A DNA stretch of 34,772 nt from a virus. Its lineage: Duplodnaviria; Caudoviricetes. Below the pieces are notes generated by a model. That model did no database searches, had not been told where the DNA came from, and saw only the letters and a list, made by a program, of their open reading frames with translations. Shown here one piece after another: positions 1 through 34,772 of this stretch. The DNA is taken from positions 1 through 34,772 of IMG/VR virus record IMGVR_UViG_3300020045_009801. One strand, given 5' to 3'. The position numbers and the translations under genes were made by a program. The first letter of the stretch is position 1. Every line of letters begins with the position of its first letter.

Positions 1-55
1 AACAGAAAGATCTGGCATTTGAAGCGGCGATCAGAGAAGACGAACGTAAAAAATT
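1..55. repeat. Left arm of exact 55-bp inverted repeat (partner 694-748)
   Basis: 1-55 is the exact reverse complement of 694-748; identity stops at 56/693. Confidence 0.97.
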
Positions 56-179
56 CAGGGAAAAGTCAAACAACGCACAGCCGATAAAGAAAAACGAACC
101 GGCTCCTGTAAAAACGACTACTTCCACCGTGAGTCATCAGGCGCAAGTTGCAGCAGGGATGATCTCTGAAAGAGAGTAA
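3..179 (+). CDS. True C-terminus of the scaffold-like protein (648..1739), displaced by the fold-back
   Basis: Reads QKDLAFEAAIREDERKKF-REKSNNAQPIKKNEPAPVKTTTSTVSHQAQVAAGMISERE*; the first 18 residues repeat the end of the 363-aa minus-strand ORF; followed by an A-rich leader and ATG at 201. Confidence 0.85.
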   Translation, partial: QKDLAFEAAIREDERKKFREKSNNAQPIKKNEPAPVKTTTSTVSHQAQVAAGMISERE

Positions 180-200
180 TAACAATTAAAAAATCTAAAA

Positions 201-693
201 ATGAGTACACCAAAAGGACCAGATGTACGGTCAACAACAACCGAAGGTCAATATACAGAAGGATGGCGATTTCTAACCGAAGATCGCACATTGGAAGTTC
301 AACAGTACGGGAAGCTTGTACAGTTATTCGGTAAGGGCTTGATGACTTGGGATGCGTGGATGCTCTTAGGACGCCACGTTGATGTTTCAACCCGAAATCT
401 TCAGGTGATTATGGAAGGTAGCTTCCTTGATACCGTTGATGTATCAGTTCAGGTAAGTTCAGGTTCGGCAAATGCAGACTTGACTTTCGTAGGTGCAAAA
501 AACACCCTTCGCGTAGGATTCGTAGTTCACATTCCTGCAAAATATACCGGCGGAACAGTTTCGACTTCTTACCGCGGCGCAAGCAAAACTTATAGTGAAA
601 CTTCAGGCCCTGGTGCAACTCCTGCATGGACTTACGTTTGTAAACCATTACAGACTGGACAGCAGATTACTGCCGCCATCCCAGTTGGTCAGA
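201..693 (+). CDS. Probable major capsid protein, N-terminal part (truncated at the junction; ORF residues after ...PVGQK are chimeric)
   Basis: Once the fold-back is undone it follows terminase-portal-scaffold, the usual MCP position; good A-rich leader; positional inference only. Confidence 0.5.
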
Positions 694-1739
694 AATTTTT
701 TACGTTCGTCTTCTCTGATCGCCGCTTCAAATGCCAGATCTTTCTGTTTGTCGTTATTAATCTTAGCGAGGTCCAATACAGCTTCCCATAAGTCGGCCTT
801 TCCTTTTGGTGTTGCCAGATCATACTCCCCACTCATAACGGCTTCCGTGACAAAATCTTCATACTCTTGGCGATCTTCGGCAGTTAATTCCAATTTGAAT
901 TTATACCATCCATTGAGTACAAGTTCTTTAAGGTCACTTTCGATCAATGCTTTAGCGATAGGGGCAATACCACTTCTCTTGGTAGCTAAGTCCTCCTTGC
1001 TACGCGAAGTTTCTGCTTCGATTTCGGCTAAAATATCAATTTCAGAGTCCTTTGGAATCTGCACATCAGCCCCGAGGTTAGGCAATGATTTTCGTGCGCT
1101 TGCAGCCAAATAATCGACTCTATCTTTATCGTCCTCCGATAAGGAATCGTATCCTTCTGCGATTGCCTCCGGATCAAGTCCTGAAGTTAATAGCTTTTGA
1201 CGGAATGGGTTCCTGATCTGACCAGGAGCTTCCAACTTAGCTGCTAACTCAATTACTTCGAGCGATGGTAATTCGTTCACATTACTGTGCAAAATGCGGC
1301 TAATTACCGCTTCTTTTCCTTTGTAATCTTCCTGTTTTGCGAGCTGTGCTGCCACATACGCCTTTTCATCAGGGAAATAACTCAGGATATTCTGAGATGA
1401 TTTCAGTTTTTCTACGAGCTTTGGAATTACTTCAAGTTTCTTATTTACAGAATCCAAGCCATTTACTCTTTCTTTGTAGGCTTCAATTTCTGCTTCATCC
1501 TTAAATTCAATTCCGAATAATTTTGATGCTACGGCCAATCTTTTATTGGCAGGGAGCGTATCAATATCAATTTCATTCTCTGCTTCAACTTCGACTTCTT
1601 CTGCCGGAGTTTCTTCAGTTTCTTCAATAACCTCTTCAGCAGTTTCTTCTACCACTTCTTCAACTACTTCTTCTTTTTCTTCGGTAGTCTCTCGTTCGGC
1701 TTGTCTCTTCAATAAATAATCGTCTAATTCGTCTGACAT
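648..1739 (-). CDS. Acidic scaffold-like protein between portal and capsid gene; last ~14 aa are chimeric
   Basis: Glu-rich low-complexity N-terminus, helical character, position after portal. Confidence 0.6.
   Translation of the reverse strand: MSDELDDYLLKRQAERETTEEKEEVVEEVVEETAEEVIEETEETPAEEVEVEAENEIDIDTLPANKRLAVASKLFGIEFKDEAEIEAYKERVNGLDSVNKKLEVIPKLVEKLKSSQNILSYFPDEKAYVAAQLAKQEDYKGKEAVISRILHSNVNELPSLEVIELAAKLEAPGQIRNPFRQKLLTSGLDPEAIAEGYDSLSEDDKDRVDYLAASARKSLPNLGADVQIPKDSEIDILAEIEAETSRSKEDLATKRSGIAPIAKALIESDLKELVLNGWYKFKLELTAEDRQEYEDFVTEAVMSGEYDLATPKGKADLWEAVLDLAKINNDKQKDLAFEAAIREDERKKFLTNWDGGSNLLSSL
694..748. repeat. Right arm of 55-bp inverted repeat
   Basis: aattttttacgttcg...gatctttctgtt is the reverse complement of 1-55. 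Confidence 0.97.
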
Positions 1740-1773
1740 GGTTCAAATTTTTGGTTATGGTATTCTGTTCTGG

Positions 1774-1804
1774 TAAATATATAAATTTATTCTACAAATG
1801 CGAA
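1774..1804 (-). promoter_or_regulatory. Bacteroidota-type promoter variant TTCG-N19-TATATTTA
   Basis: Intergenic, just upstream of the 1739 start; resembles TTTG-N19-21-TAnnTTTG. Confidence 0.5.
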
Positions 1805-1814
1805 TACTGTATAA

Positions 1815-4235
1815 TTATTGCATCGCAGCTTGTTCTTGCGGCGCACCTTGCTGTTGAGGCATTGTTCCTTGAGCTTGCGGAGCAGGTTGTGCCGGAGCCG
1901 AAATTCCTTGCTGTATTCCCTGATTTGGAAGCATATTGTATTTCAATACATAATCGTTTGTAAACTTCCTTCTCATAAGCTCAAATTCATAGTCTTGGGC
2001 TTGTTTTGCCGCCTGTTGTTTGGCCTGCTCCATTTGAGCAAGTCCATCATTCTGAGCTTTTGATCTTGCGATAGATTTCTGCTGTTCATCGTCAGCTTTC
2101 TTTTTCATCATATACCCTAGGAGTATTCCAATCCTTCTGATGTTCTGTCCGGTTTCAATCATGTCAAGAATCTGCATTGCTTCCGGAAGATGAGTAGTGC
2201 CGTCGGCGGATGGAGTAGAGAACACTTTCAGCATCTCCATAATATTCCGTTTCTTCTCGGTTATGTCCGTCGCTTGGAGCTGTATGCCATACTCAACATG
2301 ATTTTTCTCTGCGTCGAGTATCGCTTTCATTCGCTGTTCTCCGATTACCTCTGCGTATGAGTCTGCGATGTGCTTATTCATATTGCAATAGGTTCTGATC
2401 TTGTAGCAGATGTTTACTGAAACATCCTCCTGAATGTCGGTTACTGCCCTGACAATGTTGTTGATAATCTCATTGGTTCCTTGCAGCGAAATCTGCATGT
2501 TAAACTTTGCCACATTCGGGTCGGCCTGCTCTCCCGTGGATATGCCGGAGATTCCAGAAGTGCTTTCGATCAATGACAAGTATTTAGCCATTGAATCGAA
2601 TTGTATTTTAATGTTCTCGTAAGAACTATTATTCAAAGGGATTACCGGAGGACCTGCTGATCTTCCAAATCCTGACAATGAATTCTTCTGCTTGTATAGC
2701 AGGAATGAACTTTGTTTGTAGAACTCTAAAAGCTCCATGGAATCCCAACTCTTGTCTTTACCGATTGAAATTTCTTTGATAGCGCCAATATCTACTGCAA
2801 ACCCGTTCCCGATTGCCTGCGAAATTGCATGTTGTGCTTTAATCCAAGACAATTGAAACCCTTTCAGAAAAGGTTTAATCTGAACAATGATAGGAGTGGT
2901 ATTTAGCATTACTCCGCGATAAGAAAGGCGAGGAACTTTGAACTTATCTCTTGGGATGTATTCTGATTTTCCCCAATCAAATACATAGTCAGTTCCGACT
3001 ACGAATGAGCATTTTCTGACGTACCTGATTTGGTCATCTCTCAATTCTTCATTCTCCTGAACCTGCCCATTATATTTTTTGGTTCTAGTATCGCCAACCT
3101 TATTCTGAAACTCGACGTACTGCTCATTGTCAATATCAACCCACTCACAATTAAATACCGGTACCTTAAAGGCATCGAATCCTAAATATGCTGACATACC
3201 TTCTCCGACGATCTTATTGTAATTGTTCCATTTTTCTCTTGTAGGATTTCCGTATTGTCCGACATACGCCTGAGCGAGTGCAGACGCCTGTTCTTCGGTA
3301 AGATTTAGTCGCTGTCTTAATTTAGATACTTCTTCGAGTGATTCGTGATACCCAAACTCTGCATTTTTGAATGACTTGGTTGTAGAGAACTGAAGTCCTG
3401 CTGAATTAATGTCGATGTATTTTACCACTACGCGATTAAGTTCCCTATCAAACTCTTCCTTAATCATTGCAAAACCATTCGAAATCAGATCATCCTTGAT
3501 CTTCTCTCCAACTTCTTTATCCCATTCCGACACATCGAATGAATGTTTCAAAAGGTCTTCCATAGAAATGGCATATGATCTTTTAAAACCTCCTGATGCA
3601 GCGTACAATTCAAGTTCGTCAAGATTCTGTGGCATGAATGTAGGCTCTTCGATTCCTATTCCTGCAATTAGTCTTTGGGTATCGACCCATTTCTGGTTTT
3701 GTTTGTAGAACCAAAGTTTATATTTTTCTGACTCTTCATTTTTTACCGAGAACGAATCAATGGCATTGACTCCCATTTCGTAATACATTGCCCGGGTGTG
3801 CTCATTGATTTTAGTCTTGATCTTTGGAGCTACACTTACCGGAGACAAATCAAGGTTGATCCATGCTTTTTTACCAGAGTCGTTGCTTCCGGCTTCGTCC
3901 CTGTTATCAAAACCAGCAGGATCAAAATTAGTTTTCCCAATTGGAGTACTATCTTTAGTCCCAAATATTGCGTCAATAGCAAATGATGTATCGTGGGTTC
4001 CATTCGACCATCTTCGATTTTCTTCAATGGAAGCCTTTGTGTCTGTTCCGATCCATGTCGCTCCATTCTGATAAAGACTGTAAATCTTTTCAGCCCACAT
4101 CTTGTGATAGTCTTCCTGCTTTTTGTCGGGCATCAATCCCTGATCCGGATAAATGAATGATTCATTTTTGTAGTAATCCGAACCTTTTACCTCTAGCTTT
4201 GTAGTTTTTAATACTACTTCTTTTTTCTTAGCCAT
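1815..4235 (-). CDS. Portal protein (large, crAss-like size)
   Basis: 806 aa, coupled to the terminase (TAATG overlap), Q-rich coiled C-terminal tail. Confidence 0.8.
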   Translation of the reverse strand: MAKKKEVVLKTTKLEVKGSDYYKNESFIYPDQGLMPDKKQEDYHKMWAEKIYSLYQNGATWIGTDTKASIEENRRWSNGTHDTSFAIDAIFGTKDSTPIGKTNFDPAGFDNRDEAGSNDSGKKAWINLDLSPVSVAPKIKTKINEHTRAMYYEMGVNAIDSFSVKNEESEKYKLWFYKQNQKWVDTQRLIAGIGIEEPTFMPQNLDELELYAASGGFKRSYAISMEDLLKHSFDVSEWDKEVGEKIKDDLISNGFAMIKEEFDRELNRVVVKYIDINSAGLQFSTTKSFKNAEFGYHESLEEVSKLRQRLNLTEEQASALAQAYVGQYGNPTREKWNNYNKIVGEGMSAYLGFDAFKVPVFNCEWVDIDNEQYVEFQNKVGDTRTKKYNGQVQENEELRDDQIRYVRKCSFVVGTDYVFDWGKSEYIPRDKFKVPRLSYRGVMLNTTPIIVQIKPFLKGFQLSWIKAQHAISQAIGNGFAVDIGAIKEISIGKDKSWDSMELLEFYKQSSFLLYKQKNSLSGFGRSAGPPVIPLNNSSYENIKIQFDSMAKYLSLIESTSGISGISTGEQADPNVAKFNMQISLQGTNEIINNIVRAVTDIQEDVSVNICYKIRTYCNMNKHIADSYAEVIGEQRMKAILDAEKNHVEYGIQLQATDITEKKRNIMEMLKVFSTPSADGTTHLPEAMQILDMIETGQNIRRIGILLGYMMKKKADDEQQKSIARSKAQNDGLAQMEQAKQQAAKQAQDYEFELMRRKFTNDYVLKYNMLPNQGIQQGISAPAQPAPQAQGTMPQQQGAPQEQAAMQ

Positions 4236-6595
4236 TATCGGTATTTATATGTTTTTGCTCCAAGGGAATATACTTCTTCAGCTTCCCCGAAATTATTACC
4301 CATTATATCAGCGTACATGCTCTGATCTCCAAACAAACACTCTATCACTGCTGCTAATCCATCAAAGTTTGTCAACTGCTCCATTGATGATATTTCATCA
4401 GCCTCTTCCATCCATTCTTTGATGTTTTGGATTTTCGAGTGAAATGTAATAAAATTTGCCAAATAATCGAAACCATCTTTTTTATTATTACCGAGATGAG
4501 TCCCAGGTTTATTGCTTCGTCTGGTTTCGCTATTTGTCGTTACATCTACTCCGTAATTTAAGTATCCTCCCATTCGCCACTCTATGATTCTTTCCCACAC
4601 TACAGCTACGTTTGTCTCAGGATGTATCAGCCCTCCATAATAAATTGCAGCCTTTAATGCTTCTTCTGCGGCTTCGTATGATGAGGCCAGCCTAGCTCGC
4701 ATGAATGCAACAATTTGCTTGGTTACCCAATCCTTAGCTTCTCCAGAAAGATCAATTTTCTTATCCCTCTTGCGTAACACTGCAATGCCGGTATCCGACT
4801 TCTTTGTTCTCTTTCCAGAAAGATATGATGATTCTGATTTGTTTGAAAATTGAGATGGATCCACTCCGATTATAAATTTTGGATTGGCCGGTCTGTTTAC
4901 AATGATTTCATCATCCTCAAATGCCGAGTAGTCTTCCATGGTTGACATTTGGTTTGCCTGACCTTGTGGCATCTCGTATGAAACAATCCACTTACCTTCC
5001 GGATTCTCTTTAAATATTACATTGAAACTTCCGATTCCTCTTGCCAAATCAGGGCGATTTATCCACTCGAAATTGCCACGCTTAGATTTTGACTTATTTT
5101 GAAGTTCAATAATTCTTGATCTTAACTTTTCGTTGTCGAGTCCAAGCAATCCAGAGATTCCGGTCCAGCATTCATCATAGTCAATCGGGAACTTACGAAC
5201 CTCACTCTTCAACTTCTCTGTCTTGGCAACATCACTATCATCAGTTAAAAACTTTCGCTTATTTCGGATATACATTACTGAGCCAATATTATGCTTGTAT
5301 CCGGATTGAACTTGCCGGGGAGTTGGTCTTTCCAGAACCGGTTCTCCCCACGCATCGATGTATTCTTCCATACACCAGTCGCTCGAAAAAAACATCAGCG
5401 CTAATCCGGAGTTTGTCTGCCCATCTGCCCCACGACTATAAAAATTCGAAAGATCGCACATGACTTTATAGTCAGAGCCACCCTCTGTCATTTTTTCAAC
5501 CGTAGATGGATGAACGCAAAATCCTATGATCTTTCCTCCACCGGCAAGCGTCATGGCTTGTTTGTTTACATTCCATCGTTCCTGTACGTTTCCTGTACGT
5601 TTTCCCTTCCCTTGTTCATCGAAAAGTGCCGAGACAAGCATTTTACCATCATTGGCCATATCTCCCGCAGAATCGGTGTAATCCACCCTGCTATCGAGTG
5701 GATCAATATCTGTTTCAGTAGATGATGAGAACACGATCTTACCACTACTTTCCTTTCCTTCCCAAGCAGGCTTCATCCACATTGGCCAAGCCTTCCATGA
5801 TGGTACCAATTTCTGCATATAATGGGTGCTGGCATTATCCCCATCCATAGAAACGATTGTAGCCAGCTTATCAGCGCCACGCTCCCCGGTAATGATTCTC
5901 ATCATGATATGAATAGCCTGATTGGTTAATCCTTCTCGCCTACCCTTTGGTTCTATGCTTCCAACGAATAGGGTTCGACCAACATCAGCCATTCGATAAA
6001 CCAAATTCCCTGACTCATCCATAACTTTTGCAGCAAGTCCTTTATCGTCGTAGTCGAGAAATGTTTCTGTTGTATTATGAAGGTAATCTCTAAATAAAAA
6101 CCGGTATAATTCTTTCTTTCGATACTCCGGATACTGGTACCCATTAGCCGTAGTCATCCGGTGCATATTCAGATAGGAGAAATACCATGGCGGGATATAA
6201 GTAGGCTTTCCGTCAATGAAAATCCAATATCCATAATTTGCGAACCAAATGTATCTTTTAATGAAAAGTATTTCATCCACATAAGAGTCTCGGTGCATTT
6301 CAATTTCATCCCAGAAGTCTTTCAGGATGTCAGTTCCGTATGTAGTCTTTGAAGTCGTGCGATGATCGGATAATATTTTCTTTTGAAGTTCTACGAGTTT
6401 AGGCGGAATATCAAGTCTTTTGAATGTTTGCTCGTCCGGATGTAAATTAAAGCCGTCGATTAGGTGTAATGGCGGTGGCTCCGGAAGTGATACGCGGATT
6501 GGTCGCAGATTCTTTGATCCGAAGTTTACGAGAAAGGAACGGTCTACGTCCCGGTAAAGAGGGCTGAATTTACAATAATCTTCACTACTCATCAT
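4235..6595 (-). CDS. terL: Terminase large subunit
   Basis: Walker A-like PKGRREGLT, Walker B LFDEQGK, RNase H-like IIGVDP, later D and E.N motifs; 786 aa. Confidence 0.9.
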   Translation of the reverse strand: MMSSEDYCKFSPLYRDVDRSFLVNFGSKNLRPIRVSLPEPPPLHLIDGFNLHPDEQTFKRLDIPPKLVELQKKILSDHRTTSKTTYGTDILKDFWDEIEMHRDSYVDEILFIKRYIWFANYGYWIFIDGKPTYIPPWYFSYLNMHRMTTANGYQYPEYRKKELYRFLFRDYLHNTTETFLDYDDKGLAAKVMDESGNLVYRMADVGRTLFVGSIEPKGRREGLTNQAIHIMMRIITGERGADKLATIVSMDGDNASTHYMQKLVPSWKAWPMWMKPAWEGKESSGKIVFSSSTETDIDPLDSRVDYTDSAGDMANDGKMLVSALFDEQGKGKRTGNVQERWNVNKQAMTLAGGGKIIGFCVHPSTVEKMTEGGSDYKVMCDLSNFYSRGADGQTNSGLALMFFSSDWCMEEYIDAWGEPVLERPTPRQVQSGYKHNIGSVMYIRNKRKFLTDDSDVAKTEKLKSEVRKFPIDYDECWTGISGLLGLDNEKLRSRIIELQNKSKSKRGNFEWINRPDLARGIGSFNVIFKENPEGKWIVSYEMPQGQANQMSTMEDYSAFEDDEIIVNRPANPKFIIGVDPSQFSNKSESSYLSGKRTKKSDTGIAVLRKRDKKIDLSGEAKDWVTKQIVAFMRARLASSYEAAEEALKAAIYYGGLIHPETNVAVVWERIIEWRMGGYLNYGVDVTTNSETRRSNKPGTHLGNNKKDGFDYLANFITFHSKIQNIKEWMEEADEISSMEQLTNFDGLAAVIECLFGDQSMYADIMGNNFGEAEEVYSLGAKTYKYR

Positions 6596-6917
6596 CGGAT
6601 ATTAAGGATAAAAAATTTTGAAGTTTATGAACTAACTTAAAATCTATTCTTTTCCCATTTCCAAGTTCAGTCCAATAATGTCCTTTATGATTTGAACTAA
6701 TTATAATCCCACAAACAACCCATCCCCACGGTTGTAATATGGCATTAAGTTTAATCATCCAATTATCGGTAAGTATGATTGGATTAATTTCATTAGCCCA
6801 CAAAATCCTACCATCCAATCCAATGACCTGATAATCTCCAAATGCAGTATTTTTTATTTCAAGCTCACCGTACTCAGTTGAAATATAGTTTCCTATTTGA
6901 TATTTTGGTTTATTCAT
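6585..6917 (-). CDS. Small Bacteroidota-phage protein (IGN...PI.LT...VH.LQN family), paralog of 31267..31620
   Basis: Shared motifs; overlaps both neighbours. Confidence 0.7.
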   Translation of the reverse strand: MNKPKYQIGNYISTEYGELEIKNTAFGDYQVIGLDGRILWANEINPIILTDNWMIKLNAILQPWGWVVCGIIISSNHKGHYWTELGNGKRIDFKLVHKLQNFLSLISDDE

Positions 6918-7605
6918 CTCCTAAGAATTTCATTTTATCCACTTTATACCCATCTCCATAAGGATTAATATCGACAAGTGGTTCTCCGTTTTCTTTCTTT
7001 GAAATTAGCGATTCAGGCCTTAATTCAAGACTTCTTTTATAAGCAAAGGCATAGAGTACATTCTTCATTTCGCGCTCTTCTCCGCCGCTGAAAATCTTAT
7101 AGTCAAGTCGGTCGATGTCATCCTTGATGGATTCGGCCATTTTCTTCAATCTTTCAAAGTCAATGGACTTATCAAACTTATACGCCTGAAGGTCCTTCAT
7201 AACATTGTAGTACATCTCTGAATAGATTGATAGCATGGCAAAATCGTTATCAAATTCCAAAGCCAAGTACCTTACGATGACATTATTTAGCGACGCCCTC
7301 TTGTTGAAGATTATGTCTTCACATTCAGATATGAACTTTTCTGATCCGTCAATTTTAATTAACGGGAATCCGGCTTTAATTGCACTATTCTTTTTCTTGA
7401 TTATCCATTCTGATTTGTGCTGCATGACAATTGCCGAGTTACGGTCATAACAATGCACCATATATCGAATAAGCATTGCAAGCGTGATACTCGAAGGCAA
7501 TTCTTCGTTCTGAGCAAATATTTTAAAATCTTCGTGTAGATTACAAAAATCAATGATCAAATCTTCATCTGGTAGTCCCACATTAAGCAAGCATCTTCCG
7601 GCCAT
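6910..7605 (-). CDS. Hypothetical protein, candidate terminase small subunit
   Basis: 231 aa helical; first gene of the unit leading to terL; function by position only. Confidence 0.45.
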   Translation of the reverse strand: MAGRCLLNVGLPDEDLIIDFCNLHEDFKIFAQNEELPSSITLAMLIRYMVHCYDRNSAIVMQHKSEWIIKKKNSAIKAGFPLIKIDGSEKFISECEDIIFNKRASLNNVIVRYLALEFDNDFAMLSIYSEMYYNVMKDLQAYKFDKSIDFERLKKMAESIKDDIDRLDYKIFSGGEEREMKNVLYAFAYKRSLELRPESLISKKENGEPLVDINPYGDGYKVDKMKFLGDE

Positions 7606-7625
7606 AGGTTGTTATTTTGGATTTC

Positions 7626-7656
7626 TAAATATATGTATTTTTTATTACGATTCGAA
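7626..7656 (-). promoter_or_regulatory. Promoter variant TTCG-N19-TATATTTA
   Basis: Same motif and spacing as 1774-1804; directly downstream of a terminator. Confidence 0.55.
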
Positions 7657-7659
7657 GAC

Positions 7660-7697
7660 CAAATAAAAATCCCTGACACTTGGCGATGTCAGGGATT
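7660..7697 (-). terminator. Intrinsic terminator
   Basis: 11-bp stem aatccctgaca/tgtcagggatt followed by a U-tract on the minus strand. Confidence 0.85.
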
Positions 7698-7723
7698 AAA
7701 ATATGAAACACGAGTGAAAAGTC

Positions 7724-8440
7724 CTATTCAGGATCAACAGTAAGAGTTACTACCCAATTGCGTGTGGTTATGCCATCCTGAGCAATGATCGTATATGTTT
7801 TAGGAGTAGAGAAGTTATTTTGAGTAACTTCTGTAACCTGAGCTGTCACTCCAATCTTGACGGACGTAATCGATGCAGACGTTGTAAAGGTCGAAGCTAA
7901 AGCCGTTATCACCGTCCCATAAGGTGCAGTCAATGCAATAGTTCTTGCGGCAGAATTAATCGTACTCGTACTTCCGACAGTAGGAATGGAATACGTCAAA
8001 ATTTCAGCGGCATTTGAATTAACGAGATCTTCAAGAGTTCCATCAATAAATACAGACTTATTGATAAAGCTTCCATCTGAGTAAATAAACTCTACGACAG
8101 AAGTGTCGATTGCTCCATTAATCAATGCCTGAGCATTACGAAGCGATACGAGATATTTTTCATTGAATGAAGTCACAGTAGTTACGCCGGTGCTCGGATT
8201 CAATACATCGGCGGTAATGACGTTGATCAACGAGTCAGTGGCCACTAGGGCGTCTAAGGTCGCCTTACTAATATCCAACGTATAACTTACTGGCTGAGTT
8301 TTACTTCCGGGCTCCTGGTCGTAACGCACGACGACTTTGGTCGAAGCGTTGTTGTAATATTTTACAATATTCCGAAGATTAAAGGCTATCGTGCCAGTTT
8401 TGGCGATGCCGTTGACATGTGTGAAATTTACTACTTTCAT
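7724..8440 (-). CDS. Probable virion surface protein: shared N-terminal module plus C-terminal Ig-like (DUF5018-like) domain
   Basis: C-terminal NFSTPKTYTIIAQDG..RNWVVT motif; N-terminal ~130 aa paralogous to 10265..11320; ATG 8440 preferred because TTG 8482 lies inside the promoter. Confidence 0.7.
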   Translation of the reverse strand: MKVVNFTHVNGIAKTGTIAFNLRNIVKYYNNASTKVVVRYDQEPGSKTQPVSYTLDISKATLDALVATDSLINVITADVLNPSTGVTTVTSFNEKYLVSLRNAQALINGAIDTSVVEFIYSDGSFINKSVFIDGTLEDLVNSNAAEILTYSIPTVGSTSTINSAARTIALTAPYGTVITALASTFTTSASITSVKIGVTAQVTEVTQNNFSTPKTYTIIAQDGITTRNWVVTLTVDPE

Positions 8441-8479
8441 GTTCTTTATTTTTATATCACCCGAACATTCGAGGACGAT

Positions 8480-8510
8480 CAAATGTATGTTTTTATTTTA
8501 ATTATTCAAA
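8480..8510 (-). promoter_or_regulatory. Consensus Bacteroidota sigma70 promoter TTTG-N19-TACATTTG
   Basis: Exact match to the -33/-7 consensus, intergenic. Confidence 0.75.
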
Positions 8511-8512
8511 TA

Positions 8513-10261
8513 TCACTTAACGTAAAATCTTCCGGTTGCAGGATTTACTCGATACTTTGATCCATTTATTAAAACTGATTTCTTTTCAGTTGTATTGACT
8601 GGTTCGTCTGGATTTGGATCAACAATCAAAACCTTTGCCGAATATGTAGGTATTGATACGCTTGTAACGTATTTCGTTCCATAAACATCAACCACTGGAA
8701 GCGTTAACCCTACTATCTTTGGTGTCTTGGCAGTATTGTATTCCAAAATAATATCAGATTCAAGCAATGGAGTTGCTCCTACATTACCACTAATTACGTC
8801 TCCGCCATTACCATTCTCTGCATTAAATTCAGATATGGTATGTGGATAATCGTTTGCGGCATCATTTCCATAATAAATCAAATCAGTAATCCCATGATTA
8901 TAAAGGATATTATCTTTAAAAGTGTTTGCTCCTAATTGCTGATCGTACTCATAAATCTGGTATCCGCCTGACCGCGTAGATTTTCCGCAATTATAGACTA
9001 TATTCCCAATAACCTCAACTCCTTGCACATTGTAAACTCCAGCTCCATAAGGACTAAGGATAATACCCGAATCATGGGTATTCATTATAGTGTTGTTATG
9101 AATTTTTGTTCCTGTTACGTCAACTACATATGGGTTACTAATTTCAATACCACCACCTGTCTGCCAAGGTTTCGCTGCAACTTCAGACGATCTATTATTC
9201 CCGTCTATAATATTATTATATACTTCACATCCTGTTGATCCAGCCTGACTATTGACGGTAACGTCAAAGAAATGATTTTGGTAAACCTTATTGCCAGAAC
9301 CCATCCCTTGATTAGTTACTAATCCAAATCCACGACCGTAATAAATATTGGTGCAAGAAACGTAGTTATTGAAAAATAAAATATTAGATGAAGTGTACCC
9401 CGCTGTTAATCCTTCAATCATTAATGCGCCATGACCCCAATCCTTAAAAGTATTATCGTGAATTAGCCACGTATCAATTCCATCAGCAAGCCTAATGCAG
9501 TCTAGTGTTGATTGGTCCTCGTAGTCATAGAAGAAATTAGTCGGTGCTCCGGCATCAAACATACAGTTTTTAACTTCGCAGTTATTTACCGTAGTTCCGG
9601 GCGTTGTAGAATTAACGTCAATACCGCATCGGTCACTTTGATATCCAATATTACAGTTGTCAAAAGTCAGGTAATCGCCATTTGTAATTCTTACGGACGT
9701 ATTTGAACCTCCCTGAAAATCAATATTATCAACCGTGACGTGAGAATAGTAAATTCGTATTGCTGTTTGTCTGACACATCCTGACGTTATTGACGTAAGT
9801 GATGTTGCGGGATTCATAGCAGAATACAAATAAAATACATGTGTTGAAGTATTGTAATAGAATCGTTCAGTAGAAGTAACTGTTGCTGTAAGTGCCTTTT
9901 TAACTTCCGTCCCGTTCAACCATATTCGTTTGATTTCAGGCGGTGCTGGAGATAACGTAATCTGCCAGATATTACCAACATTTGACCAACTAGCAGAAGT
10001 TTTCCAATTAGCCAATTCATCAACAGCTGAGATTACTGGTTTTGCTCCAGTTCCGTAGTCAGCAATGATAACAGGATTACCTAAGCTTCCTGCGCCAATA
10101 AATGACAGCTCTTCTCTCCATGTATCTCCACGTTTAAAATAAACTATATCTCCTGCCACAAATGAAATACTTCCCACCTTAGTGCATGTTTTCCATGCCT
10201 GTGCGTCTGAAAGTCCTGTATTCGTATCACTACCTAAATTTTTGATATAATATGCCGTCAT
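8513..10261 (-). CDS. Right-handed parallel beta-helix (pectate-lyase-like) protein; possible depolymerase or adhesin
   Basis: N-terminal YY...GSD.N.G.S...AWKT and GD.VYFKRGD.W motifs; many I.NN/V.NN repeats. Confidence 0.8.
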   Translation of the reverse strand: MTAYYIKNLGSDTNTGLSDAQAWKTCTKVGSISFVAGDIVYFKRGDTWREELSFIGAGSLGNPVIIADYGTGAKPVISAVDELANWKTSASWSNVGNIWQITLSPAPPEIKRIWLNGTEVKKALTATVTSTERFYYNTSTHVFYLYSAMNPATSLTSITSGCVRQTAIRIYYSHVTVDNIDFQGGSNTSVRITNGDYLTFDNCNIGYQSDRCGIDVNSTTPGTTVNNCEVKNCMFDAGAPTNFFYDYEDQSTLDCIRLADGIDTWLIHDNTFKDWGHGALMIEGLTAGYTSSNILFFNNYVSCTNIYYGRGFGLVTNQGMGSGNKVYQNHFFDVTVNSQAGSTGCEVYNNIIDGNNRSSEVAAKPWQTGGGIEISNPYVVDVTGTKIHNNTIMNTHDSGIILSPYGAGVYNVQGVEVIGNIVYNCGKSTRSGGYQIYEYDQQLGANTFKDNILYNHGITDLIYYGNDAANDYPHTISEFNAENGNGGDVISGNVGATPLLESDIILEYNTAKTPKIVGLTLPVVDVYGTKYVTSVSIPTYSAKVLIVDPNPDEPVNTTEKKSVLINGSKYRVNPATGRFYVK

Positions 10262-10264
10262 GAT

Positions 10265-11320
10265 TTAATTATTTAAAGATACGATAGGGACTTTTTGATA
10301 ATTTGTTGAAATAACTCCAAGAGTCGCTGGCATTACTCCGGACACTGCTGCATTGTCTGCCGTTCCCTGAATCTTTACATCAGCATCAAAAGCCGCAGAA
10401 CCATACGAGTACAGAGCCATTACCCTAATTGTATTGACTGAATTTGAATATGCAACCCAATACCATCCAGGAGTTAAAGTAGTGGCAGTAACATTCGATG
10501 TTATTACTCCAGGAGTCGCTGCCGAAACAGATTCAGCCGCAACTAATTTAGTATTTTTTGCTTCATTATAAACAGCCCAACTTACGGTTCCTCCTGCCGC
10601 TTCGGTTGTAATATGAAAGACAAAGTTATTCACAGTTAGCGCGAATGGAATATAGAATTTTGCAGCATATACTATATCTGCCACCATTGCATCTCCCGCA
10701 GCAAAAGACATCCCTAAAGCAGTAATTCCAGCCGGAGCAACATATTTTATTCCTGTAGTAGTATTTGCTTTATTCAAAAGCAGGACATCGACTTCAGCTT
10801 TTGTATAAATTGGAGTAGGGTCACCATCTACTATTTGAGGATAACGGGCATCTGCTTCATCCTGAGTGATAAATCCCAAATTGGCATTGCCAGGATAAAT
10901 ATACACTATCTCATTTGCAGCTTCTGAGATAAACATTCTTTCTTTAATAAATCCTCCATCTGAATACTGAATCTCCAATTTATCTGTCAATACCCTACTT
11001 ATGGTAGTTTTGACACTACTTATTTTTGAGACATATGATTCATTGATAGAAACGGCAGTTCCGGTCCCTGTTGACGGATTAACCTCTGTAACTTTAAGTA
11101 TTGTTATCGAGTTTTGTGCTGGAATCAAAAGATCAAGTGCTGCCTTAGAAATCGTAGCAGTATAATTTACCGGCTTGTCTTTTCCATTGATGTCGGCATT
11201 GTATCGGATAACTGCCTTAGATGAGGCATTATCTTTATAGAGAATGATGTTTTCTGGATTAATCAACATTGCGCCTGATGCGGCAATTCCATTTTTTGCT
11301 GTAATCGAGATTGATAGCAT
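10265..11320 (-). CDS. Probable virion surface protein: shared N-terminal module, YTKAEVD linker and beta-rich C-terminal domain
   Basis: Paralogy to 7724..8440; fiber-type motifs ITQDEADARY and YTKAEVD; TLTPGWYWVA strand; start 11320 or 11341. Confidence 0.65.
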   Translation of the reverse strand: MLSISITAKNGIAASGAMLINPENIILYKDNASSKAVIRYNADINGKDKPVNYTATISKAALDLLIPAQNSITILKVTEVNPSTGTGTAVSINESYVSKISSVKTTISRVLTDKLEIQYSDGGFIKERMFISEAANEIVYIYPGNANLGFITQDEADARYPQIVDGDPTPIYTKAEVDVLLLNKANTTTGIKYVAPAGITALGMSFAAGDAMVADIVYAAKFYIPFALTVNNFVFHITTEAAGGTVSWAVYNEAKNTKLVAAESVSAATPGVITSNVTATTLTPGWYWVAYSNSVNTIRVMALYSYGSAAFDADVKIQGTADNAAVSGVMPATLGVISTNYQKVPIVSLNN

Positions 11321-11361
11321 AATATTCAATATTTTAGTCATCTATGAGTTTAGAGACATTT

Positions 11362-11392
11362 CAAATATAGAAAATAATTTATATCTTTCGAA
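11362..11392 (-). promoter_or_regulatory. Promoter TTCG-N19-TATATTTG
   Basis: Consensus -7 element in the divergent intergenic region. Confidence 0.65.
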
Positions 11393-11409
11393 GGATTAAA
11401 TTATTTATT

Positions 11410-11667
11410 ATGCCACTCAAGAAAACTGCACTTTACTACAGATCTCATCCGAAGGCTAAGGCTGTCAAAGATGCCTATAATACTAAGTATGAGTCTACTC
11501 CAGAGAGGATAAAGTATAGATCAAAACTTTCAGTTATTCGAAAGAAACGCAAACTTAAAGGGGACTCTCGTGACTTGTCCCACCAAAAAAACGGCTCCCT
11601 AATTTTAGAGAACCGTTCTAAGAATCGTGCTAGGCAGGGCGCAAATGGAAAATCTACGCTTGGATAA
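11410..11667 (+). CDS. Small basic protein with degenerate HNH-like motif
   Basis: K/R-rich; DLSHQKNG.L..E..S.NRAR; fills a gap between minus-strand genes; AT-rich leader. Confidence 0.7.
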   Translation: MPLKKTALYYRSHPKAKAVKDAYNTKYESTPERIKYRSKLSVIRKKRKLKGDSRDLSHQKNGSLILENRSKNRARQGANGKSTLG

Positions 11668-12112
11668 TTTTGTCCGGAACCTTATCCTCAAAATACGGAA
11701 ACACATCCACAATGGGACTCAGCGAAAGCGAAGTCACTTCGTATGGAACCAAAATATAAGCCAATCCTTCTTTCATTCGTTCCATAGCCTGTTCGATATT
11801 ATCGGCAGCGATCAGGAAGTAGTTGTTAATTTTCTTTTCCTTTCCGGCTTTTTCATCAATCGTTACGATCTGCATTTTTCCTTTCCACCAATACTCTCCT
11901 GTTTCATGAGCGAATATCTCGACAATATTCGATTCAGACACTTTGCCAACGACAAACTCTCCGCGAACCATCGACATTAATTGCTCGGTCATTCTCGCTT
12001 CCGCCTCGGTACATCCCATAGCGTCCACCAAATAAGTTTCAGACACTTTACGCTCGCGCCCGTCGTCATCAACGCGGCAATACTTGCATTTTACTTCATA
12101 CCAGTTCTTCAT
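11654..12112 (-). CDS. DUF4494-like Bacteroidota protein
   Basis: WYEVKCKY...KVSETYLVDA..TEAEAR...IVDVFPY pattern. Confidence 0.85.
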   Translation of the reverse strand: MKNWYEVKCKYCRVDDDGRERKVSETYLVDAMGCTEAEARMTEQLMSMVRGEFVVGKVSESNIVEIFAHETGEYWWKGKMQIVTIDEKAGKEKKINNYFLIAADNIEQAMERMKEGLAYILVPYEVTSLSLSPIVDVFPYFEDKVPDKIIQA

Positions 12113-12129
12113 GATTTTTAATTTATTGG

Positions 12130-12324
12130 TTAATATTTAAAGCCTTTTTTCTTTTCTTTCTTCATTGATGTCAAATGATACTTGCCGCAGTGGGGACACG
12201 CATAGCAGCGTTTTGGCTTTTTAGTGTTCTGTCTTCTCCTTACTCCACGGCCTATCTTATTGGCAACATTTACCACATACTGTGCTTCATTCCAAGTATC
12301 AAAAGGTAGTTTTTCGCAAGCCAT
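12130..12324 (-). CDS. Small zinc-binding phage protein
   Basis: C.K..F...EA / RCYACPHCGKYHLTS motif. Confidence 0.75.
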   Translation of the reverse strand: MACEKLPFDTWNEAQYVVNVANKIGRGVRRRQNTKKPKRCYACPHCGKYHLTSMKKEKKKGFKY

Positions 12325-12360
12325 TTTAGTTAGTTTATTTCAGGCATTCCAATAGTCGAA

Positions 12361-12699
12361 CTAAAACCGTTTTACAAACTGTGATAATTCAATTGAAAGT
12401 TTATCATCTTCATATTGATCAAATTCAACCACAATAGGCTGTTCTTCGAGTTCTATGAGGAAGTTTAAAACCTTAAACATTTGGATAGTATCAAACGTAA
12501 ATTTTTCATGTTCACACCCAAACTTTTCTAAAATATGAACATCCATATAAACTTCTGGTTCTTTACTGAAAGTAAGTTCGCCTGTTTCTCTGGTAAACTC
12601 GAATGACTCACATCTCAATTCAATTGCCTTTTTTATTACTCTTGAAAATTCCTTTGTTGATAAAACTGTTTTCATTTCGTTAATTTTAAATTGTATCAT
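12361..12699 (-). CDS. Hypothetical protein
   Basis: ORF in the operon; start may be 12675. Confidence 0.6.
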   Translation of the reverse strand: MIQFKINEMKTVLSTKEFSRVIKKAIELRCESFEFTRETGELTFSKEPEVYMDVHILEKFGCEHEKFTFDTIQMFKVLNFLIELEEQPIVVEFDQYEDDKLSIELSQFVKRF

Positions 12700-12979
12700 A
12701 CTCAGTGTATTGCTTCAAATAATCAAGGTTTTCAAACCATGAAAAAAGGTCTTTTTCATTTATGACACAGTTCCCTTTGTGATCGTTTCTGCTTCCGGTA
12801 TTGCGGAGAAATACTCTCGCCATAAGATTGCCTTTTTCTTTTTCAAAGGCGTTTACCTGCATGGCTTTAATGCGCTTCAAGTGATAATTAATATCAGGTT
12901 CTGACTGATCACATATTTGAGATTGATCATTTATTTCAGCGCATTGTTCCTGAAATGTTTTTTGGTGCATAATTGGCAT
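12686..12979 (-). CDS. Hypothetical protein
   Basis: ORF with A-rich leader. Confidence 0.55.
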   Translation of the reverse strand: MPIMHQKTFQEQCAEINDQSQICDQSEPDINYHLKRIKAMQVNAFEKEKGNLMARVFLRNTGSRNDHKGNCVINEKDLFSWFENLDYLKQYTEYDTI

Positions 12980-13015
12980 AATTTTAAATTTTTAAATGGT
13001 TCAAATAGGTCCAAA

Positions 13016-13693
13016 TTATAACTTTTCTACATCGCAAAGCATCATCCACCAGTACGCTGCATATAACTCAACATCAATCACACTCCTCAAGCTACTTTCA
13101 AGTTTTAATGGGGATGAATGAACCATAAGCAATACCCTGTCATCTTCCTCCCAAATCATTGGAACGTTTCGTTTTTTAAGAAGTGATACCGGTAGCTTCT
13201 CGGGCAGAATGAATACATCCCATTTATCTGAAATCTTTTTAGTTTCAGAATAAGCTAATGCTGTTTTAACTTCCAGAACTGCCTTAAATAATACATATCC
13301 ATTTATCGGGCAAATATCTCCATTTCTTCTTCTGGCAAGTAAATGATGATAATCTATCTTTAAATACTTCTTACCAGAACAGCACAGAACAGCACAGCCT
13401 TCTATTACATGAGCAGACCAGAATACTTCATCGCCAATTTCAATTTCGAGTTCAGTTTTATAGTCGAAATTTCCAGGATAAATCGACTTAGGCAGTGCCG
13501 ATACTATTCCTGATCTGGGCATAAAATCTGATACTGAATATCCCTTTGTGTCAGACCATGCATCTTCTGAAAATGCAGATTTAGCGATAATTCCAGATTC
13601 TGTTTTGAATTCAAATGAGGTATCTTGTATTTCTACGAAGACGTGATTGTTTAATGGGCGTCCAAGGCTGGGTATTAGCAATTCATTTCTCAT
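13016..13693 (-). CDS. GroES-like protein, probably two tandem Cpn10-like units
   Basis: RPLNNHVFVE...KTESGII...G.V...EIEIGDEVF, then a second PINGYVLF...EDDRVL unit. Confidence 0.7.
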   Translation of the reverse strand: MRNELLIPSLGRPLNNHVFVEIQDTSFEFKTESGIIAKSAFSEDAWSDTKGYSVSDFMPRSGIVSALPKSIYPGNFDYKTELEIEIGDEVFWSAHVIEGCAVLCCSGKKYLKIDYHHLLARRRNGDICPINGYVLFKAVLEVKTALAYSETKKISDKWDVFILPEKLPVSLLKKRNVPMIWEEDDRVLLMVHSSPLKLESSLRSVIDVELYAAYWWMMLCDVEKL

Positions 13694-14271
13694 CTTTTTG
13701 TCATTTCGATAAAGTGATCAATATTTGCGATGATATAATCCTCGCTCCAAACTTTAGTGTTTTTAAACTCTTCGCCACAATCACATTCTGTTAAAAACAA
13801 ATTACCACAATTCGAACAAATAAAGGTATAGCCATCCTCTAATACCGAATTTTTAATTTGTGAGATTAGCCCATAGCCTTCATTTCCAAATTCTCCGGTA
13901 GTGCATATCTCGGCGACTAACGATTTTGCATCGCTTTTAATAATCTTTACGTCGAGTTTTTTATACTCAGACACTCTTGGATTAACAGGAAATTCTTCTT
14001 CTATCTGAATTAAACTATCCTGATGAACCAAATGACTTCCATTCACTTCAACGATAACTGCATCTTTCATATACAGAACAGTTTCTCCAACCTCTACTTC
14101 CATTGGAACTTCAGCAGTAGCTCCACCGGTTTGTTTTACTACTCCTTCGATTGGAGTATTTGATCTCGAAACTGCTCCGGCAGGAATGATAATTCCAGAT
14201 GGGAGTACTTTCTCTTTATTAGATTCGCTTTTTGGCTCCACTAAGAGTAACAATGATTTTATTTTTCTCAT
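13690..14271 (-). CDS. GroES-like co-chaperonin with C-terminal Cys-rich extension
   Basis: LLVEP...EKVLPSGIIIP...EGVV...PMEVEVGETVLY; C-terminal CSNC..CDC. Confidence 0.75.
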   Translation of the reverse strand: MRKIKSLLLLVEPKSESNKEKVLPSGIIIPAGAVSRSNTPIEGVVKQTGGATAEVPMEVEVGETVLYMKDAVIVEVNGSHLVHQDSLIQIEEEFPVNPRVSEYKKLDVKIIKSDAKSLVAEICTTGEFGNEGYGLISQIKNSVLEDGYTFICSNCGNLFLTECDCGEEFKNTKVWSEDYIIANIDHFIEMTKR

Positions 14272-14488
14272 CGAAATATGATTTTACGACTAGATGTTCT
14301 AGTCTTGATTTTGAAATTTCTCCTGTTTCTGGATTCATGCAGTAAGCTACGGTAAATTCCTCTGCCATGCTATTTCCTTCTGCTCCGTTCTGATATGACG
14401 ACTGAGAGATTAGAATAACCTCGGACTCAACATCATCGACGATTTCCTCATCTTCCAGCTTAACAACATATGCAGTAAGTATCTTCAT
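14219..14488 (-). CDS. Hypothetical protein
   Basis: ATGA-coupled ORF. Confidence 0.6.
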   Translation of the reverse strand: MKILTAYVVKLEDEEIVDDVESEVILISQSSYQNGAEGNSMAEEFTVAYCMNPETGEISKSRLEHLVVKSYFDEKNKIIVTLSGAKKRI

Positions 14489-14979
14489 TTTGAAAAATTA
14501 AACTTTATTTTACCAATTGCAGCTTCAACTAACCCCACCGATTCCATGACTTTATCATCATCTAAATTACCGATTAAGAACTGATTTAAAGAATGAATAC
14601 AATTTATCATGGCAGAATTTTGCTCCTGAATAAATGCCGTCATGCCTCTTTCTTTGATCATTGCCACTCCGGTTTCACGTTCCCTTTCTGCATCTAATTC
14701 TGCTCGACAAATATACATATATTTATTTACTAAAGCAGCAAAATCTTTATCTGTTTCGCTTCGATCTGAAATAGTTTTATTACAATGGACAACAGTTGCA
14801 TGGTCTTTGCCAAATCGTTCCGCATTTTTAACTTGGGATACTCCTGGCATTGTGTCAACGAAGGACATGCACAACTGCCTGGCCAATACTACATCTCCAT
14901 CCCTCGTCTTTGTAAATAACCTTTGAACTGGAACTCCACACATTTCTGCTGCACGTAACTCCCAAAATTTATACGTCAT
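14485..14979 (-). CDS. DnaA C-terminal-like helix-turn-helix protein
   Basis: TR...VVLARQLCM...FGKDHATVVH signature of the Bac_DnaA_C domain. Confidence 0.8.
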   Translation of the reverse strand: MTYKFWELRAAEMCGVPVQRLFTKTRDGDVVLARQLCMSFVDTMPGVSQVKNAERFGKDHATVVHCNKTISDRSETDKDFAALVNKYMYICRAELDAERERETGVAMIKERGMTAFIQEQNSAMINCIHSLNQFLIGNLDDDKVMESVGLVEAAIGKIKFNFSK

Positions 14980-14990
14980 GTTGTTGATTT

Positions 14991-15431
14991 TTAGATAAAT
15001 GATAATAAGTGTTTTTCAAACTGATCCTGAGTTAATTGATGCAGGAAGTACTTCAACACTGCATCTACCGACAGGGAATAAATATTCTGGAACTCTTCGT
15101 CGTCCATAGATTCAAAACTAATAGATAATGGGATTAAATGCTGCTCCCCTTCCATATCGACATGAATGTCTGCGTGTCCGATCATCAATGCAATTTCCTT
15201 CCTTAGAAAATTAATATTCCTAAACCGGTCGTATTTTTCCTCTTCTGGGAGAAAGTAAATTGTCGTATTGAGCAATGCGAAGTACTTCCGATGAAATGCC
15301 ACGTTTCTATCCTTCCATGTTTTAATGGATACCCAATCACCTTCTTTCAGCTTTAGCGATTTTTTAAAGTCATCGGCTGATTGAGGCTCGAATGAAGTAG
15401 TGTCTTTTGATATGATTGCTTTAAATTCCAT
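14991..15431 (-). CDS. DUF1367-like (NinB/Orf-related) phage protein
   Basis: RNVAFHRKYFALL...SISFESMDDEEFQNIY. Confidence 0.8.
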   Translation of the reverse strand: MEFKAIISKDTTSFEPQSADDFKKSLKLKEGDWVSIKTWKDRNVAFHRKYFALLNTTIYFLPEEEKYDRFRNINFLRKEIALMIGHADIHVDMEGEQHLIPLSISFESMDDEEFQNIYSLSVDAVLKYFLHQLTQDQFEKHLLSFI

Positions 15432-17128
15432 TATTTCTTCATCATTAATTCGAGAATATTTTCCATCACTACCTCTTCCGTATTATCTTCCGCCCCGGTG
15501 ATAATCCCAGACATCTCTCTTTTTTCGGCAATTATCTGGTAGATATATTCATCCACAGTCCCCTTGCCAATAAAGAACGAGTCCTGCACCGCATTTTTCT
15601 GACTCATTCGGTGGCATCTTCCTTCGTCCTGTTCAACATCCTTCTGATTCCACGGAAGTTCCAGATGAACCATTATGGAAGCCGCCGTCAGCGTAATTCC
15701 TACTCCACCAGCCTTGTAGTTTACGAAGAATAACTGCTTGTCTGACGGTTCAAAATCATGAGTCTCTTCATTGTGCCTTTCAAATTTTTTTCCACATGCG
15801 ACGCATTTCTGAAAATCATACTTTGCTTTATCTTTTTGAACTTCAGTTTCACTGCCTGTATAGAAAAGTGCATCTGGAAATGTTTTTCTCAATTCATCCA
15901 CAACTTCCTTTAAATAAACAAATACCACTATTTTTTCCCCAGACAAAAGAATATCACTGGCATATTCCATAAAATCAGAAATCTTTCCCCTTGCAGAAAT
16001 ACTTTTAAGTACACCTAATTGTACGAGAGCTTTAGCCCTCATACTTTTAGCTATCTGCTGGTCGGTTGCATTTTTCCATTCCCTGTAATATCTTTCAAGA
16101 TCAACTATTGCCTCATCGTATTCATTTTGATTTGTGATATTGCAATAAACCTTTTGTCTTGTCAAGGCCGGAAGCTCTGTTAAAACCATAGCCTTGTCCC
16201 GTCTAAAATAACAGTGCTTTCTAAGGATGTAATTAATCTCGACCCAACGGTCCTCGTCTGCGGCCATTTCTCTAAATCCCTTTACTCCGCCAAAATAACT
16301 GATCTTATCAATTGCCATTAATTGAGGCAAAAGGTCTATGGGTTTGTTCACAATAGGCGTACCTGATAAAAGCAAACTTAGCTCTTTACCCCTTGTTATT
16401 CCGTAAGATAGCTTGGATTGAATAGTTTTTGCGTCAGCCAGTCTATGAGATTCATCACAACAAACCGACTTGAAGATATTAATATTTGGATGGAAGTTTA
16501 CATGTTCAAGGCTCAACTTCTCTCCTGGCGGAGTTTTGATGTTCACGACAAAATATTTCTTTAGCGACTCGTAATTTACAATGAACACATCGAACATCCC
16601 CATCTGATGAAATACCGGCCAAGTGTGCTTTACGGAGTCAGTTAAAATTAACGGCTTGTGCTTATCTGTCCATAATTGCCACTCTTCCATCCAGTTTAAC
16701 TTTAAGTTTGCCGGACAAATTATAAGGCATGGAAATAAATTAAGCGCAATTATCGTTGCAATAGTTTCGGCGGTCTTTCCAGTACCCACCGCATCCCCAT
16801 TTATACAACTACCGTGAAGAATTGGGAATGCTACTCCCTCTTCTTGATAACCCCTGAGTGTCATTTTTAAATCAATCTTCCTATCCAGCTTAGGCATTTC
16901 TGCTATCGGGATGTCAAATATTTTTCTTTTTGATTTTCCATCAGGAAGCTGAAATCCGTATTTTTCACCAAAACTAAACACCAAGTCCTTATGTCGCGCA
17001 TCAACTTCCCATCTTTTATACTTAGTATTTAGTTGCGCATCAGGAAGCTTCATTACAGCGAAATTAATTCGCTTATTGAAGGGGAAGCTTATGTAGAAAT
17101 AATTGTCTTTCCAAATGATAATTTTCAT
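15431..17128 (-). CDS. SNF2-family helicase
   Basis: DAVGTGKT, CPANLK.NW, DESH, LSGTP, GGVGITLT, Q.EGRCHR. Confidence 0.92.
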   Translation of the reverse strand: MKIIIWKDNYFYISFPFNKRINFAVMKLPDAQLNTKYKRWEVDARHKDLVFSFGEKYGFQLPDGKSKRKIFDIPIAEMPKLDRKIDLKMTLRGYQEEGVAFPILHGSCINGDAVGTGKTAETIATIIALNLFPCLIICPANLKLNWMEEWQLWTDKHKPLILTDSVKHTWPVFHQMGMFDVFIVNYESLKKYFVVNIKTPPGEKLSLEHVNFHPNINIFKSVCCDESHRLADAKTIQSKLSYGITRGKELSLLLSGTPIVNKPIDLLPQLMAIDKISYFGGVKGFREMAADEDRWVEINYILRKHCYFRRDKAMVLTELPALTRQKVYCNITNQNEYDEAIVDLERYYREWKNATDQQIAKSMRAKALVQLGVLKSISARGKISDFMEYASDILLSGEKIVVFVYLKEVVDELRKTFPDALFYTGSETEVQKDKAKYDFQKCVACGKKFERHNEETHDFEPSDKQLFFVNYKAGGVGITLTAASIMVHLELPWNQKDVEQDEGRCHRMSQKNAVQDSFFIGKGTVDEYIYQIIAEKREMSGIITGAEDNTEEVVMENILELMMKK

Positions 17129-17853
17129 AACGAGTAATTCATTAGTGATTCGTAAGCTCTGTCATCAATGCTTCCTTTATACTTCTCGGCTACGCGACGT
17201 ATATTTTCCTCTTTCGCTGCCTTATGAACCTCAAATGCTTCTTCCTCTGTGCTGAAACTCCCTAATTGGACTCTTTTTGCATCCACACTAACATAAGCAT
17301 AATACTTCCTACCATGCAGAACAACTCCAATTTTATACGGACCCCTGGCGCTATTGTGATTTCCAAATATGCAATTCAATTCAAGAGGAAGAAAACAACA
17401 AGTTTCAGGAGAATATACTTTATTGTTCTTTACAATGACGTCTTTGTCTAGCATCCACCCATCTTTTCTTTTTTGCTCGGAATGCCATTTTGCAAAATTT
17501 TGATAATCAAGCCACTCCTCCACAATACTACAGCCCCTATACGTGGGTCTCTTGGTGTGAAACTTATCGTCATAACACCTATAAAGTATTCCAGCCCAAT
17601 CATTATATGCCTTTAATTTTTTACCATTAATCTCGCATCGATATTCACCACAACCCATATATCCCATTCCATATACTGTCGGAAATAGGAAATCTTTTGT
17701 TTTTCCATCCACCAATCTCGACATCACAGTTTTTGCCACAAATCCCGTATCAAACCTGACGACAACATTTTTTGCGTTGGTGTATTCTATTATAGTGCAC
17801 CAGCTTCCGAACGTATTCTTATATCTTTCTCCAACCCTGTCATTCTTTTTCAT
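17125..17853 (-). CDS. HNH-type homing-endonuclease-like protein with C-terminal AP2-like domain
   Basis: EEWLDYQNFAKW...LDKD...YSPETCCF; LGSFSTEEEAF; start taken at ATG 17853, just after the upstream stop. Confidence 0.8.
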   Translation of the reverse strand: MKKNDRVGERYKNTFGSWCTIIEYTNAKNVVVRFDTGFVAKTVMSRLVDGKTKDFLFPTVYGMGYMGCGEYRCEINGKKLKAYNDWAGILYRCYDDKFHTKRPTYRGCSIVEEWLDYQNFAKWHSEQKRKDGWMLDKDVIVKNNKVYSPETCCFLPLELNCIFGNHNSARGPYKIGVVLHGRKYYAYVSVDAKRVQLGSFSTEEEAFEVHKAAKEENIRRVAEKYKGSIDDRAYESLMNYSL

Positions 17854-17857
17854 AGTC

Positions 17858-18523
17858 CTAAATATTTTCTTTATTTTTTCCATAAAGGAGATGCCACCGG
17901 AAAAGCAACTCCTTGGCTTTTCTTTCTCCTGATTTATAAAATTCACTTTCTCTGTTGATAAAAACCTTAAACACTCGATGAGGTTTAATTTTTGAGATGC
18001 CAATCAATACATCTCGCTGCGAATTTTCTAATTGCATATACATAAATCGCTGCCGGTCGTAATTAAAGTGATAACAAGCAGCCTCGAACTCTCTCTGATT
18101 AATTGCCGCAGTGGATTTAATATCTCCTCCCCATCCCCAATCAGATCTCCACAAGTCCCACTTACACCTACAATCCATCTCAAATTTATACCCTTCATAT
18201 TCAAACTCTTTGTTTTTTTCGATGGTAATTTTTTGGGTGTCAGCGCCTGTGGCTATCATTTTACAGAAATCATCTTTCCAGAAAGCTTGCTTCATCGCCA
18301 CGATGGTATCGAACCTTGCCTTTTTAAATGGCTGACCATCCAGTGTTCTCTTGAAGTAGTTTACCCGATGCTGTTCGGTGATCATTGCATCAAGTAAGCT
18401 ACCATCAAGATATGCTTCGGTAGCATCTCTCTGATCCCGGCCACTCAGTTGATCGTCGAGCCATCCAAGGTCAGAATTACTAACTTCGAGTCTGGAATAG
18501 TATGGGTCGTTTTCTGCCGCCAT
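17858..18523 (-). CDS. PD-(D/E)XK exonuclease (RecE/DUF3799-like), partner of RecT
   Basis: YY...VSNSDL, RCKWDL...DIKST, Y.RQ..Y motifs. Confidence 0.8.
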   Translation of the reverse strand: MAAENDPYYSRLEVSNSDLGWLDDQLSGRDQRDATEAYLDGSLLDAMITEQHRVNYFKRTLDGQPFKKARFDTIVAMKQAFWKDDFCKMIATGADTQKITIEKNKEFEYEGYKFEMDCRCKWDLWRSDWGWGGDIKSTAAINQREFEAACYHFNYDRQRFMYMQLENSQRDVLIGISKIKPHRVFKVFINRESEFYKSGERKAKELLFRWHLLYGKNKENI

Positions 18524-18852
18524 TATTTCAGCTCTATTGGTCGCCAGTGAGTAACTGAATCAGAAAATGAAGAAGAGCCCATCCACTCCCACTTACTGTC
18601 CTTGTTTTGCTTAAACTTACTTCTTTTGGAAACTGTATATTTTCCATTTATAGTTCTTACCAAAACAGAATTTTCAGTATATGTGTACTTTTCGGTTTCG
18701 GTTAAGCTATCTGAATCTTCTGGGAACTCTTCTTCGACTGGAATCCAACGTTGAGCAAATTCAACACCAGCCTTAAATGACTGATCTTTGTGTAAAAATT
18801 CGCCTATCGTATTGTGAATGTGCTCCAGCACTCCTTCTTCAATTGTTTTCAC
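18523..18852 (-). CDS. DUF551-like protein
   Basis: WIPVEEEFPE...VTHWRPI. Confidence 0.75.
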   Translation of the reverse strand: MKTIEEGVLEHIHNTIGEFLHKDQSFKAGVEFAQRWIPVEEEFPEDSDSLTETEKYTYTENSVLVRTINGKYTVSKRSKFKQNKDSKWEWMGSSSFSDSVTHWRPIELK

Positions 18853-20213
18853 TTGGCTTTATAAATTGGTTCGTAAACTATCAACTTACTCTGGATAAAC
18901 TCATCATTTTTGGCAGCGTACTTCTCGCAGAACACTTTCATTCTGGCAAAAGTCATGGATTCAAATTTTGACTCCGGCAAGGTCTTGCCTTCATTTTCAA
19001 ACCAGAACTGAGCCATTAAAAGATAAGCGGCATTGTTGAGAATCTTAATAGAGTATCCCTCTTTTACTTTTGGCGCCTCAGAAAATAAGTCAGCCTGAGA
19101 ATCTACCATGGCCGATGCCATTTGTCCAGATGCTGCGACCTGTGCTTCTGATTCGGATTTTATTCGTTGTTCTTCAGCTAATTTTTCGATCCTTTCTTTT
19201 TCTTCAGCCTGACGGGTTTTTTCAGCCTCTTCATCTTCGAGTGCTTTTTTCTTTCTCGCTTCCTCGTCGACAATAGCTTGCAATCTCGCTTTTTCAGCCT
19301 CTTCTTCTTTTCGTTTATTTTCTGCTTCGAGTGCGAGTTTTTTGGCGGCATCCTGCTCCCTCAATGCCCTTCTTTTGTCCCATGCAGCCTGAATACCTAC
19401 TCTTCTTTGACGTTCAGATTCAATGGCTCTAAGTTCGATTTCTTTCAATCTTTGGACTTCAAGATCATGTAATTGCTGATATTTAGATGGGATCATATCC
19501 AAAAGTTCGCGGCTAAAATCTTCGATGTCTTTTTTGAATACTGCCGGACCCGATAGGACTAATCCTTGGTATATTGGTCCAACTATTGCATTAAATTCTT
19601 CATCCGTATGATGCTTAAATTCAGGCATGTGAATTGCAAAATTAAACATGCCATTGGAAATGTTATTCGAGAACTGGCCGATTTCTTTTGCCGCTGATTT
19701 TATTGTTTCGAGATTCAGTGCATTAAACCAGTCAGTCTTTCCGGTTTTAAATTTCAGTACGAAATTTGTGTACTCCGAGGAATACATGATCCGGTAATTC
19801 CTGGCAATATCAATAGCTTCAGATTCTTTGGCCAACCTTAATGCGGCCTGACGTTCCAATTCCTGACGCTCCTGCATCTTCCTGGTTGCGTAATCATCCC
19901 TGAACTTTTGGCACAATGCGATGGATGCCGGTATTTCATTTTCAAGTGAGGTAAACTCCTTGGCAATGGCGGTCATGATCTGGGTGAACGGACTCCGCTT
20001 TTCTTTCATTGAAGTTACGGTGAGTTTTGCTTTCCGGATAAACTCAGAAAGCTGCTCGTCCATTACATCGTCCATCTTAGCCTTAGCCATATCACAAAGC
20101 TCATTTGCTCTGATTACAGCCCTGTCGTGACTGTTCCTGTTTTCTTGCAATACTGCGGGCGCAGAAGAAATAAGCTGCTTAAATTCTTCGACTTTTACAA
20201 TTTCTTCTGTCAT
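18849..20213 (-). CDS. Coiled-coil protein of the recombination operon (DUF1351-like)
   Basis: RSPFTQ motif, long E/K/R/A coiled coil, lies between RecT and the exonuclease. Confidence 0.65.
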   Translation of the reverse strand: MTEEIVKVEEFKQLISSAPAVLQENRNSHDRAVIRANELCDMAKAKMDDVMDEQLSEFIRKAKLTVTSMKEKRSPFTQIMTAIAKEFTSLENEIPASIALCQKFRDDYATRKMQERQELERQAALRLAKESEAIDIARNYRIMYSSEYTNFVLKFKTGKTDWFNALNLETIKSAAKEIGQFSNNISNGMFNFAIHMPEFKHHTDEEFNAIVGPIYQGLVLSGPAVFKKDIEDFSRELLDMIPSKYQQLHDLEVQRLKEIELRAIESERQRRVGIQAAWDKRRALREQDAAKKLALEAENKRKEEEAEKARLQAIVDEEARKKKALEDEEAEKTRQAEEKERIEKLAEEQRIKSESEAQVAASGQMASAMVDSQADLFSEAPKVKEGYSIKILNNAAYLLMAQFWFENEGKTLPESKFESMTFARMKVFCEKYAAKNDEFIQSKLIVYEPIYKAK

Positions 20214-20214
20214 C

Positions 20215-21075
20215 TTAAAATACTTTTTCGTCAGGATTTTCTTCTTTTGGGATAACTACTGCTGCCGGAGTACTTTTAGGCGCAGAGAATGTTTCTTCTT
20301 CTTGGTCTTCATCTTCCAACACTGCATTTCCAGAAACTTTCAGCTTAGTGTAGGCTCGCATTGCATGTTTAATACATTTTGCTTCAAGGAATCCGGGATC
20401 GATCTGGCCATCAACAGAGGTGTATAGCGCATTGGCCTGTGGATTTGGATTGGATTGATTCGCTTTTGGAGTGGAATATTTCATCAATCTTGCGATGTCA
20501 TCTTCAAGCAACCATTTGAAGTCAATGCCGTCGTGGGGAAGAACGATTGAACACCACACGCCAAAAATCTTCTTGGATTTTCGAGGAATGGCCGGAAGGT
20601 AATCTACCCTCAACTCCCCACGATCATTTGTTTTGGGCTGGAATTTATCACCCTCATAAAGCACGATTGGGTTATTCATCCGGATGATCTGACCAGACTT
20701 GATCCGCATATTCAACTCCCCATAAGCAGTGATCACAAGTCTTGCCACTTTCACCCAGTTTTCTTTTCCTTCCTTGGGTTGATTTGCATTTCTTGCTTCA
20801 AGGTAAGATTCTGACTTAGCTCCTGGCTGAACAGAAAGTCCATTGATGGCAATTTCCAGGAACGAACTATACAAGCTCAGTCCGGTTGAAGCTTTCAGCC
20901 ATTCATTTTCAAATACGATCTTTTTGAAGTACATAGCCTCACGCTCATAAATCGTTTCAGCGTTTTCTTTTGACATTCTGTGAACTCCGGTCAATACGTT
21001 GATGAACGATTGTTTTACCGGTTCTTGGTCAACAATGGTAGCTTTATTGGCTACGTCTAAATTTGGTCTTTCCAT
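20215..21075 (-). CDS. recT: RecT-family single-strand annealing protein
   Basis: SLYSSFLEIAINGLS, ITAYGE, VLYEGDKF, K..IKHA; acidic tail. Confidence 0.85.
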   Translation of the reverse strand: MERPNLDVANKATIVDQEPVKQSFINVLTGVHRMSKENAETIYEREAMYFKKIVFENEWLKASTGLSLYSSFLEIAINGLSVQPGAKSESYLEARNANQPKEGKENWVKVARLVITAYGELNMRIKSGQIIRMNNPIVLYEGDKFQPKTNDRGELRVDYLPAIPRKSKKIFGVWCSIVLPHDGIDFKWLLEDDIARLMKYSTPKANQSNPNPQANALYTSVDGQIDPGFLEAKCIKHAMRAYTKLKVSGNAVLEDEDQEEETFSAPKSTPAAVVIPKEENPDEKVF

Positions 21076-21092
21076 GGTGTTATTTTATTTTG

Positions 21093-21290
21093 GTTAACAT
21101 TTTTGGTGAGTAGTAATATGAATTCTCTTCAACGGTAAAAGTATCGATGCGGGTTTGCTCCCCAATAGTAGCACATTTAGTAATCATTGATTTTGTAAAA
21201 ACAATTCCTTCTATTGTCGCAAGAAAATATAGCGATGATAGTCTTTTCAAAGTTCTTACCTTGTCTCCTTTTTTTAAATTTTGGTTTCAT
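21093..21290 (-). pseudogene. Frameshifted remnant of a small KFKKGDKV-type phage gene
   Basis: ATG 21290; removing one A from the A7 run gives MKPKFKKGDKVR...; a FTVEENSYYYSPKML tail lies in another frame. Confidence 0.4.
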
Positions 21291-21311
21291 TTTATTGAAT
21301 TTATTTCTTGT

Positions 21312-21343
21312 CAAAAGTATGTATATATATTTATATTCGCAAG
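21312..21343 (-). promoter_or_regulatory. Promoter (-7 TACTTTTG) for the recT operon
   Basis: TAnnTTTG match with CTTG about 20 nt upstream, intergenic. Confidence 0.55.
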
Positions 21344-21364
21344 CGATTTTGTTATTTATACAAA

Positions 21365-22072
21365 TTATAAATAGATGCCTATTCTTTTATTCAAAACTTC
21401 GCGTAATTCAATCCTTTTTTCGGGAGGATAAATGGTTAGATTACTTTTAAGCTCATTCCTAATTTCCATGGCTACCTCTCTGATTCGCTCAAAGTCCCGT
21501 CTCGATAAGTGGACCGGCTGGATTCGTTTTAATGATTCTACCTTTTCGAGATATTCAATGCCATAAGTGTCGATCAATCCCTGTCTGTATTTCAAGTTAT
21601 CCCCAGACTTCCAATGATTAGATTCGAAGGATTGGTTGTGCAAATTATGTAGGTTCAGGCAGATGGTTCGATTGCTCGCCACACTCATGAAATGCCCGGC
21701 ATTCATCTTATTGTCATACAGCCCTGTCGCCAAGCACGGTTGCCCATAATCTATCAGTCTGGCGATTTCGTTTATTACCGGCTGAACGTATTTTGCCCGG
21801 TACGCATCCGGACGAAGTAATTCAATCTTCTTCTGTCGATTTTCCTCCTTTTTGATCGACTGTTCTTTTTTGGCTTCTTTTTGAACATTCGTTTTAGCCC
21901 TAATCTGAGCCTTTTGAAGAACTTTATTTCCAGATGGAGTAGTTGTAAGGAAAAGGTAAAAACACTCCTTACAGAGTCCATATCGGTGCAAAAACGCCTT
22001 ATTGCCGCATCCGATAAATCCTATTGCCGGTCCGCTTCCTTTTTTACAAGGCTTTAATTTGGCTTGAATCAT
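21365..22072 (-). CDS. ninG: NinG/Rap-like recombination endonuclease
   Basis: RLID...C...G....AGHF.S......NLHNLH.Q...N...SG....YR.GL...YG. Confidence 0.8.
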   Translation of the reverse strand: MIQAKLKPCKKGSGPAIGFIGCGNKAFLHRYGLCKECFYLFLTTTPSGNKVLQKAQIRAKTNVQKEAKKEQSIKKEENRQKKIELLRPDAYRAKYVQPVINEIARLIDYGQPCLATGLYDNKMNAGHFMSVASNRTICLNLHNLHNQSFESNHWKSGDNLKYRQGLIDTYGIEYLEKVESLKRIQPVHLSRRDFERIREVAMEIRNELKSNLTIYPPEKRIELREVLNKRIGIYL

Positions 22073-22209
22073 TTCATCTGTTTTAGTAAATGAATGGCCA
22101 CGTCGATTGCTTCACCAATAACTTTTGGGTTGGGCTGCACCGCGCTGTCGTCGCACCTGCGCCATTTGTTGTATTCTTCGAGAATCTTAATTGCTTCTTG
22201 TAGGCTCAT
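22069..22209 (-). CDS. Small protein MSLQEAIKILEEYNKWRRC...IGEAIDVAI (46 aa, not in the ORF track)
   Basis: Translated by hand; ATGA-coupled to ninG. Confidence 0.7.
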   Translation of the reverse strand: MSLQEAIKILEEYNKWRRCDDSAVQPNPKVIGEAIDVAIHLLKQMK

Positions 22210-22387
22210 GGTGTCTTTCAATTGTGTGTTTATAATTGATCTTGATTTTTACCAACTCTTCAGAATATTCGTAGAAGGATCCGTAGTAGTCTGCTTCTTT
22301 TGCGACGTAGTTCCAAAACTCGGGTAGGTCTTCTGTTTTGATCAGGACTTGATTTCCGAGATTTAGTTCGTGTAGGATTTGTTTCAT
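22187..22387 (-). CDS. Hypothetical protein
   Basis: Coupled ORF. Confidence 0.55.
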   Translation of the reverse strand: MKQILHELNLGNQVLIKTEDLPEFWNYVAKEADYYGSFYEYSEELVKIKINYKHTIERHHEPTRSN

Positions 22388-22686
22388 AATTTTATAATTC
22401 TTGATTTATCCGAAGCTGTATAAAGTTTTCGGAATGATTTGCAGCATCCAGACTTACCGTTTCGAGGCTCGTATAAATCACATTCATTTCCACATGGATC
22501 ACCTCCTTCTGATTCCTTGGCCCCTACTTCTCCAATGGCCTTACAGTAGAAGAACCCATCCTCACCTGATTTCATTGCTTCAAAAACTATCCTTTCGGTT
22601 TCTTCATTATCTCGCATTTGCTGCTTATGTGCTGGAATTGTATAGCACATTTCTTCATCATTGTCTGAAAAATAATATTTTGCCAT
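22384..22686 (-). CDS. Cys-rich small phage protein
   Basis: FFYCK...CG.EC..Y.PRNGKSGCC. Confidence 0.7.
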   Translation of the reverse strand: MAKYYFSDNDEEMCYTIPAHKQQMRDNEETERIVFEAMKSGEDGFFYCKAIGEVGAKESEGGDPCGNECDLYEPRNGKSGCCKSFRKLYTASDKSRIIKL

Positions 22687-22689
22687 AAT

Positions 22690-23193
22690 TTATAATTTTT
22701 CGAGTTTAAAATTCTTTAGTTTAAGAGAGTAAATCCTCATACATCCCAAGTGCCCTAATTTAAGCCTTTCCTTATCGGTCCACTCCTCGGCAGTAGGATT
22801 AATCTTGCAGTTCCGGACAATATCAACTCTTGATTCCATTTTTGTGTATCCAGAATATCTGACTTCAACTCTTCTTACAATCATTAATCCTGCTTTATCC
22901 GGGATATTTTCAAGTGCAAATTCTTTCAACCATTCCGGAACTGCAAAGAAAAGTTTTTGAATCAATCGATGGGAGTGATCATGACCCTTTGTTTTATCTT
23001 TCTTCAAGTCGGCCTTACTAATTTTTATTTCAATCTCAGTAGCCCATCCTGATGGATATAAAACGAGTAAGTCACATTCGTGCATTCCATTCATTCCCCA
23101 GCTGATGTTTGGAATTATGATATTCTTTCTGAAATCAAGTTCTCGCATTAATGCAAGTTCCATCTGTTCTGTGGTAAGTTTTGGTAGGGTCAT
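22690..23193 (-). CDS. PD-(D/E)XK nuclease-like protein (MmcB-like)
   Basis: ECDLL...EIEIKISKADLKKD...FFAVP; ATG 23193 coupled to the upstream stop. Confidence 0.75.
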   Translation of the reverse strand: MTLPKLTTEQMELALMRELDFRKNIIIPNISWGMNGMHECDLLVLYPSGWATEIEIKISKADLKKDKTKGHDHSHRLIQKLFFAVPEWLKEFALENIPDKAGLMIVRRVEVRYSGYTKMESRVDIVRNCKINPTAEEWTDKERLKLGHLGCMRIYSLKLKNFKLEKL

Positions 23194-23399
23194 AGCTTTT
23201 CTAGTTCGGTAAGAACTTCTTTCCAATACTGAATTTTATATTCGTCAGGGACATTCAGCCATGCTTCGTCTGTAAGGCATCCGAGTTTTATAATTCTCTG
23301 GACGCAGACCTTAGCGCACTTCTTTGAATGTGAGTGCTTTACACGAAACCCTTTCATGGAATTGAATAGGTCGATAGCTTCTTCGGATGGCGTCTTCAT
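23190..23399 (-). CDS. Small Bacteroidota-phage protein
   Basis: MKTP.EEA..L...KKCA..CV..II...YWKEV..ELEKL. Confidence 0.7.
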   Translation of the reverse strand: MKTPSEEAIDLFNSMKGFRVKHSHSKKCAKVCVQRIIKLGCLTDEAWLNVPDEYKIQYWKEVLTELEKL

Positions 23400-23695
23400 G
23401 GATAAGTTTCGTTTAGTCTTTCTTCAAGACGGTTCATTTTAAAAATAACTCTTTTGTTGATCTCGTCGATTGGAAACATTTTCTCTGCCTGTCGGATCAT
23501 GATTTTTACATCAGCAATTTCATCGATTACGTTTTTATACTTCTGATCCTTGTCGCCACGAATCCGTTTTAATTTCTGCATGGCCAAGGCAAGTTCAATG
23601 CACTCTTCAATAATCATTTCACATTGTGCTTCAAATCCCCATTTTTCAATTGCTTTTCTGAGGATTGTGTCGTCGATAAATTCTTTTACGTTCAT
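23396..23695 (-). CDS. MazG-like nucleotide pyrophosphohydrolase
   Basis: WG..AQ....EEC.EL...DEIADV.IM..Q. Confidence 0.8.
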   Translation of the reverse strand: MNVKEFIDDTILRKAIEKWGFEAQCEMIIEECIELALAMQKLKRIRGDKDQKYKNVIDEIADVKIMIRQAEKMFPIDEINKRVIFKMNRLEERLNETYP

Positions 23696-23761
23696 GATTA
23701 AAAAATATTTGGTTCGTTATAAATTGGTATTTTTGAGGATGGGCCGGATTGCTGCTCGGGC

Positions 23762-24646
23762 TCAAAAGCGTACTTCAACTATTTTTGATTCTGTTGGATC
23801 AACTATTTTTGGATATAATCCCATATCATTCTGGTCAATCTCAAAATATATAGGATCAAACTCTTCGCCCCTAGTATCTTCCGGAGACATTATTGATTGC
23901 CTTTTGTCTTGTGAATTTTTTTCAAACCGAATAACCGTTTCGGCCTTATTCACTAATTCAGTTCCAATGTGACCCCTAGCTTTTCCGCCTTCCTTATTCT
24001 CATGTAATACGCATGATATGTGTATGTTTTTTTCTTTTGTCCATTTCAGCAGCTTATCACTAATCATTTTTGCCTCTTCTTGCGAATTTATATCTGTTAT
24101 CAAATCCCGGATTCCGTCTATTATTACATATCCTAGATTTGCTGCATTATAGATCAAAAATTCAACTATTTTTAGTCTCATTGATGTTTCATATTTTCTT
24201 AATGCTATTGCTCTAAAATTAGGATGCTGTCCGTCATGTAAGGAAACATTAACAACTGAATTTACGAATCTATATACGTGGTAGTCTGATTGCTCTGTAT
24301 CAATAAACAACGTCGTTAGTCCGGGCATATTCGGAAGAAATTTATCGTATATTTTCACATTATACCCAAGACTAGCAGCAATCATTGATAACCCAAACGT
24401 CTTCCTACTCTTAGCCTGTCCTTTGAATAGAGAAAAGTTTCCTTTGGTGAAAATCGGGATATTTTTATCACACTCAATAAGACTCATTATTGCCGGAGGC
24501 TTATTTATCGGGCAGTTAAAGCTAATTTGCGAATCCTCAACGTACGACCACATCTTTGCCTCATCATCCTTTGCCGGAGTTACCCTTTTGGTTTCGGGCA
24601 AAAGAAATGAATTTAATGAGTTAGTTAAATTATCAAATTGGCTCAT
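23762..24646 (-). CDS. AAA_25/RepA-like SF4 helicase ATPase
   Basis: GQAKSRKT, IDTEQ, IIDGIRD, VLHENK...RGHIGTELVNKAET. Confidence 0.85.
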   Translation of the reverse strand: MSQFDNLTNSLNSFLLPETKRVTPAKDDEAKMWSYVEDSQISFNCPINKPPAIMSLIECDKNIPIFTKGNFSLFKGQAKSRKTFGLSMIAASLGYNVKIYDKFLPNMPGLTTLFIDTEQSDYHVYRFVNSVVNVSLHDGQHPNFRAIALRKYETSMRLKIVEFLIYNAANLGYVIIDGIRDLITDINSQEEAKMISDKLLKWTKEKNIHISCVLHENKEGGKARGHIGTELVNKAETVIRFEKNSQDKRQSIMSPEDTRGEEFDPIYFEIDQNDMGLYPKIVDPTESKIVEVRF

Positions 24647-25101
24647 ATTTTAGAATTAAATAGGTCAGTTAGTTTTATTTTACTTATTGCATATTGCGTA
24701 AAGTCTTCACTGAATCCAGTGTCAATATTAAATTTTATTTCCTCTACCGAAAATTTTAATTGAAGATCGATGAGCATATTCCACCGTATAGGTTTTTTGA
24801 GCTGTGATTGTACTCCCACAAAGTATATCATAAATTCCTCATCTAAATATCTAATAATAGATCCATCAACAACAGAAACAAACTCATCTGGTCTAAACGT
24901 CTCCTCTACTAATGCAAGTATGTTAATAAATAACTTACCGTACTCTAACTCATCAACTAACCCTATTACATCAACATTTCTTAACTCGTTTATGTACCTG
25001 TGACATGTTAGAATATATTCCTTTACCGATTGAGCTTTTTTGTCCTGATAAAAATTTATAAGAGACTCAGTTTCCTTTATATATTTTTGCTCGTATATCA
25101 T
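24643..25101 (-). CDS. Hypothetical protein between initiator and helicase
   Basis: ATGA-coupled on both sides. Confidence 0.6.
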   Translation of the reverse strand: MIYEQKYIKETESLINFYQDKKAQSVKEYILTCHRYINELRNVDVIGLVDELEYGKLFINILALVEETFRPDEFVSVVDGSIIRYLDEEFMIYFVGVQSQLKKPIRWNMLIDLQLKFSVEEIKFNIDTGFSEDFTQYAISKIKLTDLFNSKI

Positions 25102-25874
25102 TGAACAAATCTATTTTCGATCCAATTATTCATAGTTAGGTATAGCGACTTCTTTCCCTTCCAATACTTTTTATCATTCTCTATTTTAGTCACAATATCC
25201 ATCAGTTTCATTCCGTTTGTTTTTGCCTTTTCTAAAAGCTTATTAAACTGTTCGAATGTTATCTGATTTTTAATAGACAAAATTCCTGATAGTTTTTCTT
25301 TGGTTTCATTTTCACCAAAAATGAACTTTACAAAGAAGACGTATTTTGAATCTGAATTTGATATTTTAATTTCAGAATCGTAAAACTGAGAATAAGTAAA
25401 TACGCTAGTATTTACATCTCCTTTACTTTCCTTTACTTTACTTTGTGTACTAATGTAGTCATTAACTATATAAGTGCTATCATTTAGTAGGTTAATGTCA
25501 ACATTAACTAAGTATTCTTTAATTAATTCAACAGATTTTCTGCGAGACGTTGCCTCTATAAATCTCAATTGAATTCCATGAGAAGTCAGAATATTATATT
25601 TTTTATACCTTTCCTCATCAAATATTCCATGTCTTATTGAATCATTAATGATAGCATTAACTAAGTTGATATCTACATTAACTCTTTTACTGAATACAAT
25701 AACCGAGTCTTCGCTTACATTAATAAAGTATCCGTTAGCATAAATCTTTTGTAGAAGTTTTATTACTACTCCGAAGCCTGTAATATCATACTTCGCCTCA
25801 ATGAGCTCTATCTTATCATCCATTGAGACATCGAGCGGAAAGTAGTCTAATCCGAATTTTATTGGTCGTGCCAT
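25098..25874 (-). CDS. Replication initiator, DUF4373/Lin1244-like
   Basis: MARP.K.GLDYFPLDV..DDKI..IEAKY...G....KLL..IY..GY; ILTS.GIQ.RF; QSKVKESK linker. Confidence 0.85.
   Translation of the reverse strand: MARPIKFGLDYFPLDVSMDDKIELIEAKYDITGFGVVIKLLQKIYANGYFINVSEDSVIVFSKRVNVDINLVNAIINDSIRHGIFDEERYKKYNILTSHGIQLRFIEATSRRKSVELIKEYLVNVDINLLNDSTYIVNDYISTQSKVKESKGDVNTSVFTYSQFYDSEIKISNSDSKYVFFVKFIFGENETKEKLSGILSIKNQITFEQFNKLLEKAKTNGMKLMDIVTKIENDKKYWKGKKSLYLTMNNWIENRFVQ
25449..25683. repeat. Four imperfect palindromes gttaatg-N4-cattaact inside the initiator gene (iteron-like)
   Basis: Copies at about 25451, 25491, 25644 and 25665. Confidence 0.6.
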
Positions 25875-25875
25875 A

Positions 25876-26304
25876 TTATATCAATAATCCTAGTTTTTTC
25901 AAATTACCAAAATGATCTTCAATCAAGCTTCTTAGTTTTTTAGGAGCAGATATATTAAAGCCTACATTTTTACCAAACCTAGTTATTGATAATATAAGCT
26001 TACCTTCACACGAAATAAAGCAAACAATAGTTCCATCAATATCATATGCGTGTCTTATTATCTTTAGCATCGATATATTTACCACCTTCAGCTTGAATCG
26101 TTCTATATCCTCATGGCATTTCTCGCACAGCGTGACTAGGTATTTATCATCAACAGACCATGGATCCTTTCCGTATTTTAAATGATGTACATTTAAAGTA
26201 GATTTATTATCACCACAGGCAGCGCAAGTAAATAAATCTCGCTCCATAACCTTCAGTCTCTTCTTTTGCCACCTTGGGTCTTTAAGTTTATCCAAATATT
26301 TCAT
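25876..26304 (-). CDS. HNH endonuclease-domain protein
   Basis: LKDPRWQKKRL..MERD.FTC..CG....LNVHH..Y....LVTLCEKCH. Confidence 0.85.
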   Translation of the reverse strand: MKYLDKLKDPRWQKKRLKVMERDLFTCAACGDNKSTLNVHHLKYGKDPWSVDDKYLVTLCEKCHEDIERFKLKVVNISMLKIIRHAYDIDGTIVCFISCEGKLILSITRFGKNVGFNISAPKKLRSLIEDHFGNLKKLGLLI

Positions 26305-26350
26305 ATACAATATTTTAGGTTAATATTTTTAACTTCAATTAGCCGAAAAT

Positions 26351-26506
26351 CTATTCGACGTAAATCAAAACAGCACCCTCAATGCGAACTGTTTTAACTC
26401 TGCCTGACTTAACCATCTTATCGACCGCAGCCGGGGTAACGCATATCTTTTTTGCGTATGCCGTCTTAGTCATTAGCTTGGTCCTATCCACCTTTAAATT
26501 ATCCAT
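26351..26506 (-). CDS. Small excisionase-like HTH DNA-binding protein (51 aa, not in the ORF track)
   Basis: MDNLKVDRTKLMTKTAYAKKICVTPAAVDKMVKSGRVKTVRIEGAVLIYVE*, translated by hand. Confidence 0.75.
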   Translation of the reverse strand: MDNLKVDRTKLMTKTAYAKKICVTPAAVDKMVKSGRVKTVRIEGAVLIYVE

Positions 26507-26588
26507 AGGTTAATATTTATTACTTTTTATTCCGAAAAAACCCGAATCACTTCGGAGACTCAAAATTAAATAAATTATCCAATAAATT

Positions 26589-26921
26589 TTATTTTTCTTT
26601 TATGCTGCGCAACAGTGAAACCTTATCTGCCTGGAGTTGCCAGAACTTAGCATTTTTATATTGATATGATACGTGCTGACCCTGTACGTGTACAATATTG
26701 CCTTCAAGTATCAGATCATATAAATCATCGAATACGCTTGATTTAACGCTTATTTGATGGTATTCTACTACTCGCTTCACTCCTCCGTCCATTGTGCCCT
26801 TAAAAGAGTCCGTAGCTATATAGAACGTGGCCGCGGTAGTTCCGTTTTCAAATACAGTTACCTTTCCTCCGGCTTGAACGGGTCCAATAAGGATAGAGAA
26901 GTTTGTAGTAGATAATTTCAT
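26589..26921 (-). CDS. Divergent SSB-like OB-fold protein lacking an acidic tail
   Basis: N...LIG...ATFYIAT...EYHQI...G..VHVQG...ADKVSLL; ATG 26921 coupled to the upstream stop. Confidence 0.7.
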   Translation of the reverse strand: MKLSTTNFSILIGPVQAGGKVTVFENGTTAATFYIATDSFKGTMDGGVKRVVEYHQISVKSSVFDDLYDLILEGNIVHVQGQHVSYQYKNAKFWQLQADKVSLLRSIKEK

Positions 26922-27466
26922 TTGGTGCAAAAATTATAATACCGGACTAGATTTAAAAAGTACGGAGTAGGATCCTGTTTCTTTTCCAGCCACGACTTGA
27001 TTGTTTCAAAACTTGATCTGAGGAATTTCTTAGGATCATCAATTGTCATCTCACCTATAGATGCTGCCGGTAGGCTAGATAACGAATTGAAGTAATCCCT
27101 GTAAAATTCTGTCATGTAAGTCATTGCTTCTACCTCATTCTTGAACTGTATGAGTTTGAAATCAGGGTTGATAGTGATCATTTCTGAAAACGACTCTATC
27201 TGGGTTCCGTGGGGAATATGTAGTAGAAATCTCAGTGATCCTAATCCGATAATCTCATCCATAATCTTTACCTTCGTGAACGTCGTGGCCTCGGTTAAGA
27301 ACTTGCCGGGTATTGAATTTCGGAGCAGAATAAAAGTTTTTTCATTCTTATCCAATATTCCAATATTAGGGATGGCGCCGTGAATAGTTTCTACTCCGAC
27401 GATTAAATCTCCTGTTCCGTTGGGCTCAACAGTCAGGAAGTTTCCTGATTTGTCTGGGACTTTCAT
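26918..27466 (-). CDS. Hypothetical protein
   Basis: Coupled ORF, 182 aa. Confidence 0.65.
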   Translation of the reverse strand: MKVPDKSGNFLTVEPNGTGDLIVGVETIHGAIPNIGILDKNEKTFILLRNSIPGKFLTEATTFTKVKIMDEIIGLGSLRFLLHIPHGTQIESFSEMITINPDFKLIQFKNEVEAMTYMTEFYRDYFNSLSSLPAASIGEMTIDDPKKFLRSSFETIKSWLEKKQDPTPYFLNLVRYYNFCTK

Positions 27467-27855
27467 AGGAGTCTTTTATCAATTGCCAAACCCTGTTCAA
27501 TAAGTCCGTAGACGTCGAAGTGATTAGCGAAAAGCGCATTCATTGTTTCAAACCTTAAATTATTACATAAATTTTCTGATTTTTGTAATCCAATTTTTAC
27601 ATAGTCAATCCTGTCAAGCAGATCATCATATTCTCTTTCAGAAAACTCATCAAATACTTTTTCGTATTCCGGATCTAGTAGCGCAGATAATGGAATTAAA
27701 AAGGGTTTTATTTCATCTAGCTTATACTTTACCGTCCCTCTTTTATCAATCCTTGCCTTCACTAATTCATCCCTGCATATAGCCCAAAATTGTCCTTTAT
27801 CCGTCTGAAGGTCATAAGGTAAATACGGTAAAAGGTGTTTGATTTCTAATTTCAT
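27463..27855 (-). CDS. Bacteroidota-phage protein (L..YLPY.L...P.L.PLS.L...HFD family), paralog of 33250..33816
   Basis: Shared motifs. Confidence 0.75.
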   Translation of the reverse strand: MKLEIKHLLPYLPYDLQTDKGQFWAICRDELVKARIDKRGTVKYKLDEIKPFLIPLSALLDPEYEKVFDEFSEREYDDLLDRIDYVKIGLQKSENLCNNLRFETMNALFANHFDVYGLIEQGLAIDKRLL

Positions 27856-27860
27856 AACAA

Positions 27861-28271
27861 CTATTGTAAGCGTTTAATTTCAGGAATAACCATTCCAAGT
27901 TTAATTGCAAGCGAATACACAGCCACAGATACGCGAACTTCTGTTCCTTCTGACATAACCACGACGTAGTAAGGATTGTCTCCTCTGGGCTGAATTTTAG
28001 CTATAGATGCTACGTCTTGTCGGTTGACAAATTCCTTTGTTGCAGTGTTAGGCCAGTCAAGTGACCATATCTGATATTTCATTTCCAGGTACAAGCGTTC
28101 TTCTTTGGTTGGAAGAATCTTCTTGTAGTCCTTGATCCATGCAAGGTCTTTGATAATAGGTTCATACTTGCATTTCACTGTTTTTATATGACCCCACATT
28201 CCATCGCCTATGGGGTAATAAATTTTCAGTCCTGCTGATGTTGGTTCGGTTTTGATCTGGTCAGTATTCAT
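27861..28271 (-). CDS. Hypothetical protein
   Basis: Overlapping ORF in the operon. Confidence 0.6.
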   Translation of the reverse strand: MNTDQIKTEPTSAGLKIYYPIGDGMWGHIKTVKCKYEPIIKDLAWIKDYKKILPTKEERLYLEMKYQIWSLDWPNTATKEFVNRQDVASIAKIQPRGDNPYYVVVMSEGTEVRVSVAVYSLAIKLGMVIPEIKRLQ

Positions 28272-28515
28272 AGATAAAAAGTATTTGTTTGTAATCGATT
28301 TGAGTCAACTCAATATCTCCTATCCAAACTTTCTGTCCTCCTTTAAGAACGGATAATCTATCTCCGTCCTTTACTTGAGGCTCTCCTTCAGGGGCTCGTC
28401 CTGCCAACACGACATTGACATCAATTAATTTCGAATTGTCACTTACGACAATTACAGACTCGCGCTTAATTGGTACTACGAGTAACTTTTCTGGGATTGA
28501 TCTTCGGGAGGTCAT
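28261..28515 (-). CDS. Short divergent GroES-like protein
   Basis: KLLVVP...VVLAG....PQVKDGDR......QILF pattern; mobile-loop region short. Confidence 0.55.
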   Translation of the reverse strand: MTSRRSIPEKLLVVPIKRESVIVVSDNSKLIDVNVVLAGRAPEGEPQVKDGDRLSVLKGGQKVWIGDIELTQIDYKQILFIYEY

Positions 28516-28723
28516 AGTTTGGAATAATGTCAGGTTTGCGGGTTACGATCAGTTCGTAGCCTTCTGTTTTTGTTTCGAACCTCCGGTTGCATGAGAGTTG
28601 GTAGTTATTGATCGTTGATCGGATAACCATCGTTCTCTGCCCCCAGAATTTCACATCCTCTCCTACTTTCAATTTCTTGATCGTAGGGAGTATTGCTTTA
28701 GGGTAATCGTCTTCTCTTGCCAT
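28466..28723 (-). CDS. Small putative DNA-binding protein
   Basis: LKVGE...F...RSTI...F.TKT...IVTR; first gene after a promoter. Confidence 0.6.
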   Translation of the reverse strand: MAREDDYPKAILPTIKKLKVGEDVKFWGQRTMVIRSTINNYQLSCNRRFETKTEGYELIVTRKPDIIPNYDLPKINPRKVTRSTN

Positions 28724-28745
28724 AAATAGTTTTTAAATTTCAATG

Positions 28746-28776
28746 CAAATATATAAATTATAAATCAATATATAAA
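28746..28776 (-). promoter_or_regulatory. Promoter TTTA-N19-TATATTTG
   Basis: Consensus -7 element, intergenic. Confidence 0.6.
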
Positions 28777-28789
28777 CATACGAAGAAAA

Positions 28790-29005
28790 TTATTTTGATT
28801 GTCGTTCAATCCACTCTTTCTTAAAATCTTCGAGGGATTGTCTAGGATTAAGCACTCCGGCAAGAGCCATACCTGTTCCTAAGTAGTCAGGATCCGGATA
28901 AGCTTTATATCTGAAGTTTTGTGGTACTGAGAGTACATGTGTTCTACTGTGGACTACTTTAGTCTGGAACATGTCGGATACTTTGACTGGGTCTTTCATG
29001 GTCAT
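28790..29005 (-). CDS. Hypothetical protein
   Basis: ORF in the operon. Confidence 0.55.
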   Translation of the reverse strand: MTMKDPVKVSDMFQTKVVHSRTHVLSVPQNFRYKAYPDPDYLGTGMALAGVLNPRQSLEDFKKEWIERQSK

Positions 29006-29008
29006 AGA

Positions 29009-29617
29009 TTAAGTATTTATGCTTATACTATTATTGATTATATCAATGTCTATTATTTCATACTCCATCTCATTGTCGATTAAGCATTTAATAATAAATT
29101 CCTTGTGTTTATTTTTAGTATCCAGTAGGACTCCATTGTTATAAAAACAAAGAGAATCTTTATCTTTTACGAGATGCCTATGTATTAGGTAGTGGGTTGG
29201 TTTATCTAAAATAAACACGGAGTGCGGAAAATTATAATTCCAGTGGTGTATGTATTTATTCCTATCCAAATTTATTTTTTTTTTGAGAAATACCTATTTG
29301 AGTTTTTGGATCCTGTTATATCAGGATTCTCCGTCATAAATTTTGCATTTGACTCTTTTATTTTTTTCTGGATTATTCTTGGCCCACATCCTTGCCTTGT
29401 CCCTATACTCCAATCTATAATATTTATTCCTACCCCTAACTCTTTCTGCATCAAGACCTTCTGGGGTTGATCTATTGTTGAATCCTATTCTTGAGCTATC
29501 TATTTTTGCACATTCTTTGCACTTACCAAGATGCCCATCTCCCATCGCTGGATGTTTATAAAATTCAGAGATGTCCTTTTCTTTGTTACACTTAAAGCAA
29601 ATCTTTGTATATCCCAT
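29009..29617 (-). pseudogene. HNH-like endonuclease gene split by two compensating frameshifts at poly-A runs
   Basis: N-terminal CxxC..EFYKH...CKEC, a middle piece in another frame, C-terminal HHWNY...H..IH back in the original frame. Confidence 0.7.
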
Positions 29618-29639
29618 TTCATTAAATTTAATTATTATA

Positions 29640-29673
29640 CAAAGATATTAATTAAAATGGAAGTTATACTAAA
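29640..29673 (-). promoter_or_regulatory. Promoter (-7 TATCTTTG)
   Basis: TAnnTTTG match just upstream of ATG 29617. Confidence 0.5.
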
Positions 29674-30061
29674 ATGGAACATCCTGTCCATCGTCTGCTG
29701 TGCTGCTTTGAAATCCTGCGCTCTCGGCACGTTGCTGAACAGCGGAGTTATACTCAGAGGTTTCTGCACCGGCTAATTCCATTTTCCACAGTTTTAGGTT
29801 GGTGGCATAAGCGAGTTGTCCATTTGCTTTGCTCGTGTACTCATTCCCGACTACATTGGCGTGAACTGTAACGGTAGCCCCTGCTTTGAATTTGTCGATA
29901 ATTGGATACTTGTCGGTTGATACCTGAATCTCGTACTTGTTACTGTACTTGTCATTGGTCATGTTCGGTTCTTTAACCCGCAGGAATCGGGATTTAAACC
30001 CATTCTTGTCAATCTCCGGAGTAATGGAGATAATTTGTCCTGTAAATACTAATGCTGCCAT
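29669..30061 (-). CDS. DUF3127-like OB-fold (SSB-like) protein
   Basis: G.II.I....F.SR....KY.N....G..VTV..N..G.EY....L..WK; acidic DDGQDVPF tail. Confidence 0.8.
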   Translation of the reverse strand: MAALVFTGQIISITPEIDKNGFKSRFLRVKEPNMTNDKYSNKYEIQVSTDKYPIIDKFKAGATVTVHANVVGNEYTSKANGQLAYATNLKLWKMELAGAETSEYNSAVQQRAESAGFQSSTADDGQDVPF

Positions 30062-30229
30062 TTTATAATTGGTTTAAAAATGATTCGAAATGAACCGGAC
30101 AGTGCAAACCTATCCGGTTCTGCAAACTACACAGCTTAAAGTTGATGTAGAATTTCTTCCTTTACCCGATGCTGATTAAAGCATGGAACCCCTATCCTAT
30201 AAGCCACAATCAAAATTTTCAAAGTACTG

Positions 30230-30302
30230 AGGAAATACAAAGACTCGAACTTTGTGACCAATTCCCGACTTGCTTTGTCAGCCTAATCATTGGGTTATTT
30301 CC
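30230..30302 (-). ncRNA. tRNA-like element (73 nt) with canonical T arm and non-canonical D/anticodon arms
   Basis: Acceptor GGAAAUA/UAUUUCC, T arm CAAAG-UUCGAGU-CUUUG, arm CUGAC-AAAGCAA-GUCGG. Confidence 0.6.
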
Positions 30303-30565
30303 GTCCCACTACCTAAGTCAGTGCAGTGATTCTGTCCTTTTATTTCGTACCCTTAGGATCGGGCTTTGTGATTGGCTAACCGATCAAAGTATGCCAACCT
30401 GATTTGTTGAAATTTTAAATGCATTTAGTCGTAGCGGATAGATTTTACCATCCTGCTTCTGAGTTTTAAATTACTAGCGCATAACTAACTTCTCCTTTCT
30501 ATTCGTGTTAAAAACTTCTTAGTGCCTGGAAACCCCCGACTTATTTCAGATCGAGGGTTCAAGTT

Positions 30566-30719
30566 TAGATGTGCGGAAATGAGTTTCGGTTTAAGACTCC
30601 GGCCCACTTTCTGTCAAAGAGTGTAGTTTGAGATTTCCTGTTTGGTTTAGTTATCAGGAATCCCCATTTAGTGACAATTGTAACTGTCTGTATAATTACT
30701 ACCACTTCTGGCACATCTA
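30566..30719 (-). ncRNA. Putative ~155-nt multi-stem structured RNA
   Basis: Closing stem UAGAUGUGC/GCACAUCUA encloses four or five hairpins; G:U pairs favour the minus strand. Confidence 0.5.
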
Positions 30720-30766
30720 CTGTCAATGGATACTTCAACATATAATAGAACTTAGTGATTTCGAAT

Positions 30767-30904
30767 GCCCCTAACGTTAGGGCGACCCGTCCAACTACGC
30801 TGCTACTTTAGCTTCGCTATTGAAAAGTGAAATTGTTTTGCCTGTTACGGCTTGTCGCTCTCTTCTATCCATACTATCTGCCAGTCAAACCTAAAGTCTC
30901 CCCC
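30767..30904 (-). ncRNA. ssrA: Permuted tmRNA, coding piece
   Basis: Begins GGGGGAGAC...GGUUUGAC; P2 strands; tag ORF; terminal hairpin GCCCUAACGUUAGGGGC (3' end approximate). Confidence 0.88.
30795..30842 (-). other. tmRNA tag reading frame (A)GKTISLFNSEAKVAA*
   Basis: UAACA then GGC resume codon; ends in AA-stop. Confidence 0.85.
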
Positions 30905-30907
30905 CGA

Positions 30908-30986
30908 TGGTGCGCGGTCGGATTTTAACCGAACCTTGGCCGTAATTATTTATCTTCGATGGCCCTATTCTTCAGAACTTCCGCAC
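30908..30986 (-). ncRNA. tRNA-like element with encoded CCA inside the tmRNA intervening sequence
   Basis: GUGCGG/CCGCGC-A-CCA; D-like GUUC/GAAU; GGCC/GGCC stem with 19-nt loop; UCGG-UUAAAAU-CCGA. Confidence 0.65.
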
Positions 30987-31039
30987 TTTTTTTTGACAGT
31001 ACTAACGCGACTGGTTAGCGATCAATTGGCGAATCGATG

Positions 31040-31100
31040 TGGAGGAGGTCGGATCTGCCCCGACGTGTTGACAGTTTCAAAATAGCCTCAATGAACGACT
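31040..31100 (-). ncRNA. ssrA: Permuted tmRNA, acceptor piece
   Basis: T arm GUCGG-GGCAGAU-CCGAC, then CUCCUCC-A pairing with GGGGGAG including G3:U70; CCA not encoded; 5' end approximate. Confidence 0.88.
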
Positions 31101-31103
31101 CAA

Positions 31104-31135
31104 CAAAGATCGGAATAAATAAATATATATACAAA
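31104..31135 (-). promoter_or_regulatory. Promoter for the tmRNA locus, TTTG-N20-GATCTTTG
   Basis: One mismatch to consensus; directly upstream of the acceptor piece. Confidence 0.55.
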
Positions 31136-31152
31136 TTATTTGCCCATTATTT

Positions 31153-31187
31153 TAAAACAAAAATGCCCCTGAATTACCAGAGGCATT
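31153..31187 (-). terminator. Intrinsic terminator
   Basis: aatgcc-c-ctg / cag-a-ggcatt hairpin followed by a U-tract on the minus strand. Confidence 0.7.
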
Positions 31188-31266
31188 AACTTAACCAATA
31201 ACCCAAACCAACTAACTAAACTGACCGATTAAATATATAAAGATTATTGGTTAAATCAACGCATGG

Positions 31267-31620
31267 CTAAAATAGTTCTGATCCGGTACAATACCTATAA
31301 AGGTTCTGAAGTTCGTCAAGGTAGTCAATGTCTCTTATCTTTTGACCTTGTACGATCCATTCAAAGCTCATCGATGTGTAATTAAAAGAAAGCCTTCCGG
31401 GCATTCCGTTTAAAACAAATGAATTAGCTCCGGTCTTTTCGAATCCTGGCACATTCTTTAATTGCGATTCAGATAAATAAACCCGGGTAACGTCAGTAAC
31501 TTCAAATTCGGATCCATCTTTGATGATTATCCTGATGCTGTCCTGATCCGGAATAACAATTTTGGATAATCCATGTTCGGTCTGTACGAAATTGCCTGAT
31601 CTGAAATCTTTAAGGTCCAT
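31267..31620 (-). CDS. Small Bacteroidota-phage protein, paralog of 6585..6917
   Basis: DFRSGNFV...GFEK...YLDELQNLY...TG.EL. Confidence 0.75.
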   Translation of the reverse strand: MDLKDFRSGNFVQTEHGLSKIVIPDQDSIRIIIKDGSEFEVTDVTRVYLSESQLKNVPGFEKTGANSFVLNGMPGRLSFNYTSMSFEWIVQGQKIRDIDYLDELQNLYRYCTGSELF

Positions 31621-31939
31621 TTATTTTTCTTAATTGCGATACTATTGGCCAATATAACTTCCTTTTCCGACATCTTCCGATTAAATCCAGCGCGATCATA
31701 TAGCTAACTTCTTTTCTGGGACCGCCATAGCCATAACTTTTGAAAATGAACTCATCAGAATCTTCAAGTAGTGGAGGAAATTCTCCTGGACTTACGATAG
31801 CAACTACCGATCCTTGTTTTATCGTTCCGGAGGATTCCCATTCCACTCTGTCATCAATATTTAATTCGTGCTCTGTCCTGGTCTTGGTAATCACGACTTG
31901 ACATAAGCATTCGAATTCTATTGATCGGATTCGGTACAT
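31610..31939 (-). CDS. Hypothetical protein (SH3-like pattern)
   Basis: DRVEWES.G..K.G.VVAIV...SY......LYWP.VSQL. Confidence 0.65.
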   Translation of the reverse strand: MYRIRSIEFECLCQVVITKTRTEHELNIDDRVEWESSGTIKQGSVVAIVSPGEFPPLLEDSDEFIFKSYGYGGPRKEVSYMIALDLIGRCRKRKLYWPIVSQLRKINGP

Positions 31940-32520
31940 TACTCGGTGATGAGTTGGAAGTCTGTGTGTAGAACAGAATGTCTTTTCCGGTCATCTCCGA
32001 TTAGAACAAGTGATCTCGGATCAACAGTATCACTTTCATATCTTTCGTAATAATGACCAATCTCGAAGTTATGGACGAAATCATTGCATAAGTACTTGCC
32101 GATATTTGGATTCTTCTTTACTTCCGTGACTTTAACAAAATGACCTTTCTCGTCGCGGGGTTCATTCTTGCGGGAGATTTTGTCCCTGAGTTTTTTATTT
32201 TCATCTTCCACAGCAATCTTATAATTTAGCAAACTTCTATTCGCCTCCAGTAGTCTGACATTTTCAGTTTCAAGCTCAATACATTTCCTTCGAAATATAT
32301 CCTCATTCTTGTGAGCGTTCTGAACTTTGATTAGATCATCGGCTTGCAAATGAATATCTTCTGCAAGCATAGCACCTTGATCTTTAATGGTTTGTTTGGC
32401 ATTACTTAAAGCGTTATGCAAGAACGCCACATAGACAATTACCGCTAGTCCTATACATACGCAGATAGCAGGGATCAAATCTTCAAGTGTTTGCATTAAT
32501 TCAGGGCTGAATGGTGTCAT
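31939..32520 (-). CDS. Membrane-anchored coiled-coil protein
   Basis: N-terminal hydrophobic helix, coiled coil, PRDEKGHF motif. Confidence 0.7.
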   Translation of the reverse strand: MTPFSPELMQTLEDLIPAICVCIGLAVIVYVAFLHNALSNAKQTIKDQGAMLAEDIHLQADDLIKVQNAHKNEDIFRRKCIELETENVRLLEANRSLLNYKIAVEDENKKLRDKISRKNEPRDEKGHFVKVTEVKKNPNIGKYLCNDFVHNFEIGHYYERYESDTVDPRSLVLIGDDRKRHSVLHTDFQLITE

Positions 32521-32689
32521 GATTTTTAGTTTTATTGTTAGTAATTAATTCAAATTCCCAATCGATATACTCGCTCCAGGCTTTAGGTTCGCTACCGGGA
32601 GTGATCAAAACAAATTCAAGGTCTTTGCAGTAATGGCTACTTCTGCAACCAAAGAGCTTACCGCAGTTATTGCATTTGAATAGTGGCAT
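32501..32689 (-). CDS. Small Cys-containing protein
   Basis: MPLFKCNNCGK...; ATG 32689 coupled (TAATG) to the upstream gene. Confidence 0.5.
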   Translation of the reverse strand: MPLFKCNNCGKLFGCRSSHYCKDLEFVLITPGSEPKAWSEYIDWEFELITNNKTKNHDTIQP

Positions 32690-32967
32690 TATAGTTTTCT
32701 TAGTATTGCATTGGCCCATTCCCTGGCATCTTCAATCATCCAATCATCATCATGATCGACAATGATAGAGTACAGTTCGTCAAAATCATCCTTAATTTCA
32801 GCCAACTTCTTCTCTGATGCCAGTTGTTTGGTGGCTAAATCTTCGAGCCAAGAAAGGTACTCTTCGGTAGGAACGTCAAGATATTCACCCTCGTCAGTGC
32901 AGATATTGTCTGTTGTCGCTGAAGTTCCGGTATCCGCTTTAAATTTAAGTTGTAGTTCTGTTATCAT
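32689..32967 (-). CDS. Hypothetical acidic protein
   Basis: L.LKFK.DTG...EYLSWLE motif. Confidence 0.7.
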   Translation of the reverse strand: MITELQLKFKADTGTSATTDNICTDEGEYLDVPTEEYLSWLEDLATKQLASEKKLAEIKDDFDELYSIIVDHDDDWMIEDAREWANAILRKL

Positions 32968-32972
32968 TTGAT

Positions 32973-33095
32973 TTACATTAAAGTATCTACGTTATAATGC
33001 TGTAAAATCTGTAGTACGCACCAGAAGAATGCCAGTGCAATGATCAGGGCGATAACCACAATGTCCGGATGTTTGAATTTATTGAAGTGTTTCAT
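32973..33095 (-). CDS. 40-aa single-pass membrane peptide (not in the ORF track)
   Basis: MKHFNKFKHPDIVVIALIIALAFFWCVLQILQHYNVDTLM*. Confidence 0.55.
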   Translation of the reverse strand: MKHFNKFKHPDIVVIALIIALAFFWCVLQILQHYNVDTLM

Positions 33096-33249
33096 CAATA
33101 TTTATGGTTTTTATTATTCAACATCAACTTCTTTTGATTCTCGCGCTGTTTCCGGAGTTCGGCTTCATTACGGGAGCCGCCCTGGATAGATGAATACGCT
33201 AGGGTGGGTTGATTCGGAATAAAGGCGGGGATATTACTTCGTTTCTTTT

Positions 33250-33816
33250 TCATTTGATCGTATTTATGTCGATTATAATTCCTTTTTCAAAATAAGACTG
33301 ATCGCCTAGCCAGAAGTGCCATGAGTAGAGTTGTTGAAAGAGTTGGAGTTGGTTATGGATATTAAGGGTGTGATTTCTCTTTTCGGTAGCTATTAAGTAA
33401 CAGAACCCACCCTCTCTATCGTAATAAAAGCAATGATCAGAGCAATTACATCCGAATTCAAATAACGAGTTATTTACAGAAAACTCACCTTTTATCTTCA
33501 AGTTTACGTTTGCCATTTTAGCTAATTCAACAATAGGAGTTTTGCCACTTTCAAGGCATGGGAGGATCAGGTCGGATAAGGGGTGGAGAATCGGACTAAA
33601 ATCGTTCAACCTAAAACCTTTTCCTGCCAATCCAAATGGTTTTAAAAACTTATCGTCATGCGTCCAATACTTCCAATTTCCATGGTTTACAAAGGAGTCA
33701 AGAATAAATATTTTATTGGTAACAACCCTTCCATCCAAAGTGTCATGTAGATAAGTGCATCTTAACCCACTCGCCAGATACGGAGTCAAATCTTTTAATT
33801 CAAGTTTTTCATTCAT
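33250..33816 (-). CDS. Bacteroidota-phage protein, paralog of 27463..27855
   Basis: KLELKDLTPYL..GL...PILHPLSDL...WHF...IDINT. Confidence 0.75.
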   Translation of the reverse strand: MNEKLELKDLTPYLASGLRCTYLHDTLDGRVVTNKIFILDSFVNHGNWKYWTHDDKFLKPFGLAGKGFRLNDFSPILHPLSDLILPCLESGKTPIVELAKMANVNLKIKGEFSVNNSLFEFGCNCSDHCFYYDREGGFCYLIATEKRNHTLNIHNQLQLFQQLYSWHFWLGDQSYFEKGIIIDINTIK

Positions 33817-33840
33817 TTTGATCAGTTTTTAATTTCTCCG

Positions 33841-33873
33841 CAAATATAAATAAATATATATACATCATCCAAA
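33841..33873 (-). promoter_or_regulatory. Consensus promoter TTTG-N21-TATATTTG
   Basis: Exact Bacteroidota consensus upstream of ATG 33816. Confidence 0.75.
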
Positions 33874-34075
33874 CATTTGATAAACTTTTTTACGAGAAAG
33901 TAGATATGGGTGTTTTTTGGAGACTACCGGGGCTGTTTATGAGAGTTCGGATATTTTACCAACCCCCGTACATGAGCCATATCTTAGTTTTAAGCCACGA
34001 TCTCTGTTAAGATATACAAACTATCCACTTTGGGCGTGATCGTCCGAATATGGTCACTGTGGTAGGCAGAAATAG

Positions 34076-34771
34076 CTATTGATCGAAGTTGAGTTCATCC
34101 AATGCAGTTTTATCAGTAACACTGAGGTCATCTATGCCGCAAAACCCATTGCATTCCATCAGAGGTTTTGGTTCCCGGCCAGACATCATTGAAATATCTT
34201 TTACGTCCGGGAATTCAGGATTATGTTTTAGGAATACATACCCGCCATCCTTGCCTTGATCTTTCAGCATTGTTACCGGCTTGCCTTTAACCAAACTTAG
34301 TTCGTGCTCCATATCCGCCATAGCGGAAAATTTTTCCGGATATTCCCGACCCATTTTCTGCCAATACCCGATTCCACCCTGAACGCATCCAGTCTTAAAA
34401 CAGTTGTTATTGTGAAATCCCAGACCATAAACTCGCGGTGGTTTAATCCCGGCATCCTGAATAATCTTAAACAAGTCCTTCTTTTGCAGTCCCATCATCA
34501 TTAACGGATATATCGGGTTCGACTCCGGATAATTCATACTCATTCCAATCCCTCTCTTCGCTTCTTTAATGTCAAACCCGTGCGCCTGAAACGAATATTT
34601 CTGAGTTCGTTGAAATTCCAGTCTGATCTCGCGCTTCAATTCCGATGAGCATATTGCGCCGTTTGCCACATTCAATGATTTGTACTTTCTCCACACATCC
34701 TGAATCGAATCATATTTCCGGCCAATGAAAGTTAATCGCTCGATTTTCTTTCCATACCAAACCTCACAGTC
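34076..34771 (-). CDS. PAPS-reductase-like (adenine-nucleotide alpha-hydrolase) phage protein, 5' partial
   Basis: Frame open to the window end (DCEVWYGKKI...); CS.ELK, GFD..E..R, YPL, P..Y.LGF.NNNC..GCV.GG.GYW. Confidence 0.75.
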   Translation of the reverse strand, partial: DCEVWYGKKIERLTFIGRKYDSIQDVWRKYKSLNVANGAICSSELKREIRLEFQRTQKYSFQAHGFDIKEAKRGIGMSMNYPESNPIYPLMMMGLQKKDLFKIIQDAGIKPPRVYGLGFHNNNCFKTGCVQGGIGYWQKMGREYPEKFSAMADMEHELSLVKGKPVTMLKDQGKDGGYVFLKHNPEFPDVKDISMMSGREPKPLMECNGFCGIDDLSVTDKTALDELNFDQ

Positions 34772-34772
34772 C

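Follow-up and report, generated by a model that had tools for sequence, protein, structure and literature searches.

The window, i.e., the whole stretch of DNA analysed, is an entire virus record of 34.8 kb with an estimated completeness of 57%. Portal, terminase, helicase, and SSB genes were recognized on the contig with PHROGs. The terminase matched 85 phage records, 84 of which were Flavobacterium, Cellulophaga, or Maribacter phages, with about 25% identity among the 40 matches listed; a single-sequence terminase search gave no matches. The host of the phage is likely a member of Bacteroidota. The original prediction had named the same host, and it is supported by the terminase matches and by permuted tmRNA copies in Bacteroidota MAGs. 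No smpB gene was detected on this 57% complete contig. A pair of neighbouring ORFs (13016-14271, minus strand) resembled GroES-like co-chaperonin by eye and had no PHROG match.

The tmRNA gene is placed in a 1.2-kb non-coding stretch, with a small ORF on one side and the SSB gene on the other. The features of the locus are as follows.

31162..31187, minus strand: terminator-like hairpin closing the upstream gene
31104..31135, minus strand: putative Bacteroidota-type promoter, i.e., TTTG at 31135-31132, a 20-nt spacer, and GATCTTTG at 31111-31104
31040..31103, minus strand: acceptor piece (5' end approximate) with P2 3' strands, T arm, acceptor strand, and A73
31099-93, 31085-81, and 31074-69, minus strand: P2 3' strands in the acceptor piece
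31064-31048, minus strand: T arm GUCGG-GGCAGAU-CCGAC, 5-bp stem and 7-nt loop
31047-31041, minus strand: acceptor 3' strand, with A73 at 31040
30905..31039, minus strand: spacer of 135 nt, predicted to be removed; its ends match the strain swaps
31021..31038, minus strand: small hairpin with UCGCCA loop, directly ahead of the pseudoknot, by eye
30996..31020, minus strand: conserved H-type pseudoknot of 25 nt, from pattern searches and covariation
31020-18 with 31008-06, minus strand: pseudoknot stem 1 (3 bp), crossing stem 2
31013-10 with 31000-30997, minus strand: pseudoknot stem 2 (4 bp); loops of 4, 1, and 5 nt
30908..30986, minus strand: cloverleaf-like predicted fold within the spacer, with ACCA at its end; fold only, z -0.28
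30904 to about 30760/30762, minus strand: coding piece with acceptor 5' strand (30904-30898), D loop, and P2 5' strands
30795..30842, minus strand: tag reading frame, resume codon GGC, GKTISLFNSEAKVAA-stop
30789-30762, minus strand: 3' hairpin at the end of the coding piece

The locus holds a tmRNA gene in circularly permuted form, which is a kind already known and annotated. The tRNA-like domain has its 3' half upstream and its 5' half downstream, separated by a spacer, which is the arrangement of a permuted tmRNA. The original prediction of a two-piece permuted tmRNA was confirmed, and all the elements it named were located on the minus strand. The acceptor stem has 7/7 pairs, with G3 (30902):U70 (31043) and A73; the three inter-piece helices, i.e., P2, which stands in for the anticodon arm, occur where they had been predicted; and the tag frame is open from 30842 to 30795, encodes GKTISLFNSEAKVAA, and ends with AA before the stop. 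The T arm is also present, but its start had been placed wrongly by one nucleotide, i.e., at 31063 instead of 31064. A promoter-like site behind a terminator had been proposed as well, and a hairpin at 31187-31162 followed by a promoter candidate at 31135-31104 was found. The Bacteroidota -7 box, which we take to have the consensus TAnnTTTG, differs from GATCTTTG by one mismatch. Of 51 relatives, 17 have a TAnnTT[T/C]G box in the interval 50-100 nt ahead of the acceptor strand, against 2 in a control interval.

Several elements depart from common forms. The T loop GGCAGAU is alpha-consensus-like and not of the TPsiC form, and CCA is not encoded, as A73 is followed by CAU. The distance from G1 to the resume codon is 62 nt, compared with 89-102 nt in host genes, so that the coding piece has no room for pseudoknot 1. 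The cloverleaf-like fold in the spacer (30908..30986) is possibly a decayed tRNA, as modelled from its predicted fold; it had no tRNA call by ARAGORN or Rfam and was not conserved in relatives.

Further elements were seen in the neighbourhood. Between the tmRNA and the SSB gene, approximately 700 nt (30760-30062, minus strand) are non-coding and contain several hairpins. Blocks 30441-30529 and 30627-30701 of this interval are missing from related contigs, and the hairpin near 30556-30519 was also found directly behind the tmRNA in two other loci, L058 and L137. A tRNA-like element at 30305-30229 (minus strand) has a 7-bp acceptor-type stem and a perfect T arm with a TTCGAGT loop. Its discriminator position is U, a long interrupted stem replaces the D and anticodon arms in the predicted fold, and it had no ARAGORN or Rfam call.

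The two tmRNA pieces were compared with shuffled sequences. When co-folded, the pieces formed the acceptor stem and the T arm as well as each of the three P2 helices. Inter-piece binding was -23.3 kcal/mol against -9.5 +/- 3.5 for shuffles, and 1/500 shuffles was equally good; for P2 alone, 2/200 shuffles were as good as the P2 of the window. Among relatives, P2 was better than 95% of shuffles in just 31/52. The fold of the entire 371-nt precursor was no better than shuffles (z -0.22).

ARAGORN did not call the window tmRNA. Rfam RF04321 matched it with 28.8 bits (E 0.0027) and a long spacer insert, which is below the gathering cut-off of 47, a database threshold and not a functional feature. 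The alpha, beta, and cyano models (RF01849, RF01850, and RF01851) gave no match to the window, and on relatives they scored 26-51 bits against cut-offs of 50 and 84. BLASTN of the window gene against 50,697 phage records matched nothing, and the exact T-arm pattern had no match in IMG/VR. A coding-piece pattern gave a lone match inside a gene, which was taken as chance.

A family of related genes was found through a spacer stretch conserved between the window and a syntenic relative, on which search patterns were built. These patterns retrieved 32, 70, and 37 loci in IMG/VR, where the sets of 32 and 70 include chance matches lacking half the motif, and 60 loci in metagenomes. In 185,579 species genomes there were three matches, all in Bacteroidota MAGs. 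The set at that stage had 66 unique motif copies; 55 of them could be parsed as permuted tmRNA genes, with spacers of 42-308 nt. RF04321 scored above its cut-off in 17 of the 19 motif-bearing relatives scanned. Among ten terminase relatives of the window phage, which are mostly fragments, one (64% terminase identity) had a convincing RF04321 match in syntenic position, and the sole complete genome had none.

All 7/7 acceptor pairs were present in each of the 55 parsed relatives (the parsing script required at least 6/7), and positions 5-7 covary in many ways. An open tag frame is present in 52/55 relatives. The resume codon is GGC in 42 and GAC in 10 of these 52, and the tags end with AA, VA, or AV, endings that the script partly selected. 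The distance from G1 to the resume codon is 45-75 nt across the family, against 89-102 in hosts. The T loop begins with GGC in 6/55 relatives; this alpha-like form is sporadic and does not point to an alpha origin.

One-piece ssrA was found in 38/41 Bacteroidota genomes. A 675-kb contig of a Paludibacter MAG carries both a one-piece host ssrA and a permuted gene beside a portal gene; otherwise, the permuted gene was not found in 151 Bacteroidota genomes. The region of the permuted gene on this contig (G011:C2, ~555000-615000, L240-L242) is an apparent prophage that includes portal and methyltransferase genes; its permuted tmRNA is 325 kb away from the ssrA of the host. In four other phage loci (L197, L201, L220, and L221), tmRNA-like genes have their resume codon preceded by a longer region, and the 230 nt upstream of them showed no acceptor piece.

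The most unusual part of the locus, the pseudoknot in the spacer, had been overlooked in the original prediction. A total of 75 unique copies were collected, each of them within a tmRNA spacer as judged by script (68) or by eye (7), with 3 of the latter cut by contig ends; these counts are sequences and not independent events. Two pairs were left free in the search patterns. Pair 1:15 is Watson-Crick in 74/75 copies (CG 44, AU 22, GC 7, UA 1) and pair 9:23 in 75/75 (CG 51, AU 9, GC 8, UA 7). Pair 3:13 is CG in 62, UA in 8, UG in 5, and CA in none, and pair 11:21 is C-G in one variant that came from a different pattern. In 52 aligned copies, 4/7 pairs change on both sides, and the invariance of the remaining positions was partly imposed by the patterns. 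Covariation was 0.383; shuffled controls gave 0.099, and slid controls did not exceed 0.049. A simple hairpin for the same motif was rejected because it showed no covariation (0.041, equal to shuffles); one of its pairs was broken in 21/51. The pseudoknot is almost certainly a real conserved structure. Partial motif matches outside tmRNA genes (L071 and L088) lacked the 5' stem, had been chosen by a 3'-half pattern, and were assigned to chance.

The pseudoknot starts at least 14 nt behind A73 in the family, with a median of 18 and a distance of 19 nt in the window. A GYCA lies at most 22 nt before the motif in 34/55 relatives, as counted without a chance control. In one relative (L187), where a tRNA-Met is inserted, the pseudoknot comes after it with similar spacing. 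No Rfam family matches the pseudoknot. In host chromosomes, matches with up to two mismatches occurred in 30 of a sample of 401 Bacteroidota genomes, below the reversed-pattern control, and the only exact match among the 401 was the prophage copy.

The pseudoknot is dispensable for the gene and optional in the family. A coding-piece pattern blind to the spacer retrieved 43 loci, including 19 unique permuted genes by script, 7 of them with the pseudoknot. Together with one irregular gene bearing a variant, 8/20 independently found relatives carry it and 12/20 do not. It is absent from six annotated or examined Bacteroidota-phage copies in GenBank/RefSeq, and the spacer of a cyanophage permuted tmRNA is just a few bases long.

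The limits of gene and spacer are marked independently by closely related strains. In contigs from four runs of one study, probably DNA, the acceptor piece shows 0 differences over 92 nt, but exactly at the 30904/31039 ends the spacer has been exchanged for a different one of 196 or 43 nt. One related contig lacks the entire gene, with 30753 joined to 31104.

Other spacers of the family carry different contents. The spacers of L184 (530-600) and L187 (543-612) contain tRNA-Met by Rfam tRNA matches. A tRNA with CAT anticodon was seen inside the spacer of four genes in all, i.e., these two and, by eye, L057 and L208. In L189, L209, and L228, another small candidate pseudoknot, distinct from the first and with an A-rich loop 3, was noted by eye, and in the L190 spacer a candidate pseudoknot lies within a long stalk. 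Further shared structured modules of 85-140 nt occur in the L193 and L212 spacers and in the L190 group. In the syntenic relative, the spacer (L021:1185-1255) has a multi-stem continuation with a GAAA-capped hairpin and no Rfam call; this hairpin resembles the c-di-GMP-I/GA motif.

Permuted tmRNAs of phages have been reported before, and the tmRNA call by itself is ordinary. PMC11915505 describes three bacterial permuted clades, 79 phage sequences, and a tRNA inside one spacer, and PMC9004378 gives 53 phage two-piece tmRNA calls. Among the latter, its Table S1 lists ARAGORN permuted calls in 13 crAss-like phages and Cellulophaga phi4:1, and PMC13120357 names the tmRNA of MA9V-3. Compared with Rfam RF04321 and its relatives (alpha RF01849, beta RF01850, and cyano RF01851; PMC11915505), the window gene has the same piece order, G3:U70, A73, and tag frame. 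It differs from RF04321 in its Bacteroidota phage, in having just 62 nt between G1 and resume codon, in its sub-cut-off score, and in the conserved pseudoknot of its spacer, a region that the model takes to be unstructured. The closest described genes are the annotated Bacteroidota-phage copies of crAss-like cr52_1, cr114_1, and cr7_1, Chryseobacterium MA9V-3, and Maribacter Panino, and the unannotated copy of cr53_1. These six share the compact layout, the extended P2, a mostly Gly resume codon, and tags ending in Ala; unlike the window gene, they lack the spacer pseudoknot, and the window copy has no BLASTN match to them.

The pseudoknot was compared with two kinds of known small RNA. Like ToxI and pseudo-ToxI (PMC3401426 and PMC3475682), it is a compact H-type knot with 3-4-bp stems within a longer transcript, and its geometry agrees with ToxI, i.e., 3-4-bp stems, a first loop of 3-4 nt, a middle loop of 1-2, and a third of up to 7. 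ToxI is defined by a tandem array upstream of toxN; the window pseudoknot is a single copy without direct repeat, and no toxN-like family was found among the 43 window proteins by PHROGs. It differs from ToxI in having neither a repeat array nor a toxin gene beside it, and in having no Rfam match. Theta ribozymes, i.e., minimal HDV-like ribozymes (PMC10879173), are likewise small structured RNAs of Bacteroidota phages that follow a tRNA-like 3' end without CCA, but their fold and position are different. They show a nested double pseudoknot with cleavage at most 5 nt from the tRNA 3' end; here, a single knot was seen by eye at a distance of at least 14 nt. HDV/theta, twister, pistol, and hammerhead folds did not fit by eye and had no Rfam match.

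In mostly open-access literature, we found no paper that describes a conserved spacer pseudoknot or this lineage as such; Table S2 of PMC11915505 may contain permuted genes from Bacteroidota. The motif and taxon names were not found in the supplement of PMC11915505, where the text available is incomplete and the alignment rows are gapped, so that their absence shows little. The pseudoknot is apparently undescribed, and the type of tmRNA gene itself is not new. The original claim of a little-described lineage holds in part: no paper analysing it as a lineage was found, but copies were already listed and annotated.

The origin of the family was considered from sequence comparisons. Independent permutation from host ssrA is suggested by a FastTree phylogeny in which 8/8 Bacteroidia-type host ssrA genes nest among the phage genes (support 0.92 from 88 columns, weak; the tree set holds no alpha-type reference). 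The commonest D-loop/P2 words of the family, TTTGACAGC (24/55) and GTTTGGAC (27/55), match Bacteroidia-type hosts, as does the GGC resume codon (42/52). These points speak against a family borrowed from beta- or cyano-type permuted lineages instead of being newly permuted from Bacteroidia one-piece ssrA, which we regard as rather unlikely. For such borrowing, part of the P2 signature also occurs in the permuted genes of Alcaligenes, Stenotrophomonas, and Synechococcus phages, and beta_tmRNA is the most frequent older-model match. The mean identity is 0.61 to Bacteroidia-type hosts and 0.58-0.60 to those three phage genes; overall, the mean values are close (0.61 vs 0.55-0.60). The Alcaligenes and Stenotrophomonas phage genes also fall inside the same clade, which takes in two other hosts besides these two proteobacterial phage genes. 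For the original view of an independent lineage, these comparisons are suggestive, and an independent permutation is likely.

The gene very probably encodes a functional tmRNA, judging from its sequence. From what is known of tRNA and tmRNA biology, the gene would give one transcript that is cleaved into two pieces held together by base pairing. Host RNase P would cut before 30904 (G1), and the spacer would then hang as a 3' trailer, whose removal, together with CCA addition, should precede charging by AlaRS. The charged tmRNA would likely rescue stalled ribosomes with host SmpB, and the tag AGKTISLFNSEAKVAA would direct the products to proteolysis. The pseudoknot, 19 nt behind A73, may stall exonucleolytic trimming or bind a factor, so that charging would wait for an endonucleolytic cut. 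The reading as a whole, i.e., a working permuted tmRNA that uses host SmpB and whose pseudoknot gates maturation of the acceptor piece, is given about an even chance. Against it, the pseudoknot is optional, spacers hold other evident cargo, and P2 exceeds 95% of shuffles in just 31/52 relatives. The window copy has also diverged, with a non-canonical T loop, a sub-cut-off Rfam score, and an ARAGORN miss.

The same three traits, together with the related contig from which the gene is wholly missing, could indicate that the window gene is decaying or is an SmpB-titrating inhibitor of host trans-translation; a precedent (PMC4131195) is an RNA of phage DS6A that consists of the tRNA-like domain only and inhibits tmRNA. 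This is very improbable, since all stems are intact, the tag frame is open and ends with AA, and the acceptor piece is unchanged among close strains (0 differences/92 nt) despite different spacers; GGC-type T loops also recur in 6/55 intact relatives. 

For the pseudoknot, a role in cis in maturation has roughly balanced chances. It is favoured because the pseudoknot was never seen outside spacers and lies downstream of the discriminator at a distance of at least 14 nt (median 18), because it follows the tRNA-Met of L187 at similar spacing, and because it would sit in a trailer that needs removal before charging. A related proposal, by analogy, is that the spacer is opened by the pseudoknot and the upstream hairpin acting together as a small self-cleaving ribozyme or as a switch sensing a ligand. 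The unpaired bases of the pseudoknot are conserved, theta ribozymes occur mostly in Bacteroidota phages adjoining CCA-less tRNAs (PMC10879173), and a glutamine riboswitch lies in the ssrA of Melnitz (PMC9004378). This proposal is improbable, because a single 25-nt pseudoknot does not by eye contain the nested double pseudoknot of HDV, it begins at least 14 nt from the 3' end against at most 5 nt for theta ribozymes, and no Rfam ribozyme or riboswitch matched.

The main rival to a role in cis is that the spacer serves as a cargo bay, from which processing frees the pseudoknot as a stable trans-acting small RNA, e.g., a decoy for a defence nuclease or a mimic of a type III antitoxin. Since the pseudoknot is optional and spacers carry cargo such as tRNA-Met, a released small RNA retains some probability, well below even. 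It would account for spacers swapped at exact ends among close strains and for other contents, i.e., tRNA-Met in L184/L187 and structured modules in L190 and L189/L209/L228. The geometry of 3- and 4-bp stems with 4/1/5-nt loops fits the ToxI group I pattern in PMC3401426, loop words are common to the pseudoknot and the B. thuringiensis ToxI repeat of its supplement (by eye, without a statistic), and pseudo-ToxI mimicry by a phage is a precedent (PMC3475682). Against release in trans, 0/75 copies lie outside a tmRNA spacer, and the pseudoknot is single-copy with no Rfam ToxI match. In addition, no ToxN, the only type III toxin family searched, scored above cut-off in 401 Bacteroidota genomes, and the motif in host chromosomes is not above the reversed-pattern control and does not occur as repeats.

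A broader proposal joins these parts, i.e., that Bacteroidota phages permuted host ssrA independently of the three known lineages, that the excised spacer is an exchangeable cassette, and that the pseudoknot is a new functional RNA class, acting as a maturation switch or ribozyme or as a released nuclease decoy. It is tentative, and we hold it somewhat less probable than its negation. A covarying and sequence-constrained pseudoknot confined to the spacers of dozens of unrelated phage contigs indicates that something selects on it. The spacer of permuted tmRNAs is treated as disposable. The pseudoknot is small enough for direct synthesis and for tests of cleavage, nuclease blocking, and ligand or protein binding. 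The family may represent a further origin of the two-piece tmRNA form. With approximately 210 nt and no room for pseudoknot 1, it is also a natural minimal tmRNA, in which it can be asked which parts trans-translation needs.

Follow-up and report, generated by a model that had tools for sequence, protein, structure and literature searches.

A permuted phage tmRNA with a degenerate tRNA-like element nested in its exchangeable spacer

Described systems and the permuted tmRNA of the phage contig

The precursors of two-piece tmRNAs are described as being cut by tRNA-processing enzymes, and of 11,946 permuted sequences only one, GCA-2688965__sp002688965.2, is reported to have an intact tRNA-Ala in its spacer (Nawrocki, Petrov, Williams 2025, PMC11915505). 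The accepted model for the origin of the permutation is a tandem duplication with loss of the outer segments (PMC3978253, as described there), a model that requires no nested tRNA. Non-decoding tRNA-like folds are described from plant mitochondria, where so-called t-elements lie by processed RNA ends and are thought to direct RNase P or RNase Z (PMC1920247). Theta ribozymes, which are minimal HDV-like ribozymes, adjoin the 3' ends of phage tRNAs; tmRNA is unmentioned in the main text of the respective report (PMC10879173).

The window, i.e., the whole stretch of DNA that was analyzed, is a whole virus record of 34,772 bases with a completeness of about 57%. Its open reading frames, nearly all on the minus strand, encode a portal protein, the large terminase, a helicase, HNH nucleases, and SSB. 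A tmRNA with a nested 79-nt element is located in a non-coding stretch between the ORF ending at 31267 and the ORF starting at 30061. The window and GCA-2688965__sp002688965.2 have in common that a tRNA-type element is enclosed completely by the spacer of a permuted tmRNA. Compared by their descriptions, the two cases differ, because the published tRNA is intact, scores highly and stems from a nominally archaeal metagenome bin, whereas the window element is degenerate, lacks an anticodon loop and belongs to a phage. The arrangement is thus less singular than the first-pass annotation had suggested: the nested tRNA-Ala is published, and in 2 of 62 long spacers of unrelated phage tmRNAs there are tRNA-like inserts scoring above the window element (20.6 and 14.1 bits). 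At the level of titles and abstracts, with subscription papers mostly outside the search, no degenerate tRNA-like element in a phage tmRNA spacer was found to be described. The likeness to t-elements, as these are described, is one of working and not of membership. The A8 leader of the window element and its ACCA 3 nt from G1 fit by geometry, whereas t-elements sit at the ends of organellar mRNAs and the window element sits in a phage tmRNA spacer, next to a tmRNA whose relatives do without it.

With ARAGORN and with Rfam at gathering scores, no match of any kind was obtained for the contig. A relaxed Rfam scan detected tmRNA_permuted (RF04321) at 31099-30795 on the minus strand with 28.8 bits and an E value of 0.0013. 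The gathering score of RF04321 is 47 bits, which is exceeded by five of the nine homologs described below (75.8-48.9) and not reached by the other four (46.6-26.1). The permuted layout is complete, with the acceptor piece upstream, followed by the intervening sequence and the coding piece. The acceptor piece (31040-31099, minus strand), the 5' end of which is predicted from the start of the RF04321 alignment at 31099, contains a helix-2 strand, the T arm (31064-31048) with the 7-nt loop GGCAGAU, the 3' strand of the acceptor stem (31047-31041), and the discriminator A (31040). The coding piece (30795-30904, minus strand) begins with G1 at 30904 and comprises the 5' strand of the acceptor stem (30904-30898), the D loop, a helix-2 strand, and the tag reading frame (30795-30842, minus strand). 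The tag frame reads GKTISLFNSEAKVAA-stop and has a hydrophobic Ala-Ala end; the homologous tags follow the form GKTI...(V/L)AA in most of the nine relatives. A hairpin past the tag stop (30767-30783, minus strand) is likely the 3' end of the coding piece, and hairpins trailing the stop codon are also present in the homologs displayed. The acceptor stem has 7 bp including G3-U70, the D loop is divergent, and the CCA is not fully encoded. In the predicted fold of the precursor, the tmRNA acceptor stem pairs with a probability of 0.96-0.99 in the presence of the nested element, and the T arm with 0.83. By its anatomy, the permuted tmRNA at 31099-30795 is genuine.

An intrinsic-terminator-like hairpin (31162-31187, minus strand; 11 pairs and a T tail), which was assigned by consensus match, closes the upstream ORF run. 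A candidate promoter of the Bacteroidota type (31104-31135, minus strand), consisting of TTTG, 20 nt, and a -7 box with one mismatch, was identified by eye. It was judged against the Bacteroidota consensus, and the start site would fall near 31099. A search with a narrower promoter pattern yielded no match at 31104-31135.

The tmRNA resembles the two-piece tmRNAs of RF04321 from Alphaproteobacteria, Betaproteobacteria, and Cyanobacteria in the order of the pieces, G3-U70, A73, and the Ala-Ala tag end. The family of the window tmRNA differs from them in that it is phage-borne and linked to Bacteroidota, its tags start with GKTI, its T and D loops vary widely, and its spacers are long and modular. 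In addition, the hosts tied to the family keep a one-piece tmRNA: three of four genomes searched carry a separate one above the cut-off, with the tag GENNYALAA. Because the neighbors of most homologous loci are phage-type genes and three of the four genomes carry such a separate one-piece tmRNA, the host of the phage is likely a member of the Bacteroidota.

The spacer and the nested tRNA-like element

The intervening sequence, or spacer, comprises 135 nt (30905-31039, minus strand) between the discriminator A at 31040 and G1 at 30904. The first-pass annotation had listed two small hairpins, an A8 run, and the tRNA-like element in it. The length, the A8 run, and the element were recovered, whereas the 5' part folds as one hairpin instead of two. 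The 5' part contains a GCCAAW core motif (31024-31030, minus strand), which is present in 9 of 10 family spacers versus 3 of 101 unrelated phage spacers, and a conserved 24-nt hairpin or possible pseudoknot module (30996-31019, minus strand), which is common to the homologous loci L256, L263, and L264 and to the contig of the public run X4. The 4-bp stem of the module is paired in all four sequences compared (window, L256, L263, and L264), and one position exhibits four pair types; this covariation was reached by 7 of 500 shuffles and rests on four sequences only. The homologs thus back a short stem with compensatory changes, together with a possible second, crossing stem. The region of the GCCAAW motif and the 24-nt module (30996-31030) is better conserved than the nested element, and it had no match in Rfam. 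The module is followed by the A8 run (30987-30994, minus strand), a predicted single-stranded leader of the nested element with unpaired probabilities of 0.95-1.0 at six of eight positions. The folding energy of the whole spacer is unremarkable compared to shuffles (z -0.24).

A likeness to theta ribozymes was considered for the 5' spacer module alone and not for the nested element. Both are small structured RNAs that are phage-borne and located just 3' of a tRNA-type acceptor end. In contrast to the theta and HDV-like ribozymes, which have a nested double pseudoknot with a catalytic C and a cleavage site at most 5 nt from the tRNA 3' end, the module starts 6-21 nt past the discriminator and, as judged by eye, is without the HDV double-pseudoknot order. 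The ribozyme families of Rfam had no match in the window or in the homologous loci. For the nested element, a hammerhead reading of its CUGAnGA word was rejected, as the matching GAAA and stem II are absent by eye.

The nested degenerate tRNA-like element occupies 30908-30986 (minus strand) and was characterized by its fold, alignment to tRNAs, a covariance model, and a geometry test. The 79-nt cloverleaf drawn at 30986-30908 in the first-pass annotation is identical, in its arms, its loops, and its A-CCA, with both the MFE and the centroid structure of the isolated 79 nt (-20.3 kcal/mol). It consists of a closing stem of 6 bp including one G-U (30986-30981/30917-30912), a D-like arm of 4 bp with a 4-nt loop (30978-30967), a GGCC stem (30964-30961/30941-30938) with a 19-nt loop, a T arm of 4 bp with the loop UUAAAAU (30932-30918), and the A-CCA (30911-30908), which ends 3 nt before G1 of the tmRNA; all parts are on the minus strand. 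The stability of the fold is not unusual (z -1.58), and 14 of 200 shuffles fold equally well.

The acceptor stem of 6 bp with a free CCA after it belongs to the MFE register. In a second register of the closing stem, slipped by 2 nt and built of five Watson-Crick pairs, the discriminator and the leading C of the CCA are themselves paired. In the precursor both registers are equally probable (0.44 versus 0.44), while in the isolated element the slipped register has a probability of 0.35 and the unslipped one of 0.64. The discriminator and CCA are free in one register (0.44-0.64) and paired in the other (0.35-0.44).

Several features depart from a canonical tRNA. In the MFE register the top half has 6 + 4 = 10 bp, compared to the 7 + 5 (12 bp) of a tRNA; the slipped register has the 12-nt spacing, but contains three unpaired positions and is not followed by a CCA. 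Of the tRNA T loop UUCRANY, U54, U55, and A58 are kept and C56 is replaced by an A, and the D loop is without the GG of the G18-U55 and G19-C56 elbow. In place of the 7-nt anticodon loop and its 5-bp stem there is a 4-bp stem with a loop of 19 nt or, in the alternative reading, a decayed arm. The element can be read as a tRNA in two incompatible ways. In the MFE structure (-20.3 kcal/mol), the D loop is short and the anticodon loop expanded; in the other (-13.2 kcal/mol), the D arm is canonical and Arg-like, and the 19-nt loop is filled by an anticodon arm that has decayed. Because the top half has 10 bp, C56 and G19 are changed, and the 7-nt anticodon loop is absent, the element cannot be a working tRNA. 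The description as a non-decoding element inside the spacer of a genuine permuted tmRNA is therefore borne out by the missing anticodon loop and the complete tmRNA anatomy.

The similarity to tRNAs was quantified in several ways. Local alignment to 30 distinct Draconibacterium tRNAs gave a mean score of 32.9, compared to 26.5 +/- 1.6 for shuffles, none of 300 scoring as high; the best single alignment score was equaled by 5 of 300 shuffles. The alignment score ranks 16th of 6940 windows of the contig. An ungapped match of 12/18 to the D arm of a host tRNA-Arg is reached by 71 of 23170 background 18-mers. With a covariance model of 29 tRNAs the element obtained 12.5 bits and was third of 15 contig matches (E 0.041), or E 0.0014 when the search was limited to the 1.2-kb non-coding region; the second-best match (14.1 bits) is antisense to an ORF and probably spurious. 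The element was not listed by a sequence-only HMM (nhmmer with a tRNA profile), ARAGORN called no tRNA on it, and Rfam RF00005, the cut-off of which is 29 bits, had no match to it even at E 10. Therefore, the tRNA signal is modest, and the model score is close to noise.

The geometry test demanded a T-loop motif in a stem of at least 4 bp, stacked on a closing stem of at least 5 bp, and an NCCA ending at most 6 nt from G1. None of 20000 dinucleotide shuffles of the spacer passed, and 15 of 20000 did once the CCA demand was dropped; the test was devised after the element had been seen, so the result flatters the element. As judged from its sequence, the element appears to be tRNA-derived and non-decoding.

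A second tRNA-like element is present in the window at 30230-30302 (minus strand). Among the contig matches of the tRNA model it ranks first (15.9 bits), and it has a perfect 7-bp acceptor stem, a 5-bp T stem, and a canonical T loop, while the D and anticodon arms are degenerate and no CCA is encoded. The contigs of runs X1 and X9 carry other letters in this stretch, and therefore it is another swappable cassette.

The homologous tmRNA family and the turnover of its spacers

The family search was based on patterns for the resume region and yielded nine homologous permuted tmRNAs besides that of the window. L256 and L259 are the two of eight pattern matches that were kept, L263, L264, and L266 three of four, and L300 and L301 two of three; in 335 genomes of the family of Draconibacterium, 30 loci were fetched, and of the four true ones L315 and L331 were new. 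Chance matches were removed before the family was counted (6 of 8, 1 of 4, 1 of 3, 26 of 30 fetched loci, and 6 of 7). A sample of 401 genomes of the order contained no further family member. The neighboring ORFs match phage families in most loci (terminase, portal, anti-repressor, Q-like antiterminator), and 14 of 29 proteins match PHROGs. The terminase of the window, used as query, was not found in four records with homologous tmRNAs, and therefore those phages are not established as close kin of the window phage. The family extends permuted tmRNA to Bacteroidota phages and prophage-like regions, beyond the three lineages behind the Rfam model. Permuted tmRNAs of Bacteroidota phages may already stand in Supplementary Table S2 of PMC11915505; what is new is a family of tmRNAs from Bacteroidota phages with covarying RNA modules in the spacers. 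The tmRNAs of L300 and L301 sit in Draconibacterium records, that of L300 in a prophage-like region of Draconibacterium aestuarii, and the two named Draconibacterium genomes offer a cultured or culturable setting for spacer processing.

The permuted order is common to all 10 family members, the spacers of which are 135, 43, 69, 181, 47, 234, 56, 329, 368, and 51 nt long. They are modular around the GCCAAW motif: the 24-nt module is present in the window, L256, L263, and L264, a hairpin in L300, L301, and L315, and a further block, about 240 nt long, in both L301 and L315. This block forms the first part of both spacers and exhibits 70% identity over 241 columns. It is predicted to fold into a long rod, the closing stem of which differs in letters yet stays paired, and it matches no Rfam family; on the predicted fold, it is a putative undescribed spacer-borne RNA.

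Across the family, the T and D loops of the tmRNAs are unusually variable (GGCAGAU, UUAGAAU, CUCGUUA, UUCGAYU); the tmRNAs may in this way escape RNases of the host, or their function may have become relaxed. The homologous loci form arrays of small RNAs, in which intact tRNAs occur together with many degenerate tRNA-like genes that keep the acceptor stem and the T arm. Such degenerate genes flank the tmRNA in L256, L264, L266, L300, L301, L315, and L331, and in several loci a tRNA-like gene ending just before the acceptor piece may set the 5' end of the piece. In L259 (2152-2220, minus strand) the body of an initiator tRNA-Met (called by ARAGORN; 35.6 bits with Rfam tRNA) forms the acceptor piece and has the acceptor strand of the tmRNA at its end; this tRNA/tmRNA chimera probably arose from a deletion between the two T arms. 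The spacer of L266 contains a multibranch fold closed by 7 bp and followed by A-CCCA (1720-1804, plus strand; 6.2 bits), and at its 3' end an ACCA directly before G1.

A comparison with the spacers of homologous phage loci had been proposed in the first-pass annotation, and the element was not found in any of the nine: no alignment exceeded shuffles, and none of them passed the geometry test. The upstream module of L256 matches that of the window in 32 of 35 aligned letters, and the L256 sequence then goes straight to G1. Relatives that are about 85-95% alike were retrieved from public runs from wastewater (X1-X4), freshwater (X6), and groundwater (X9); the X3 and X4 contigs are probably DNA. 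Terminases with 81-91% identity (P0001, P0002) are encoded on further contigs. In the X4 contig, the 24-nt module is directly ahead of G1. In the X3 and X9 contigs 196 other letters join 30904 to 31039, and therefore the whole spacer has been exchanged at its borders. The contigs of X1, X2, X3, and X4 continue with unlike letters just before the coding piece. The stretch 30909-30992 was without cover in X2, X3, X4, and X9, which was not counted as evidence. Because alleles with the same module reach G1 without the element, and close relatives swap the whole spacer, the element is optional.

Among the complete spacers, 2 of 10 have a CCA that ends at most 5 nt from G1, and so do 2 of 4 alleles that were read in part; this is slightly above a rough hand estimate of chance (about 1/14). 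Searches for further copies comprised a 14-base pattern for the 3' end of the element (121 IMG/VR loci, all chance) and a pattern for its T arm and 3' end (no match in GTDB genomes). The T-arm pattern of the window had no match in IMG/VR, and a GGCAGAT-loop pattern led to 13 loci, none of them of the window tmRNA family. No match was obtained by blastn against 50,697 annotated phages, and no relatives were found in IMG/VR via SSB or terminase. Two apparent homologies of the element, to L259 in the D-like arm and to L301 in an 11-base T-loop word, were discarded, as shuffles were as good in 288 and 389 of 1000 cases, respectively.

Permuted tmRNAs are common in large phages, and about 1600 stored IMG/VR stretches are estimated to contain one. 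Of 120 fetched IMG/VR loci with a GGCAG T loop, 112 are permuted. They contain 101 distinct spacers of 5-280 nt, the contents of which include small ORFs and folded inserts. In loci L122-L241, many spacers carry small ORFs with ribosome-binding sites, several of them in recurring families. ARAGORN found no intact tRNA in the 62 spacers of at least 55 nt. An ACCA at most 6 nt from G1 of a typical large-phage tmRNA occurs in 32 loci (10 distinct), and in none of them is it a nested tRNA; in eight of the 10 the spacer is very short and the CCA is that of the tmRNA itself, and in two the ACCA follows that CCA by a few bases. The behavior of tmRNA spacers as exchangeable slots is general.

Origin and possible roles of the nested element

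The explanation to which we incline, with confidence just above even, is that the element is a decayed tRNA, carried as optional cargo in an exchangeable spacer and released as a by-product or as punctuation. Its processing steps are predicted from sequence and fold. One precursor would be transcribed from a promoter near 31100, and its ends would pair into the tRNA-like domain of the tmRNA. RNase P would cut at G1 of the tmRNA (30904), 3' processing and CCA addition would complete the acceptor piece, and the spacer would be freed. The cut at 30904 would leave the nested element with a 3-nt trailer, and exonuclease trimming would expose its CCA. With its unpaired A8 leader and its stacked 10-bp top half, the element could be a second, weaker RNase P substrate that is cut at 30986. 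It would then work like a t-element, as punctuation that sets the conserved 5' module apart from the remaining spacer, and the product would be a short-lived, uncharged, non-decoding 79-nt RNA. A third RNA product of the precursor is thus plausible within this model, although RNase P may act poorly on the element, given that the G19-C56 elbow is lost and the slipped register has a probability of 0.44. The element likely entered by recombination within a local pool of tRNA and tRNA-like genes, with the conserved tmRNA pieces as crossover flanks, because intact and degenerate tRNA-like genes flank the homologous tmRNAs and one of them is present at 30302-30230 in the window. Against the interpretation as cargo, no homolog of the element was found, so that neither decay nor conservation is measurable, CCA ends near G1 are slightly in excess in the family, and the intact top half and the CCA 3 nt from G1 represent more order than free decay predicts, which favors selection for a function.

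Such a function is the subject of an alternative that we regard as unlikely, though worth serious attention: the element could be a selected small RNA, i.e., a CCA-ended tRNA mimic, uncharged and lacking an anticodon, which would titrate a defense protein or an enzyme of the host that binds tRNA. Apart from the intact top half and the position of the CCA 3 nt from the RNase P site of the tmRNA, this would be in agreement with the covariation of other spacer modules and with the tRNA-like elements at 30230-30302 and in the homologs, in which the top half is also intact and which suggest selection on top halves. Defense systems predicted to bind tmRNA or tRNA are described (PMC11090510). The distribution argues the other way, as the element is found in 1 of 10 complete spacers and is absent from the alleles read in the X runs. 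So does the structure: two pairs are missing from the top half, neither G19 nor C56 has been kept, the CCA is concealed by the slipped register about half of the time, and there is no anticodon loop left. Anticodon nucleases read the anticodon loop. Its loss makes the suggestion of the first-pass annotation that the element is a decoy against these nucleases a weak one, and binders of the T arm or the acceptor end would be likelier targets of a mimic. A wider version can be put forward tentatively, again as an improbable case: the spacer would be an expression cassette of interchangeable small RNAs set free by RNase P and 3' processing of the host, and the element a CCA-ended decoy against defense systems that bind tRNA or tmRNA, as one of several phage RNAs reduced to top halves. 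The other RNAs that might be released from such a cassette would be the covarying hairpin or pseudoknot, the rod of about 190-240 nt (L301, L315), and tRNA-like folds.

The opposite extreme, to which we give a rather small chance, is an inert decaying tRNA pseudogene that RNase P does not recognize and that is degraded with the rest of the spacer. The element is missed by ARAGORN and RF00005, its folding z score is only -1.58, it admits two incompatible tRNA readings, and it is private to one allele, all of which would be expected of a pseudogene. It would be less expected that, with several indels separating the element from a tRNA, the CCA and all 10 pairs of the top half are still in place, and that the geometry was present in 0 of 20000 shuffles.

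That the window allele requires the element as a cis-acting guide for RNase P and for the 3' trimming of the two tmRNA pieces, as the first-pass annotation had considered, is very improbable. The location 3 nt from G1, the divergent D loop of the window tmRNA, and the lack of an encoded CCA would fit a guide. However, relatives with the same acceptor strand and coding piece have the other 196-nt spacer or lead from the module directly to G1, as do L256 and X4, and 0 of 9 homologous spacers have the geometry. Moreover, the spacers of other phage tmRNAs can be as short as 5 nt, and the acceptor and T stems of the tmRNA are already a standard substrate. Hardly any weight is given to a chance fold of the spacer sequence: although the z score of -1.58, a covariance score within reach of the best noise match, and the post hoc nature of the geometry test would allow it, the sequence likeness to tRNAs and the geometry are separate signals, and both are beyond shuffles. 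The notion that the element is a relic of the permutation event in a tRNA array, as the first-pass annotation had also proposed, or a duplicate of the tmRNA's own T arm, can practically be dismissed, because the permuted order is present in all ten diverse loci and the element in one, and the spacer turns over as a whole between relatives about 90% alike, even if tRNA genes flank the homologous tmRNAs and the T stem of the element repeats T-stem letters of the tmRNA that vary among homologs, a match resting on three free positions. The distribution as it stands points to element-less spacers as the ancestral state.

Taken singly, the insert is of little consequence, as it seems to be optional and another nested tRNA has already been published. 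The spacers themselves are of wider importance. Spacers of two-piece tmRNAs are treated as waste, yet here they hold modules with compensatory changes and turn over among close relatives. If the modules are released as stable RNAs, the spacer would be a delivery slot for small RNAs that rides on RNase P, and a place to seek RNA decoys of phages.

Past the tmRNA, about 700 non-coding bases of the window (30070-30760, minus strand) had no notable match in Rfam; they contain several hairpins and are partly conserved in relatives. Within them, the words at the start and end of the stretch 30714-30571 resemble words of the nested element, and the 5' end of the element has a 10-base complement at 30580-30571.
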